From Christensenellaceae bacterium (GTDB taxonomy: Bacteria; Bacillota; Clostridia; Christensenellales; DTU072), in contig JAIRKT010000049.1 in assembly GCA_031259965.1 (NCBI GenBank), positions 1,991-65,990 of the forward strand: 64,000 nt of DNA, read 5' to 3'. A program made the position numbers and the translations under genes. Of this stretch, positions 1 to 64,000 are shown piece by piece (position 1 is the first letter of the stretch; each line of letters starts with the position of its first letter). The notes below the pieces were generated by a model. It did not search any database. It was not told the origin of the DNA and worked only from the letters and a program-made list of their open reading frames with translations.

Positions 1-580
1 TTATATATTTTAGTGTTTCTACATAAACACCATAACCCGAATTATTTTTCCTTGTTCTAATGACACCATCAACATACTCGCCTAGTAACGAATGCAAACC
101 TACAGATGTATTAAACAGTTTTATTATCTCCGTGTGGTTAATTATAAACAACCATGGCCGCTCATCAAACTCATCATTGCGTATTACAAAATCTATAAAC
201 TCATTCATTGCATTCTCATTTTTTGCCATCCTTTCTGTTATAAATCGCACTCTGTTATGTGTCCCAAATAATGTTTTGTCTACTTTATCTGCAACCGATG
301 TGACTGCTTGTGTTAGTGTTATTCCTTCACCATTTCTAATTATTGATGTGCGTTTATTCGCAGTATCCTGAGCACCCCGACCATCCCCAGAATTACTAGG
401 ATCTATTATCTCTAAAATCACATGATATATTCCATTCTCATCTAAGTCATATAATGCGCTATTTGTCATAGCTATATTCCGCGGCTCAACACCGCCAACA
501 CAACCAAAAAAAGTAGTGCTCAGCGCAAAAAAACTTATCAGCACTAGAATTAATCTAATTGTATGTTTCTCTCTCATCAT
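1..580 (-). CDS. Ger(x)C-family spore germination lipoprotein (runs off the left edge)
   Basis: Not in the ORF track. Manual translation from ATG 580: MMREKHTIRLILVLISFFALSTTFFGC-VGGVEPRNIAMTNSALYDLDENG..., a signal peptide with lipobox Cys, open to position 1. Overlaps the gerA stop (A-C order as in gerK operons). Confidence 0.8.
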   Translation of the reverse strand, partial: MMREKHTIRLILVLISFFALSTTFFGCVGGVEPRNIAMTNSALYDLDENGIYHVILEIIDPSNSGDGRGAQDTANKRTSIIRNGEGITLTQAVTSVADKVDKTLFGTHNRVRFITERMAKNENAMNEFIDFVIRNDEFDERPWLFIINHTEIIKLFNTSVGLHSLLGEYVDGVIRTRKNNSGYGVYVETLKYI

Positions 581-2006
581 AACTATGTTGTTCAATTTTT
601 TGTATTCGATCGCTTTCTCGATTGACAGATTGGTGTGCTTGTTTTTTCAGAGATAACCTTATTATAGAATTTATCATACCGTTTCTGCTTTCAATTTTTA
701 ATATGGTTTCACCAAATGAATTAATACTAGCAAGTTGTGCTATCATTAAGACCAACCCTATGCCTATCCCTAATAATCCTAAAAAAGCACCAAGAGCTAA
801 AAATAACAATCTAAATATAGTTGTAAATTCATTTAAATTAGGAATCACAAAAGAACTAACAGCTGTCAATGCTACAATCATTACACTTGGGGCGCTTACA
901 ATTCCAGCTCTCACAGCGGCATCCCCTACTATTAATGCACCAACTATTGAAACTGCAGAGCCTATCGTTTTAGGTAGTCTTGTTCCTGATTCTTTTAGTA
1001 GTTCCAACATGACAATCAAAAAAAGAATTTCAACGGCCTGAGGAAATGGCGTATTTGCGACAGATCCTATAATTGTTTCTAAATATGAAACAGGCAACAT
1101 CTCTCTGTTATAGGTAGTTATTGCAACTGCAACACCAGGTAAAAAAACACTTAATAAAAAACCAATTACCCTCATTAATCTTAAAAATGTTCCAAAGAAT
1201 ATGCGATGATAATGATCTTCTGCAGTTTTGAAATTGTCTATAAAAAATTCTGGGATTGTTAAAACATGCGGGGTTCCATCACATAATATTATAACCTTTC
1301 CATCTAGCAACCTGGTAACAACAATATCTGGTTTTTGTGTCATTCCTATACCAGATACAGAAGCAAATGGTTTGTTTTCTAAATACTGTTCAATCTTGCC
1401 AGATTCTGTAATGCCATCAACATTTATCGATTTTAATTTGGTTTTTATTTGTTTGACAACATCCTGACTGGCTACATTATTTATATAGCCCAGTGCAATA
1501 TGCGTCTTGGTTTTTCTGCCAATTTTAATTTGCTCTAAAATAAGTTGGGAAGTTCTTAATTTGCGTCTGATAAGAACGGTATTTGTTATTAAATCTTCTG
1601 TAAAACCCTCTTTAGGCCCGCGTGTGACATTTTCTGCATCTGGCGTTTGGACTGGGCGCTTCTCCCATTTTTTAATGTCAAACAAAAAATAAATATTTCT
1701 AAACCACACTCCCATTTGTCCAGTCAGAATCTCATCTGCAAATTGAGAAATGTTTTGAACTCTCTTACAAATACAATTTGTCCTTAATTCAATATTACCA
1801 TCAAAATCAGATTCTTTGAGTGGTTTTATTATGTCTCGATTCATCAAATCACGGTCTATGAAACCATCAAGATAAACTGTGATTATGTGCTCCTTATTTG
1901 CAATTAAAACTTTGTCAACTACAACATCAAAACTATTGCCTAGCGAGCTTTTTATTTCTGAAAGCTGACAATCTATGTCATTTGCGTGGAATAATTTAAT
2001 CCTCAT
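555..2006 (-). CDS. GerA-family spore germination receptor subunit A
   Basis: Motifs RGPKEGFTE, DGTPHVLTIP, LELLKESGTRLP, SIVGALIVGDAAV; C-terminal TM region. Confidence 0.93.
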   Translation of the reverse strand: MRIKLFHANDIDCQLSEIKSSLGNSFDVVVDKVLIANKEHIITVYLDGFIDRDLMNRDIIKPLKESDFDGNIELRTNCICKRVQNISQFADEILTGQMGVWFRNIYFLFDIKKWEKRPVQTPDAENVTRGPKEGFTEDLITNTVLIRRKLRTSQLILEQIKIGRKTKTHIALGYINNVASQDVVKQIKTKLKSINVDGITESGKIEQYLENKPFASVSGIGMTQKPDIVVTRLLDGKVIILCDGTPHVLTIPEFFIDNFKTAEDHYHRIFFGTFLRLMRVIGFLLSVFLPGVAVAITTYNREMLPVSYLETIIGSVANTPFPQAVEILFLIVMLELLKESGTRLPKTIGSAVSIVGALIVGDAAVRAGIVSAPSVMIVALTAVSSFVIPNLNEFTTIFRLLFLALGAFLGLLGIGIGLVLMIAQLASINSFGETILKIESRNGMINSIIRLSLKKQAHQSVNRESDRIQKIEQHSYDERETYN

Positions 2007-2392
2007 TATCTTTAAATTATTACCATGTTAAACAAAAAAATACAATTCCAAAAATTTTAATTTTTGTGCTTTTGTAAGGACAATTTTTGCTGGCTATTAA
2101 ATTCTTTTAAGTTTAATATCTTTTATCTATAACAGACTTGCTAAAATGGAATATGCTTGTGGTTTTTAACTTGTGTATTTCTAAATGCTAAAAAACTCAA
2201 TAACACCGATAAATAAGACATAGCCCGAATTTACAGCACAAACCGTTTAAAATCGCATTTGTATACTGCGTGTGAAAATGTCTTAACACATAGACAAAAC
2301 AACGTCTGAGCGCGTAAAAATGATAACACAAAAGGCTGCCTTGCACACTATTTAATTATAGAACTAATTAACTATTAATATTGACATAAGTC

Positions 2393-2890
2393 TCAAATTT
2401 TTGGAGGCATAACAAAAGGTGCGTTATTGTTGGTTATTGCACCGTTAATAGCATTCAAAGCATCTTTTAACCTTTGCTGTGTGTCGCCCAATAGCTCATT
2501 AACTTCAGCTCTAACTTCATTTAGTACTTTTGCTTTATGGTCAGCTGCCTGTTGTTTTATGATTTCAGCTTCGCGTTGAGCCTGATGAATTATGTTGTGC
2601 TCACTCAAAATCTGATCAGCGCGTTGCTGCGCCATCAGCACAATATTTGATGCCTTTTGAGTCTCCTCAGCAAGATTGTATTCAGGCACAATCGGTCTCA
2701 AAGATGGTGGTGGTACTGCTTTTTTGGAAACAACAGCTCTTTGTGGCGTTGTGGGATAAACTTCTCGAATTTTGTTAAGTATATTAACTATAACTTCAGC
2801 ATCGACTGTTACACCTGAACCAAAAAAACTTTTTTTGCCGTTATCGAGTTCTTCCTCAATTTGCAATAATAGATCTTCTATGTCTTCCAT
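2393..2890 (-). CDS. Conserved coiled-coil protein typically found downstream of coaD in Clostridia
   Basis: LLLQIEEELDNGKK..TVD..A.QRADQILSEH.I..QA..EA pattern; overlaps the upstream stop. Confidence 0.65.
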   Translation of the reverse strand: MEDIEDLLLQIEEELDNGKKSFFGSGVTVDAEVIVNILNKIREVYPTTPQRAVVSKKAVPPPSLRPIVPEYNLAEETQKASNIVLMAQQRADQILSEHNIIHQAQREAEIIKQQAADHKAKVLNEVRAEVNELLGDTQQRLKDALNAINGAITNNNAPFVMPPKI

Positions 2891-3900
2891 TTTTTATCCT
2901 CTGCAATAATTTCTTTTATAATAGACTTATCAATAAGGCCATCTACTCCCTCGCCAGCATTAATGCGATCCCTAACAAGTGAACTACTTATTTGGATATC
3001 TTTCGCTTTAATGAACAAGGTTGTTATGTCTCCATGTGTCTTATTATATTCGGCCATTTCCTCTTCATACTGTGATTCAGCAGGAGTACGTAGACCTCTA
3101 ACTAAATATTTTATACCATTTTGCTTACAATAGTCAACGACTAGACCCTCAAAATATGATATTTTAATCTTTTTTTTGTATTCTTTTAATGATTTCTCTA
3201 TAAAACGTAGTCTTTTTTGCACTCCATACCTTGGATTCTTATCAGGATTGATCAAAATCACTACATGGAGCATATCAAATTTTTCAAGTCCCTTTTCAAC
3301 TAAATATTTATGTCCTAATGTAAATGGATCAAATGAACCAGTTACTGCAGCCTTCGTTTCACGTTTAAGAATTGATATCGTGGTTCCACCATAATCGCGC
3401 ACAATCGAATCATTAAACTCAACTGGTAGCTTGTATGGCTTGTCATCTCTTTTTCTCTCTAAAACTATAATTCCACCTGCATTTAATATTTCTTTTTCCG
3501 CAATTAATGTTAACACTTCATTTTCAATTTTGCTTTCATATGGTGGATCTATGAAAATAATATCAAAAACAAAACCTCTTAAAGCCAATTCACTTATACA
3601 AGCTCTATAATCTTTGCTTATAATTTGGCTTTCAGAATTTATTTTTTCAAGATTTGATTTTATTACATTAACTGCTTCACGTGAATGGTCACAAAAAACA
3701 ACACTGCTAGCACCACGCGATAAGGATTCAATGCCTAGTGCACCACTGCCTGCAAACAGATCCAATACTACAGCATCCTCAACTTTGTTTCTTATTAGGT
3801 TAAACATAGCTTCCTTTACTCGATCTGTTGTTGGTCGCACATTTTGACCAGGAACTGCACTTAATTTTCGGCCTTTGTATTTGCCTGCAATTACTCTCAT
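2878..3900 (-). CDS. rsmD-coaD: Fusion of RsmD (16S rRNA m2G966 methyltransferase) and CoaD (phosphopantetheine adenylyltransferase)
   Basis: N-half RVIAGKYKGR, RPTTDRVKEA, DLFAGSGALG, DPPY; C-half GSFDPFTLGH, VRGLR, ISSSLVR; one uninterrupted frame. Confidence 0.92.
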   Translation of the reverse strand: MRVIAGKYKGRKLSAVPGQNVRPTTDRVKEAMFNLIRNKVEDAVVLDLFAGSGALGIESLSRGASSVVFCDHSREAVNVIKSNLEKINSESQIISKDYRACISELALRGFVFDIIFIDPPYESKIENEVLTLIAEKEILNAGGIIVLERKRDDKPYKLPVEFNDSIVRDYGGTTISILKRETKAAVTGSFDPFTLGHKYLVEKGLEKFDMLHVVILINPDKNPRYGVQKRLRFIEKSLKEYKKKIKISYFEGLVVDYCKQNGIKYLVRGLRTPAESQYEEEMAEYNKTHGDITTLFIKAKDIQISSSLVRDRINAGEGVDGLIDKSIIKEIIAEDKKWKT

Positions 3901-3920
3901 TGCTTGTTTTTACTCTCCTT

Positions 3921-4472
3921 CTAAGCGTTTCTTCTTAAAACGCCTTTATCAGTAATAATTATATCCATCTTAACATCAAGATTGTTTGCAAAAACATCAA
4001 CTACTTTATAATCAGAATAAGCAACACATATTTTTGTAGCACTGCTACTCTTTAGATATTTATCGTAACAACCCAAACCCCTTCCTAGTCTGTTTAAATT
4101 GTGATCAAAACCCAGACAAGGTATAAATATTATATCTGCTTCTAGATCATTGAATACACTGCCTGAAGCTTCACTAATTCCAAACCTGTTTTTTTTAAGT
4201 TCTGAACCCTCATCAAATCTAGTAAATGCAATTGTTTTTTCAAGCAGCACTGGTGTGTATATAGTTTTGTTGATACTTCGTGCTACCTTTATAACCTGTG
4301 TTAAATCAGGCTCATTTCTAAAACTACTCATAAACACATATACACAATTTGCAACTAAAAATTCTGGAAGAGTTATGATAAAGTTAGTTATAGCCTGAGT
4401 TTTTGCAAGACAATCGGCTAGTATTATGCTCTTTAACTGTAGTCTCAAGTTTTTCTTTGAATTATTCTCCAC
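3921..4472 (-). CDS. 5-formyltetrahydrofolate cyclo-ligase
   Basis: FGISE, PCLGFD..NRLGRGLGCYD, DVKMDIIITD. Confidence 0.9.
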   Translation of the reverse strand: MENNSKKNLRLQLKSIILADCLAKTQAITNFIITLPEFLVANCVYVFMSSFRNEPDLTQVIKVARSINKTIYTPVLLEKTIAFTRFDEGSELKKNRFGISEASGSVFNDLEADIIFIPCLGFDHNLNRLGRGLGCYDKYLKSSSATKICVAYSDYKVVDVFANNLDVKMDIIITDKGVLRRNA

Positions 4473-4476
4473 TACT

Positions 4477-4902
4477 CTAAATCGGCAAGTCGCGTCCCAT
4501 CAGATTTATCCCATTACTTTCTAATATAGCTGCCGTTTTTTCATTATCGTCAACTTTGATTAGAATAATTGCATTCTCCTTGTTTGCCCCTGCAAATGAA
4601 TAGAGATAACCTATATTAATTTTTGCTTTTTCTAAGATGCTTAGCACTTTAAACATTTCGCCAGGTTTATCTGCAACATTAAAACCTATAAGATCAGTTG
4701 CGGATGCATTGAAACCATTAATTTTTAGTGTCTCAACCGCTCGCACATTATCGTCAGTTATTGCTCTTAAAATTCCGTATTCCTCAGTATCAGCAATTGA
4801 CATGGCCCTTATGTTTATATTAGCATCAGCTAATACTTTAGAAAACTCGGCAATTCTACCACTTCTGTTTTCCAAAAAAACCGCTATCTGATTTACTAAC
4901 AT
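4477..4902 (-). CDS. Tandem ACT-domain protein (usual paaK neighbour)
   Basis: QIAVFLENRSGR..NINIRAMSIADT..GILR; DKPG..INIGYLYSF. Confidence 0.9.
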   Translation of the reverse strand: MLVNQIAVFLENRSGRIAEFSKVLADANINIRAMSIADTEEYGILRAITDDNVRAVETLKINGFNASATDLIGFNVADKPGEMFKVLSILEKAKINIGYLYSFAGANKENAIILIKVDDNEKTAAILESNGINLMGRDLPI

Positions 4903-4927
4903 TTTAAATATTCCTTTTAATGCTCAT

Positions 4928-5048
4928 ACAAACCTACTTATAGATTTGTAGCTTTTTCCACTATCTTCCAAAAAACCGCGCTAGATAGCTTCCGACCTCT
5001 AGTGTTGGGCTTTGTGTCCTGTGGCGTAACTTTCGCTATGCAAGCGTA
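4928..5048 (-). ncRNA. Structured intergenic element, copy 1 (unassigned motif)
   Basis: Aligns with 6443-6566 and 8165-8286; stems CGCT/AGCG, CCAC/GTGG, CCAA/TTGG, CTAG/CTAG with C(GGAA)G loop, ACAAATCT/AGGTTTGT. Confidence 0.7.
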
Positions 5049-5114
5049 GTATTATTCTCAGGTTATTCAAAACCTTTTTCGCAATATGACAATCCACAAA
5101 CAAAACTATATATT

Positions 5115-6413
5115 TTATTTGCGCTTGTCAGTTACTCTTTGTGCTTTGCCCTCGCTTCGCTTTATACTAGCATATGAAACCAATTTAACCTGTGCAGAAA
5201 CACCAATGGCAGATCCTATAACTGTTTCGAGTTTTGATACCAGCGCTTCTATGTCCTTTACTTCATCAAATTTTGCATCTTGTTTTAATTCGATTGCTAT
5301 TTCCATAACATCTAAATTTTTAACTCTGTCTACCGTTATATGATAATGTGACGAGATTTTATCATCCGATCCGATCAATGCACTCTCAATTTGTGATGGA
5401 AAAACGTTTACACCTCGAATAATTAGCATGTCATCAGATCTGCCTTTTATCCTCTTTATTCTATAACCCGTGCGCTTACACGGACATGGAGAGTCATCTA
5501 AGGCTGTTATATCCCTCGTCCTATAACGAATGAGTGGCATTCCTTGCTTTGTTAGTGTTGTAAATACAAGCTCTCCACGTTCGCCTATTGGCAGTGGTTC
5601 TAATGTGTCTACATCAACAATTTCAGGATAAAAGTGATCATCCCAAATATGTGCACCTTTTTGGAATTCACATTCAGACGCAACACCTGGACCAGCTATT
5701 TCTGATAATCCATAGATGTCATAAGCTTTTAATCCTAGTTTATCCTCTATTTCGTTTCGCATTTCCTCAGACCACGGTTCAGCACCAAAGAGCCCCCATT
5801 TTAGATTTAAATCTTTTGCTGTGTATCCTGCTTTTATTATTTCATCTGCAAGATAAATAGCATATGAGGGTGTACAACAAATACCATCTGCCTTGAAATC
5901 AATTATTAATTGTATTTGTCTTGGCGTATTACCAGCAGAAACTGGCACTACTGTTAAGCCCAATCTCTCGCCGCCATAATGTAATCCCAACCCACCTGTG
6001 AACAATCCATAACCATAAGCCACATGCAAAAGCGAATTAGCATCAGCGCCTGCCGCAACTAAACTTCTAGCACAACACTCAGCCCATACTTCTATATCAT
6101 ATTTAGTGTATCCTACAACCGTGAGTTTTCCAGTTGTGCCAGAGGAGGCATGAACACGTATAATATCTTTTTTATCAGTCGAAAACATGCCAAATGGATA
6201 ATTATCTCTTAAATCCTGCTTTGTCGTAAATGGCAACTTTACAATGTCATCTATACTTTTTATGTCAGATGGTTTTATGTTAATTGCATCCATTTTTGCT
6301 CTGTACGCTGGCACACTGTCATAGACTCTTTTGACTAGATCTACTAAAAGCTCGGATTGTAATTTGTGCTTTTCTTTTTTTGTTAAGCATTCGTTCTTTT
6401 TGTCAAAAAACAA
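5115..6413 (-). CDS. paaK: Phenylacetate-CoA ligase family protein
   Basis: HASSGTTG, YGLFTGGLG, GAEPW, DIYGLSE, RYRTRD, GRSDDMLIIRGVN; start moved to TTG 6413 after SD AAGGAAGGA. Confidence 0.92.
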   Translation of the reverse strand: MFFDKKNECLTKKEKHKLQSELLVDLVKRVYDSVPAYRAKMDAINIKPSDIKSIDDIVKLPFTTKQDLRDNYPFGMFSTDKKDIIRVHASSGTTGKLTVVGYTKYDIEVWAECCARSLVAAGADANSLLHVAYGYGLFTGGLGLHYGGERLGLTVVPVSAGNTPRQIQLIIDFKADGICCTPSYAIYLADEIIKAGYTAKDLNLKWGLFGAEPWSEEMRNEIEDKLGLKAYDIYGLSEIAGPGVASECEFQKGAHIWDDHFYPEIVDVDTLEPLPIGERGELVFTTLTKQGMPLIRYRTRDITALDDSPCPCKRTGYRIKRIKGRSDDMLIIRGVNVFPSQIESALIGSDDKISSHYHITVDRVKNLDVMEIAIELKQDAKFDEVKDIEALVSKLETVIGSAIGVSAQVKLVSYASIKRSEGKAQRVTDKRK

Positions 6414-6442
6414 TTCTCTATCCTTCCTTCTGTTAATACAAA

Positions 6443-6566
6443 ACAAACCTACTCCCAGATTTGTAGCTTATCCCACCATCAACCACTCATCGCGCTCACC
6501 TGCTTTCGACATGCGAGTGTTGGTCTTCGTGTCCTGTGGTATTTAAACACGCTAAGCTAATGCGTA
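6443..6566 (-). ncRNA. Structured intergenic element, copy 2 (unassigned motif)
   Basis: Same blocks as copies 1 and 3: TACGC/GCGTG, CCAC/GTGG, GACCA/TGGTT, CTCG/TGAG with C(GAAA)G loop, ACAAATCT/AGGTTTGT. Confidence 0.7.
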
Positions 6567-6610
6567 TCCAGTTTTCATTACTACCCCCCTGTTATTTACA
6601 AATTTATCTG

Positions 6611-7186
6611 TTAATCAGCATCTAAAGGCTCATAACCATATTTTAATGCCCTCTTGTTAACATCTAAAAAGCGCGCAGGTGTTGATGATGACATTGCATC
6701 TTCCATCTCATCATAACTAATAGCACATTTCTTTGCAAACGCCCCTATCATTACAATATTGACAGCTTTTATGTTGCCAGCTTTTTCAGCAAGTGCGCCT
6801 GCATCTAACACAACAAGATTTTTACCACTGTCTCTAATTTTCTGTGGTATGTTTTCAGGATAATCTGCAGCACCCATTATCACTGGCATTGGCAGTATTT
6901 GTCCCTCATTCAATATTATCGTGCCATTCTGGCTTAGATAATGCATCCATCTAAATGCCTCTAACGTTTCGAAAGCAATAACATAATCTGCCTGGCCTTC
7001 TGTTATAACTGGGGAGGCTACATCTGAACCTATTCTAACATGTGTAACTACACTCCCTCCGCGTTGTGACATCCCGTGAACCTCACTTAATTTGCAATCT
7101 TTATTTTGATTCACAGCCCAAGCACCAAGCACTCTGCTCGCCAGTAATGTTCCCTGTCCCCCAACACCAACAATCAATATGTTCAT
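6611..7186 (-). CDS. iorB: Indolepyruvate:ferredoxin oxidoreductase beta subunit
   Basis: NILIVGVGGQG, SEVHGMSQRGGSV; start moved to ATG 7186. Confidence 0.9.
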   Translation of the reverse strand: MNILIVGVGGQGTLLASRVLGAWAVNQNKDCKLSEVHGMSQRGGSVVTHVRIGSDVASPVITEGQADYVIAFETLEAFRWMHYLSQNGTIILNEGQILPMPVIMGAADYPENIPQKIRDSGKNLVVLDAGALAEKAGNIKAVNIVMIGAFAKKCAISYDEMEDAMSSSTPARFLDVNKRALKYGYEPLDAD

Positions 7187-7199
7187 TAATAATAACTCC

Positions 7200-8147
7200 C
7201 TAGTTCCCCAAACAAAGAGCCGCCGCTCCCAATATACCAGCATCGTTTTTAAGTTCTGCTCTTACAATTTTTGTAGCAGGATTTCTTGTGCTACCATAAC
7301 TATCCCGATTAACATGTTTTATAATCTCATTTATGAAAAAATCACCCTCATTAGAAATACCACCACCTATAATCACTGCGTCTGGTCTAAATATATTAAC
7401 TAGATTGGTAATTCCACACGCGACGTCTTCAATATACTGATCTACAACATTAATGGCCTGAGCATCACATTTTTCTGCTGCTCTAAAAGCAGTACGTCCA
7501 GAAACTTTTCCCTCATCCTTTGCAATTTGTGACATTAAACTATCGGGATATTTTTTTATGGCTTTTGTGGTTTCTCTAATTAAAGCAGTTGCAGAGGCAT
7601 ATGCCTCCCAACATCCTTTTCGGCCACAGGTGCATTTCAACCCACCTTTTTTTATCACCATATGTCCGCCCTCACCACCTGCACCGCCTGCGCCAGAATG
7701 AATTTTTCGGTTTACTACGATTCCAGTACCAACGCCTGTGCCAAGTGTTATAAAAACTATATTCTTCATAGATTTAGCACATCCAAATACCATTTCGCCC
7801 AATGCTGCGCAATTTGCATCGTTTTCAACAGCACAACCTACAGCAAAGCGTTGGCTTATTCCAGCACCAATATCCACATGACTAACTTTAATATTATTTG
7901 AATATATAAGATGTCCTTCATATGGTTCAACAGTGCCAGGCACACCTACCCCTACCGATTTTAGTTGATCTCTACTTATTGGTGAATTATTTAACAGATC
8001 AGAAGTTAACTCAAAAAGACTATTCATAAGCCGCGATCGACTACCAGTTACAGTCTTTACTGTAACCTTTCTAATTATTTCACCTTGTTTTGAGACTATT
8101 CCACCTTTTAAGGACATCCCACCTATGTCAATTCCTATAGCGTACAT
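7200..8147 (-). CDS. ROK-family sugar kinase (glucokinase-like)
   Basis: GIDIGG, ENDANCAALGE, TLGTGVG, GEGGH, CTCGRKGCWEAY. Confidence 0.93.
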   Translation of the reverse strand: MYAIGIDIGGMSLKGGIVSKQGEIIRKVTVKTVTGSRSRLMNSLFELTSDLLNNSPISRDQLKSVGVGVPGTVEPYEGHLIYSNNIKVSHVDIGAGISQRFAVGCAVENDANCAALGEMVFGCAKSMKNIVFITLGTGVGTGIVVNRKIHSGAGGAGGEGGHMVIKKGGLKCTCGRKGCWEAYASATALIRETTKAIKKYPDSLMSQIAKDEGKVSGRTAFRAAEKCDAQAINVVDQYIEDVACGITNLVNIFRPDAVIIGGGISNEGDFFINEIIKHVNRDSYGSTRNPATKIVRAELKNDAGILGAAALCLGN

Positions 8148-8164
8148 TTAAAACCTTTATTATT

Positions 8165-8286
8165 ACAAACTACACTAACAGTTCGCAACTTTATTCCACT
8201 ATCCCACAAACCTCGCTCGTTCGCTTTCGACTATACGAGTGTTGGGTTTTATGTCCAGTGGCGTAACTTCCGATAAAGCAATCGTA
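8165..8286 (-). ncRNA. Structured intergenic element, copy 3 (unassigned motif)
   Basis: CGAT/ATCG, CCACT/AGTGG, CCCA/TGGG, CTCG/CGAG with C(GAAA)G loop, GCGAACT/AGTTTGT. Confidence 0.7.
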
Positions 8287-8331
8287 CCATTCACTAATTT
8301 AACCTGTTAAAACTCTAATCATCATAGAATT

Positions 8332-9327
8332 TCATACATTTGTCTCTATAAATGTAATCTTACCTTCTATTTTTGTTAGCAACCCAGGTCTAATAAAAAA
8401 GGTATCACCTTTCTTTATGAGTCCACCATTAACAAAATTTGCACATCCTTCTATAGCAGTTAATATAATAACTTTATTTAAATCAACTAGCGAATAGCAA
8501 GAATTAACAACAACCTCACTAACATCAAAGTAATCAGTATTTACTAATTCACGCTTTACATAATCATCATTTTCAAATAATGATTTTATCGTTGGTTGTG
8601 CTTCATAAGCCTCAGTGCAAATGACATCCAGTGCTTTATCAATATGCAAATCTCTTTGCATCCCAAGCGTGTCTTTTCGGCCATAATCATAGATTCTGTA
8701 CGTGAGATTGCTGCTCTCTTGAATTTCTACTATTACAGCTCCTGCTAAAAGGGCATGTACCGTGCCTGATGGTATGAAAAAAAAGTCACCTTTTTTTATT
8801 TTTATTTTTTTTAATAGCTCACAAAATCTGTTTTCTGCTATAGCCAAACGCAATTCGTCTGAAGTTTGCTTTTTGTTAAACCCTAAATAAATGTAGGCAT
8901 TGCTCTGAGCCTCGGCCACATACCACATTTCTGTTTTTCCTAAAGGACAATGTTCTACCTCTCTTGCGTATTCATCGCTAGGGTGCACTTGTATAGACAA
9001 ATCTGCACTTGCATCAATTATCTTAATTAATGCAGGGAACACTCCAAACATATCAGCTCTTTTTCCTAATATCCCTTTAAATTTAAGATTTAATTGATTT
9101 AATGTATTGCCTGCATAAATCCCAGCTTGTACACACGATTCATTACCCTCAAGACAGGAGAGCTCCCAACTTTCTGCTATTCGCTCATAACCGTTCGGAT
9201 CTTTGCCCCACTCACTCGCTAGAAGTGACCCTCCCCATATATAATCTTTTAAAACTGGTTTTAAAAGCAATGGTGTATTTGGCACAGATTCTTGTATATT
9301 AGTTGTTTCATCTGTTTTAAGACTCAT
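8332..9327 (-). CDS. manA: Type I mannose-6-phosphate isomerase
   Basis: DYIWGG, AESWE, DLSIQVHP, GKTEMWY, GTVHA, EIQESSNLTYRIYDY. Confidence 0.92.
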   Translation of the reverse strand: MSLKTDETTNIQESVPNTPLLLKPVLKDYIWGGSLLASEWGKDPNGYERIAESWELSCLEGNESCVQAGIYAGNTLNQLNLKFKGILGKRADMFGVFPALIKIIDASADLSIQVHPSDEYAREVEHCPLGKTEMWYVAEAQSNAYIYLGFNKKQTSDELRLAIAENRFCELLKKIKIKKGDFFFIPSGTVHALLAGAVIVEIQESSNLTYRIYDYGRKDTLGMQRDLHIDKALDVICTEAYEAQPTIKSLFENDDYVKRELVNTDYFDVSEVVVNSCYSLVDLNKVIILTAIEGCANFVNGGLIKKGDTFFIRPGLLTKIEGKITFIETNV

Positions 9328-9776
9328 CTATTGAATTCTTTATCCTCTATAGCTTTTATTTTATCAACTCTAATAGCATGCCTGCCACCTGCAAATGTGC
9401 TTTGTAGATATTTCTCTACTAGTTTATATGCATCAGTGGAATCTGTAATTCTTCCACCCATAGCCATGATATTAGCATCATTATGTTCAACACACATCTG
9501 CGCTGAAAAAACATCCACCACATGAGCACAACGTATTCCTCTAAATTTGTTTGCAGCAATAGAGATACCTATACCAGTGCCACAAATTAATATGCCTTTG
9601 TCGGCTTCTCCGTTTCTTATAGCAAGCGCTACTTTCATTGCATAATCAGGATAATCAACAGATTCGTGTGAATACGTTCCATAATCAATGTATTCGTGTG
9701 AATTATCTACTATAGCACGGATTGTAGCATCTTTTAAATCTATTCCTCCATGATCACAACCTAAAGCTATTCTCAT
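9324..9776 (-). CDS. rpiB: Ribose-5-phosphate isomerase B
   Basis: GCDHGG, SVDYPDY, ICGTGIG, HNDAN, GGRH. Confidence 0.95.
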   Translation of the reverse strand: MRIALGCDHGGIDLKDATIRAIVDNSHEYIDYGTYSHESVDYPDYAMKVALAIRNGEADKGILICGTGIGISIAANKFRGIRCAHVVDVFSAQMCVEHNDANIMAMGGRITDSTDAYKLVEKYLQSTFAGGRHAIRVDKIKAIEDKEFNR

Positions 9777-9889
9777 TTTTGTACCGCCCAATTTAGTATC
9801 TGTTCTGTTTAAACATTTTAATGCAAGTCTACAGATTTATACAAGTTTAAAATCCATCGCTACTATGAATAGTATTAGAATTTATAGAT

Positions 9890-9918
9890 ATTATACATTA
9901 AAAAGGCTTTTTTTACAA
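9890..9918 (-). promoter_or_regulatory. sigmaA-like promoter of the rpiB operon
   Basis: TTGTAA-17 nt-TATAAT on the minus strand. Confidence 0.6.
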
Positions 9919-10224
9919 TAGTATTTTGATATATTATTCAAAACTTTAGTTTTTTTGATTATGTTTACTAAATATTAAACTTTATTACTTATTTTCTTTA
10001 GCAAATTATACCCGGATTTTTGTTTATCAAAAATCCCATTTTAATAAAAATAATCATTTTTGAAAAACTTTATTCCTTTTTGATGAGGTTTTTTTAATTT
10101 TTTAAAGAAGTTAAATGTTAAAACCATCTCTCTATCGTTTATAAAAGTTTTCAATAATCTGTATTGCATTTAGAGAAATAACTATTGTATTATGAGTTTT
10201 TAAATATCAGATTCGTAAATATGC

Positions 10225-10645
10225 ATTTTTTTTGACAGCCAGACAAACTAGGATTCCACATGAAAAGAACAAGCGTTTGCCACAAGTGCCCGTCCGTTCT
10301 CAGAGGGATTAATTTATACAATTTCATAATGAAAACTCGCACTCTTAAAATGTGGTGTAATTTGATTTAGGCCCTCTCAAACAACCCTTTGATGAGACTG
10401 GCACAAATTATCAACTCACCCAATTAAATAAGATTTGAACCATCAAACACGCCTACGTCACCCTGCAAAATTTGACTGAATATTTCACTAGAGATCAGTC
10501 ATATTACAGCGCGCGAAGAAAGTCTCTAACAGAGTTGGGATCAAATGTCATAGACTTATCGTAGCCTCGTAGACATTTTGCTCTTCTTTTATTTTTTTGT
10601 AGCTTCAAGACAATTTTCCTTCAACGACAAGATTTACAGATGTCA
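10225..10645 (-). pseudogene. Decayed Fic-family gene
   Basis: Manual translation across stops and frameshifts: IKEEQNVY..MTFDPNSVRDFLRA..QGDVGVFDGSNLI..LIKGLFE..FHYEIV*INPSENGR..LWQTLVLFMWNP (eroded HPFxDGNGR motif). Confidence 0.75.
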
Positions 10646-10654
10646 ATCTCTTAA

Positions 10655-11653
10655 CTAAAGAAATAAATTTCCTCCGCAAGCTTTTATAATGCGATTGTTT
10701 AATCCTGAAAACTTATCAGCCCCTTCATTAACATCAAAATATTGCAATATTATGTATCCATATTGCTTTTCTGCTTTTTTCATTTGTGCATATAGTTTTG
10801 CTGAATTTTCTTTATATGACAAACCCAGACTTAAGCAATTAAATTTATTATCAAATTTTGAAATAAAACCAGTTGATGCTATAATAACTGGGTCACTTTC
10901 TACATTGGATTCATATAGCAATTTGGCGGTTTCAGAAGATGCTACACAAGCACATGGTATCGTAGGTGCATAATGTTTATATTTCATGCCAGGCGCCATT
11001 GGTTTATCGATATTTGCATCAAACCTATCATCAACTATATCTAATACTGTTAGCAGGTCTGCTTTTGATATGCTACCTGGCCTTAAAATTGTAGGTATTT
11101 TGCTTGTCATATCTACAATCGTGCTTTCTATGCCCTGCGAACATGCACCACCATCCAATATTAAATTTATTCGTCCTTTCATATATTCATAGACATGTTG
11201 TGCAATTGTCGGACTAACTGAACCACTGACATTAGCGGATGGGGCTGCTATTGGAGTTTTTGCTTCACTAATTAATGCTAAAGCCATTTTATGATTTGGA
11301 ATTCTAACTCCTATTGTATCAAGCCCTGCAGTAACAATTTCAGGTATCTCACTTCTTTTATTCAAAATTAAAGTAAGAGGGCCTGGTGCGAATTTTTCAA
11401 ACAATTTTAAAACTAAACCTGATGGTTTTTTTGCAACCCTATCAAGATCGTCAATTTTTTCAATATGCACAATAAATGGATTATCCGCAGGCCTTCCTTT
11501 TGCTTCAAATATTTTCAAGCAAGCGCTGGCGTTGAATGCATCTGCACCCAAACCATAGACCGTCTCTGTTGGGAATGCTACTATCTCACCTTTTCTTATT
11601 AAGCGAGCAGCCTCCTTTAGTTTTTCAATGCCGCCTATTATAGTATTCATCAT
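10655..11653 (-). CDS. sua5: L-threonylcarbamoyladenylate synthase (Sua5/TsaC)
   Basis: AFPTETVYGLGA, KGRPADNP, APSAN, APGMKYKHYAP. Confidence 0.95.
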   Translation of the reverse strand: MMNTIIGGIEKLKEAARLIRKGEIVAFPTETVYGLGADAFNASACLKIFEAKGRPADNPFIVHIEKIDDLDRVAKKPSGLVLKLFEKFAPGPLTLILNKRSEIPEIVTAGLDTIGVRIPNHKMALALISEAKTPIAAPSANVSGSVSPTIAQHVYEYMKGRINLILDGGACSQGIESTIVDMTSKIPTILRPGSISKADLLTVLDIVDDRFDANIDKPMAPGMKYKHYAPTIPCACVASSETAKLLYESNVESDPVIIASTGFISKFDNKFNCLSLGLSYKENSAKLYAQMKKAEKQYGYIILQYFDVNEGADKFSGLNNRIIKACGGNLFL

Positions 11654-13494
11654 GTTAACTCGTAAATTACTCCAAGCCCATCCTCAACTGTTACTATAAC
11701 AGTCTCTATGTAATAACCATCATCTGTTAAATATGTGTCTATCGTAGAAACCGAAGTACACTTATTCTCTATTAAAATTTCCCCACTATTTGCTTTAAGT
11801 CCATATTTCGTATTCTCTCCCTCTGTCGCATATGTTACATATACGCCATTGCGCAGTATATAAACGTCTTCAACTAATTCTTCATCACCATTTTTGTTGA
11901 TTCTATAAAATTTACGCACTGTGTCATTCGCACCACCTGTTATGCGCGATCCAGTGGCGTAACCACCAAAAAAAGGTGTTAATTCAAAATATATGTATGG
12001 AAGAGCTTTCTCACCATTCATATTATATGCACCTGCATAAACGTCTGTGCTATCGTAACCTCTTTGAATGAGATTGAACGAAATTATCATATCATCGTGT
12101 GCTATTGACGTGTTAAAACCTTCAGTATCCTTTACATCCTCTATAATTATGCGCTTTCCATAATATGTGTGATAATCAGCACTCATCGGGGTTAATCCAA
12201 AATTTGGATCACCATTGTATAAGCCGACACCATCAACAAATAAAAGTGGCATTATTGTAGCTAAATCCCTTCCGCGCGCGCTTGTATCATATATTGAATA
12301 GGTAATAGGCCAGGATTCCAACAAACCAAAATTTTGGTAGTAATAATAATAAACTATTGAATAACCATCCTTTACAGCACTACTCATAGGCACAACTGGC
12401 AAATAATATTTTCCTTTACCATCAAATTCATCTACGTCATATGATGAATTCAACAAATCTGTCATTGAACGCAGATAATTATCAGTGTACTTATTGGCCA
12501 CTAACGCAATTCTATCTTTTATTTCAAAGCTTTTATAACTCTTTGTTGTATATGACGCACTCTTAATTGTTATGTATTTGTATGTTCCACTTGAATCCTG
12601 CTCATACCAATCATACACACCAGTATTTGTAGTGGTAGTATATACTCCTGATATTATGAACCAATTATTGCCTATATAACTAGCTTCTGTATTAACTAAG
12701 GTTTCTGTATACCCCGCACTTAAATCAAACGGAGAAAAACTCCCCTTTAAAACAAAAGAGCCATCTTTTGAAATTTCATTTATCTTATAAAATCGTACTA
12801 TGTTTGTATAGGTAGAGAGTAGATTTCCATCAAAATATTTGAATGTGGTCTCGTTTACTACATCGGCTATAACACCAATTTCTAATAAGGTTACGCCCCC
12901 TGATGATACGTAGTCGTATACTGTAGCATAAGTGTATGTTATTGCTGAATCACCAGTTAAATATTTATGTCCCAATGTAACCAATAAAGTATCGTTTAAA
13001 AAGACGTACTGTGTTATGGCTGGTAAATATACACAAGAAAAACCATATTCCTTACCAGCATACTCGCCACGTATCTTAACGACACCAATATACACCTTGG
13101 TCTCACTAATATCACCAATAGCTACTCGTCTTGCAACTATTGCATAATCTCCATTTATATCTAGAACTGACTCATAACGTGGTTCAATTAAAATCCCTTC
13201 CTCTACAGACGCAAAACCATAGAGAGTGGTTTCAGTATTACCAAACGTCAACCCCTTTTCAGCCATTATATATATTCCAGAACTATAATGATAGGAAGTA
13301 AAAACTATCTCTCGCCCTTCAAAATTTTCGTAGTCTTTAAGATTTAGTGCAATGCTCGCATTACTATAACCATCATGTGATATGAAGTTTTTAAAATATG
13401 TGTCGAAAGCTTCAACATTGTTATTAGATGAACATCCTGTTAATATTGACAAAACAATCAGGATGCAAAATAGAATTAGGAATATTCTCTTCAT
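11650..13494 (-). CDS. Lipoprotein, beta-rich, with WG-repeat-like segments
   Basis: Lipobox LTGC; YGF...ILIEPRY and YGL..GEILIE segments. Confidence 0.65.
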   Translation of the reverse strand: MKRIFLILFCILIVLSILTGCSSNNNVEAFDTYFKNFISHDGYSNASIALNLKDYENFEGREIVFTSYHYSSGIYIMAEKGLTFGNTETTLYGFASVEEGILIEPRYESVLDINGDYAIVARRVAIGDISETKVYIGVVKIRGEYAGKEYGFSCVYLPAITQYVFLNDTLLVTLGHKYLTGDSAITYTYATVYDYVSSGGVTLLEIGVIADVVNETTFKYFDGNLLSTYTNIVRFYKINEISKDGSFVLKGSFSPFDLSAGYTETLVNTEASYIGNNWFIISGVYTTTTNTGVYDWYEQDSSGTYKYITIKSASYTTKSYKSFEIKDRIALVANKYTDNYLRSMTDLLNSSYDVDEFDGKGKYYLPVVPMSSAVKDGYSIVYYYYYQNFGLLESWPITYSIYDTSARGRDLATIMPLLFVDGVGLYNGDPNFGLTPMSADYHTYYGKRIIIEDVKDTEGFNTSIAHDDMIISFNLIQRGYDSTDVYAGAYNMNGEKALPYIYFELTPFFGGYATGSRITGGANDTVRKFYRINKNGDEELVEDVYILRNGVYVTYATEGENTKYGLKANSGEILIENKCTSVSTIDTYLTDDGYYIETVIVTVEDGLGVIYELT

Positions 13495-13584
13495 ATTAAA
13501 ATTATACCATACATTTTAGAATGTAACTAAAATTTGTTAGATTACTTTGCTGTTAATAAACTGAACATTTGCTAATTTAAATTC

Positions 13585-13623
13585 AAAACCCGCTCTCTTA
13601 TTTAGTTTAATAAGAGAACGGGT
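13585..13623 (-). terminator. Intrinsic terminator
   Basis: ACCCG.TCTCTTATT/AATAAGAGA.CGGGT stem followed by a T run on the minus strand. Confidence 0.8.
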
Positions 13624-13634
13624 ATGCCTTTTGT

Positions 13635-16600
13635 TTATTTTTTTCGGTTTTTCTTTTGTGGCCTTGGTTTAAACTTAGGCGTCCCTTGTTTTGGATTATC
13701 TGGTGATGCCTTTTTAACGACTGACGGATCAATTGTTATTTTAGGTGCGACTGGTTTTTGCGCAATATCAAAATCATCCGAAAACTCTGAATCATCAATT
13801 TCTTCCTTATCTGAAATCAATGGTGATTCGTCTACAGAAGGAGCATTAACTTGAATTGAACTAATAACTTTAACTGGTCTCGCTCTGTCAATCTTCTTTT
13901 TAATGCGTCTCCAGATAATAACTACTATGACAACTATAAGGATTGCACCTATTACAATTGATGAAATAAGGAACCAAACTTCTGGATTAATTTTGTTTGT
14001 ATTTTCATCACCATCACCATCATTATTATCTACCTCATCATCAGCAGGAGAAGATGCCGCAAATTTATATGTTGCATAAGGTTTTGTGTATTTGTCTTCC
14101 TCTGTTAGATTTTCGTATTTTTCAGAATATTCATCATATTCGTCAGAAGTTTCTAATTGTGCAACTGTAACATCATCAATTATCAACAAACCTCTAAAAA
14201 AGTTGTCTGCAACTGAGGATGTAGAAGCACTAGAATTCGTTCCCAAATGGAATGATATATTATTACCAGAGACCGCATTAGTAGGATCCGCATTATATAC
14301 ATAGAAAGTATATTCTGTAACAACTTCACGTCCATATGAGCCAGGGATGCGAATAGTCGACCATTTGGTAGTATCATTGCCATACTCAAAGCGGAACTCT
14401 GCATATGAATTTTCATCTTGAAACCATGTCTTTGCTGTGAATGTTATTTTGTAATATGATTCAGCGGCCAAAGATATGGAAGTCTGCGACAAATAATATT
14501 GACCATTAACAATCAGGTTTCCCATTAACAAATAATGATTGCCATTTCCTGTATTACTAGTTAAGAAATTTACTAGATCCTGCTGAGTAGCGTCTCCTAA
14601 CCAAATCTCTTTCTTTTCACCAGTCTCAGAATTTGACGCCATTATTGATCTAATAATATCGGATTCGGCATTAATTTTTCTCTTATCATATACACCATAT
14701 ATCATTGCAAGCTCACCATCGTCCTCTACAGAACTATCATAATCAGTACCTGTAGATGCTACATAATGTGTATAATCTTTAGGTGTACCACCTTGTGATG
14801 GGGAGGAGCTGGACTCTGCAGTATATAAATCAAAGGAATCTGTTGTATAATCTAATAACCTAAACATATACATATTTGTAAAGCATGAATAAACATCATC
14901 CAAATCTGATAAACTATAAAGTGTATAGGGTTTTAATTTGTTGTCATCCTCAGAATCATCGGATTCGCTATCACTATCTTCAGGTTCATCACTGTCATCC
15001 GTTCCTGAATTGCTATCTTCTGTTGAATCTTCTGTTTTTCCATATAGATACAATTCATATTCCTCTTTGGTCAAGGTTTTAAAGAGTATATCATCAAAAA
15101 ATACTGTACCCCTTGTTAATCCTTGTATAACTGTTAAGGTAGAATCATTTCCTTCTTCATCTTTTGGAACAAAACTTTCTGCATATTTATTTCCTAAAAA
15201 CAACTCGAGTTGGAATGATGCTGGAGTTACTAGAGTCTGCATATAGAAACGATATTGTACCCATTCACCTTTTGTGTCTATGTTTATAAACCCAATATAA
15301 TCACCATCTGTAGAGACTCCCAATGAATCTGTATCAGCAAAAATCTTTGAGGTATTATTAATTGTAATACTGGCTGTAGCACCTTCATTTGTTTTAACCC
15401 AGACAGCTAGCATATAATAACTATCAGCTGATAATGAAGTTGAAGATGCTGTATAACCACCTCTTGTATAATAATCAGAATGCAACATCAGTAAAGTGTC
15501 TGCATAACCACTTATATATTTTAAACCACTATCGGCATCAGCACCCGTATAGAAAATTTTACGATCGTCGTTTTCTTCAAGTCCTAATATGGCAGCATCA
15601 CTATATGTTTTGTAATCTATAACACCAAATTTTGCATCTTTTATGTGGTATTGATCGGTCAAATCAACTACATTACTAGCAGAGTTTTCTTCACCTTCTT
15701 CCTCTGGTGCCTCTGCACTATTTTTTAATGTAGTAGAATATGCAGAAATGCCTGTTATAATTCCCGAATCATAATCTGGCAAGGTTTCTGGTAAATATGC
15801 TGCTCTTACTTTGAAGCTTCCCACGCTGTAAATTTCTATTTTGAATTTGGGTGCAGAGCCACTAACAGGTTGTGCAACACGACCAATCAAGACATTATCT
15901 TTCTTCACAGGGTCAGCATCTGGGTTATCAGGATCAGGCCAACTAGCGCCATCAATATAAATCAGATATACCAAATTTTCTTTAGGATCAAGCGATGTGC
16001 CAGTTTTTCCACCAACTAAATATTTCCATGTTAAATACTGGTCACCTTCAGACAATCCAAATTCTTCGTCGTCTCCACTCGCAGTTGATATTGTCAAATT
16101 AGATGGTGCTGTAATTGCGTTTGTAGCAGAAGATAGTGTCCAACTGTTTGGAGACGCGCTACCTACTAATACGCCATTTTCATCAAATATTAATTCATCT
16201 CCATCTTTTGTTTCGTAATTTGTTGTAGATAGATCTGCAAAGTAACCATTTGTTATAGAATCTGTAGTCGATGGCAGATTAGAAATCTGCTTTTTTGTAG
16301 AATACGTATCGGTCACAGCAGAATTGTATTCAGTATAAGTTATTTTGCTTATAATAATGGCTGTTATATATGCTACGCCCTTTACATGTGTTGCAGGAGT
16401 AAAGATATCACCACTGCCCAGCTCGTATTTTAAATAATACTGCGTGTCATCTGTTGTTGAACCTCTTATTAAAAATGCTACTTCTGTCCATTCACCGTTT
16501 GTATTTAAAGAGGTTAATGTGGCTTGTGAGGTATCGGTATCATCATATATTGATATGGTCAAACCGAAGCCCGCTGCAATAGCATCAGTTCTAATCCACA

Positions 16601-19076
16601 TTGATATGCGGTAAAAATTATTTTTGAGTATAGTTTTATAATTTCTAACATCATCCTCCCCATCAACACTAGCCTTGGTTATAGAATTATAAACTAATGA
16701 TGTCGCCGTATATTCTTTATTGTATAACATTAACAAATCAAAAACAGATGGGTCTTTTCCATCTTCTAGCGTCACCTGTATGGGCGAGGCACCATATGGC
16801 TTTTTAAGTTCTGGTGAATTTAAAGTATCTCGAGCAAAAGCTTCCCATAGCTCTTCATCCGCTGCCGTCTTGCCATAAATAAGTCCCGCTAACGCACTAG
16901 CTTCACTACTTCTGTTGTCAACAAAGTCAAATTGCCATGGCGAGCTTCCTTCTTCTGTATAGTCAATATAACTGTTATTATCAAAAATACCGCCCTCGCT
17001 ATCATTACCAATCATATTAAACTCTTCAGTTTCTGTTAGATCGATAGGTGCTATAACATCATATGCGCTAGAATCATTGTCTAAAGGATTTTCGCCTATT
17101 ATGATTGAAATGTCGTCAAATATAACACCTCCAACCATTAGACCTTCACTTTCCCATTCACCTTCTCCATACCAAAATTCAAAATTTACTTTTCGATCCG
17201 ACAATTCGTTACCACGAATTTTAAAAGTAAGTTTCTGCCAACCACCTGGCACGTACAAATTGCCATCAGTAGTATCTTCTATATAATTTAGAGCGACAGT
17301 TGTTTTGATAAGCGAACCACTTTCAATAGAAGTTCCTGTTAATCTGAATTCTGCGGTATATGAACCTTCGCGTATAGCCTCGTTGTAATCATCTTTGGCT
17401 TTTTGCCAGGCTTTCATTTTATCATTATAATCAGTAATCTTTTGTTGATTTGTTGTACTGTTATAAGACGTCATTGCATTTTCGTATTCAGTAATTTTTT
17501 GTTGATTTTCTTCACTGTTATAAAAAGTCATTGCATTTTCATATTCAGTATCACCCGCAGCACCTTCAGCAAAATTATCGCGTTGTGGCTCTTCATAGAC
17601 AAAATTACTATCTTTCTGTGGTTCGTCATAGGTATAGTTACTATCTTTTTCAGGCATTGCATTGTCAAATTTGGGAACCCAAACGTATGCATAAACAGAT
17701 ATGTCATAATATTTGGATTTTTCTATCAAAAATTGCTGCGAACTTTTCATGCCTGCACCACTTATTGAAAAATCGGGATGATATATCATAAGTGCGGTGG
17801 TGTCTTTTAGTGTAGTAGCATCCCTTCCTACTGTATCATCAGATGCAATTGAATATAAGCCAAATATGCCATCTGTATTAAAAAAATCTTTCCAGTCTGG
17901 CGCACGAAAAGTAGTAGTCAGTGCTTTAAGCGAATCAGTAAATTCGTAACTGGGCGCTTCATCAGTTCCAGTGTTAACACGTGTATAGAGCTTCGACATA
18001 TCAACTAACCCACTTGTTGTCGTTGCACCGTCGTATGTTGGGAAACTGCTCGAAGTCGTCGAATCACTTGTCCCTACAATAACCGAATAATTATTATGCA
18101 TACCTGGTTTGACGCCATAGTAGTATTTCGAATTTGAGGTGTAACTACTATATGTGTATGCCTTATAATAAGTAAAAGTTTCGTCTGGAAAATATAGAGA
18201 TGTTACGGCTTCACTTTCATATACGCCTTCTCCACCCAAACGCTCACTTGCGGTTTTGTAAACAGAAGCGCCGTTTTCCTCTGTTATATCAGTTAATATT
18301 ATGTTATCAAAGAAAATATAACCTTTTGTAAGACGTGGATTTAAGTCCGCATCTGTTTGCGTACCTATATATTTCGGGCCATAGCCTAACCACAATTCTA
18401 CATAGAATGTTCTATTTTCAAAATTGTTTGCTTCAATATATATTGTATATGTTTTCCATGCATCTGAAGCATCAATAGCAGCAAATAAAACATACATCCC
18501 ACTATTAACAACTATATACGCACCTTGTAAATCATCAGATTTTTCAAGGAGTTGCGTAAAAATATCAATTTCTAATTTATAATATTTCCCTTGCTCAATT
18601 GTAACTGCAGAAGAATTCTTATAATAAACCGTACCTGCTGTCTCTAATCCAATTAACAAGGCATTCGTGTCTGTATATGCGTCATCTTCGCCTTTCGGAG
18701 TACGCGGTGAAATACCTGGTCCGTTTATCTCAATCTCAGTGATGATATCCCTCTTTTCACTGAAAACATCAGGTGAAACATCTATAACACCCATCTTTGC
18801 GTCACTATAGTAACTAGCAGCATTGTTCGCTGTCCAACCAGTAACTGTATTTTTGATATATGTTGCTGTGCCAGAAGAACTCGATGCGTTTTCAAATGTG
18901 CCATTTGTTATCAATAATGTATCAGTGGGCGTTGCAACTTCCTCTTCTTCCTCTTCGTTTGTAGGAGGAGGATCACAAGCCATAAAAACCATCAATGCTA
19001 AGATCATGAGTATCGCTACAAGTAACGTAAGCATACTACGTCTATTAATCATTTTTCCACCATTTGGATTTGTCAT
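13635..19076 (-). CDS. Giant acidic surface protein with repeated CBM4/9-like beta-sandwich units and a C-terminal TM anchor
   Basis: Lipobox-like FMAC; repeated NGxF..W..YYxxxxW/Y..W..F...FDDI units; TM helix followed by RRIKKK. Confidence 0.7.
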   Translation of the reverse strand: MTNPNGGKMINRRSMLTLLVAILMILALMVFMACDPPPTNEEEEEEVATPTDTLLITNGTFENASSSSGTATYIKNTVTGWTANNAASYYSDAKMGVIDVSPDVFSEKRDIITEIEINGPGISPRTPKGEDDAYTDTNALLIGLETAGTVYYKNSSAVTIEQGKYYKLEIDIFTQLLEKSDDLQGAYIVVNSGMYVLFAAIDASDAWKTYTIYIEANNFENRTFYVELWLGYGPKYIGTQTDADLNPRLTKGYIFFDNIILTDITEENGASVYKTASERLGGEGVYESEAVTSLYFPDETFTYYKAYTYSSYTSNSKYYYGVKPGMHNNYSVIVGTSDSTTSSSFPTYDGATTTSGLVDMSKLYTRVNTGTDEAPSYEFTDSLKALTTTFRAPDWKDFFNTDGIFGLYSIASDDTVGRDATTLKDTTALMIYHPDFSISGAGMKSSQQFLIEKSKYYDISVYAYVWVPKFDNAMPEKDSNYTYDEPQKDSNFVYEEPQRDNFAEGAAGDTEYENAMTFYNSEENQQKITEYENAMTSYNSTTNQQKITDYNDKMKAWQKAKDDYNEAIREGSYTAEFRLTGTSIESGSLIKTTVALNYIEDTTDGNLYVPGGWQKLTFKIRGNELSDRKVNFEFWYGEGEWESEGLMVGGVIFDDISIIIGENPLDNDSSAYDVIAPIDLTETEEFNMIGNDSEGGIFDNNSYIDYTEEGSSPWQFDFVDNRSSEASALAGLIYGKTAADEELWEAFARDTLNSPELKKPYGASPIQVTLEDGKDPSVFDLLMLYNKEYTATSLVYNSITKASVDGEDDVRNYKTILKNNFYRISMWIRTDAIAAGFGLTISIYDDTDTSQATLTSLNTNGEWTEVAFLIRGSTTDDTQYYLKYELGSGDIFTPATHVKGVAYITAIIISKITYTEYNSAVTDTYSTKKQISNLPSTTDSITNGYFADLSTTNYETKDGDELIFDENGVLVGSASPNSWTLSSATNAITAPSNLTISTASGDDEEFGLSEGDQYLTWKYLVGGKTGTSLDPKENLVYLIYIDGASWPDPDNPDADPVKKDNVLIGRVAQPVSGSAPKFKIEIYSVGSFKVRAAYLPETLPDYDSGIITGISAYSTTLKNSAEAPEEEGEENSASNVVDLTDQYHIKDAKFGVIDYKTYSDAAILGLEENDDRKIFYTGADADSGLKYISGYADTLLMLHSDYYTRGGYTASSTSLSADSYYMLAVWVKTNEGATASITINNTSKIFADTDSLGVSTDGDYIGFINIDTKGEWVQYRFYMQTLVTPASFQLELFLGNKYAESFVPKDEEGNDSTLTVIQGLTRGTVFFDDILFKTLTKEEYELYLYGKTEDSTEDSNSGTDDSDEPEDSDSESDDSEDDNKLKPYTLYSLSDLDDVYSCFTNMYMFRLLDYTTDSFDLYTAESSSSPSQGGTPKDYTHYVASTGTDYDSSVEDDGELAMIYGVYDKRKINAESDIIRSIMASNSETGEKKEIWLGDATQQDLVNFLTSNTGNGNHYLLMGNLIVNGQYYLSQTSISLAAESYYKITFTAKTWFQDENSYAEFRFEYGNDTTKWSTIRIPGSYGREVVTEYTFYVYNADPTNAVSGNNISFHLGTNSSASTSSVADNFFRGLLIIDDVTVAQLETSDEYDEYSEKYENLTEEDKYTKPYATYKFAASSPADDEVDNNDGDGDENTNKINPEVWFLISSIVIGAILIVVIVVIIWRRIKKKIDRARPVKVISSIQVNAPSVDESPLISDKEEIDDSEFSDDFDIAQKPVAPKITIDPSVVKKASPDNPKQGTPKFKPRPQKKNRKK
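17431..17550. repeat. 57-bp in-frame tandem repeat (about 2.1 copies)
   Basis: tcagta at 17431, 17488, 17545; encodes TEYENAMTxYNSxxNQQKI twice. Confidence 0.85.
17584..17649. repeat. 33-bp in-frame tandem repeat (2 copies)
   Basis: tgtgg at 17584 and 17617; KDSNYTYDEPQ / KDSNFVYEEPQ. Confidence 0.8.
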
Positions 19077-19495
19077 AAAACTTAAATATGACTCCTTAAA
19101 ATATCATAAAAACAAGAGTAATGTTAAAAACCCGTTTTTTAGCAATATATATATTAACATAATTAGACATAAAAAACAACAAAATAATAACTAATATAGA
19201 AAATTCAAATCACTTATGTATAATTTCACATTCCTTTTTTTATCATTCATTCTATTCACTTTACTTTATTTCATAAAGCACAAAAAGTTAATGCAAATAT
19301 ATGAAAGACGCACCTTCTACTTTTAAAAATTAATTGACTCCACAAACAAAAAACAAAAATAATCCATATATCTTTAAAATGATTAAACTTTCTTTGTCGG
19401 TTGCAATTTGGTATTTAATAAAATATCTAGGCATCAATTATCCTAATTTTTGCAAACGGAACAAAGCAAGACTTTATATTATCAAGTAGATTTTT

Positions 19496-19525
19496 TTGAC
19501 TAAATGCGCTTTTAAATCGTATAAT
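19496..19525 (+). promoter_or_regulatory. sigmaA-like promoter of asd-dapA-dapB
   Basis: TTGACT-18 nt-TATAAT. Confidence 0.6.
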
Positions 19526-19583
19526 ATTAATGTGATCAAATATGATTATAAAATTGTTTTTTGATTTGGAGATTTCACATTTT

Positions 19584-20591
19584 ATGGGTCAATATAATAT
19601 AGCTGTCGTGGGTGCGACTGGTATGGTAGGTGCTACCTTTTTAAAAGTATTAGAAGAAAGGCAACTACCCTGCGCTAATTTTTATCTTTATGCTTCAGAA
19701 AAATCTGAAGGCAAAAAGGTAATTTTTAATGGTGCGGAACATACCATACTCGCATTAACAGAAAAGAATATTTTAAACAAAAAGATCCATATTGCACTTT
19801 TTTCCGCAGGTGCTACGGTGTCTGAAATGTTTGCACCTATATTTGCAAAAAATGGTGCCATTGTAATTGATAATAGTAGCAAATGGCGAACCTATCCTGA
19901 TGTTCCATTAGTTGTACCAGAGGTGAATGGTGCTATGGCCCTAAATCACAAAGGTATTATTGCAAACCCAAATTGCAGCACCATACAAGCTGTTGTAGCG
20001 ATTAAACCGCTATATGATAAATATGGCATAAAGCGCATTATTTACAGCACCTATCAAGCGGTATCTGGTGCTGGCGTGGCAGGCTATAACGACCTAAAGA
20101 ATGGCATAGATGGAATTTCACCTCAAAAATTCCCATACCAGATTTTTGGGAACGTAATTCCACAAATCGATGTTTTCTCTGATGATGGTTACACAAAAGA
20201 AGAAATAAAAATGATTTTTGAAACAAAAAAGATTTTGAACGACACTAATTTAAAAGTTACAGCCACTACAGTCCGTGTGCCAGTGTTTCATGGGCATAGT
20301 GAGAGCATAAATATTGAATTCATTAAGCCCTCAGATAAAAATGGTATTTTCGATGCACTGCAAAACGCGCCTGGTATTAAAGTGGTAGACAATTTGGATA
20401 AATGTGAATATCCTATGCCTATACATGCAGAGGGTAGTGATCTAGTTTTTGTAGGCAGAATACGCACAGATAAAACTGTGGATTCTGGCTGTAATATTTG
20501 GGTTGTAGCTGATAATATACGAAAAGGCGCCGCAACCAATGCAGTTCAAATAGCAGAATATTTAATTGAGCATGGAGGGATTAATCAATGA
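19584..20591 (+). CDS. asd: Aspartate-semialdehyde dehydrogenase
   Basis: VVGATGMVG, ANPNCST, YQAVSGAG, DNIRKGAA; start moved to ATG 19584. Confidence 0.95.
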   Translation: MGQYNIAVVGATGMVGATFLKVLEERQLPCANFYLYASEKSEGKKVIFNGAEHTILALTEKNILNKKIHIALFSAGATVSEMFAPIFAKNGAIVIDNSSKWRTYPDVPLVVPEVNGAMALNHKGIIANPNCSTIQAVVAIKPLYDKYGIKRIIYSTYQAVSGAGVAGYNDLKNGIDGISPQKFPYQIFGNVIPQIDVFSDDGYTKEEIKMIFETKKILNDTNLKVTATTVRVPVFHGHSESINIEFIKPSDKNGIFDALQNAPGIKVVDNLDKCEYPMPIHAEGSDLVFVGRIRTDKTVDSGCNIWVVADNIRKGAATNAVQIAEYLIEHGGINQ

Positions 20592-21469
20592 CTCTTTTCA
20601 AGGGTGCTGCAACAGCATTAATTACACCTTTTAAAAATAACGATAAAATAGATTTTGAAGCACTAGAAAATTTAGTTAACTTTCAAATTGATAATGGTAT
20701 TAGCGCATTAGTCGTAGCAGGCACTACGGGTGAACCTACAACCATGACACATGCTGAGAGAACATCCGTTGAGCGATTTGTGCTTGAATGCACAAAAGGC
20801 CGTATCCCTGTTATTATTGGAGCTGGAAGCAATAATACCCATACAGCCGTAGAATATGCAAGAGAGGCCGAGGACTTGGGCGCAAATGGCGTTTTAGTTG
20901 TAACGCCTTATTATAACAAATGTACACAAGCTGGATTAATTGCTCATTATACAACAGTAGCCGATGCTATAAATATTCCTGTTATTCTATACAATGTACC
21001 AGGGCGTACTGGGGTTAACATAAATCCAGACACAGCATTAAAACTTAGCGACCATAAAAACATTGTTGCTATTAAAGAAGCTTCAGGACAGTTAAATCAA
21101 TTTATGAGCCTTGCTCCTTTAATAGAAGGGAAAATGGATCTCTATAGCGGTGATGATGGACTTATTTATCCATTAATGGCTCTGGGTGCTATAGGAGTAA
21201 TCAGTGTTGCCTCGAATATAATACCTAAATTCATTTCTGAATTAGTTGGCGCCTATTTTGATGATAATTTATCTTTGAGCCGTGATATGCAATTTAAGGT
21301 TAATCCTTTGATCTCCGCCTTGTTTTCAGAAGTTAACCCCATACCAGTCAAATGTGCCGCACGGTTGCTTGGTCTTTGTGACGATTACATGCGACTTCCT
21401 TTGACAAAATACTCAAAAGAAAATGAACTTAAAAAAACACTTAAGGACTTTGGTCTAAAATTAACTTAA
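20588..21469 (+). CDS. dapA: 4-hydroxy-tetrahydrodipicolinate synthase
   Basis: GTTGE, PYYNK, YNVPGRTG, IKEASG, SGDD, NPIPVK. Confidence 0.95.
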   Translation: MTLFKGAATALITPFKNNDKIDFEALENLVNFQIDNGISALVVAGTTGEPTTMTHAERTSVERFVLECTKGRIPVIIGAGSNNTHTAVEYAREAEDLGANGVLVVTPYYNKCTQAGLIAHYTTVADAINIPVILYNVPGRTGVNINPDTALKLSDHKNIVAIKEASGQLNQFMSLAPLIEGKMDLYSGDDGLIYPLMALGAIGVISVASNIIPKFISELVGAYFDDNLSLSRDMQFKVNPLISALFSEVNPIPVKCAARLLGLCDDYMRLPLTKYSKENELKKTLKDFGLKLT

Positions 21470-21494
21470 TAAGCAGGAGTAATCGCATAACTCT

Positions 21495-22256
21495 ATGAAT
21501 ATACTAATTTATGGAATCGGCGGCAAAATGGGCAAAACCCTACTAACCGCCTCCCAAAATACCGATGACATTAAAGCCGTAGCAGGTGTAGATGTTTTCG
21601 CGGATCCAACTGATTACAACATACCAGTATATAAAAGCATTAATCAGACAAAAGAATCATTTGAATGCATAATTGATTTTTCAGCCCACGAGGCCGTGTT
21701 TGATATTTTACCATTTGCAATATCTAAGAAAATTCCTTGTGTGCTAGCTACTACTGGTTATAATGAAGATGAATTAGACTTGATAGATAAAGCAGCACAA
21801 ACTATACCTATCTTTAAAACTGGCAACATGTCACTTGGTATTAATGTGCTCTCTAAATTGGTTATGGCCGCAGCAAATATGCTAGAAAATGCGGATGCTG
21901 AAATAATTGAAACTCATCACAATCAAAAGGTCGATGCCCCTTCTGGCACTGCATTGATGCTTTTGCATGCAATTGAAGATAGTAGAGGTCCTGTAAAACC
22001 CATCTTTGGTCGAAGTGGAATAAGCTCGCCTCGTGATTCTAAGGAAGTAGGAATACACGCCATTCGTGGTGGTAGTGTAGTAGGCAAACATTCAGTTATG
22101 TTTATGATGAATAATGAAGTTTTAACTTTGACACATGAAGCAGAAAACAAGATAGTTTTTGCTAATGGGGCTATTGATGCCGCTAGATTTTTAGTAGATC
22201 GCACGGAGGCTGGCATCTATAATATGAATCACTTGTTAAACACAAGATATTCTTAA
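21495..22256 (+). CDS. dapB: 4-hydroxy-tetrahydrodipicolinate reductase
   Basis: GKMG, ATTG, NMSLG, ETHHNQKVDAPSGTA. Confidence 0.95.
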   Translation: MNILIYGIGGKMGKTLLTASQNTDDIKAVAGVDVFADPTDYNIPVYKSINQTKESFECIIDFSAHEAVFDILPFAISKKIPCVLATTGYNEDELDLIDKAAQTIPIFKTGNMSLGINVLSKLVMAAANMLENADAEIIETHHNQKVDAPSGTALMLLHAIEDSRGPVKPIFGRSGISSPRDSKEVGIHAIRGGSVVGKHSVMFMMNNEVLTLTHEAENKIVFANGAIDAARFLVDRTEAGIYNMNHLLNTRYS

Positions 22257-22277
22257 TCACTAAAAGGAGCGTAGTAT

Positions 22278-23276
22278 ACGAAAAAAATTTTTTTATCAGA
22301 TAAAGACGGTTCCCTAACACCATTTATTGAGAACTATTACTATAACGAAGCAGAGAAACCACAAATTGTATTAAATTATCGTCTCTCTCTCAAAACAATA
22401 TCCGCCTGTGATTTTGTTATTTGCGACGCAGATGCATACGATAAAGCGGGTATCCAACTAAAAAATACAAATCTGCCCCCTTTAATTGTTGTTGGAACAG
22501 AAAAATCAGCTACATACATTTCTAACATACTAGAAAATGGGGTTTTCGATTATCTCTCATCACCTGTCAATTCAGGTTCATTAACTGCAGTATTGTGTCG
22601 CGTCGAAAGATTTTTAAAGCGCGGTTTTGTATGGGATCCAGATTACAACTATCCATACGACAGAGAAATTGCTATTATAAAATACATTCAAACAGATGAT
22701 AATTGTATTTTGAAATTCATATGTGACACTCTAATTAAAATGGATGACGCTTATGTCGATATGACAAAAAAGCGATTTGCTTTTAACAAATTGTTTAGCA
22801 ATATCATAAATGCAATTTATACAAAATTCGATTGGCTTCATCTATATCTAGCTAAGGAAGAGATAATTGATACACCAGCTTTTGCAAAAAATGCTGCTGG
22901 CCTCGTTCCTTTTTTTGAGAATCTTTTTAACGGCCTTTTCGTAATGCAAAAAAATCTAGCACTTGATATTTCTAACTATGTTTTACGCAATCCTGAAAAC
23001 GATCTATCGCTATCCGTTGTTGCAAGGATCTTTTACTATAACCCTAGTTATTTATCTGTTAGATTCAAAAAATTAACAGGATTACATTACAACTCTTATG
23101 CAGTTTTTGTAAAACTCTGTAGGGGTGATTTTCTAATTAGATATAAGAACTTGACTGTAACTGATGTCTCTTCGAGATTAACCTACACGGAATCACAATA
23201 TTTTTCCACTATTTATAAAAAATTTGTATCTCCTTTTGCCAATATCATCTCAAATTCTAGGTCACAGAATAAATAA
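22278..23276 (+). CDS. Receiver-like domain plus AraC HTH regulator, apparent ACG start
   Basis: Frame open from ACG 22278 (8 nt after AAGGAG): xKKIFLSD..DFVICD..GVFDYLSSP; C-terminal LSVVARIFYYNPSYLS..FKK..SQYFS AraC motif. Confidence 0.7.
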   Translation, partial: TKKIFLSDKDGSLTPFIENYYYNEAEKPQIVLNYRLSLKTISACDFVICDADAYDKAGIQLKNTNLPPLIVVGTEKSATYISNILENGVFDYLSSPVNSGSLTAVLCRVERFLKRGFVWDPDYNYPYDREIAIIKYIQTDDNCILKFICDTLIKMDDAYVDMTKKRFAFNKLFSNIINAIYTKFDWLHLYLAKEEIIDTPAFAKNAAGLVPFFENLFNGLFVMQKNLALDISNYVLRNPENDLSLSVVARIFYYNPSYLSVRFKKLTGLHYNSYAVFVKLCRGDFLIRYKNLTVTDVSSRLTYTESQYFSTIYKKFVSPFANIISNSRSQNK

Positions 23277-23483
23277 AGTACACATTCTAAAGCACACATT
23301 CTATTAATTTGAATGTTTAAAACCCTCATAAATTAACATTGATGATGTCCCTATCTCAAAACAACATGGCTTTTAAACAATATTTCTAGACACCTTAACA
23401 AAATCTCTTTTTATTTAGCACGTGTAGCAGTGCAATGAATTTTAATATTTATTCTACTCCGAAAACCGTGATTAATAAATTTG

Positions 23484-24110
23484 TCATGTACCACGTTTTA
23501 TAAATTCAACGTCAAAATTAAATTTACCCTCTATCATGCCGATTACATAGCGCACAATAACGCGTCCCACTATCGCGTCATCACTAAATACGCCTATCAA
23601 GCCGGCCTCTCTACTATCTCTTGAGACCTTGCGATTATCACCCATATAAAAGAATTCGTTTTCACTTAACTTTATCTTAGAGGAAGAATTTCCTCCCATG
23701 TTTTCATCATGGACATATGGTTCATCTATTAACAGATCATTTACATAGGTTTCAAACTTATTACTAGATTCATTTAATCTAACTTCGACTGTATCGCCAG
23801 GTAACCCTATTATTCTCTTTACCAAATATACTGAATCAGCGCCCTCAACATTATATGTCTCTGAGGATTCAAAAACAATTATATCCCCTCTTTTGTATTT
23901 TCCTAGTTTATATACCACAACCTGATCCGAATGATTAAGCGTGTTTAACATAGAAGTACCATCTATACTTATACTGTAAAAAAGTGAATTAGTAACAATA
24001 AACGCGATAATCATGCAAAAAAAGACAAACAACAAGTTTAGTGCGATACTTCGCAGAATTTTGAGTCCTCTTTTTTCTGGAATATTTACTATTTTCTTCT
24101 CTTTTTCCAT
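23484..24110 (-). CDS. lepB: Signal peptidase I
   Basis: TM helix, GTSM (Ser), LVKRIIG (Lys), GDNR..SRDSR. Confidence 0.93.
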   Translation of the reverse strand: MEKEKKIVNIPEKRGLKILRSIALNLLFVFFCMIIAFIVTNSLFYSISIDGTSMLNTLNHSDQVVVYKLGKYKRGDIIVFESSETYNVEGADSVYLVKRIIGLPGDTVEVRLNESSNKFETYVNDLLIDEPYVHDENMGGNSSSKIKLSENEFFYMGDNRKVSRDSREAGLIGVFSDDAIVGRVIVRYVIGMIEGKFNFDVEFIKRGT

Positions 24111-24175
24111 TTTATTTTGTTCTCCTATTATTAATCACAAGTTGCAGATTCTATAAACTCCTTTGTGCTAATAAA

Positions 24176-24805
24176 TTATGCTATGCGATCTATCGCATCA
24201 GCATCAACTTTTAACTTTCCATTTTCATCTCTAAAAATTGCATATCTAAGCACAACACGTCCAATAATTACGCTTCTTGAAAATGTGCCAAACCGATTCC
24301 CAGCACGGCTATCATAAGAGTCCATTCTATTATCGCCCATATAAAAGAATTCATCCTCCCCCAGCTTATACTTAGCAAACCCCTTTTTGTATGCAGTATC
24401 TTCAATAGTTAAATATGACTCATCTACTTCTTCATCATTAACATATGTCACCATTTTCGACCCCAGCCTTACAACTTCAATATAGTCACCAGGTAATGCT
24501 ATTATTCTTTTTACTAAATATTCCTTTCTGTATGGATTATTAACAAAGTCTGGTGATACAAATATTATTACATCACCTCTCATGTAAGTGCCTAATTTAA
24601 ATACAACTACATTATCTTTATGTTGTAGGGTATTAGCCATTGAAGTGCCATCGATTTGCATAACATTAAAAGATGTATTTAAGATTGTACTGAACATAAG
24701 CGAGCAGAAGAATGTAATAATCAGTATAACTATTACTTTATACCAATCCAGGTTCTCCTTCTTTTTTTTCTCAACTTTTACATCGCATAATTTTATTTTT
24801 TGCAT
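24176..24805 (-). CDS. lepB: Signal peptidase I (tandem paralogue)
   Basis: GTSM, LVKRIIA, GDNRMDSYDSR. Confidence 0.93.
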   Translation of the reverse strand: MQKIKLCDVKVEKKKKENLDWYKVIVILIITFFCSLMFSTILNTSFNVMQIDGTSMANTLQHKDNVVVFKLGTYMRGDVIIFVSPDFVNNPYRKEYLVKRIIALPGDYIEVVRLGSKMVTYVNDEEVDESYLTIEDTAYKKGFAKYKLGEDEFFYMGDNRMDSYDSRAGNRFGTFSRSVIIGRVVLRYAIFRDENGKLKVDADAIDRIA

Positions 24806-24830
24806 TTTATTATAGTGCTTCTCCTAGCTG

Positions 24831-26492
24831 TTAGATAAACAATATATTTCCTATTACAGTATCCCCACCAGAAATTTCTAATGCTTTAGCATTTGACCAT
24901 GTCGTCAAAGGCATATAATTATTATCCTTGAAATCACTCTTTTTTAGTTGCAGACTTATGAAAAAACCTTTACTATCTTGCAAATGAATATCCGCTTGAT
25001 ATTTTTTTATACTATCTCCATCTTTGCAGATCAATGTCGCAATTACACTGGATGATTTGCTTGTGCTAAATTCAATTTGCAACAGGCATTCTTCTATCTC
25101 TTGTGTCGCAATGCCTAGATGATAATTTCTAACGCCATCATCAGAGCACGCGAGACCTTTGACGCCAGATGCTGCCGTTAAAAGATTGATCCTGTGCTCA
25201 AAAAGCACTTCCTTATTATAGTTCTCAACAAAAGAGTCAGCTGGTGATTGTGTTGAGTAAATTACTCTAGAGGATGTTTCTTTTGTTGATTTTACTGGCT
25301 GTCCAGCAAGTTCAAGGTATTTCTCCAAAGATGACAAAATTATTCCGCCTAAATACTCTACTTCTGCAAACACGAAAAGTGGAGCATTTGCATCAGTTAC
25401 TTCAATCGTTGCTATGAATTCATTAGCAGAAACTACAATACCAGTTTTTTTTCTCCAATCTCGTATTACATGATTATATTCACCATAACTGTAATAAAGA
25501 TTTGCGTTTATCGCTTTAACTTTTTCATCACACTCAATTGTGGCATATATTTTCCCATCATCATTTACATTTACAGATAATGTAGGCATCTTTGGAAAAC
25601 AATACTCGCTTAAAATCATTTTAAACCAATTTTTTAAAGTATTGAAATTCTCTTGAAAAATATAATCGGAGGCTTTAGGACTAAATGATACGTATGTGCT
25701 CTCTGTTGGTAGCAATGCAACCAAGTTGTTTATTCTATCAATATCACTTCGCTCTCCATTTGTTCCAATTGCAATGAATGTAGGTTTTGTTATAAGTTTA
25801 GCATATGCAGCAGAAGCCACACCTGATAACCAACAGACAGTTTCATCAGTCATTTCTAATTCTTTGCAACTTCCATATTTGTTTAATTTTATATACTCTC
25901 TATATCCACTTCCATTAATACAAGCAAGCGCTACAATATCTGCTCCAGAACCTGTTGTTTGCATCGCTACTTCAACTGCATCTCCTAAACCAATCAACAA
26001 AACATGTGGATCAGGCAAAATATCTTTCAAGAAGACCAACGCCCTTCTCATAATTAAACTATATAAGTATTGACAGGTTTCTCTAGCGGTTGGCATAACA
26101 GTGCGTATATGATCTCCAGCTTTTGTGTATTCGCCATATTCATATTCCGCAGGATATTGCGTTTTTGGTTGGTCATTGCCAGCCATATCTGGAACAATTA
26201 CAATAAAACCATCTAAAACAAATCCCTTTATAAATTCTAAAGAGGGCATTCTATGATACTCTGGAACAATTAGCACAACTGGAACATCTTTGTTTAGGAG
26301 CGAATCACTGGCCACGTATTTTTTTGCAATAACAACCAACTTCCCACTTTGCGCACTCAGCGCAACAAAAGAATAAGTCGATATTTCCATACCATCTTCT
26401 AGAGATTTATCCATTAATTCAGTCTCTAGTGGGATGGCTTCTGGTTCGTAGTTTTGCCATATTGCGTTCGGCAGCAATATATTATATTTCAT
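24831..26492 (-). CDS. Alpha/beta-hydrolase-fold protein, catalytic motif degenerate
   Basis: PVVLIV..GFIVIVPD..RRAL.FL..IGLGDA..PTFIAIGTN layout; no GxSxG. Confidence 0.5.
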   Translation of the reverse strand: MKYNILLPNAIWQNYEPEAIPLETELMDKSLEDGMEISTYSFVALSAQSGKLVVIAKKYVASDSLLNKDVPVVLIVPEYHRMPSLEFIKGFVLDGFIVIVPDMAGNDQPKTQYPAEYEYGEYTKAGDHIRTVMPTARETCQYLYSLIMRRALVFLKDILPDPHVLLIGLGDAVEVAMQTTGSGADIVALACINGSGYREYIKLNKYGSCKELEMTDETVCWLSGVASAAYAKLITKPTFIAIGTNGERSDIDRINNLVALLPTESTYVSFSPKASDYIFQENFNTLKNWFKMILSEYCFPKMPTLSVNVNDDGKIYATIECDEKVKAINANLYYSYGEYNHVIRDWRKKTGIVVSANEFIATIEVTDANAPLFVFAEVEYLGGIILSSLEKYLELAGQPVKSTKETSSRVIYSTQSPADSFVENYNKEVLFEHRINLLTAASGVKGLACSDDGVRNYHLGIATQEIEECLLQIEFSTSKSSSVIATLICKDGDSIKKYQADIHLQDSKGFFISLQLKKSDFKDNNYMPLTTWSNAKALEISGGDTVIGNILFI

Positions 26493-26789
26493 ATTGTGCC
26501 AATCCCTTAAAATTTAAATCTAGATTATACAATCTACTACCTCTCCTTATTTTTAATATTAAACAGCTCAATTTATGAACTCTCATCACGCTTTTTGCAA
26601 TTTTCCTAGTTTATAGATCATATTATTTGATCATTCAAGAATCACTATACAAAAGTTGTTTTTACACCTCACTTTAACTCTATAACCATTTTTTAATAGT
26701 AGTTAGAATCAGTGTGCTATTTTAAGCATTTTAGCTAGTATGTCACTACAAACCAAGTATGCAGACTTGAATAGTAATGACTAGTCAAG

Positions 26790-29483
26790 TCACTCTTCTA
26801 CAGATATTGCAACATTCTTCTTTTTGCGGCTTATAACCAGCCCTATTGCTTTTTGAATTTCCGCAAAAGGCAATATCCCCAACGCAGTGGCCAAGGCTAT
26901 ACTCCATCCCTTGACTCCCAACTCTTCAGCACCAACAGCACCAAACATTGTAGTTCCCACACCAGGTATTAACAAGACTAATATTAATAAGGAAGCACAA
27001 ATTAAAAATGAAATATTCAAAGGTTTGTTTCCAAATGGATTCTCTGAAAAAAGTGAGCGATCAGGGAATCGCATGTTAAATGAATGAAATAGTTGAATAA
27101 AGCATAATGTTATAAAGGCCATTGTCATAGCTATATCGGTATCTGGGAATAAAACATATTTTCCTATACAAAAACTTAGCATTACCAATACGGTTTGCAT
27201 AATTCCTTGTATTAAAATTGCTTTTCCCGTTTTACCAGATAAAAGCCCCTCACCCGTTTTGCGTGGCGGTTGATTCATTACATCACGATCAGCTTTTTCC
27301 ATACCCAATGCTAATGCTGGCAAACTATCGGTTACTAAATTTATCCATAAAATCATAACTGGTGTTAAGAAACTCACATTAAGAAATAGTGTTGCTATGA
27401 AAAGACATAATACCTCTGCAATATTAGCCGATAACAAATATTGAATGGCCTTCTTTATATTACCATATACTTTTCGGCCCTCTTCTATTGCAGTTATTAT
27501 TGTAGCAAAATTATCGTCTGCTAAAACTACGTCGCTAGCACCCTTGCTAACATCGGTGCCTGTAATTCCCATTCCAATCCCAATATCGGCCGCCTTTATG
27601 CCCGGCGCATCATTAACACCATCACCAGTCATAGCAACCTTTTTGCCTTTTGCTTGATAAGCCTTTACAATCCTTACTTTGTTCTCAGGGCTTACACGAG
27701 CAAATACACAATAATTGTCAAGATTTTTTGCCATCTCATCATCATCTAGTTTGTCAAGTTCAGCACCTGTCATAATTATGCCGTTTTTAGTAAGAATTCC
27801 TATGTCTAAAGCAATAGCCTTAGCAGTTGCGGCATGATCACCTGTAATCATTATTGGTTTCATGCCAGCCCTACGACATTTTTTCACAGCATCCTTTACT
27901 TCTGCACGTGGTGGATCAATCATGCCTACTAATCCGACAAATATCATATCTTTTTCTGTATTTTCTTTGTCTAGGTTTTCATATTTTATCGCAGCACCCA
28001 ATATGCGTAATGCTTTACTTGCCATATCTGCGTTAGCTTTGATAATTGCATTTTTATCATCATCTGTAATTGCTCTAATAGTGTCACCAACTAGTATCAC
28101 ACTGCACTTGTCTAACAACAAATCTGGTGCACCCTTTATATGTGCCACGCGTCGTCCATCGACCATATTTATAGTCGACATCAATTTTCTTATACTATCA
28201 AATGGAATTTCATCTACTCTTTCATAAGCACTAAAATCATAGTTTAAACCGTCAGTATAAGCGATAAGCGCCGTTTCTGTAGGATCGCCTTGCAACTTAT
28301 CGTTTTCGCGCCTTGTGTCGTTACAGAGGGCAATACAGCGAAGTAAAACAATTACATCTGAAGTTAGCGTCTCATCCCCTGCTAACAAATTTCCAACCCC
28401 TTTCGTATATATCTCTTTAACAGTCATTTTGTTTAGAGTAAGTGTGCCTGTTTTATCTGAACAGATAACCTCGCAACAACCCAAAGTTTCAACTGCAGGC
28501 AAATTGCGCACTATTGCATTTTTCTCACTCATACGTCTTACACCAATTGCTAGAACTATAGTAACGACCGCCGGCAACCCTTCAGGGATTGCGGCAACTG
28601 CTATTGCTATTGCTGTCATAAATGCGAGACCAAATACATCACTAAAATTGGCATCACTTGTTAACCCACGTACAAATGCCACTATAAATATTATAGCAGC
28701 TATCACCAATACTAGCAAACTGAGTGTTTTTGCGGTTTTAGCTAATTGAATTTGAAGAGGGGTCTGTGATTCGTCTTTTTCATTTAACATATCAGCTATC
28801 TTCCCAACTTCTGTGTTCATTCCAGTAGCAACCGCAACTCCAGCGCCCCGTCCAAAATGAATTATTCCAGTACCATAACACATGTTAAATCTATCGCCTA
28901 GAGGAGCCTCAGGATTTTCAAGGACATCAATACCCTTTTCGGAAGGCACGGATTCACCTGTTAGGGCAGCTTCCTCAACCTTCAAACTAGCACACTCAAA
29001 TAATCGTATGTCAGCTGGTACAACATCACCTGCTTCTAAAATCACTACATCGCCTGGAACAATTTCTTCACTTTTAATTTTCATTGCAAGATTATCACGC
29101 AGCACCTTAGCAAAGGGTTTATTAAGATTTTTTAGTGCTTCCATCGAGGCTTCAGCTTTGCTTTCTTGAACCACACCTATTATCGCATTAATTATTACAA
29201 TCAATAGGATCAAGGCACCTTCTACGAGATCTTGATATTGTTTTTCCACTATAGCTAGTACCGCAGAAACTAGTGCAGCAAGAAGCAAAACAATTACCAT
29301 CATATCTTTGAATTGTTTAAAAAACTTTACTATTAGCGATGTTTTTTCTTCTTCTTTTAATTGATTTCTTCCATATTCTGACAATCTTTTTGAGGCTTCT
29401 TGTGAAGTTAATCCAGTTTTAGCGGTTTTATATTCATTTAAAGTCTCATCAACTGTTAGTGTATATACTGGTTTCAACAGCAT
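26790..29483 (-). CDS. P-type cation (Ca2+-type) ATPase
   Basis: TGES, IPEGLP, DKTGTLT, KGAP, DPPR, TGDGVND; start at ATG 29483 or TTG 29477. Confidence 0.95.
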
Positions 29484-29805
29484 CCCTCCATATTGTTTTA
29501 ATATCGTAGATTTGTTTGCATTTTCAAACAAATCTGACTATGTAAGAGTTTCAAATCTTTATAATTTTAAATTATAGTATGTTTGTTGCAAATACTATTC
29601 TGCATTTTAAATATTGGAATAACTGGTTTTAAAACTACAAATTTCTTTATGAGATACGGTATATGCTTTAATAACTTTTATAATTTGCACTAAAAGATTA
29701 GATATATGAATGTACTCTTATAACTATCTCTCTTAGTTGCTAGCAAGCTTAATAGGCTGTCTATTCACCATATTATCTCTTTATATGCTAGCAATTTTAC
29801 ATACT

Positions 29806-29834
29806 ATTATATCATGATATAACAATTTATGCAA
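29806..29834 (-). promoter_or_regulatory. sigmaA-like promoter about 320 nt upstream of the ATPase
   Basis: TTGCAT-17 nt-TATAAT. Confidence 0.5.
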
Positions 29835-31083
29835 TATTATTTTTGAATGTAACAAAAGCACTACTAGTAGTTATGATAGTGCACCTCTCCTCAGATAGTA
29901 AAGTAAATTTTTTCACACAATGGAAGTGTGTTAATCCTAAATCTCGTTATTTAACTAGATAAGTGTTTTTGTGCCAAATGTCACTAAATATCGCCCTGTG
30001 TAACACACTTCATAATAAAAGATTCCATAATGCTTTGAACATTCTATAACTGTATTATCTCTAGTTTTGATAAGATTTGTTGTATTCAATTTTTGGAGGT
30101 TAGTACTTGATCGATTAATTTACTAATTAAGGATAGCGGTTGGCTTTTCCCACTCAAAATTAAAAGACAGTAAATGCTAGGCAAAAGACAACATTTTACT
30201 TTTCAAAGCCTTATAATATTCTAGGCATAAAACATGGTACAAGTTGCATCGTGGAATGACCGATGAGTTAAAACGTCTCGACGTTAAAAACCATATCGCT
30301 TTCACCAGCTACTTTAATATATCTTGTTATTAAAAGGCATTTTACAAGGTGAACGCATGGATCATTGCACTAAAATTTTTAAATTTTACAGACACTAATT
30401 AACATGTTGATAACCATGATTTTCTAGAAATAAATAAAATATGCCCTTTTCTGGGAAATAAACCCATACTTTAAGATTTCCTTGCTGATATACTTATGAA
30501 ATTAGAAGATATTTATAAAGAGAATTTTGGAGAATATGTTTAACAACGGATATAACAAAAAAAATTGTTTTATTATCGCTTTTAAAAGAAGCAAACATAT
30601 TGAAAGTCTTAACTAGAATACAAGTACCCGCCGCTTTTAAAGAGTGCACAAATAATATTTGCTAATAGATATAAGGATATAACAAAGCAAATGAAAAACA
30701 AAAATTAATATTAAATGCTATTCTCTAGTTAATGATCTCGATCTAATTGGTCTCGTATGTTTGTGGAATTTAAGATGATCCGTTCCACAAAATAATCCGA
30801 ATACTACATTATGATTTGAATAAAACTTTATCATGAGGATATTGTTTGGTTAAGATATATCCTTGCTTAAAAATCGTCTTCTTCCTAATATGAAAACCAA
30901 TGCGGCTATTGCTAATCTAGCAATATAGAATAGAATGATTTGCCCACCAAAAGTCGAACACTTAAAATTTTGCTTAAAATTCAAGGTTTATTTTTTTGAA
31001 AGTATATTAGGTTCCCTTTTTGTTGACATTCGGACCCTAATTATAATATAATTAGCATATTATTAATAATATAGGATGCATTT

Positions 31084-31779
31084 ATGTCATTTCGCGAGGC
31101 AAAATCTAAAAATATTTCATTTGTGAACAGGTTTTTTGATCTACCAATTCACTTGCAGAAAAAAGCAGAAAAATCATGGGCTGGCGAATTCCGCACTCAC
31201 GTTTATGATCAGATAGACGAAAGCCTATTCAAAGACCTTTTTACAGATAACAAAGGCAGACCTTGCAATTCAATTAAATACATTTTTTGTGTTGAACTAT
31301 TAAAACAGAGTAACAACTTAACTGATGAAGAAGCAATTGATGCCATGTATTTAGATCCACGTTTTCAATACGCAGTCGATTCAACTAATGTAATAGAACA
31401 ACCATTAAGTGCAAATTCGCTGAACAGGTTTAGAAGAAAACTTCGTGGGTATGAAGAGAAAACAGGAATTGATTTAATAAAGCTGCAATACGACATTTTA
31501 ACAAAAAAATACATGGAAGCGACAAATACATCTGGGCTTGTACTTAGAATGGACAGCACATTGGTGTCTAATCGGTGTAAATATTTAGAACGTGCTAATT
31601 TAGCGAATAAAGTTACAAAGAACATGTGCAGGCAATTAATTAAAGACAAATACGAAACAGACAAAGCGTTAATAGATAAATATCACAAAGAGCCAAATAG
31701 CAGCGATAATTCTGAGACTAATGAACCAAACGAAGATATTAGCTACAGATTAAAACCATCTGATGTGAGTAAAAATTAA
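31084..31779 (+). mobile_element. Truncated transposase (IS1182/IS5-like N-terminus)
   Basis: F..LF.DNKGRP..LLKQ..NLTDEE..D.RFQYA..NSLNRFRR..RMDST; stops after the first catalytic Asp region. Confidence 0.8.
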
Positions 31780-32138
31780 ATGAAATTGCTTCCTGTTACT
31801 GATAAATTGTGAAACACCAAGAAATAGGTTAATAAAACTATCATTAATAAGACCAATGATAAATAACCTATACGAAAAAATTGTTTTAGCCTTTTCTGAC
31901 AATTGTTCATAAATAAATATTCTCCTTTTATTATTTGATTTTATAAACTCATCTAGCATATTATATGTCACCAGTGAGAATATGTCAAGCAAAAAAACAT
32001 TTTCTCCTAATTCCAAAAAAAATTCACAATTAATAATAAATTTTTGTTCCAAACGTGAGATCCACATAAGGAGCTGAAGTGGACATTACTATAAAAATTA
32101 ACTTCTTAAAAAAAATTTCAAATTCTGTAAAAAAACGC

Positions 32139-32166
32139 TTGACAAATATTTTTTTTGTGGTATAAT
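32139..32166 (+). promoter_or_regulatory. sigmaA promoter of hsp20
   Basis: TTGACA-16 nt-TATAAT with TGn extension. Confidence 0.8.
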
Positions 32167-32167
32167 A

Positions 32168-32194
32168 TTAGCAGTCAATAACTATGATTGCTAG
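32168..32194 (+). promoter_or_regulatory. CIRCE-like (HrcA) operator
   Basis: TTAGCAGTC-N9-GATTGCTAG versus consensus TTAGCACTC-N9-GAGTGCTAA, directly after the -10 box. Confidence 0.75.
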
Positions 32195-32249
32195 CAGTCG
32201 TAAACTTTATTGCAAAAATATTTTAGTTTCTAATTTGGAGGTAATAATA

Positions 32250-32675
32250 ATGATGAAAAGTATAGTACCAAGAAGGTTTAAGTTGGGCGGTGGTTTGTTA
32301 GACGGATTTGATAGTTTCTTCCGTCCTGTGTTTGAAGATAGCGAATTATATATGCGCTGTGATGTCAAGGAAGAAGGTAGTGACCATTTTTCCATAGAAG
32401 CAGAACTTCCAGGCGTTAAAAAAGAAGATATAGATGTGTCACTAAAAGATGGTTATCTAACCATAAGTGCTCAAAAAAAAGAGGCTGAAGAAGTGAGCAC
32501 AGATTCTTATATACGTCGTGAAATCAAATACGGATCAAGTTCAAGATCATTCTTTATAGGCTATAATGTCGATGAAACCGACATTGTGGCAGGTTTTGAG
32601 AATGGTATTTTAAAACTTAAATTCCCTCGTGATAAAGGTGGGAAAAATGATGGGAAAAGAATAGCTATTAATTAG
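32250..32675 (+). CDS. Hsp20/alpha-crystallin small heat shock protein
   Basis: AELPGVKKEDI, YIRRE..GSSSRSF, FENGILKL; SD GGAGG before ATG 32250. Confidence 0.92.
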   Translation: MMKSIVPRRFKLGGGLLDGFDSFFRPVFEDSELYMRCDVKEEGSDHFSIEAELPGVKKEDIDVSLKDGYLTISAQKKEAEEVSTDSYIRREIKYGSSSRSFFIGYNVDETDIVAGFENGILKLKFPRDKGGKNDGKRIAIN

Positions 32676-32722
32676 TTTTTCTCTTCCAGAAATACTCACC
32701 ACATTTTAAATTATCCTAAAAG

Positions 32723-32755
32723 AAATGCACCCAAGGTAAAACCTTGGGTGCATTT
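32723..32755. terminator. Bidirectional terminator
   Basis: 14-bp inverted repeat AAATGCACCCAAGG/CCTTGGGTGCATTT between convergent genes. Confidence 0.85.
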
Positions 32756-32798
32756 AACTATTCAATCATTCTTAACAAAATTTTAGTTTGATTCCATT

Positions 32799-34079
32799 TT
32801 AAACAGGAGAGGCTTCTTTCTCAGAATATACTTCTGGATGATTTTTAACCATAACATCCATAGCTTCTTCACATATCTCAAGTGTTTCATCAACTAGCTC
32901 GGGTGTCAGAGATAAGTTTATAAAATGGTTATGGTGGTTAGTCAGGAATGCACCTCTCAGAACGCATTCCGCAATCCATTCTTGATGGAGAAGAAGTGAA
33001 TTATCGTCTTTTATAAGAAGGTAAAACATTGCTGGTTCTCCTGAGACAGAGAGATTTACGTTTTTTGAGTTCGCAATTTTTTTCAGACCATCAGTTAATC
33101 TAAGTCCCAATGTGCGGAAGTAATTGCAAGCATCGGATCTCTTTAATTTATTAATGTTCGCTATCCCAGCTGCAAATGGCACTGCACTCATCCAATAACT
33201 TCCAGTATACATAATAGAACTAACAGCTGGCTTCACAAAATCCTTACCACATAGTGCAGAAATATTATATCCGTTTGCTATTGCTTTACAAAAACATATT
33301 AAATCAGCTTCAAAGCCATAATGTGCATCTGAACCCTGAATATTTAATCTAAATCCAGCGCGAATATCATCTATGATTAATACTATGCCATTTTCCGTAC
33401 AGAGGCGTCTCACTTCACTCCAATATCCTTCAGCTGGCAAAATATTATCTCTAAAATTACCATGCATGTATGGTGTGGCTATAAAACAGGCAATCTTTTC
33501 TTTCTGATCATTTATAACTTGTTTTAATTGTTCAATATTGTTAAAATCTACATATATCGAATTTCTACAATCCTCAGGCAATACACCAGGAGAATCGGGC
33601 TTTTGTGTCCATGGGGCAACACCATGATAGTAACCATTTACAAAAATAATTTTCTTTTTGCCAGTATGCGCACGTGCGGTCATTATTGCAAGTTGTGTTA
33701 CATCTCCACCATTTTTTGCGAAAAATGCCCAATCTTTTTTAACAGTGTCGGTTAACAATTCTGCAAAATCAACCATTATAGTGTTAGGTAGCGTAGTGCA
33801 ATTGCCTAAAATCATTTGTTTTTTAGCGGCTTCATCAATTTCAGGATCACAATATCCCGACACATTGGGCCCATATCCGCACATATAATCAATAAATCTG
33901 TTACCATCGGCATCCCACATTTCAGATCCCTTGGCTTTTGTAACAAAGAAAGGATATGCAGATGTTGGGATCATACAACCTTCTGCAGGGCCTAAATGTC
34001 CATACACACCACATGGTATTACTTTTGAGGCTCTATTCATAACCTCGTGATTTTTTGTATAAGAATAGGTTTCTTTCAT
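32799..34079 (-). CDS. Class III PLP aminotransferase (HemL/GSAM-like fold)
   Basis: WDADGNRFIDYMCGYGP, YHG, DDIRAGFR, FCKAIANG (PLP Lys). Confidence 0.85.
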   Translation of the reverse strand: MKETYSYTKNHEVMNRASKVIPCGVYGHLGPAEGCMIPTSAYPFFVTKAKGSEMWDADGNRFIDYMCGYGPNVSGYCDPEIDEAAKKQMILGNCTTLPNTIMVDFAELLTDTVKKDWAFFAKNGGDVTQLAIMTARAHTGKKKIIFVNGYYHGVAPWTQKPDSPGVLPEDCRNSIYVDFNNIEQLKQVINDQKEKIACFIATPYMHGNFRDNILPAEGYWSEVRRLCTENGIVLIIDDIRAGFRLNIQGSDAHYGFEADLICFCKAIANGYNISALCGKDFVKPAVSSIMYTGSYWMSAVPFAAGIANINKLKRSDACNYFRTLGLRLTDGLKKIANSKNVNLSVSGEPAMFYLLIKDDNSLLLHQEWIAECVLRGAFLTNHHNHFINLSLTPELVDETLEICEEAMDVMVKNHPEVYSEKEASPV

Positions 34080-34092
34080 TTATACTGGCCTC

Positions 34093-34884
34093 CTACGATA
34101 GATACTTTGGTACAATATTGAGAATCTTATTAAGATCCTCCAGCATTGGTATAAACCCTTTCATAACCAACTTCCCACTAGCAAGACATGACATAGCGTC
34201 TATTTCACCATTAATCAACAAACCTGCCGTTTCTAATGAATCAAAAATCATATATGCACGTGGTTTTTCGGATTTGGCAAATTTGCACGTCAGTTTCCCA
34301 TCAGCTTTTATAATTGTAGCAGCCGCTGCATCTTTGATTTCCATACTAATTTCACCCTCATGTATGCGTGCACCTGCTAATTTTCCAATTCTATCATGAT
34401 TGCCTACCTGTGCTAATGCAGCGGCCATAGCATAAAAAGCTAGTTTAATACCTAGTTCTTCTTCTTCTGTTCCATCTAGGCGTTTTCTAGAGCGCATTAT
34501 GCTAGCCATTTCGTTTGTTAAAACCATAAAAGGACTATCGGGTTTCCCCATGAACTTTAGTGTTTTAGATAATCCTTTTAAAGGTATAGGCATTGCTTTG
34601 TTTGCTATAACATCATTAAATTTTGCAGGAGAATTGCAATAAAGACGTATTGTAGGTTTTTTTGAGACGCCTCGAACATATTCAGATGCCCTAACGCTTC
34701 CCCCCTCTAATTCCAAAAGACCATCGGGACCATCCTTTACATTAAACCAGATAGATAGATCCGTTTGGCCAACTTGCTGCTGAGCCCATTCATCTAATTC
34801 GACAAACTTTTCAAGAGCACCAATTGCTGCATAAAAATTCACATAAGCCTGTGTCTTTATTGCGTTTGCTGCTTGTTGAGACAT
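34093..34884 (-). CDS. SCP2 (sterol-carrier/lipid-binding)-like domain protein
   Basis: C-terminal LINGEIDAMSCLASGKLVMKG pattern typical of SCP2 domains. Confidence 0.6.
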   Translation of the reverse strand: MSQQAANAIKTQAYVNFYAAIGALEKFVELDEWAQQQVGQTDLSIWFNVKDGPDGLLELEGGSVRASEYVRGVSKKPTIRLYCNSPAKFNDVIANKAMPIPLKGLSKTLKFMGKPDSPFMVLTNEMASIMRSRKRLDGTEEEELGIKLAFYAMAAALAQVGNHDRIGKLAGARIHEGEISMEIKDAAAATIIKADGKLTCKFAKSEKPRAYMIFDSLETAGLLINGEIDAMSCLASGKLVMKGFIPMLEDLNKILNIVPKYLS

Positions 34885-35056
34885 TTATTACCTCCATATG
34901 TTTTGCTATTTATGTAAAAAACTATTAAAATTGTGTTTTTTTTACTAGAATCAGATTGTTTAATTACTAAAGTTTCTAATTTAGTTTAAACAGCCATAAA
35001 TATTTCTATCCATTATAACAAATAATTATGATAAATGCAACCTTTATTAACACATT

Positions 35057-38000
35057 TTAATCGTATTTTAATCGTTCTTTTCCGTTCTTAGCTGGGTTTG
35101 ACCTCGGGCTAGGATTGCCCTTGGGTACCGCGCCTAGGCCGCGTTTGACGAGAGAATTCTTGTAATTTTTATCATACTTTTTAACAAACGCCCTTTGTCT
35201 CAATCCTACAACAATTAAGACAACAAGTGCTAGTCCAAACAATCCAGCTGCAACATAAGTTATATATGTTAACATAACGTAATCAATTGGTATATCTAAA
35301 ATGGTAATTACATTTTCTTCTTCTGGGGCGACCGTAACATCAGCATGTACTGCTAAGATGTATGTATCTAAAGATTTAGAAGAGAAAGTAATTGTAGATC
35401 CAAATGCATCTATCGTAATGTTGTCTATTGGTGATGCAGTACCATCGGAACTCAATCTATATACGCCAAACTTTATATATTCTTTATATTCATCAGGTAT
35501 ATTCAAACTGATTTCAATATCGCCAGTGTTAAACTGTGCGCCTAAATCAGATAACATTAATTTTTTTACATATATTACAGCACGTGGGGAAGTGCTTGGC
35601 ATGGCGGATAATAGCATTTTTTGTGCGTTTAAGACGTATTCAGAAGTATTGTCATATTCTAAAATTTCTAGTGCTATGCCTGGAGACAAATTGTCACCAC
35701 TTATCTTAACGCCAGATGCATCATCCTGGAGCAACAACAATTCACACCTGCGCTTCAATTCAAGTAATTTAGTATATAATGCTGTGTCAAAAACACCTTT
35801 TTGTGTTGTTGCAAGATTGGTATATACATTATATGATCTCAAAATATTAGTATAATTATCTTTTTCTACAACATTAACTGCAGGCAGGGATCTAACTTCA
35901 CTTTCCAAATTTTCAACAGCTTCCATTAATACTCTCAGTTTATTATACTCTGTTAACAGTTTTGCATATGCAGCAGTATAATTTGGTCCAGCTTTAATTT
36001 CATTTTGTTGCCACTCAGGATATCTTATCGTTTGATCTGGCGAAATAAAAAGTATAATGTACGAATACATCTTCTCATAATCCTGAGATAGTGAAAACTG
36101 AGTTTTTACAGTAATGTCATCTAAATAGGCTTTGTATAAGTCAACTTCCTTCTGCAATGTGCTCAACCTGTCTTGTAGTTCAATGATGCGACTGTTAAAA
36201 TATGCCTTCCTAGGCGCATCTGTTAGTGCTCCTGATTCAACCGCTTGATCAAAATGAGATTTAAAAGTAGCGAGCAATTCTTTGTGTTCATTACTAAGAG
36301 TTATTGTATTAACTGTTAATTCAAACACTGTCATATAAAAAACAAGTTCAGCCTTATTCCCAGCTAAATCCTCTACAACTATATGCACATAGCCACCATT
36401 GCTGTTGTCTACTGTGTTAGTACCAATTGTTGCACCATTAATCAATGGAAAGCCATTATAATAGGCAGATTTTAAATTATTTTCTGTGTATGTTATTGTT
36501 TGATCTATGTAATACTTAAATGGATTATCATAGTTTATTATTTCTTTGTTATCAACCCAAGAGGAATTATTCTGAATTATACCAGAATGTATTATGGGAG
36601 GTGTAAAATCAATATTCACATCAAATTGTTGACTGTATTCCAAACCTGCAGTGTTCTTTGCAATAATGACTACTTTCGAGATTTCCTGTATAGACAAACT
36701 ACCATCAAAGGATAACCTGTTATCTGGATTTGTAGTAAGATAATATTGATATGTTACTACAAGAGGATCTTTTGGAATTTGTGTTAGTTTTGCCATTAAT
36801 GTAACGCTTTTTGATCTTGTCCACTCCCCAGATGCGAGATACTGCGAATCAGCAGAACCCTCAGGGATTACCCAAGCATTTATCTCAAATACTGGAATAA
36901 TTCTATCTATTTGTATAGTTATCGTTGTCACGGACTCTTTTGCAGATCCCCTAACTATTGCTTTAACTTTAATAACAAAAATACCATTTACATCGTTTGA
37001 AGTTATAAGTTCATCTAATGAAAAATACTTACCACCTCCAGGTAATGGTGAAAATTCAGTGTTGTTCTCACCAATAGCATACTTGTATATTACACCACTT
37101 GGATTTATAACTTTATCCCCTGCTACAGGATTCTTGCCTTCTGTTGTGATTGTAGGATCTACAGGAACAATTTTTAAATACACTTCCTTTGAGAGCCAAT
37201 TCGTGGTGGTATCAGTAACACCACTCAGAGCGGTTGTAACCACCTTATCCTCTTGTAAAGCTTCTATATTAAATTTTGGAATAAGAACATCGATTTTAAC
37301 TCTAACTATTCCCCCGCTATTACCAAAATCGACAGTTAATCCCCCCAATGTTTTGACACTAAACACTACCATGGCATCATAATTGCCTACATAAATGTAC
37401 TGCCCACTGTTAGAATCTAAACCCGCTTTTTCACCAAAATTTAATTCACCACAGAATATAACTGTTAGTGAAGCTACGCCATATGCTGTTGCTTGTATTG
37501 GACTATCAGAATTAATATATATAGATTCATTACCTAGTTTAAATTCAAAAAAAACAGCAGACTCACTATAAATGTTGGTTATTGTAAGTGATATTACTAC
37601 TCTGTCCGTCCAATTATATTCATATATCCCTGCTGAATTCTTAGCCGCTCCTACTGGATACATAGTGCCCTTAGGTATGGAATTTTCATTGTATAAAGTA
37701 ATTTTAATTATATTTGATTGGTTTGTTGATTCACTTATCGCACACAAATATCCACTAGCCACGAGACTTGTGCTGGCACTTATTTTGTGTTTATCCAAAA
37801 AATCATCACGACTTGGCTTATTTCCTGGTCCTGCCACATCTTCAGCCTCTGAATATGACATCATATAATAAATTATGGGCGCAAAGTTTTTAAACACTGA
37901 ATCCGTTGGAACTGAAATAAGATTATTTTGCTCAGTGTTTGAATATATTTGCCAAACTTCTTTGGAAATTTCCAGCATTCCAAATGATGTAGGTATGACA

Positions 38001-40903
38001 TTAAGTGGATTAGGATTAGACTCTTGATCATCTACTATATTAATCTTTAGAGCAATTCCAGCTAATTCATTGCTAATTGCATTTGCGTAACTAATAGCTC
38101 TAAAGTACATAGTACCAGAAAAACCATAGCCTATTGATCTTCCATTATATATATATTCAAATCCACCAAAATTAAAGCTCTTTGTATAAGCTCCATTATC
38201 CACACTAATGTCACCATTTATCGTATTCCAATCGGTGGATGTGCCATCATCTGAATGTGTTCTATATTGATATTCTTTAATATTTACCGTAGATCTTAAG
38301 ACAAAAATAACAGGAGCAGTCGACCAACTTTGATCGATTATGTATGACGCCTCTATTGTAAAACTATTTATGTCATACTTCACTTTTAATATATGTGTTG
38401 GTGTTTTTTTGCGAGATCCATTAGAATCAACAGCTTTTGATTCTAGATAGAATGCACATTGAATGATTCCAGTTGCACTTACTTGATTTGACAAAACATC
38501 GATTAACAGCTCTTCCGAATCTATCCATATATATGCAGAGTCAGCAGGATTTGCCGTGGTAAATATCTGATAATAAATATTAAAATGACCATCATGCGTG
38601 CTATCAAACTTTAATACTACATTGCTTGAAACTGTTTGTTTAACTTCATGAGTAGTATTAACCGTGTTATCTACGAATTCTAGTAATATTTCGTCGTAAT
38701 TATTCCCTACAGAAAAGCCAGTATATGCAAATACCTGGTTTAACACAATTTCAGTCTGATCAATATTAACCTTCACAACATAATCAGTTATTAGCCCGGA
38801 CCCAGTTTCTAGTCGAAAATGATACTCACCTGATGCAGTAACATCTCTTAGAAATTGATTATTTGTATAAGTAAGTGGCTGCGTTGGGACTCCGTTTAAT
38901 AATGGATAACAATTAATTCCTGACAAATTGCCCGAATTTGGTGTTATATAAATTGTCACCTTTCCATAGGCCCAACCATCATCCTCTATTGTTTGATTAC
39001 TATTGGTGAGCCTGCGTTCAATTAATGCAGTAGGTTCCTTTAAATCAAGCCAAATCTGTTCGCTTGTATCCACATAACTAGTATTGAGCGCTTTATTAGT
39101 AGCAGTAAATCTCAATACCTGTTTGTTTATCGAATCGGTTATTTTAACATTATATATACTAAATCCAGTGCTAGAATCATACCGCACGTATTCAACATCG
39201 TTCAATGGTATTGGTTGTTGTGAACCAGCTGCTGCATATGAAAAATCAAATTCGAAACTTACACCCATAACAGCCTGAACTTTGAGTGATACAACAATTG
39301 CAGTATTACCCCAACCATTAATTTTCTCAAATTCAATAGGCTCATTAAAATCTACAGAGAATGTTGAGGGAACAACTGATACAGTGAACTTAACCTCACT
39401 TTTTAAGCCAGCACCAGAAATCGCTCTAAAAATATATGTGCGCGATATTTTAGAACTATCATAATTAAAGTTCTTTTCATAAGGTGTGGTTTGTGAAGAA
39501 TCCAAATATTCAATAGTAGTTGTGTCGGGATTCTCAGTTATATCCGCATAAGCAAAGGTAACTGGCGAAGTGTTGCTTGCAATATTTACGCCTGTAAAAA
39601 ATATGTAATCACTTGCATATCCCGTTTTGTAATCGCTAGCAGTTGGAGAACCTTCTGTTTTTACTTCACTTCCTGTCGAATCCTGAGCTTTTAGTGAGAG
39701 AATAGGTGTTACTTTGTCTATTCTAGTAATCCAATTATTCTCATCAGGTTGGAATTCCATACCCGCTTCACTCACAGCCTTAAACGATAAATTCAACTTT
39801 GTAGACGTTATGTCAATATAGCCCGAAGTGTCCGATAAAGGTTGCAGTGGAAGCCACAAATTTGCGGCAAGCGGATTTTCAGTGTAATAGAAAGCTGCAT
39901 TTGAACCATAAGTGCTCTCTGTCATCTCAGAGTTTAATACATAACGCACATCATATGGTGACCATGAACCAATAGTATAATTATCACCTATAGTTCCTGT
40001 TTGTTTCGTTGCACTAACAGAAAAAGCTGGTTGTCTAGTATCTATTCTAATATTAAAAACTTGACTATGTTGATATTTAGTATTTGTAGATCCATCTGTC
40101 GCGACAAAACGTACTCTACCTGAATAAGCACCAAAATATGGGCTTTCACTTAGGGATGTGGCATCTATCTCTACTGTTAATTGTAAACCTGTGCCATTCA
40201 ATGGTATTTCTTTGCCATCTTCTAAATAGTACCATGCACTGCCAGTCGCATTATCAGATCTGGTTACAGTTAATCTTAGTGATGTAGAAACCCATGGAGC
40301 CAAAGTTGCAAAAGCATCATATGAAACATACTGCCCTGTGGAATTTTTTTGTTCTATTAATACGGATTTTATTTGACTATTAATAGGGGGAGCAGTGTCA
40401 ATTATAAGGTTTATAAATCTAGGATCTTTATAATAATACGTTACATCAGACGTAGAATACTTTGTTTGAAAAAATATATACTTATTATATGTTGTTTGTT
40501 CTTCGGCAACAAAAGTGATGCTATTAATTGTTAAAGTTGGTTTAATTCCGACAGATGAAAAAAGTGCATTGGCTTTTGTCCATTGATCATTTTCATCTGG
40601 AACATTTAATGTGTCCTTTGCACAATACCACAGCTCAGTGTTATTTGGAATTGGATCGTTACCACTCAATGTGATTTCAATGGTAGGTGCTTTTGTTTGT
40701 TCCACAATAGTTCCACTTACATAACTTCCTGTACTAATATCAAAAGCCAAATATCTATTTACAATATCTGTGCTCGCTTCCTGTTCAGATGCCGCATAAA
40801 CAAAACCATTTCGGAATATTGCACAAATGAAAATTAATACTAGAGCTAACAACAGCAAGAAAATGGTACTTATAAATTTAATTTTAGATGTGGATAGCCG
40901 CAT
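35057..40903 (-). CDS. Giant secreted protein with Ig-like repeats, coiled region and C-terminal TM anchor
   Basis: Signal peptide (VYA); recurring F.A.S.AG..V.ID...P units; C-terminal TM helix and basic tail. Confidence 0.7.
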   Translation of the reverse strand: MRLSTSKIKFISTIFLLLLALVLIFICAIFRNGFVYAASEQEASTDIVNRYLAFDISTGSYVSGTIVEQTKAPTIEITLSGNDPIPNNTELWYCAKDTLNVPDENDQWTKANALFSSVGIKPTLTINSITFVAEEQTTYNKYIFFQTKYSTSDVTYYYKDPRFINLIIDTAPPINSQIKSVLIEQKNSTGQYVSYDAFATLAPWVSTSLRLTVTRSDNATGSAWYYLEDGKEIPLNGTGLQLTVEIDATSLSESPYFGAYSGRVRFVATDGSTNTKYQHSQVFNIRIDTRQPAFSVSATKQTGTIGDNYTIGSWSPYDVRYVLNSEMTESTYGSNAAFYYTENPLAANLWLPLQPLSDTSGYIDITSTKLNLSFKAVSEAGMEFQPDENNWITRIDKVTPILSLKAQDSTGSEVKTEGSPTASDYKTGYASDYIFFTGVNIASNTSPVTFAYADITENPDTTTIEYLDSSQTTPYEKNFNYDSSKISRTYIFRAISGAGLKSEVKFTVSVVPSTFSVDFNEPIEFEKINGWGNTAIVVSLKVQAVMGVSFEFDFSYAAAGSQQPIPLNDVEYVRYDSSTGFSIYNVKITDSINKQVLRFTATNKALNTSYVDTSEQIWLDLKEPTALIERRLTNSNQTIEDDGWAYGKVTIYITPNSGNLSGINCYPLLNGVPTQPLTYTNNQFLRDVTASGEYHFRLETGSGLITDYVVKVNIDQTEIVLNQVFAYTGFSVGNNYDEILLEFVDNTVNTTHEVKQTVSSNVVLKFDSTHDGHFNIYYQIFTTANPADSAYIWIDSEELLIDVLSNQVSATGIIQCAFYLESKAVDSNGSRKKTPTHILKVKYDINSFTIEASYIIDQSWSTAPVIFVLRSTVNIKEYQYRTHSDDGTSTDWNTINGDISVDNGAYTKSFNFGGFEYIYNGRSIGYGFSGTMYFRAISYANAISNELAGIALKINIVDDQESNPNPLNVIPTSFGMLEISKEVWQIYSNTEQNNLISVPTDSVFKNFAPIIYYMMSYSEAEDVAGPGNKPSRDDFLDKHKISASTSLVASGYLCAISESTNQSNIIKITLYNENSIPKGTMYPVGAAKNSAGIYEYNWTDRVVISLTITNIYSESAVFFEFKLGNESIYINSDSPIQATAYGVASLTVIFCGELNFGEKAGLDSNSGQYIYVGNYDAMVVFSVKTLGGLTVDFGNSGGIVRVKIDVLIPKFNIEALQEDKVVTTALSGVTDTTTNWLSKEVYLKIVPVDPTITTEGKNPVAGDKVINPSGVIYKYAIGENNTEFSPLPGGGKYFSLDELITSNDVNGIFVIKVKAIVRGSAKESVTTITIQIDRIIPVFEINAWVIPEGSADSQYLASGEWTRSKSVTLMAKLTQIPKDPLVVTYQYYLTTNPDNRLSFDGSLSIQEISKVVIIAKNTAGLEYSQQFDVNIDFTPPIIHSGIIQNNSSWVDNKEIINYDNPFKYYIDQTITYTENNLKSAYYNGFPLINGATIGTNTVDNSNGGYVHIVVEDLAGNKAELVFYMTVFELTVNTITLSNEHKELLATFKSHFDQAVESGALTDAPRKAYFNSRIIELQDRLSTLQKEVDLYKAYLDDITVKTQFSLSQDYEKMYSYIILFISPDQTIRYPEWQQNEIKAGPNYTAAYAKLLTEYNKLRVLMEAVENLESEVRSLPAVNVVEKDNYTNILRSYNVYTNLATTQKGVFDTALYTKLLELKRRCELLLLQDDASGVKISGDNLSPGIALEILEYDNTSEYVLNAQKMLLSAMPSTSPRAVIYVKKLMLSDLGAQFNTGDIEISLNIPDEYKEYIKFGVYRLSSDGTASPIDNITIDAFGSTITFSSKSLDTYILAVHADVTVAPEEENVITILDIPIDYVMLTYITYVAAGLFGLALVVLIVVGLRQRAFVKKYDKNYKNSLVKRGLGAVPKGNPSPRSNPAKNGKERLKYD

Positions 40904-41117
40904 TTGACTACTACTCCTTTGTTGCTTAGTAGGATCACTTAGTGAATTTTGATTCTCTCATCTAAAAGAAAACGAGAAATACGTAGCTTTAATAATAACA
41001 CAAAATAAAAAAAATTTCAATAGTTATAGACACTTTGACTCTTTAAAATAAGCAATAATATCTTTAAATTGCAACATTCACAGCAAAAACTATTTAATAA
41101 CTATATTGTTAATTGTC

Positions 41118-41597
41118 TTAATCTATGTCGTCATTAAGTTCGTCATCTGTCAAATCAATATCCTCATCATCAGTGAAATCGCTCATGTCTAGTTCTAATA
41201 TCTCATCCGCAAATGCATCAGGACTCTTTAATTCTTCATCTGCAGAATCGTCACTCTCCCATTCCTCATCACCAACTAAACCTTCAAGCGATACTTCATC
41301 AGGTTCGAAAATCTCTTCATCATCAACAATGACATCTGTTACTTCGTCCTCAGACCAATCTATATCACCAACTGCACTGCCTTTTAGTTTGCTTAATTCT
41401 AATAAGCAACTCTCACAATATCTATCGCCTTCAACTATATAATTTTGATGGCATTTAGGGCACAGTTCTAATTCTTCATCCTCTACTTCAACATTTAAAA
41501 CCTGTCCACTCATTTCCGCCAAACAAATATCACAATAATCACTATCGTCTGTAATGTAATTCACTTCACATCGCAAACATTTTCTGTACTTTACCAT
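41118..41597 (-). CDS. Small protein with duplicated Cys4 Zn-ribbon and acidic tail
   Basis: Two CxxCxxNYIx5YCxxC units; Asp/Glu-rich C-terminus. Confidence 0.75.
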   Translation of the reverse strand: MVKYRKCLRCEVNYITDDSDYCDICLAEMSGQVLNVEVEDEELELCPKCHQNYIVEGDRYCESCLLELSKLKGSAVGDIDWSEDEVTDVIVDDEEIFEPDEVSLEGLVGDEEWESDDSADEELKSPDAFADEILELDMSDFTDDEDIDLTDDELNDDID

Positions 41598-41870
41598 GAG
41601 ACCACCCTCATAAATATTTTGTGTATATATTATATTTACACACTCGCATAAAGTAAACTATTTTATAGGCGTTTTTTATAAAAAAATTAACTTATTTCTC
41701 TATAATCGTGTTTTTAACGAATTTGTAACTACAATAAAATCTTCCTTTCAAATTTCGCATATATAATTGACAAAACATTCAATGTCTAGTTTGTTTTGCC
41801 AGCTAAACATTGAATGCGTTTATTCATTCAAAAAAAATTTTTAGATCATATGGACTCTATGAAGATTTTA

Positions 41871-43298
41871 TTATAAACTCAAAATTTCAACTTTGTCTTC
41901 AGGTGTGATTAAGCTAAGTTGTACAGGTTTTAAAGTTTGATTATCGCGCCCTACAACTTTAGACAAATCAACATAATAAGTATAATCTTTTACTGATGTA
42001 TTCCAGAAATAAATGAGGTCACCTATTTTTTCTAGAGGAAGCCAAGAAATAGTTGCAGAAGCCTTAAAAACTTCTATTGCCTCTGGTCCAAAATTTACGA
42101 CATAACCATCTTCCGTTTTGTCTAAAACCTTAATCTTGCTGATTACCGAAGAACTATTATAGTAAATTTCAACATTAGAGTCTGTTTTGCTTAAATAAAA
42201 TATCGTAGCTGAACTAGGAATTAGCGTAGCTTCTTTGTCTTTTATATAATTACCATTTATAAGTCTGAATAAACCAATATCAGTACCAGATGTCGCTATA
42301 AGATTATTATCGTCTAGAAAATGCAATTTTGTAATGTCTCGGCCACTAGTATATCTAACTTCTTTTTGGTGATCAAAAGTTAGATCTGAACTGAAATCAT
42401 ATGAATATGTGCCTTTTGAACGTGTATTTGGGCCGCTATCTGTTTTGGTGTAAACCAATCTCAATTTATTATCGGACAAATAAATTGATTCTACTAATGT
42501 TAAAGTATATCCTGTTGGGACTTCTAGCTTTTCCGATGGGTATGATGGAACGTTGCCTATAATAACTTTTTTAGACTCACCGCCTGCTGTATAAACCCAC
42601 ATTTCGTTATGTGTCTCAGTTTTAACCTCAGATGGTTTTGTATAAAAAACCTTATCTACAAAAGCATTTTCTTCATCTGCGCGAGGTGTAAAATAATACG
42701 TTGTTACATCACTGACTATTACCTTGTCATCAAATTTCTTAGAATTTAAATCTATTTCATGAATTTCGGTTGCTGTTTTAATATAAACAACATATCCTTT
42801 CACTACTTTGTATATATTTGTATAATCATCGAACTTGGCTATTATCTCAGTGCCCGTTCCATCTAATTTGGATCGCATTAAAAACATAGCTGATGTTCTA
42901 ATTTCCCCATTCTTGTCTTTGTCTGTAGAAGGTGTGCTATAGTATATATAACCATCTTGAATATATAAACCAGAAGTAGCTGTCGTGTTGTAGACATTCT
43001 TTGAAACTATCACTTTGTTAGTTTCATATATTGGCCGACCATTTGCATCCAACTCACAACGAACAATAGCACCTTTGATTACTTTGCCAAAGGAATTATC
43101 CACTGTGTTTCCAGCATATCCATTTATATAATATAGATATTTCCCAATTTTTACAGCCATCCCACCATTCGACTCAACGACAGCTCCAGATAGATCATCT
43201 GTTGGAATTGGGTCTGTCTTAAAATTTTCACCACATCCAATAAGTATGGTTGCTAAGCAAACAATACATAACAGCAATACTACTATTTTTTTGACCAT
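41871..43298 (-). CDS. Lipoprotein, DUF5050-like beta-propeller
   Basis: Lipobox LIGC; NGG.AV..G.YLYYING, DGYIYY, RSKLDGT; start moved to ATG 43298. Confidence 0.65.
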   Translation of the reverse strand: MVKKIVVLLLCIVCLATILIGCGENFKTDPIPTDDLSGAVVESNGGMAVKIGKYLYYINGYAGNTVDNSFGKVIKGAIVRCELDANGRPIYETNKVIVSKNVYNTTATSGLYIQDGYIYYSTPSTDKDKNGEIRTSAMFLMRSKLDGTGTEIIAKFDDYTNIYKVVKGYVVYIKTATEIHEIDLNSKKFDDKVIVSDVTTYYFTPRADEENAFVDKVFYTKPSEVKTETHNEMWVYTAGGESKKVIIGNVPSYPSEKLEVPTGYTLTLVESIYLSDNKLRLVYTKTDSGPNTRSKGTYSYDFSSDLTFDHQKEVRYTSGRDITKLHFLDDNNLIATSGTDIGLFRLINGNYIKDKEATLIPSSATIFYLSKTDSNVEIYYNSSSVISKIKVLDKTEDGYVVNFGPEAIEVFKASATISWLPLEKIGDLIYFWNTSVKDYTYYVDLSKVVGRDNQTLKPVQLSLITPEDKVEILSL

Positions 43299-43641
43299 TA
43301 CAAATTTCTCCCGGTCACAAACTAGATATTTTAACTTTTCAGTTAGTCTTTTCTGCTGTGAAAACACAATAGATAAAAGACGTCTGCTAATTATACACAA
43401 ATATATAAGTTTTAGCAAGTAAATAGACAACCATTCTAGTTTTTTAGCTTTACAAAAAAACGACTTGTGAATAGATTTTTTTATCAAAATTTGAATTTGG
43501 ATGACTAAAAAACCGTAAAAACAGCAAAACCCATGTGCATATAAGTAAAGATTTCTTATTTATACATTATATCTATTTTATTACCAAAGCTAATTGGCAT
43601 TTAAAGTTATTCCCCCCCCCCGAATAACATTCGCAAAAGTA

Positions 43642-44556
43642 TTAACCATCCTTTTTCATTTTTTCAACTAGTTCTTGAATTATACGATCTGCATCCACGT
43701 ATGGCACTTGACATGTTCCCACCTGTTTATGCCCACCACCACCATATGTAAGTAACAAACTACCCACATCTGTTTTAGATGTTCTCTTTATGACACTATG
43801 TCCGACTGCAATTGGACAATTTTGTTTGCCTTTACCATCTATAGCCCATATTGAAATATTTTGTTGAGGAAATAAACTATATATAACAAAACGATTACCT
43901 GTGTAGATAAGTTCCTCGCCTCGTAGATCTGTTATTATAACATTGCCATCAACCCTAGTGTGTTTTTTAATCATTTCACGAAATAGCGTGTCCTGCTCAA
44001 AATACATTTCACAGCGTTCTTTAACATCAGGGTTAGCTAGAATATCGTTTATGTCTTCTTTGCGACACTGATCCATCAAGTCTTCCATCAATTCGTAATT
44101 GCTTATTCTAAAACTGGAGAATCTTCCCAAACCTGTTCTAGGATCCATGATAAAACCCAGCAATACCCATTCTTTTGGATTTAATATTTCACTTATTGTA
44201 AGCTTTGCCGCATCAACTTTATCAACAGCTAATACCATGTCTTCAAAATGAGGAAGCCTTCTTCTCCCACCATAATATTCATATATAATTCGAGCAGCAC
44301 TATCCTCTGGTCTGCTTTCGCCTTCCCACGTAAAATCTGCTCCTAATCTAACAGTTTCGCTTGCATGATGATCAAACCACAATTTACATCCCTTTGCATA
44401 AGGCACATTGGCTAAAACATCATTTTTAGTGACTTCTACCAGCCCATCCTGTATATCCTTTGGATGAACAAACATCCAAGTATCAATAATGTCAAGCTCT
44501 TTTAACAGAGCTCCGCAAGCAAGTCCGTCAAAATCCGACCTTGTTAATAATCTCAT
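43642..44556 (-). CDS. DHH-family phosphoesterase (exopolyphosphatase-like)
   Basis: TRSDFDG, FDHH, GGGGH. Confidence 0.88.
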   Translation of the reverse strand: MRLLTRSDFDGLACGALLKELDIIDTWMFVHPKDIQDGLVEVTKNDVLANVPYAKGCKLWFDHHASETVRLGADFTWEGESRPEDSAARIIYEYYGGRRRLPHFEDMVLAVDKVDAAKLTISEILNPKEWVLLGFIMDPRTGLGRFSSFRISNYELMEDLMDQCRKEDINDILANPDVKERCEMYFEQDTLFREMIKKHTRVDGNVIITDLRGEELIYTGNRFVIYSLFPQQNISIWAIDGKGKQNCPIAVGHSVIKRTSKTDVGSLLLTYGGGGHKQVGTCQVPYVDADRIIQELVEKMKKDG

Positions 44557-44675
44557 TTTTGTCTCCGGCAAAACTAATTGATAACTTTTGATTACAATAA
44601 TAAATTATACCATTTTAAACCTTTTTTTTCAATACTAAATTATAAGGAATTTATTGAAAAAACTGGGTTTTTTTA

Positions 44676-45542
44676 CTACTTCAGTTTATTATTACAATCT
44701 TTAATAAAATCGCCTAATCCTTCTTCAAAATTAACCCCAAATCTTATGTCTGTTTCTGCCTTATATGTTCGCATAATGGAGCCAACCGTAAAATCGACAG
44801 CTATTTTTATTGCTTTAGATAACTCTATCCCACGCACAACTGCTGCAACTAATGCAGACCCAAATACATCACCTGTTCCATGATAATAACCAGGTATTTT
44901 GGGGGACATCTCGTATGAAATAACGCCAGTGGTTGCGTCATATGCGGCAGCGCCTAATTCACCCTCGTTAAAATAAACACCAGTTAAAACCACGCGAGAT
45001 GGGCCCATATCACTTAGTTTTATTAGTAAGTTTTTTATGTATTCCTTTGTGTATGGTCCCTCTTTATAAGATATATCTAACATAAATGCGGCTTCTGTAA
45101 TGTTAGGCATAATTATATCTGCCATGCTACATAATTTAGTCATGCCCTTTGGAAAACTATTGTCAAAAATAGTATATAATTTTCCATTATCAGCCATTAC
45201 TGGATCAACAGCAATTATTGATTGCGCTCTTCTTAATTTTTTAAACATTTCAGATACTATATCTATTTGCTCAAATGATCCTAAAAAACCACTATATATC
45301 GCGTCAAATTCTAAATTTAGTGTATCCCAGTGTTGAAGTATTTTGTTTAGATCTCCTGTTAGATCTCTGTAAGTAAATCCTTTAAAACCGCCTGTGTGTG
45401 TGGACAAAATAGCCGTTGGCAAAACTACAGTTTCCACACCTATTGATGATATGATAGGCAATGCAACCGTCAAAGAACATCGTCCAAAACAAGAGATATC
45501 ATGGACAGCTAGTAGTCTTTTTTGGTTTATCGTGCTTGTCAT
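44676..45542 (-). CDS. pdxK: Pyridoxal/pyridoxamine kinase
   Basis: HDISCFGRCSL, LSTHTG, DPVMADNG, PNITEA, GTGDVF. Confidence 0.9.
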   Translation of the reverse strand: MTSTINQKRLLAVHDISCFGRCSLTVALPIISSIGVETVVLPTAILSTHTGGFKGFTYRDLTGDLNKILQHWDTLNLEFDAIYSGFLGSFEQIDIVSEMFKKLRRAQSIIAVDPVMADNGKLYTIFDNSFPKGMTKLCSMADIIMPNITEAAFMLDISYKEGPYTKEYIKNLLIKLSDMGPSRVVLTGVYFNEGELGAAAYDATTGVISYEMSPKIPGYYHGTGDVFGSALVAAVVRGIELSKAIKIAVDFTVGSIMRTYKAETDIRFGVNFEEGLGDFIKDCNNKLK

Positions 45543-46167
45543 TTTTACTCCTTTTCTTGATTAGCATACTTTTTTATTCTAAATGAAAACCTTGACTTAA
45601 AATTCTCATATTAATTAGATGGAATTTGCGTATTTATACTTAATATAAAAAATCACTTTTGCCTAAGTTAAAATGAATTTTCTTTTTGGCATACTTTAGA
45701 ATATCAAAGCAGCGCTTGTTTCTATCATTAATATACTATATAAACCATTTTTTGTCAATATTTTAATCTTATATTTTAACTTTTTCAAACTTTCTTTGTT
45801 TAAAAATTTTAAATCATACTAGAATTTTCTATTGTATCTCCTTGTTTAGGCTAAATAAGGCTCTTGAATAATCATAATTTTAAACTAGTCTTAACATACC
45901 AATGCAATATAATCCTAATAGCTTCACTAAAAAAATTGCTCGGTTCAATAATTAGGATACCTTTAAAATGCTACCAAAGTTTAATCTTTCTTTTTAATAG
46001 CACCATAATGATACACAAATACTATTATGTTACATAAATTTAGTCTATGTGCGTTTTGTTTAACCATATGAAAGTTTTAACCATACTTCTCTATTTTTGT
46101 AAAACGCCTTGTTTTTTAATTTTTTATATAATTTTTGTTCTTTCTTATATATTATTCTTGCAAATTA

Positions 46168-46196
46168 TTGCAAAATTTCATTATTGCGGTTATAAT
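46168..46196 (+). promoter_or_regulatory. sigmaA-like promoter of the c-di-GMP operon
   Basis: TTGCAA-17 nt-TATAAT. Confidence 0.55.
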
Positions 46197-46382
46197 TTTA
46201 GTAAGTGTGTCTTTCAATATTTTTGTTGCAAGCGTTTTTTCGTTTTTATTTGCATTTATGAAAACTTAAATTTCTTTAATTGCACCAATTAGTTTTATTG
46301 AATCGTAGCACTAAATTTTTAAGTTTTGTTTAATTTATTTAATAAACAAATGCTTCAATTCAATTACACCAGGGATTAATTC

Positions 46383-47924
46383 ATGTCGAAAAATATCAAA
46401 TTGTCGATAATTTTTCATATATTAGCATCTTGTTTATCTTTCACCTCTTTGGTGATAGGTATTGTTATTACTAATGTTGTTTTCATTGTTCTGTCTGCAT
46501 TGGTATGCGTATCTTTTATTTGCACGTCAATTTTTACGCTAAGAGAAAAATATAGTTCTGATCTGCCAATTCTTGAACAAGTGCGAAACTTTATTTCAGG
46601 TGGATATATAGAATTTTACATAGACGATAACCTAACAATTCGTTCACACACCCCTGGTTTAATTAGACATTTAGGATACAATGAAGCCACCTTTAAGAAA
46701 ACGATCAATGATAGTTTTTTAAATCTCGTTGTGCCAGAGGATCGTGAATTATTAATAACTCGCTTAAAAAGCAGTTCTAATATTCTAAAAACGCTGCAAC
46801 TAAGATTTCGAATCATTGCAGATCAACAGCGTATAATTCCTGTTGTTGCTCAACTTACATATTCATTAACAGCTCAGAAATTAATTAAACAAAACACTTT
46901 TTATAGACACATGTTAGTCAGGTGTTTAATCATAGATTTTACTTCTGTAAAAAACGAAGAAACTGAACGCACAATAGAGGCCGAACGATACAAAGTTGTA
47001 GTTGAACAATCAGATAGTATTATATTTGATTATAACATAAAAGATCGTGTATTGTTTATTAACAATGCTTTCGAGAAGAAATTCGGTTATAAAATAATGC
47101 CTGGTGTTGATCTTAGAAATGTTTTGTTGGGAGAAAACGCAATAACACACCGCGAGGACGCCGACAAATTAATTGCACTTATAACTTCAGACGAAGCCTC
47201 CCACGAATTAATCATACGCATCAAAAAATTTGATAGTTCCTATATTTGGTGCAAACTAACAGCTACTATTCTGTTTGGATCCGACTCAACCCCTCTGCGC
47301 CTTATAGGACGAATAATAGATATTGATATTTCATTTAGAGAAAAGGAGCTTCTTTTAGAAAGAACCTTGAGAGATCCTTTAACTGGTTTATATAACAAAC
47401 TAGCAACCGAAAATTTGATTAAAGAATCTTTAGATAATGCGCCAAAATTAGCTTTGTTTGCTTTTGTATTATTTGATTTAGACAATTTTAAACACATAAA
47501 TGATAATTTTGGCCACATATGTGGAGATAGAGTATTATCAAAAATTGCAACCGCAATGTCCTCCCTACTTAGATCGTCAGACATCATAGGCCGAATAGGT
47601 GGTGATGAATTTGTTGTATTGATTAGGGACTTACCAAACGAATTGCATGCAATAAAAAAAGTAGGGGCTATTCTCTCTTCAATTTCTAATGCATTTAATA
47701 TGAATGATGATGGATTCAGCGTCTCGGCTAGTGCTGGTATATCATTCTTTTCTTCACATGGGACAACTTATTTGGAACTATTTGAAAAAGCCGATACTTC
47801 TTTATATAAAGTTAAAAACGCTGGCAAAAATTCATACTCAGTTTATTCAGAACCCATTCCAAAAAAAGAAGTCTGGAAGAATCATCCCAAAACAGGGTTG
47901 GATAAAACGGGAGTTGTAAAATGA
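46383..47924 (+). CDS. Membrane PAS-PAS-GGDEF diguanylate cyclase
   Basis: 2 TM helices, PAS-like segments, DPLTGLYN, DLDNFKHIND, RSSD I-site, intact GGDEF. Confidence 0.92.
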   Translation: MSKNIKLSIIFHILASCLSFTSLVIGIVITNVVFIVLSALVCVSFICTSIFTLREKYSSDLPILEQVRNFISGGYIEFYIDDNLTIRSHTPGLIRHLGYNEATFKKTINDSFLNLVVPEDRELLITRLKSSSNILKTLQLRFRIIADQQRIIPVVAQLTYSLTAQKLIKQNTFYRHMLVRCLIIDFTSVKNEETERTIEAERYKVVVEQSDSIIFDYNIKDRVLFINNAFEKKFGYKIMPGVDLRNVLLGENAITHREDADKLIALITSDEASHELIIRIKKFDSSYIWCKLTATILFGSDSTPLRLIGRIIDIDISFREKELLLERTLRDPLTGLYNKLATENLIKESLDNAPKLALFAFVLFDLDNFKHINDNFGHICGDRVLSKIATAMSSLLRSSDIIGRIGGDEFVVLIRDLPNELHAIKKVGAILSSISNAFNMNDDGFSVSASAGISFFSSHGTTYLELFEKADTSLYKVKNAGKNSYSVYSEPIPKKEVWKNHPKTGLDKTGVVK

Positions 47925-50485
47925 AAAAATATTATTTTAGATTTTTCTTATTTGTTATAATCATCTTATTGGCTATAAGCGCAATAACTACTTTGTATCT
48001 CACTTACCATTCTGATACTATACACGAACGTTATGAAGCTGTTTATGGAGAATCTGTAGCAAACGCTGCAAGTCACATGGATGAATATGTGGTCGATTCA
48101 TTTCGCGTTCTCGATGCTTTGAAAGACGGTGAACACTTTGAAATTCCAACTGGTTATTATGCAATAGGAACAATAACTCCAGAAGAAATAAAAAAACATG
48201 AACTTCCTAACCACATAATCGTAGAAAAACTAACCTCCAAAATAATTTTCGATAATGTCTCTGGCGCCTTATTAAAAGACAAACATGGCGATCCATACCC
48301 ATACGTGATGACATTTGGTACTTTCTTTGATACGGATTTAGTAATTTATGCAAAACCCACAGCTAATCCAGAGTCATACATACTACTTTTTGAAAAATTA
48401 GAAGATTTTAGAAAAAAGATGTCTGTACTTAATTTAGATAACGTTATAATGACCGATGATAACGGAATTGTTATGGCATCCTTTGATTCCTCATTTAAGC
48501 ATGATAAACTATATTCATCTGCCTCAGCATCTGCATTCTCTCCCGCTGAATTTGGAGATATGGATACGAATACAACTCTTAGAATCTCGGTTGACGGCGT
48601 CCCCAGTTATTTGATTAAACGAAAAATGAATGTACCTCAATACTATACTGTAGGATATATTAATAGTCAATCTATAGATGATGCTATAGTCGCAGACAAC
48701 ATACGTAATGGCGTTTTTGTTGCATTAACTATCATATTTTCATTTGGCGGTGCTGTTCTAATCTTTTTAACATACTTTATTCTAAGTCGAAATTACGTTA
48801 ATGTTAGTATCGCAAAAGGAAAGTATAGTTTGTTTGTCAGTAAAGGTGGCGATATTCTAAAACGAAATCGTAAATTTAGAAAAGAATTTAAATATAATAC
48901 GATCACTGGCTCACTAATGAATAATGAACTCGGAGTTCCAAACACAGTTGGAGATACGGATCTTATATTGCGAATGAATAATAGAAATAGCGAACAAAAA
49001 TATTTGAGATTTTTGTCAACCAAAACTCTTTATGGATACCGAATGCTCGGCACAGATGCAACGGCATTCATGAATGTATACCTCGAAGCACGTTATTTAT
49101 CAAATTGTGATTATATTACTAGATTGCCAAATTTAACACAATTAGATATTGATTATCAGAAGGCCTGCTTTGAATCTGGCAATGAACAATTTTGTTTCGA
49201 ATTCATTGATATCATTGATATGGAACGATACAAAGTAATGTTTGGACAATCATTCTATGATCAATTAAAAATTAATTTCTCAAAACGTTTAAACAATATC
49301 TTTAATGGTATGGTTTATCAATCAAGTGACACACGATTCCTAATATTCACTAGAGAAACAACAATTACAAAATTTTTAACTACAGAATTAGATAAATATG
49401 CGAGTTTAATAAGCGCACCTATACGAGTCGAAACTCAATTCCTTATTTTGGAGTTTAAAGGTGGTCACAGCAAAACATTTTTAGCTAAGGAACGTCCACT
49501 TTTAGAAACCATGTTGAACCAAGCAAGGCTGGCTTTAACTGCGGCTACTGAATCCGCAGGTCGCAGCATTGTGGGTTATTATGACACATTAATGCATGGT
49601 GATTCTGTTAAGTATGAAAACCGCGATGCTGTACTCGAATTGCTTGAATCCGATATGTTAACTCTAAATTATCAGCCACAACAAAACCTGCATACAGGTG
49701 CAATAGTTGGATTTGAGGCGCTAATTAGACCGAAGAAAAAATTGAATATGCCAATTCTTAACTTCATAGAGCACGCCGAGCGCAATGGAAGTATTATAGA
49801 ACTTGGCAATTTTGTCTACAGAACTGCTATGACATTTGCAAAAAAACTAGAAAATACTGATGTTATTGTTGCAATGAATGTATCACCAGTACAACTTATG
49901 CAAGAAGGTTTTGTTTCAACATTCTTGCATTTTTATAAATCATTTGATTTAAGACCACATAGTATTGCAATCGAAATAACAGAATCTTTCTTAATGTCAA
50001 ATTATAATAGAGTATTGAAAATTTTGAATATGTTAAACTCAGAGGGTGTTGATATACACTTAGATGATTTTGGTACAGTATATTCGTCAATGCTATATTT
50101 AAAACGACTGCCCATTAGTACTATTAAAATCGATCGTGAATTTATACGAGATATTAACTTCAACGGCTACAGCAAAATGGTCGTTGGAATCATAGCACAA
50201 TCTGCTACACATTTAAAATTAAAAAGTATCGCAGAGGGTGTTGAAACAGGTGAACAAGCTGAAACTCTTAGAGAGTTAAAATGCGATATTATTCAAGGTT
50301 ACCATGTAGGTCGTGCAATGGAAGACACAGTTGCTCTACAATTATTAGGTATTACACCTCAGGATGTTCCACAAGCTCCTGAAATTGAGATTGCAGAACC
50401 TCCCAAACCACAAACCCCCGAGGATTTTATAGATTCACTTGAAACTCAAAAATCGTCTACTCAGACACAAAATGAGAATTCTTAA
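47921..50485 (+). CDS. Membrane sensor with degenerate GGDEF and intact-looking EAL phosphodiesterase
   Basis: YQPQ, FEALIR, NVSP, EITE, DDFGT, KIDR, AEGVE, QGY; no GGDEF signature. Confidence 0.9.
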   Translation: MKKYYFRFFLFVIIILLAISAITTLYLTYHSDTIHERYEAVYGESVANAASHMDEYVVDSFRVLDALKDGEHFEIPTGYYAIGTITPEEIKKHELPNHIIVEKLTSKIIFDNVSGALLKDKHGDPYPYVMTFGTFFDTDLVIYAKPTANPESYILLFEKLEDFRKKMSVLNLDNVIMTDDNGIVMASFDSSFKHDKLYSSASASAFSPAEFGDMDTNTTLRISVDGVPSYLIKRKMNVPQYYTVGYINSQSIDDAIVADNIRNGVFVALTIIFSFGGAVLIFLTYFILSRNYVNVSIAKGKYSLFVSKGGDILKRNRKFRKEFKYNTITGSLMNNELGVPNTVGDTDLILRMNNRNSEQKYLRFLSTKTLYGYRMLGTDATAFMNVYLEARYLSNCDYITRLPNLTQLDIDYQKACFESGNEQFCFEFIDIIDMERYKVMFGQSFYDQLKINFSKRLNNIFNGMVYQSSDTRFLIFTRETTITKFLTTELDKYASLISAPIRVETQFLILEFKGGHSKTFLAKERPLLETMLNQARLALTAATESAGRSIVGYYDTLMHGDSVKYENRDAVLELLESDMLTLNYQPQQNLHTGAIVGFEALIRPKKKLNMPILNFIEHAERNGSIIELGNFVYRTAMTFAKKLENTDVIVAMNVSPVQLMQEGFVSTFLHFYKSFDLRPHSIAIEITESFLMSNYNRVLKILNMLNSEGVDIHLDDFGTVYSSMLYLKRLPISTIKIDREFIRDINFNGYSKMVVGIIAQSATHLKLKSIAEGVETGEQAETLRELKCDIIQGYHVGRAMEDTVALQLLGITPQDVPQAPEIEIAEPPKPQTPEDFIDSLETQKSSTQTQNENS

Positions 50486-50510
50486 ATTACTTTAACGAGG
50501 TTTTATAAAA

Positions 50511-52103
50511 ATGACTCAACTAATTGCAATAGCTAGTAGCACCGAAATTCTTTTTCTAATCCTAATTGTATTGGGTTGCATCATGTTATCGCTACTTTTC
50601 ATACGCTCAATAATCCGAGAGCGCAGAAGAATTGCAGAACAAAAAGAAAAAGAAGGGACTCTCTCCACAGAAGAATTTTTTGACTTGCTTGGAAAACTTC
50701 TTGACGCTAGCAAAAAAATAACGCTTGTCTTATTAAGAATCGACATTTTTGATAGTGTTGCTCTTTTTAAGAGCGTAGGTGAAATGCAATATAACACAGC
50801 TTTCGATCAATTAATTAGTAGAATATATCAAGTCCTAGGATTAAACATCAAAGTTGCAAGACAAGATGATGATTTAGTGTATGTCTATATGCGCACTACT
50901 AAAATAGGAAATGCCAACTTAGACAATTTGTGCAGAACGCTTATAACTGAACTTAATAAAAGTATTCTCATAGCTGGAATGCTAAAAGTTGATTTTGATC
51001 TAAACGTTGGTGTTGTAACATATCCGGGCGGTGGTAAAACTGTCGATGCAATTCAACAAAATCTCCAATTAGCTGTCGTTGCTGCTAAAAGAAAGGGTAT
51101 TAATCAATATGCTTTCTATGATATTTCATTAACAAATCAAGAAAGTGATGAATACAAGAGTTTCCTCGAGATCAAATCTGCTATCGATAATAAAGATTTT
51201 ACTTTGTATTATCAACCAATTGTCAATTTGGAAACGTTAGAAGTAGCTTCTGCTGAATCGCTTTTGAGATGGAAACATAAGGATAGAGGTATTCTTCCTC
51301 CAAGTTCCTTCTTAAGCGTAATGGAACATACTGGTGATATAAACTGGGTTGGTTTTTGGGCGCTCGAAAATTTGTTTAAACAACATGCAAGCTGGGTAAC
51401 ACAATACCCTGATATTAATTTCTTCCTCTCTACAAACTTATCTGACAAACAATTACTAAACCCTCAACTTGCAGAAGAAGTTAGACGTTTAGCAAAAAAA
51501 TTCAAAATTTCACCTATTAATTTCTGCTTCGAAGTATTACAATCTTGTTTTGAATCTGCTACCCCTGATTCTATGATCATTAACAATGTTAAAGCGTTAA
51601 AAAATATGGGATTCTTAATTACAATAGATAACTTCGGTGTATCTGATACATCACTTAATAGTATCATTAGTAATGTAAAAGTCGATATGATAAAGCTCTC
51701 ACGTGGTTATATTAATCAGTCGCAAAATAGTGAATTCATTTATGATATGATTAAAATGTTAGTGGGATATGCAAAAAAGAATGAAATCAAAATGGTGGCT
51801 GAAGGTGTTGAGACTGCCGAAAATTTGGATTACATAAAGAAACTAGGCATTGAATATGGACAAGGATTCTTCTTTGCAAAACCAGGAGCTCCTAGTGATC
51901 TGATGAATGCAGTCGTTATGACGCCTTGGACAACTAGTGTCATAACAAAACCTGTCTCCCAAACAATCATAGTAGAACCTGACGCTACCTCTTCTACAGA
52001 AGAGAAGAATACTGAAACCGCAGAGGCGGTTGTTTTAGAAGAGTCACCTACTGCTAATGACAATATCGCAGAGCAAACTCCTCAAGAGAATCAAGAATCT
52101 TAG
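50511..52103 (+). CDS. Degenerate GGDEF and degenerate EAL protein (possible c-di-GMP receptor)
   Basis: N-terminal TM; RQDDD for GGDEF; ESL, EVLQ, DNFG and KLSR replace EAL, EITE, DDFG and KID. Confidence 0.8.
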   Translation: MTQLIAIASSTEILFLILIVLGCIMLSLLFIRSIIRERRRIAEQKEKEGTLSTEEFFDLLGKLLDASKKITLVLLRIDIFDSVALFKSVGEMQYNTAFDQLISRIYQVLGLNIKVARQDDDLVYVYMRTTKIGNANLDNLCRTLITELNKSILIAGMLKVDFDLNVGVVTYPGGGKTVDAIQQNLQLAVVAAKRKGINQYAFYDISLTNQESDEYKSFLEIKSAIDNKDFTLYYQPIVNLETLEVASAESLLRWKHKDRGILPPSSFLSVMEHTGDINWVGFWALENLFKQHASWVTQYPDINFFLSTNLSDKQLLNPQLAEEVRRLAKKFKISPINFCFEVLQSCFESATPDSMIINNVKALKNMGFLITIDNFGVSDTSLNSIISNVKVDMIKLSRGYINQSQNSEFIYDMIKMLVGYAKKNEIKMVAEGVETAENLDYIKKLGIEYGQGFFFAKPGAPSDLMNAVVMTPWTTSVITKPVSQTIIVEPDATSSTEEKNTETAEAVVLEESPTANDNIAEQTPQENQES

Positions 52104-52132
52104 TATCTGTTTAATTCGCAAACATTTTAATT

Positions 52133-52167
52133 AGTCCTGCACTCACCCAATTGTGTGCAGGACTTTT
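52133..52167 (+). terminator. Intrinsic terminator
   Basis: AGTCCTGCAC/GTGCAGGACT stem followed by TTT. Confidence 0.75.
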
Positions 52168-52220
52168 CCGTATATTCTTTGCTGTTTCCATAAATTCGTT
52201 TATTCGAATCCTTCTTGATT

Positions 52221-53693
52221 TTACAACAGAATGCATAACACTCCACCTCTGCTTTCATTGATAACGCGTGTCATTGTCTTTTTAATTTTCCGCCTAACAT
52301 CCATAGGCATACCATTAATTTTAGATGAAATGTCATCTTTTACAAGATCACTTAATGATTTTCCAAATAAGTTTGCATTCCAAATATCGGATTTGTTATT
52401 TTCAAACTCATTTTTCATATGTCTAACCAAATCTTCAGATTGTTGCACACTCCCTATTGTAGGACTTATTTCGGATTCAACATCAACTCTTACTATATGC
52501 ATAGATGGAGCATTAGCTCTTAGCTTTACACCATATTGATCTCCTTTTTTTACTAGTTCTGGCGCTACTAATTCCAACTGATCCATCGATGGTATAACAA
52601 TCCCATAGCCATTCAATTCAGCTTCTTCTAGCGCTTCGCGTAATTTCTCAAATGAATTGTATCCTTTATTTGTTTTTATTAAATGGGTCATAAGTGTTTG
52701 TTCGTCTGTAATACTAATTCCACATTCCTGCGATAACACACGATAAAAAGCTCCTTCTTTTGCTCTGAAATTCATCCTTATCTTTCCAGTGCCTGCATCA
52801 GCTTCTATGTCTGGATTGTTTTCTAATACATTAGAATTTTCGAAGGCTTTGCATATATTATCATAATCCTTCATTCTAACAACAGTTGAATTTGAATTTC
52901 GTATTGCATCCAATATGTCAACTATTACCTCATTTTCTTTTGCTAAAGTTTTCATCCACTTAGGCAGGTTTATTGAAATTGTATTTATTGGAAATTCCAT
53001 TAGTACTCTGTTCAGCAAAGTTGCAAAATCATCAGTATTTCCATTTGCAATATCTAATGGTATTACAGATGTATCATATCTAACACTTAAATTTTTCGCA
53101 AGATTCTGCGTTTCTTTTGTTTTACTATTAATAGAATTTAAGACCACAACAAAAGGCTTTCCTATGGCTTTTAACTCCTTAATTACACTAACCTCTGCAA
53201 GATCATATTTTTCACGTGCAATTCCAGTTATACTGTCATCCGCAATAATAGCAACCGCTATTGTGCAATGATCTCGTATAACTTTATTCGTGCCAATTAT
53301 AGCTGCCTCTTGAAAAGGAATTTCGCTATCATTCCAAGGTGTTCTTACCATTCTTGGTTTTTCACCCTCTAAATGCCCAGCTGCACCTTCTACAACATAA
53401 CCTACACAATCTATGAGTCTCACATTTATTGTAGCTTTGTCTAGATTTATCTTGACTGCCTCAGCTGGGACAAATTTGGGTTCTGTTGTCATAATTGTTC
53501 TGCCATCTGCGGATTGTGGCAACTCGTCTATAGTTCTAGCGCGCTTTATTTCATCTTCAATTTTATCAATAACAAGCGCTTCCATAAACTTCTTTATAAA
53601 TGTCGATTTGCCAGTTCTAACGGGGCCTACTACTCCAATATAGACATCTCCAGCTGTCCTTTTAGCTATGTCCATATATATGTTTTTATGCAT
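52221..53693 (-). CDS. spoIVA: Stage IV sporulation protein A
   Basis: GVVGPVRTGKSTFIK, DELPQS, TTEPKFVP, DCVGY, C-terminal GGVLCILL; SD GGAGGT before ATG 53693. Confidence 0.96.
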   Translation of the reverse strand: MHKNIYMDIAKRTAGDVYIGVVGPVRTGKSTFIKKFMEALVIDKIEDEIKRARTIDELPQSADGRTIMTTEPKFVPAEAVKINLDKATINVRLIDCVGYVVEGAAGHLEGEKPRMVRTPWNDSEIPFQEAAIIGTNKVIRDHCTIAVAIIADDSITGIAREKYDLAEVSVIKELKAIGKPFVVVLNSINSKTKETQNLAKNLSVRYDTSVIPLDIANGNTDDFATLLNRVLMEFPINTISINLPKWMKTLAKENEVIVDILDAIRNSNSTVVRMKDYDNICKAFENSNVLENNPDIEADAGTGKIRMNFRAKEGAFYRVLSQECGISITDEQTLMTHLIKTNKGYNSFEKLREALEEAELNGYGIVIPSMDQLELVAPELVKKGDQYGVKLRANAPSMHIVRVDVESEISPTIGSVQQSEDLVRHMKNEFENNKSDIWNANLFGKSLSDLVKDDISSKINGMPMDVRRKIKKTMTRVINESRGGVLCILL

Positions 53694-53719
53694 CGCTACC
53701 TCCATAGCATGATTTCTTA

Positions 53720-53748
53720 AATATATGCTTATAGTAACACTTTTATAC
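53720..53748 (-). promoter_or_regulatory. sigmaE-like promoter of spoIVA
   Basis: gtATA-16 nt-CATATATT; spoIVA is sigmaE-dependent in characterised spore formers. Confidence 0.65.
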
Positions 53749-54402
53749 ATTAATATTTGATTTCAATTATTGCATATGTCCAGAATCCAAATATTTCTAA
53801 GAGTGAATAAATTTGTTTTTCGGTTACTGATTGCATTTAAAACCTCTTGTTTGTTTTTAAATACTGATGGAGACAGGCCTTTATATTTGCCTTAAATGAA
53901 ATTTTATATATGGTCTTTTTGTGGTTAAATACTTCCTTTCTAGGCATGCCTTCATTGGCTTGTTTTTTCAATGTGCAACAATATTGTTCTCATATTTGTT
54001 TCAGAAACAAATGTTCTAAAAAATTTCATCTAAATCATCATTAAAACATTGACATCTCTACTACTAAGTAATATCGATGATAAATTATACAAAGGATACA
54101 ATACATGAAATACACACGAAAGGTATATCATCGTCTGGACGTTGACAACAAAGAGGTAAATAAGCAACCATACAAATACCTATTTGCGAGTAATTCGTCG
54201 TAGATGCGGTCTATATGATAGACTTTATAATTCATGAGGGCTGCAAGGTTGAGTTTGTAAGCTGCGAGGAGAAAGCGATCATCCAGTTGGATGAGAATAT
54301 GGTGAAAAATCCAGTGCATTCACCTAAGAGGACATTCAATCGAGACATAATGAGGTAAAGTCCTTAAGACGCAACACAAGAAACAGCAACGGAGGAAAAA
54401 TA

Positions 54403-54950
54403 ATGCTACTAAATACGAGAGAACATTTTGAGGCTTTGGGTTAAATCAAAGCGCAGATTATGGACGTACAGTGCCGCGCTATACTTAGTGTGAATAGGGA
54501 ACAGATTTTGTTTTTTTGGAATATCGGCAATGTAATAATCAAGAGCAAAAGCACAGGGAACGCTTCCGTGGAAAACCTCGTTTTTAATACTAAATCGGAG
54601 TTTCCATAAGTAAAAGAATTTTAGGTGTGCAACTTGAGCATATGTGAGGTTTTCACGATATGGCAAATCTGCAAGTGCCACTTGCAGATTTGATGTTACA
54701 CCACATAATAACGCTTTTAAACAAAGTTGCAGACAACACCGCATGCAGGTGATACGCCCATACGACAATAGAAATCGGGTGGTCAAGGGATATTTTAGTG
54801 TCCAAATAGTCCAAAACTTTTTTAAAGGCAAGTAATCGAAGCAAAGACAACTAACCATGAAAGACTTTTGCCATCGTCACTGAGCAAGCTTACGAGGGAT
54901 ACTTTGAAAACCTCTACGTTTTCAATTTCATAGAATTTCGCGACGATACA
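54403..54950 (+). pseudogene. Decayed DUF1016/YhcG (PD-(D/E)XK nuclease) gene
   Basis: SD GGAGG then MLLNTREHFEALG*IKAQI..RAILSVNREQILFFWNIG..QVPLA..HIITLL..GWSRDIL..LYVFNFI, with several stops and frameshifts. Confidence 0.8.
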
Positions 54951-55256
54951 ACCTTAACTCACAACTTTTCCCACACACAGCATTTTTTTAGTTCTAAATA
55001 ATTCAACAAATTAATAAGATTTGGAAATTCCTTATTTAAGAGAGCGGAAGTTTTATTAAAAAAATTTGATTTGTCGAGTTTAGTTTTTATTAAACTGCAA
55101 AGGATAGGTCGTACGCCTTTGCTTGCATTCTGCATTGTTTGCTTTCTTCCATGTTACAACAATATGCACAATATTTTCATTTAAAATTTATATTAAGTTA
55201 ATAATAAAATACTATACTAGTTTTTGAAAATCTAGATAATTCTGACAGAGGTATTC

Positions 55257-57674
55257 ATGCTCAGATTAAAAAACATAGTCAAAAACTATAACGTCGGTGA
55301 TGATATAGTTGTAAAAGCTCTTAAAGATGTAACATTGGATTTTAGAAAGGCAGAATTTGTGTCTATCCTGGGTCCATCTGGTTGTGGAAAAACTACACTT
55401 ATGAATATTATAGGTGGACTTGACAGAGCTACCTCTGGTGAAATAACTGTGAATCATAGAAGCACAAAGTCGTTTGATGATAGTGATTGGGATAACTACA
55501 GAAATAAGCAAATAGGTTTCATATTTCAGAACTACTATTTAATTCCCCATTTATCTATTTTAGCAAATGTAGAGTTGTCTTTAACGCTAGCCGGCATTTC
55601 CAAAACAGAGCGTACAGCACGCGCTATGGAAGCCCTTAAAAGCGTTGATCTGGAGGATCAAGTAAATAAGCGTCCCAATCAATTATCTGGCGGACAAATG
55701 CAAAGAGTTGCTATAGCAAGGGCTCTTATAAATAACCCTGAAATTCTTTTAGCAGATGAACCCACAGGCGCGCTTGACACAACCACTAGTTTTGCTATAA
55801 TGGAACTTATTAAAAAAATATCTAGTGAACGTCTTGTTATTATGGTCACTCATAACAAAGAGTTGTCTGAAAATTATTCAACACGGATAATAAAAATGAT
55901 CGATGGTAAAATTACAGATGATAGCAATCCATATAATCAAATGGAAGATATTAAACATTTAGATACTATCGAACAAGCAAGGGCTACAGATGATATTTCT
56001 ACAGTTGCAAAACGCGAGCTTAAAAAAGAACGTAAAAAATCTTCGATGTCTTTTTTAACGGCCCTCACATTAAGTTTTAAAAATTTGTTAACTAAAAAAG
56101 GACGAACACTAGTAACATCTATAGCGGGTTCCATCGGCATTATAGGTGTTTCATTAATTTTAGCTCTTTCACAGGGCATGAATAACTATATCTCTAAAAT
56201 GCAGTCTGACATGATGTCCTCATATCCTATTCAAATAAATACAACTGCTCTTGATATATCACAATTAATGTCCAATGCGGGGAGTAATTCAAACTCTCGA
56301 ACTAAATTTCCTGATTTGACAATCCAGAAATTATTCCCAGCATTTCAGCAATCACGAACTACAAAAAACAACATTACTCAGGATTATATCGATTATTTAA
56401 AAAACCCATCTGTTCTTAGTCCATCTCTATACAATGACATTATTTTTAAAACAGGCATGACCAAACGCATTTTTGGTGTTTTACATGGTTCAAGTTCATA
56501 TGTTCAAATAGAAAGACCTGATAGTTCTTTTACACAAATGATTAATTTAGACTTCTTGAAAACACAATACGATGTCATTTCACAAGAAGGCACCATGCCA
56601 AGCAATATCAATGAAGTTGCGCTCGTTATAGATGAGTATAATTCTTTAACTGAGGCACTCCTATATAATCTAGGCCTTGGACCTTTACCAACACCTGGTG
56701 CAACTGAACCCACTATTTCAGAAATCCCTTTCTCGGAAATTCTCGGACACGAATACAAAGTGCTCACAAATAACGATTATTATGGTAAAACAGACAAAAA
56801 TCTGTTTCTTAATAAAACAATAACAGAAATTGATTTTGATAGTGAAAACATCATAACATTGAAAATAGTCGGAATTCTTAGAGTAAATAAAAGCACTGAT
56901 ACAGGTGTATTAAATGGTGGCATCGTTTATTTCCCAGGTCTAGATGAACATATTCAGTCAATAAACAAAGCATCAGAGATTGTTGCCTGGATGAATGATC
57001 CTGAAAATTATTTAAAAAACCCATACTCTGGAAGTGTTTATACAGAAAAACCTGCAAACACAGCAGTAGAACAATGGGAAACTGAATTACGGGGCCTTGG
57101 TGGGATTTCACTACCAAATTCGATTCAAATATATCCTAAAAATTTTGAATCTAAAAATCAAATTAAAACCATCTTAGATAACTATAACATAGGTAAGGCA
57201 ACTGAAGATGTTATTCAGTATAATGATTTATCAGAGATGATTATATCTGTTATGGAGCAATTGGTAAACATCATAACCTATGTTTTAATAGGGCTCACAG
57301 CAATTTCATTAGTAGTTTCTAGTGTAATGATATCTATTATTACGTATGTCTCTGTCATTGAAAGAACTAAAGAAATTGGGATTTTACGCAGCATTGGTGC
57401 TCGCAAAAGAGATATCACTCGAGTATTTATAGCAGAAACGTTCATCATAGGCTTTGCATCTGGCACTATAGGTGTAATTATCGCTTATATGTTATCTTTA
57501 CCTATAAACATTATAATTAATTCTTTAACTGGAATAACCAGCATTGCTGCATTAAGTCCAATCACAGCTATCTTGATGATATGTGTTAGCATCGCACTAA
57601 TGGTGTTAGCTGGATTCCTCCCTGCAATATTTGCGTCAAAGAAGGATCCTGTAGCTGCTTTGAGAACAGAATAA
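55257..57674 (+). CDS. MacB-like ABC transporter, fused ATPase and FtsX permease
   Basis: GPSGCGKT, LSGGQ, ADEPTG, VTH; ERTKEIGILRSIGA, DPVAALR. Confidence 0.93.
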   Translation: MLRLKNIVKNYNVGDDIVVKALKDVTLDFRKAEFVSILGPSGCGKTTLMNIIGGLDRATSGEITVNHRSTKSFDDSDWDNYRNKQIGFIFQNYYLIPHLSILANVELSLTLAGISKTERTARAMEALKSVDLEDQVNKRPNQLSGGQMQRVAIARALINNPEILLADEPTGALDTTTSFAIMELIKKISSERLVIMVTHNKELSENYSTRIIKMIDGKITDDSNPYNQMEDIKHLDTIEQARATDDISTVAKRELKKERKKSSMSFLTALTLSFKNLLTKKGRTLVTSIAGSIGIIGVSLILALSQGMNNYISKMQSDMMSSYPIQINTTALDISQLMSNAGSNSNSRTKFPDLTIQKLFPAFQQSRTTKNNITQDYIDYLKNPSVLSPSLYNDIIFKTGMTKRIFGVLHGSSSYVQIERPDSSFTQMINLDFLKTQYDVISQEGTMPSNINEVALVIDEYNSLTEALLYNLGLGPLPTPGATEPTISEIPFSEILGHEYKVLTNNDYYGKTDKNLFLNKTITEIDFDSENIITLKIVGILRVNKSTDTGVLNGGIVYFPGLDEHIQSINKASEIVAWMNDPENYLKNPYSGSVYTEKPANTAVEQWETELRGLGGISLPNSIQIYPKNFESKNQIKTILDNYNIGKATEDVIQYNDLSEMIISVMEQLVNIITYVLIGLTAISLVVSSVMISIITYVSVIERTKEIGILRSIGARKRDITRVFIAETFIIGFASGTIGVIIAYMLSLPINIIINSLTGITSIAALSPITAILMICVSIALMVLAGFLPAIFASKKDPVAALRTE

Positions 57675-57729
57675 TTGGACTTTTAATACAACACCAACAA
57701 TTAACAAAAACAATTGAAGCCATTCCAGA

Positions 57730-58425
57730 AAGTAATGGTCTACTGTGCAAATTAACAAAGCAAATTACAAACACAGATTCGTTACTTGTGCAGAAACAAT
57801 GACAACACATCACTTATATGAAGATGATGAATTGCGGCAGATTTTTGTTAAGACAAGCCATGAAAATCCCATAATAACGAATGATAAAACAAGAAAGGCA
57901 GAGGATATCATAAGAAAACACTCTCTCCACTGGATGCAGAAAATAAGATATCCGAGCAAATCAACTTTTTTCACATGAACAGAAACTGTTCAGATATAGA
58001 TATAAAGATAGATTTTGATCTTGCAATGACATGTCTAGCAAACAATTTATATAGTTTGCCTGCTATAAAATTAAGAGGCCATGAGAAAAACAGCCCGCAT
58101 AATATATACGACAATTTTATTGCAGGAAATGGATGCGCAGAAATTAAGGAAGATTTTATAGAGGTAGCTTTCAACAAAGAAGAAGGCTTCCAATATTGTT
58201 TTCAAACTTTTCTCTGATAATATCTTACAGAATATTAAACAAATTACATAAAAAAACCTAAGGGCAAAATATTCTTTGGAAGATGTTATAAAGACATTAA
58301 GCAAAATTAAGAAGACCCAGTTAGGAAATAAATGGATGGTGGGCGAATTAATTAAAAGCACAAAAAAATTGTGTGAATCGCTTGATTTTTCAATATTTTG
58401 AGATTTGCCTATTTCCTAACTATTA
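57730..58425 (+). mobile_element. Frameshifted C-terminal fragments of DDE transposases (probably two elements)
   Basis: IITND..EDIIRK..W / FF.HMNR..IKIDFDLAM..ANNLY; then KYSLEDVIKTLSKIKK..W...ELIKSTKKL. Confidence 0.6.
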
Positions 58426-58427
58426 AA

Positions 58428-58527
58428 AGTTACAGATTTAAATGAGACCTGCTAAGATGCCGCACCGCAGACGATTATGGCCTTTCTTGAATCGACCTCC
58501 TTTGAAGACACTATCAGAGGCATGTAG
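58428..58527 (+). pseudogene. ADP-ribosylglycohydrolase gene fragment
   Basis: YRF/NETC*DAAPQTIMAFLESTSFEDTIR resembles the ARH motif NETCQxxVPQAIxAFLESxxFEDAIR. Confidence 0.65.
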
Positions 58528-58528
58528 A

Positions 58529-58618
58529 CTCTATAATGAAAAACAACCGAACAAACGAATCAAACTAAACGAGCAATTAAAGCAGTTAAAAGCCAAAAAG
58601 GAGAATTTACATGGATAA
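58529..58618 (+). pseudogene. C-terminal remnant of a DUF4391-like gene
   Basis: LYNEKQPNKRIKLNEQLKQLK, with its stop overlapping the mod start (usual position upstream of type III mod). Confidence 0.55.
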
Positions 58619-60566
58619 GTTGAAAATGCAAACGCCAAACAATGCAACGGCAAACGTAGCACGAATCGCGGAATTATTTCCTAACTGCGTGACGGAGGCG
58701 GTTATAAACGACAAACAGACAGCAGTTGTTGATTTTGATTTGCTTCGACAAGAGTTAAGCGATTTTGTAGTTGAGGGAGCGGACGAGCGGTATCAGTTTA
58801 CATGGGCGGACAAGCGTAAAAGTATTTTGCTAGCAAATAGCCCGATAAGTAAAACACTACGACCGAGCCGCGAGGAAAGTGTAAATTTTGACACGACCAA
58901 AAACTTATACATTGATGGTGACAACTTAGACGTTTTAAAATTATTGCAAGAAACGTACATAGGCAAAGTTAAGGTAATTTATATTGACCCGCCGTACAAC
59001 ACGGGTAGTGATTTTGTATACGAGGACGATTTTTCTATAAGCACGGCGGAATATTTAGCGCGGAGCGGCATCGAGGATGAGTATGGAAACCGTCTTTTTC
59101 AAAACAATGACAGCAACGGACGCTTTCATACGGACTGGCTAAACATGATATACCCGCGTTTAAAGTTGGCGCGTGATTTGTTGACCGATGACGGTGTAAT
59201 TTTTATAAGCATAGATGATAACGAACAGTCAAATTTAAAAAAGGTTTGTGACGAAATATTTGGTGCAGGAAATTTTATTGCAGAATTCCCTCGTGTCACG
59301 AAACGTGGAGGAAAGTCAACTGAAACATACGCAAAAAACCACGATTACATTTTAGCATACGCAAAAAGTTTTGTGAACGTTTGCATTGAGGGCATAACTC
59401 ATTGCGATGACGGATTTAAATTCAAGGACGAATTTTACGAAAAACGAGGAGCATACAAACTTAATCAAACCCTAGATTACAACACTTTGCAATACAATAG
59501 AACCATGGACTACCCTCTTCAAATTGGTGGCAAAATTTATGTTCCGGGTGGCGATATAGAAACACAAAAACAACGCCATAATGGTAAGCACGGACAACAC
59601 GATTGGGTATGGAGATGGTCTAAAAGTTTATTTGATTTCGGTTACAAAAACGGATGGATTGAAATAAGTAAAACAGGGCGAATATATACAAAAACATATT
59701 TAAACGCTCAAATCGTAAAAAACGCAAAAGGCGAATATTACATTGAATATAAGGAACGGACAAAAGCTGTTTCGACTTTAGAATTTACAGAAAATTCCTA
59801 CTCAAACGATAATTCGAACAAAGAGATAACTGGACTAATGGGTTCTACCATGTTCGATTACGTTAAACCTACGGCGTTAGTAAAAATGTTATTACAAACT
59901 TGTGCTGGCAAGGAGGGGATCATACTCGATTTTTTCAGTGGTTCTGCCACTACTGCACACGCAGTTATGCAGAAAAACGCAGAGGATGGCGGGACGCGCA
60001 AATATATACTAGTACAATTGCCCGAAATAATAGCGGAAAACAGTGAAGCACGGAAGGCAGGCTTCAAAAATATTTGCGAAATCGGTAGGGAACGTATTAG
60101 GCGAGCGGGCGCAAAAATAGCAAGTGAAAACAGAATAACAGCACCAAATTTAGATATAGGGTTCCGCGTTCTGAAACTTGACACAAGCAACATGAAACCT
60201 GTTTACTATAACCCCGAAAACTCCGAATTTACGCAATCGTTCCTTTCGACGCTTGAAAGCAACATAAAGGAGGATAGAACACCGGAGGATTTGCTGTTTC
60301 AAGTGATGCTCGATATGGGCGTGGACTTATCAAAACCAATAACAATTGAAACTATCGCAGGCAAAAAAGTTTTCACGGTTGGCGGCGACAATTTGATTTG
60401 TTGTTTTGATGATAACGTTAACAAAGAAACGGTAACGGCAATCGCCAAATACAAGCCGTTATTCGCAGTCTTTCGCGACGGCAGTTTTAAAGACGATAGC
60501 ACGATGGTCAGCTTCGATCAAATATTCGCAACATATAGCCCGACAACTGAACGGAGGGTTATATAA
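58611..60566 (+). CDS. mod: Type III restriction-modification methyltransferase (Mod)
   Basis: GDNLDVLKLL, IYIDPPYNTG, H.DWLNM.YPRL, DFFSGSATTAHA. Confidence 0.93.
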   Translation: MDKLKMQTPNNATANVARIAELFPNCVTEAVINDKQTAVVDFDLLRQELSDFVVEGADERYQFTWADKRKSILLANSPISKTLRPSREESVNFDTTKNLYIDGDNLDVLKLLQETYIGKVKVIYIDPPYNTGSDFVYEDDFSISTAEYLARSGIEDEYGNRLFQNNDSNGRFHTDWLNMIYPRLKLARDLLTDDGVIFISIDDNEQSNLKKVCDEIFGAGNFIAEFPRVTKRGGKSTETYAKNHDYILAYAKSFVNVCIEGITHCDDGFKFKDEFYEKRGAYKLNQTLDYNTLQYNRTMDYPLQIGGKIYVPGGDIETQKQRHNGKHGQHDWVWRWSKSLFDFGYKNGWIEISKTGRIYTKTYLNAQIVKNAKGEYYIEYKERTKAVSTLEFTENSYSNDNSNKEITGLMGSTMFDYVKPTALVKMLLQTCAGKEGIILDFFSGSATTAHAVMQKNAEDGGTRKYILVQLPEIIAENSEARKAGFKNICEIGRERIRRAGAKIASENRITAPNLDIGFRVLKLDTSNMKPVYYNPENSEFTQSFLSTLESNIKEDRTPEDLLFQVMLDMGVDLSKPITIETIAGKKVFTVGGDNLICCFDDNVNKETVTAIAKYKPLFAVFRDGSFKDDSTMVSFDQIFATYSPTTERRVI

Positions 60567-61474
60567 TGTTGACGAAAATTTTAATGCACTTTTTTGCCGA
60601 TAAAGAGGTTCGTTCCATTTGGGACAGCGAGAAAAATATATGGTGGTTTGCTGTCCCCGATATTATAGATATTATAAGCGAAAGTACGAATCACGCGAGA
60701 TACTGGCGTGTGTTTAAAAGCCGTTTAAGAAAAGCGGGAAGTGAAACCGTTACAAATTGTAACGCTTTGAAATTATGCGCCGCCTACGGCAAAATGCATT
60801 TAACGGACACACTCGACGACAAGGGTATTATTGCGCTTGCAAAAGAGTTCCCCGGCAAAAAGGCGAACCACTTTATCGAGTGGTTTACTTGCGGCGATGA
60901 CACAATCGACGTCAAGAGTAAGCAAAAGGCTTACGCGCTGTTCGAAATTTCTATTTTGGGCAGCATAGAATTCGGCCCAACAAACGGCTTAAAACAAATT
61001 CACGCTCACATATTCGTGGGGCTTTGCAATTTTGCGGACAAGATACGCGATGCGAACATAAGCAAGGGCGGCTTTACGTTCGTGCCCGTGCGGATTTTAG
61101 CAGACAACTTAAAAAAAACCGAAACGATACTGGAGGCGACATTCGAGCAACTTCTTGATAAATACGTCGAAATGAACGTGGTTCACACGTTCCGCGAGGT
61201 CAACGGCAGAAGCATGCGGATATGGCTCGATTTAATCTTGAAAAAGAACCTAAAAAAGTGCGTAGATTGGAGCATGATAGGCAGGAAAGAATACTTAGCC
61301 TCCATGCAAAAAAGCGTAAGCAATTCCACCGATATAAAGGCCCTAATACTGCCCTCATTATCGGATAAAATAAACGACCGTGAAGCCTTTATGAAAGGAG
61401 TCGACTATTCTTACTATTACGAGGAAGCGGACAACATGGATCTGACTTGCGAGCAGTTGTCGGAGGAGGAGTAG
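60566..61474 (+). CDS. BRO-N-like plus Fic domain protein, Fic motif altered
   Basis: VRSIWD..WWFAV.DII..YW..K.RL; HTFREVNGRSMR versus canonical HPFREGNGR. Confidence 0.8.
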   Translation: MLTKILMHFFADKEVRSIWDSEKNIWWFAVPDIIDIISESTNHARYWRVFKSRLRKAGSETVTNCNALKLCAAYGKMHLTDTLDDKGIIALAKEFPGKKANHFIEWFTCGDDTIDVKSKQKAYALFEISILGSIEFGPTNGLKQIHAHIFVGLCNFADKIRDANISKGGFTFVPVRILADNLKKTETILEATFEQLLDKYVEMNVVHTFREVNGRSMRIWLDLILKKNLKKCVDWSMIGRKEYLASMQKSVSNSTDIKALILPSLSDKINDREAFMKGVDYSYYYEEADNMDLTCEQLSEEE

Positions 61475-61476
61475 TA

Positions 61477-64000
61477 ATGAAATTCAAATTCAAAATACAG
61501 CAATACCAAACGGACGCAGTGAATTCTATAGCCCGTGTTTTTGTGGGGCAACCGTTTTTAGACCACGTAAAATATATGCGGGATTTAGGCGTTAAAAATG
61601 AGCAGGCACAAAGCATGCTTTTTGACATTGAAGGCATTTTTGAGAAGGAGGATATAGGCTTTGAAAACGCAAAAATCACGTTGAGCGACGAGACTTTACT
61701 TGAAAACATAAACCGCATTCAAAGTGAAAATAATATTCGCTTATCCGACAAACTTTTTAAACAGTTAGGGCGTTGTGCGCTCGATATCGAAATGGAAACG
61801 GGGACGGGCAAGACATATGTTTATATAAAGTCGATATTCGAGCTGCACAAAAAATACGGATGGAGAAAGTTCATAATAGTTGTGCCATCGATAGCAATCA
61901 GAGAAGGCGTAAAAAAATCGTTTGAAATGACAGCCGACCACTTCATGGAATACTACGGCAAAAAGGCGCGTTTTTTTATTTACAACAGCGCGAGGTTGCA
62001 GGAACTCGATACGTTCGCAAGTTCCGCGAGTATAAACGTGATGATTATCAACGCGCAGGCGTTTAATGCGAGTGGCAATGTCGCGCGGCGCATAGATATG
62101 GTGCTTGACGATTTCGCGGGCAGAAGGCCGATTGACGTTATCGCCAAAAACCGTCCGATTATTATTTTGGACGAACCTCAAAAGCTCGGAGGCGGAAAAA
62201 CGCAAGAGGGATTAAAACGTTTTAACCCGCTTTTTATGGTCAGTTTTTCGGCAACACACGTTAAGCAAAACAACCTGATTTATGCGCTCGACGCATTAGA
62301 CAGTTACAACCAGAAACTCGTTAAAAAAATAGAGGTGAAAGGCTTCGAGTTAAAGAACCTGCGCGGCACGAGCGGCTACCTTTATTTAAGCCAAATTGTG
62401 CTGAGCAAGGACAAACCGCCGATGGCGAAAATCGAGTTTGAAATAAATTATAGCAAGGGTATAAGCCGCGAAACCCGCATACTCAAAAAGGGCGACAACC
62501 TTTACTATTTGTCGGCGGGCAAGGGAATGCCGGAGCTCGAACAGTACAAAGACAACTTCGTTATTAGCGATATAAACCCGTTTAAGAATACGGTAACTTT
62601 TTTAAACGGCAACGAAATCGAGGTCGGCAGAATTGCGGGTGGCACAGGAGATGTGGCGATTAGGCGCGTGCAAATCCGCGAAACCATTTTGTCGCATTTT
62701 GAAAAAGAAGAAAAAAACTTTTACAAGGGAATAAAAACCTTGTCACTGTTTTTTGTAGACGAGGTGTCAAAATACAAGAGCTATAATGCGTCTGGCGAGG
62801 AAGTCAACGGCGAATACGCCGATATTTTTGAGCGCGAGTATGCGGCTATTTTAAACGAGAAATTAAACCTAATCGGAACGCCGTATATAAAATACTTACA
62901 AGGTTTAGACGGCAAAAAAGCGCACAACGGCTATTTTTCAATCGATAAGAAAACGGGCAGAAGTGCGAACCCGTCGATTATAGGGCGCGGCGAAGATAAA
63001 GGTTTGTCGGATGACATATCGGCATACAACCTTATTTTGAAAAACAAAGAGCGTCTGCTTGGCTTTGAGGAGCCGACACGGTTTATTTTTTCACATTCCG
63101 CACTGCGCGAGGGGTGGGATAACCCGAACGTCTTCCAAATTTGCACTCTTAAAAAGAGTGATAGCACAGTTACCAAAAGGCAGGAAGTCGGGCGCGGAAT
63201 GAGACTTTGCGTAAATTCAGAAGGCGACCGCATAGATGCGGGCACGCCGAATATTTCCGTTCACGACGTAAATAAACTGACGGTTATCGCAAGCGACAGT
63301 TACGCTGACTTTGTAAGCGGGCTCCAAGCCGAAATTAAAAGCGAACTTTACGAACGCCCGACAAATGTAACGCAGGAGTATTTTATCGGCAAATATGTTA
63401 AGGATGCGGAGGGCAACGCCGTTCTATTAGATAAGGGACTAGCAAAGAAAATTTACCTGTATTTGTGCAACAATGATTACACCGACGAAAACGACAACGT
63501 AACGCCGGCATACAGGGATGCGTTAGCGGCGGGCACGCCCGCGCCCTTCCCTGCGGAATTGCAACCTTATGCAGCAAGTATACAAACGCTTGTAGGCTCG
63601 GTGTTCAGCGGCGAGTTGCCGAAAGACATGATAACCAATGCGAGCCAAACGATGGTGCAGAACAAATTAAACACAAACTTCGAACGGCGCGAGTTTCAAG
63701 AATTATGGAAGCGAATAAACCACCGTTACACTTACGACGTTACTTTTGACAGCGCAGAGCTAATAAAAAAAGCAACACGCTACCTCGACGAAAAGTTGTT
63801 TGTAACGCAACTAAAATACGTTACGACAACGGGCGCACAAAAGAGGCAAATGGAAGCGGAGGCATTAGAGCGCGGCGAGAGTTTTGCATGCAGCAACACC
63901 GAAACAAAGGAGCTAAAAAACGTAATTTCACATGTTAAATACGACCTTGTGGGTAAATTAAGCTTGGGCACAACGCTCACGCGCCGTACAATCGTTGCGA
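61477..64000 (+). CDS. res: Type III restriction endonuclease (Res), runs off the right edge
   Basis: Not in the ORF track. MKFKFKIQQYQTDAV.., IEMETGTGKTY, IILDEPQ, ALREGWDNPNVFQIC. Confidence 0.92.
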   Translation, partial: MKFKFKIQQYQTDAVNSIARVFVGQPFLDHVKYMRDLGVKNEQAQSMLFDIEGIFEKEDIGFENAKITLSDETLLENINRIQSENNIRLSDKLFKQLGRCALDIEMETGTGKTYVYIKSIFELHKKYGWRKFIIVVPSIAIREGVKKSFEMTADHFMEYYGKKARFFIYNSARLQELDTFASSASINVMIINAQAFNASGNVARRIDMVLDDFAGRRPIDVIAKNRPIIILDEPQKLGGGKTQEGLKRFNPLFMVSFSATHVKQNNLIYALDALDSYNQKLVKKIEVKGFELKNLRGTSGYLYLSQIVLSKDKPPMAKIEFEINYSKGISRETRILKKGDNLYYLSAGKGMPELEQYKDNFVISDINPFKNTVTFLNGNEIEVGRIAGGTGDVAIRRVQIRETILSHFEKEEKNFYKGIKTLSLFFVDEVSKYKSYNASGEEVNGEYADIFEREYAAILNEKLNLIGTPYIKYLQGLDGKKAHNGYFSIDKKTGRSANPSIIGRGEDKGLSDDISAYNLILKNKERLLGFEEPTRFIFSHSALREGWDNPNVFQICTLKKSDSTVTKRQEVGRGMRLCVNSEGDRIDAGTPNISVHDVNKLTVIASDSYADFVSGLQAEIKSELYERPTNVTQEYFIGKYVKDAEGNAVLLDKGLAKKIYLYLCNNDYTDENDNVTPAYRDALAAGTPAPFPAELQPYAASIQTLVGSVFSGELPKDMITNASQTMVQNKLNTNFERREFQELWKRINHRYTYDVTFDSAELIKKATRYLDEKLFVTQLKYVTTTGAQKRQMEAEALERGESFACSNTETKELKNVISHVKYDLVGKLSLGTTLTRRTIVA

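What the first reader, a model, noticed from the sequence alone, without database searches (positions are those of the whole stretch)
4928..8286. Unassigned ~120-nt structured RNA-like motif in three copies, with compensatory base changes
Seen in sequence, read on the minus strand. R1 (5048-4928): UACGCUUGCAUAGCG-AAAGUUACG-CCAC-AGGACACAAAG-CCCAA-CA-CUAG-AG-GUCGGAAGC-UAU-CUAG-CGCGGUUUU-UUGG-AAGAUA-GUGG-AAAAAGCU-ACAAAUCU-AUAAGU-AGGUUUGU. R2 (6566-6443) and R3 (8286-8165) keep the same blocks: UACG, CCACWGGACAY, CCAACACU, GUCGRAAGC, AGCG, GAURGUGG and GUUUGU. The copies have diverged but the pairings are kept. 5' hairpin: CGC/GCG (R1, R2) versus CGAU/AUCG (R3). Inner stem: CUAG/CUAG, CUCG/UGAG, CUCG/CGAG. 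Middle stem: ACCA/UGGU (R2) versus CCCA/UGGG (R3). The apical loop stays GNRA (GGAA or GAAA). The 3' hairpin uses G-U pairs only when read on the minus (mRNA) strand. The invariant GAC could pair with the invariant GUC as a pseudoknot. Inference: selection acts on RNA structure. I cannot match it to any riboswitch, T-box or ribozyme consensus I know, so it is a candidate new ncRNA class.
Basis: partly seen in the sequence, partly recalled or inferred. Interest (0 to 1): 0.85.

Follow-up and report, generated by a model that had tools for sequence, protein, structure and literature searches.

The report
New multi-copy structured leader RNA family
The three repeats belong to an undescribed family of about 135-base folded RNA leaders (kink-turn plus pseudoknot) that sit just upstream of many unrelated genes in one gut-bacterial genus and probably act on the gene that follows, by a signal still unknown.

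Summary
Three copies lie on the minus strand at 4917-5052, 6433-6570 and 8154-8290, just upstream of the ACT-domain, PaaK and ROK-kinase genes. They belong to a family with 13 copies in this genome, 7 in a sister species and 6 divergent copies in a third.

Covariation is strong: 90% of cells are paired, 28 of 34 pairs change on both sides, and 0 of 500 shuffles reach this.

- a 5' hairpin whose loop pairs with the tail after P1 (pseudoknot);
- P1, then a consensus k-turn, then P2;
- a CAA/A internal loop and a variable P3 capped by CGRAA;
- a 3' hairpin ending shortly before the ribosome-binding site.

No Rfam 15 family matches. The motif was found only in genus g1, not in 78 other family genomes, 150 order genomes, or in pattern scans of 185,579 species, JGI metagenomes and IMG/VR.

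Downstream genes are very diverse. No terminator or Shine-Dalgarno sequestration was found. My best reading is a cis-acting post-transcriptional leader that docks a trans-acting factor. A riboswitch, a processing or ribozyme module, and a selfish repeat remain open.

The parts
4917..5052 (-). Copy R1, upstream of the ACT-domain gene (start codon at 4902).
   Evidence: CM R1 131.1 bits, CM R2 126.5 bits.
6433..6570 (-). Copy R2, upstream of PaaK (likely TTG start at 6413).
   Evidence: CM 104.1 and 101.5 bits. Start codon and from the G001 orthologue's N-terminus.
8154..8290 (-). Copy R3, upstream of the ROK kinase (start codon at 8147).
   Evidence: CM 121.7 and 114.3 bits.
6550..6564 (-). R2 hairpin P0 (CGC/GCG). 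Its loop, AGCUUA at 6553-6558, is the 5' strand of the pseudoknot.
   Evidence: Coordinates. P0 has 98% of cells paired, and 2 of 3 pairs change on both sides.
6465..6470 (-). R2 pseudoknot 3' strand (UAAGCU), directly after P1 and abutting P4.
   Evidence: This helix was not part of the CM. It has 77% of cells paired, and 5 of 6 pairs change on both sides. Coordinates.
5017..5024 (-). R1: P1 5' strand CCAC, plus the non-bulged k-turn strand A-G-G-A.
   Evidence: A is present in 19 of 19 copies and G in 18 of 19.
4958..4969 (-). R1: the bulged k-turn strand (loop, then G-A-U-A), plus the P1 3' strand GUGG.
   Evidence: G-A is invariant in 19 of 19 copies and in 27 of 27 by eye. P1 covaries.
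4970..5016 (-). R1 distal arm: P2 (CACAAAGCC/GGUUUUUU), the internal loop CAA/C, and P3 with the pentaloop CGGAA at 4990-4994.
4928..4949 (-). R1 3' hairpin P4 (ACAAAUCU.../...AGGUUUGU). It has no U tract after it.
   Evidence: 95.6% of cells paired, and 7 of 9 pairs change on both sides. No terminator-like site was found on the minus strand.
4477..4902 (-). ACT-domain-pair protein, 141 aa.
   Evidence: Pfam ACT_8, 1.2e-25.
5115..6413 (-). Phenylacetate-CoA ligase-like protein (PaaK).
   Evidence: Pfam AMP-binding_C_2 and AMP-binding. Orthologues in 39 of 41 family genomes.
6611..7186 (-). POR-gamma/IorB-like subunit. It has no motif of its own and follows the ROK gene directly.
   Evidence: Pfam POR, 1.7e-38. 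The ATG at 7186 was read.
7200..8147 (-). ROK-family kinase-like protein, 315 aa.
   Evidence: Pfam ROK, 2.3e-70.

Best explanation
What is shown. The three repeats are members of a genus-restricted family of cis-acting structured leader RNAs of about 135 nt, transcribed in the sense of the gene that follows.

The fold, from 5' to 3', is:
- hairpin P0, whose loop pairs with the tail after P1 to form a pseudoknot;
- a conserved linker, RAAGUUAYG;
- P1;
- a consensus k-turn (W-G-G-A opposite a 3-nt loop followed by G-A);
- P2;
- a small asymmetric loop, CAA opposite A or C;
- a P3 of variable length capped by CGRAA;
- hairpin P4.

The model match ends 6-22 nt before the start codon in 19 of 20 copies.

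What is inferred. The element acts after transcription on the cistron directly downstream, through translation initiation and/or mRNA processing or stability. It does so as a compact docking platform for a trans-acting factor. That factor is more probably a protein or RNP that serves a broad regulon than a specific metabolite. The k-turn would bend the distal arm back toward P0, the linker and the pseudoknot. The resulting folded body sits inside the upstream footprint of a ribosome that is initiating translation.
For: The family is real and transcribed-strand specific.
- G000 has 13 copies. With model R2, G001 has 7 and G002 has 6 divergent copies; three of those six are at E 0.2-0.6 genome-wide, but all six score E 0.03 or better in the locus search.
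- Every copy faces a downstream ORF.
- Covariation: 90% of cells paired, 28 of 34 pairs changed on both sides, 0 of 500 shuffles as high, and slid controls at 29-43%. For the core over 27 copies: 92.6% paired, 9 of 11 pairs changed on both sides, 0 of 500 shuffles.
- The k-turn consensus is met.

Copies are old and maintained.
- Pairwise identity is 0.55-0.76, and the beta-galactosidase and ADH-like orthologous copies are each other's best match.

There is no classic switch.
- No terminator-like site lies on the minus strand.
- The Shine-Dalgarno-to-AUG region is on average 36-76% unpaired in 18 folded copies, with no recurrent pairing to the motif.

The regulon is very mixed.
- G000 and G001: ACT protein, PaaK, ROK kinase, Zn-ADH-like protein, GH2 beta-galactosidase, PAP2, 2-oxoacid:ferredoxin oxidoreductase alpha subunit, a 2298-aa surface protein, glycogen phosphorylase, a trigger-factor-like protein, an NMT1-like lipoprotein, GH3, CdsA and PheA.
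- G002: V-ATPase A by Pfam. The G002 copies I read as HPr kinase and signal peptidase are named from their N-terminal sequences only, without a family search.

Several cistrons of one operon each carry a copy: three in the window, and two about 1 kb apart in G002.

The part shared by all three species is P0, the linker, P1 and the k-turn. The distal arm differs in G002 and in one degenerate G001 copy. This fits recognition of a scaffold better than a conserved ligand pocket in the distal arm.
Against: - No partner is identified.
- An L7Ae-type k-turn binder was not found in G000 (89% complete), and the family is not special to the genus.
- Invariant unpaired nucleotides, a pseudoknot and a k-turn are also what riboswitch aptamers look like.
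- Translation-level riboswitches can work without an obvious alternative helix.
- No RNA data exist for this organism, so transcript ends, processing and expression are all unknown.
- Folding energies are not exceptional.
- Copies upstream of PaaK and ACT are absent from the two sister species, so turnover is fast. This also fits a selfish element.
Confidence: 0.45

Rival explanations
1. It is a new riboswitch class that senses a global signal such as a second messenger, an ion or an energy or redox metabolite, and controls translation of each downstream cistron.
For: - The fold is complex and covarying, with a pseudoknot, a k-turn and invariant unpaired nucleotides in the linker, the CAA/A loop and the pentaloop.
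- It always sits in a 5' UTR, close to the ribosome-binding site.
- Many copies per genome, and several per operon, recall c-di-GMP or PyrR-type regulons.
- GGDEF proteins are present.
Against: - It was found only in one genus.
- The downstream genes share no pathway.
- No terminator and no Shine-Dalgarno sequestration were found.
- The most conserved distal nucleotides, CCAACAC and CGRAA, are replaced in the G002 copies.
- c-di-GMP already has three canonical class-I riboswitches in this genome, and none is at a motif copy.
Confidence: 0.2
2. It is a self-cleaving ribozyme, or a dedicated RNase target, that cuts polycistronic transcripts upstream of each cistron. Every mRNA would then carry the same structured 5' end, a natural counterpart of synthetic ribozyme-plus-hairpin insulators.
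For: - Copies sit between consecutive cistrons without terminators, and I could not place a consistent promoter upstream of them.
- A hairpin, P4, precedes an open ribosome-binding site.
- Gene contexts are diverse, as for small ribozymes.
- CUACG at the 5' edge is conserved in all three species.
Against: - No known ribozyme model matches.
- The distal conserved nucleotides are not kept in G002, so any catalytic core would have to lie in P0, the linker, P1 and the k-turn.
- Known small ribozymes are phylogenetically scattered, not confined to one genus.
- There are no end-mapping data.
Confidence: 0.12
3. It is a selfish or formerly mobile intergenic repeat, in the manner of pneumococcal BOX elements or MITEs. 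Its RNA folds, but it has no regulatory role for the host.
For: - It is restricted to one genus, and copy number differs between species (13, 7 and 6).
- R1 and R2 have no counterpart in the orthologous intergenic regions of G001 and G002.
- The distal arm shows modular variation.
Against: - No two copies are more than 76% identical.
- Five gene contexts are shared by G000 and G001: beta-galactosidase, ROK kinase, ADH-like, trigger-factor-like and the surface protein. A degenerate G001 copy also precedes glycogen phosphorylase.
- Helices are kept by compensatory changes.
- All copies have the same orientation and nearly the same distance to a start codon.
- No terminal inverted repeats were seen by eye; I ran no formal test.
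- No TnpB-type gene was found in G000.
Confidence: 0.08
4. It is a strongly diverged member of a known family, for example a k-turn-bearing riboswitch such as c-di-GMP-II, SAM-I, cobalamin or T-box, that Rfam models fail to reach.
For: It shares generic features with these families: a k-turn and a pseudoknot. Short strings resemble conserved strings that I recall from c-di-GMP-I and from the B12 box (GCCACUG). That comparison is from memory only.
Against: - No such family appears even at E up to 10, with permissive filters, on 20 loci or on the region.
- RF01051 finds its own three loci in the genome and none of the motif copies.
- The regulon does not fit SAM, B12 or tRNA sensing.
Confidence: 0.05

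Closest known systems
c-di-GMP-II riboswitch (Rfam RF01786)
   Same: A 5'-UTR RNA of Clostridia. As I recall, it combines a k-turn with a pseudoknot, occurs in several copies per genome and precedes diverse genes.
   Different: There is no model match at E up to 10. The helix order and conserved nucleotides differ, no expression platform was found, and the motif is restricted to one genus.
SAM-I riboswitch (k-turn in P2 that enables a loop-to-junction pseudoknot)
   Same: The architectural logic is the same: a k-turn bends an arm so that a hairpin loop can form a long-range pseudoknot. This comparison is recalled, not tested.
   Different: There is no four-way junction, no Rfam match, no terminator, and the regulon is unrelated to sulfur or methionine.
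PyrR-binding attenuators of the pyr operon (Rfam RF00515)
   Same: Three copies of one RNA element lie upstream of successive cistrons of a single operon and are read by one trans-acting protein. This is recalled knowledge.
   Different: PyrR sites are simple hairpins coupled to terminator/antiterminator pairs and serve one pathway. Here the fold is complex, no terminator is present and the genes are unrelated.
Lineage-specific intergenic repeats with RNA structure (pneumococcal BOX, Correia and similar elements)
   Same: Restricted to a genus or species, many copies in intergenic regions, and modular variation.
   Different: Copies here are old, at 55-76% identity. They are kept by compensatory changes and are placed uniformly upstream of start codons in one orientation.
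Kt-7-type simple k-turn
   Same: The sequence consensus is met: a C-stem closed by C-G and A-U, a loop that is mostly 3 nt, tandem G-A/A-G, a 3b-3n position of U or A opposite G, and then the NC stem.
   Different: This is only a module of the motif, not its identity. The kink itself and any protein binding are untested.

Membership tests
Any Rfam 15 family (4227 models, including riboswitches, ribozymes, T-box and leaders) | A covariance-model match at or near the gathering score. | tested here: not met
   0 matches at gathering score in the 64-kb window. At E up to 10, 3 weak hits in 4700-8500 and 5 in 20 loci; none overlaps a motif copy.
k-turn (structural module) | A 3-nt bulge followed by tandem sheared G-A/A-G, flanked by a Watson-Crick C-stem and an NC-stem. 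| tested here: met
   Tested at sequence level only. G105 and A106 in 19 of 19 copies, A44 in 19 of 19, G43 in 18 of 19, C45-G100 in 16 of 19, A46-U99 in 19 of 19. The loop is exactly 3 nt in 15 of 19 copies. The flanking pairs covary.
Riboswitch (as a kind) | A conserved, covarying aptamer in a 5' UTR. | tested here: met
Riboswitch (as a kind) | An expression platform: an intrinsic terminator, or an alternative helix that sequesters the Shine-Dalgarno sequence. | tested here: not met
   No terminator-like site on the minus strand. P4 has no U tract. No recurrent Shine-Dalgarno pairing in 18 folded copies.
Riboswitch (as a kind) | A regulon that points to one ligand. | tested here: not met
   Downstream genes span sugar, amino-acid, lipid, energy and envelope functions.
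Riboswitch (as a kind) | Direct ligand binding. | not testable with these tools
   This needs in-line probing, ITC or a similar assay.
Small self-cleaving ribozymes | A match to a known class, or demonstrated site-specific cleavage. | tested here: inconclusive
   No known class matches. Cleavage cannot be tested here, and no RNA run is listed.
MITE or BOX-like mobile repeat | Near-identical recent copies, terminal inverted repeats, and random orientation with respect to genes. | tested here: not met
   Maximum pairwise identity is 0.76. All 27 copies are co-oriented with a downstream ORF. No terminal inverted repeats were seen by eye; no formal test was run.
TnpB/IS605 guide-RNA scaffold | A TnpB-type gene in the genome. 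| tested here: not met
   PF07282 was not found in G000, which is 89% complete.
c-di-GMP-I riboswitch | A match to RF01051. | tested here: not met
   Three canonical matches elsewhere in G000, at 54-65 bits. None lies at a motif copy, even at E up to 10.

The most novel reading that the evidence does not exclude
The motif is a new class of ligand-sensing RNA (a riboswitch for a global signal) or of self-processing RNA, used as a portable per-cistron controller upstream of at least 13 unrelated genes. It evolved within a single gut-bacterial genus. It may work together with the trigger-factor-like paralogues that are expanded in the same two species; one of those paralogues carries a copy of the motif in both G000 and G001.
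Probability: 0.25. Interest if true: 0.85.

Novelty: new variant of a known kind. Interest (0 to 1): 0.6.

Why it matters
The motif has strong comparative support, no relative in Rfam and an unusual population structure. It has many copies per genome, including several inside one operon, yet it was found in only one genus, and its distal arm changes between sister species.

If a protein reads it, it defines a lineage-specific post-transcriptional regulon in an uncultured gut Clostridia lineage. If a small molecule reads it, or if it cleaves itself, it is a new riboswitch or ribozyme class.

Either way it is a natural example of a portable RNA module placed directly upstream of ribosome-binding sites. 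That makes it relevant to how new RNA regulons arise and spread, and possibly useful as a part for synthetic biology.

Tried and rejected
**Known families.** Rfam at gathering score and at E up to 10 gave nothing on the motif. RF01051 finds three other loci only.

**TnpB guide-RNA scaffold.** PF07282 was not found in G000.

**A genus-specific k-turn-binding protein.** PF01248 was not found in G000. It has 1-2 matches in G001 and G002 and in 16 of the 22 other genomes searched (18 of 25 with a match in all), so it does not discriminate.

**A link to c-di-GMP.** GGDEF is present in g1 but also in genera without the motif, in 19 of 41 genomes in all.

**DNA-level operator at P4.** Rejected, because wobble pairs exist on the sense strand only.

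Not supported.

**Wider homologues.**
- CM R1 on 61 relatives.
- CM R2 on 151 genomes of the order.
- The 5'-core pattern on 81 family genomes gave 4 single hits outside g1, against 5 control hits. None of the 4 passes the CM.
- The strict pattern on genome contigs gave 15 stretches, of which 1 is real.
- On metagenome contigs it gave 70 stretches, of which 0 pass.
- On viral contigs the two patterns gave 8 stretches, of which 0 pass.
- The pattern scans need exact matches at 20 or more positions, so they miss diverged copies. Over 40 genomes, the CM searches ran with stricter filters.

**PaaK loci.** CM R1 on the PaaK loci of 29 genomes gave only one weak chance-level hit, at 18.5 bits and E 0.12.

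**Expression data.** No RNA holder is listed. The one run that holds the stretch is DNA, is labelled termite gut metagenome, and may be the source of the assembly.

**Promoters.** The promoter scan was uninformative: 29 sites against 20 +/- 4 expected. By eye, -10-like hexamers lie 5-15 nt upstream of most copies, but the intergenic DNA is AT-rich, so I draw no conclusion.

**Literature.** Two full-text searches listed no paper on such a motif. I saw only titles and the starts of abstracts and read no paper. Supplements were closed, and lists of candidate motifs in them could bear on novelty.

**Rows dropped.**
- L020 (ORF 133 nt away) and L023 were left out of the Shine-Dalgarno folding.
- L023 was left out of A6.
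- Two weak extra hits (19.2 and 14.2 bits) were not examined.

Full report
**Observation.** On the minus strand the window holds three copies of one element. The core pattern matches at 5001-5024, 6516-6539 and 8238-8261, against 0.03 matches expected, and 0 of 100 shuffles gave three. The copies align over about 135 nt. Each lies just upstream of a gene on the same strand: the ACT-domain-pair protein, a PaaK-like ligase, and a ROK kinase that is followed by an IorB-like subunit. Single-sequence folding energies are unremarkable on either strand, so thermodynamics alone would not flag the element.

**Family.**
- A search of the window's own genome G000 (2.24 Mb, 127 contigs, 89% complete) with the core pattern gave 8 sites and 0 control sites.
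- A covariance model built from those 8 found 13 copies, at 52-131 bits.
- Among 60 relatives, only the two other genomes of genus g1 matched.
- A second model, built from 19 copies, gave 13 copies in G000, 7 in G001 and 6 in G002, and none in two neighbouring genera.
- The G002 copies score low, at 22-48 bits. They keep CUACG, P0, the linker RAAGUUAYG, P1 and the k-turn. P1 is changed in a compensatory way (CCCG/CGGG, CCUG/CAGG, CCCA/UGGG), and the distal arm is different.

**Structure.** On the model-guided alignment of 19 copies, the structure I propose has 90% of cells paired. 28 of 34 pairs change on both sides, no shuffle in 500 reaches the observed values, and slid controls give 29-43%.
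- This alignment was fitted to the model, which favours the nested helices. The pseudoknot was not in the model.
- The pseudoknot joins the P0 loop to the six bases after P1-AA. It still shows 77% pairing, and 5 of 6 pairs change on both sides. By eye, examples are UCG/CGA, UGCU/AGCA, GU/AC and AC/GU variants.
- The internal loop between P1 and P2 fits the simple k-turn consensus.
- Over all 27 copies from three species, P0, P1 and the k-turn C-stem have 92.6% of cells paired, 9 of 11 pairs change on both sides, and 0 of 500 shuffles do as well.
- 56 of 631 paired cells are G-U or U-G (my count). This places the RNA on the gene-sense strand.
The proposed GAC/GUC pairing conflicts with the covariation of the P3 tip.

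**Position and context.**
- The model match ends 6-22 nt before the start codon in 19 of 20 copies; the exception is at 133 nt. The G002 copies behave alike.
- Downstream genes have no common theme.
- Several copies can serve one operon: three in the window, and two about 1 kb apart in G002.
- P4 is not followed by a U tract, and no terminator-like site was found on the minus strand.
- Folding 18 copies together with their ribosome-binding sites showed no recurrent sequestration.

**Evolution.**
- Copies are 55-76% identical. The beta-galactosidase and ADH-like orthologous copies of G000 and G001 are each other's best match, and the ROK and trigger-factor-like pairs rank among each other's top matches.
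- PaaK orthologues occur in 39 of 41 family genomes. However, the orthologous intergenic regions upstream of PaaK and ACT in G001 (162 and 170 nt) and in G002 (133 and 74 nt) hold no copy.
- The set of genes served therefore changes between species, while the fold is kept.

**Distribution.** The motif was not found in any of the following searches:
- 78 other genomes of the family, where the 5'-core pattern stayed at control level and none of its hits passed the model;
- 150 other genomes of the order;
- a strict pattern scan of one genome for each of 185,579 species, where 15 stretches matched and the single real one equals a G001 copy;
- JGI metagenome contigs, with 70 stretches and 0 real;
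- IMG/VR, with 8 stretches and 0 real.

The exact-pattern scans are insensitive to diverged copies, so this means 'not found', not 'absent'.

**Known families.** No Rfam 15 model reaches the motif. The genome has three ordinary c-di-GMP-I riboswitches elsewhere. No TnpB-type gene was found. L7Ae-type and GGDEF proteins do not track the motif. Two literature searches listed nothing comparable, from titles and abstract starts only.

**Interpretation.** That this is a real, selected, sense-strand RNA fold is well supported. What it does is inferred. Five features favour a post-transcriptional leader read by a trans-acting factor, most simply a protein with a broad regulon (confidence 0.45 for the whole statement):
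- its position inside the upstream ribosome footprint;
- one copy per cistron;
- the absence of a terminator or sequestering helix;
- the unrelated genes it precedes;
- the fact that the scaffold (P0, linker, P1, k-turn) is more conserved across species than the distal arm.

The alternatives remain open, because no transcript or biochemical data exist: a riboswitch for a global signal (0.20), a self-cleaving or RNase-processing module (0.12), a selfish repeat (0.08), and a diverged known family (0.05).

**One lead.** Trigger-factor-like paralogues of 545-590 aa are expanded in G000 (3 matches) and G001 (5). The other genomes show only a short N-terminal match in a single gene. One paralogue carries the motif in both species. 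I did not test whether this is more than coincidence.

Noticed in passing
G000 C68:896-2533 (-), C30:3278-6299; G001 C46, C19, C30: Trigger-factor-like paralogues of 545-590 aa are expanded in G000 (3 matches) and G001 (5). Of the other 39 genomes searched, 17 show one short N-terminal match and 22 show none. The G000 and G001 orthologues are only 30% identical, and one paralogue carries the RNA motif in both species.
   Followed up: partly
G000 C30:26091-26173, C76:23862-23946, C36:8149-8223; window about 47370-47831: The genome holds three canonical c-di-GMP-I riboswitches, at 54-65 bits. A GGDEF-domain gene lies inside the window, at G000:C6:49360-49821.
   Followed up: partly
window 2878-3900 (-): One 340-aa ORF combines an RsmD-like methyltransferase domain (Cons_hypoth95) with a CoaD-like cytidylyltransferase domain. 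This looks like a fusion of two genes that are usually neighbours.
   Followed up: no
window 6611-8147 (-); L116, L115: The IorB-like subunit follows a ROK kinase directly, with no IorA-like gene beside it in the window. ORFs of the same sizes and order (ROK, IorB, PaaK, ACT) are seen in G001 and G002, judged by ORF length only. A second PaaK paralogue lies elsewhere, at G000 C115.
   Followed up: no
L047, L050, L053, L056-L058 and about 20 more metagenome loci: About 27 of the 70 metagenome pattern hits have a match span of exactly 71 nt, several of them on contigs labelled human gut. None is the motif, so some other conserved sequence happens to fit the pattern.
   Followed up: no
L017, 40 nt upstream of the glycogen-phosphorylase copy (G000 C98, about 11790-11840): A GC-rich hairpin (GAGGCAAAGAC...GUCUUUGCCUC) lies directly upstream of this copy. 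It leaves no room for a promoter between the hairpin and the motif.
   Followed up: no
L155 (G001 C61:43215-43321): A shortened copy lies upstream of the G001 glycogen phosphorylase. It keeps P0, the linker, P1 and the k-turn, but it has a different short distal arm and lacks the pseudoknot tail and P4.
   Followed up: partly
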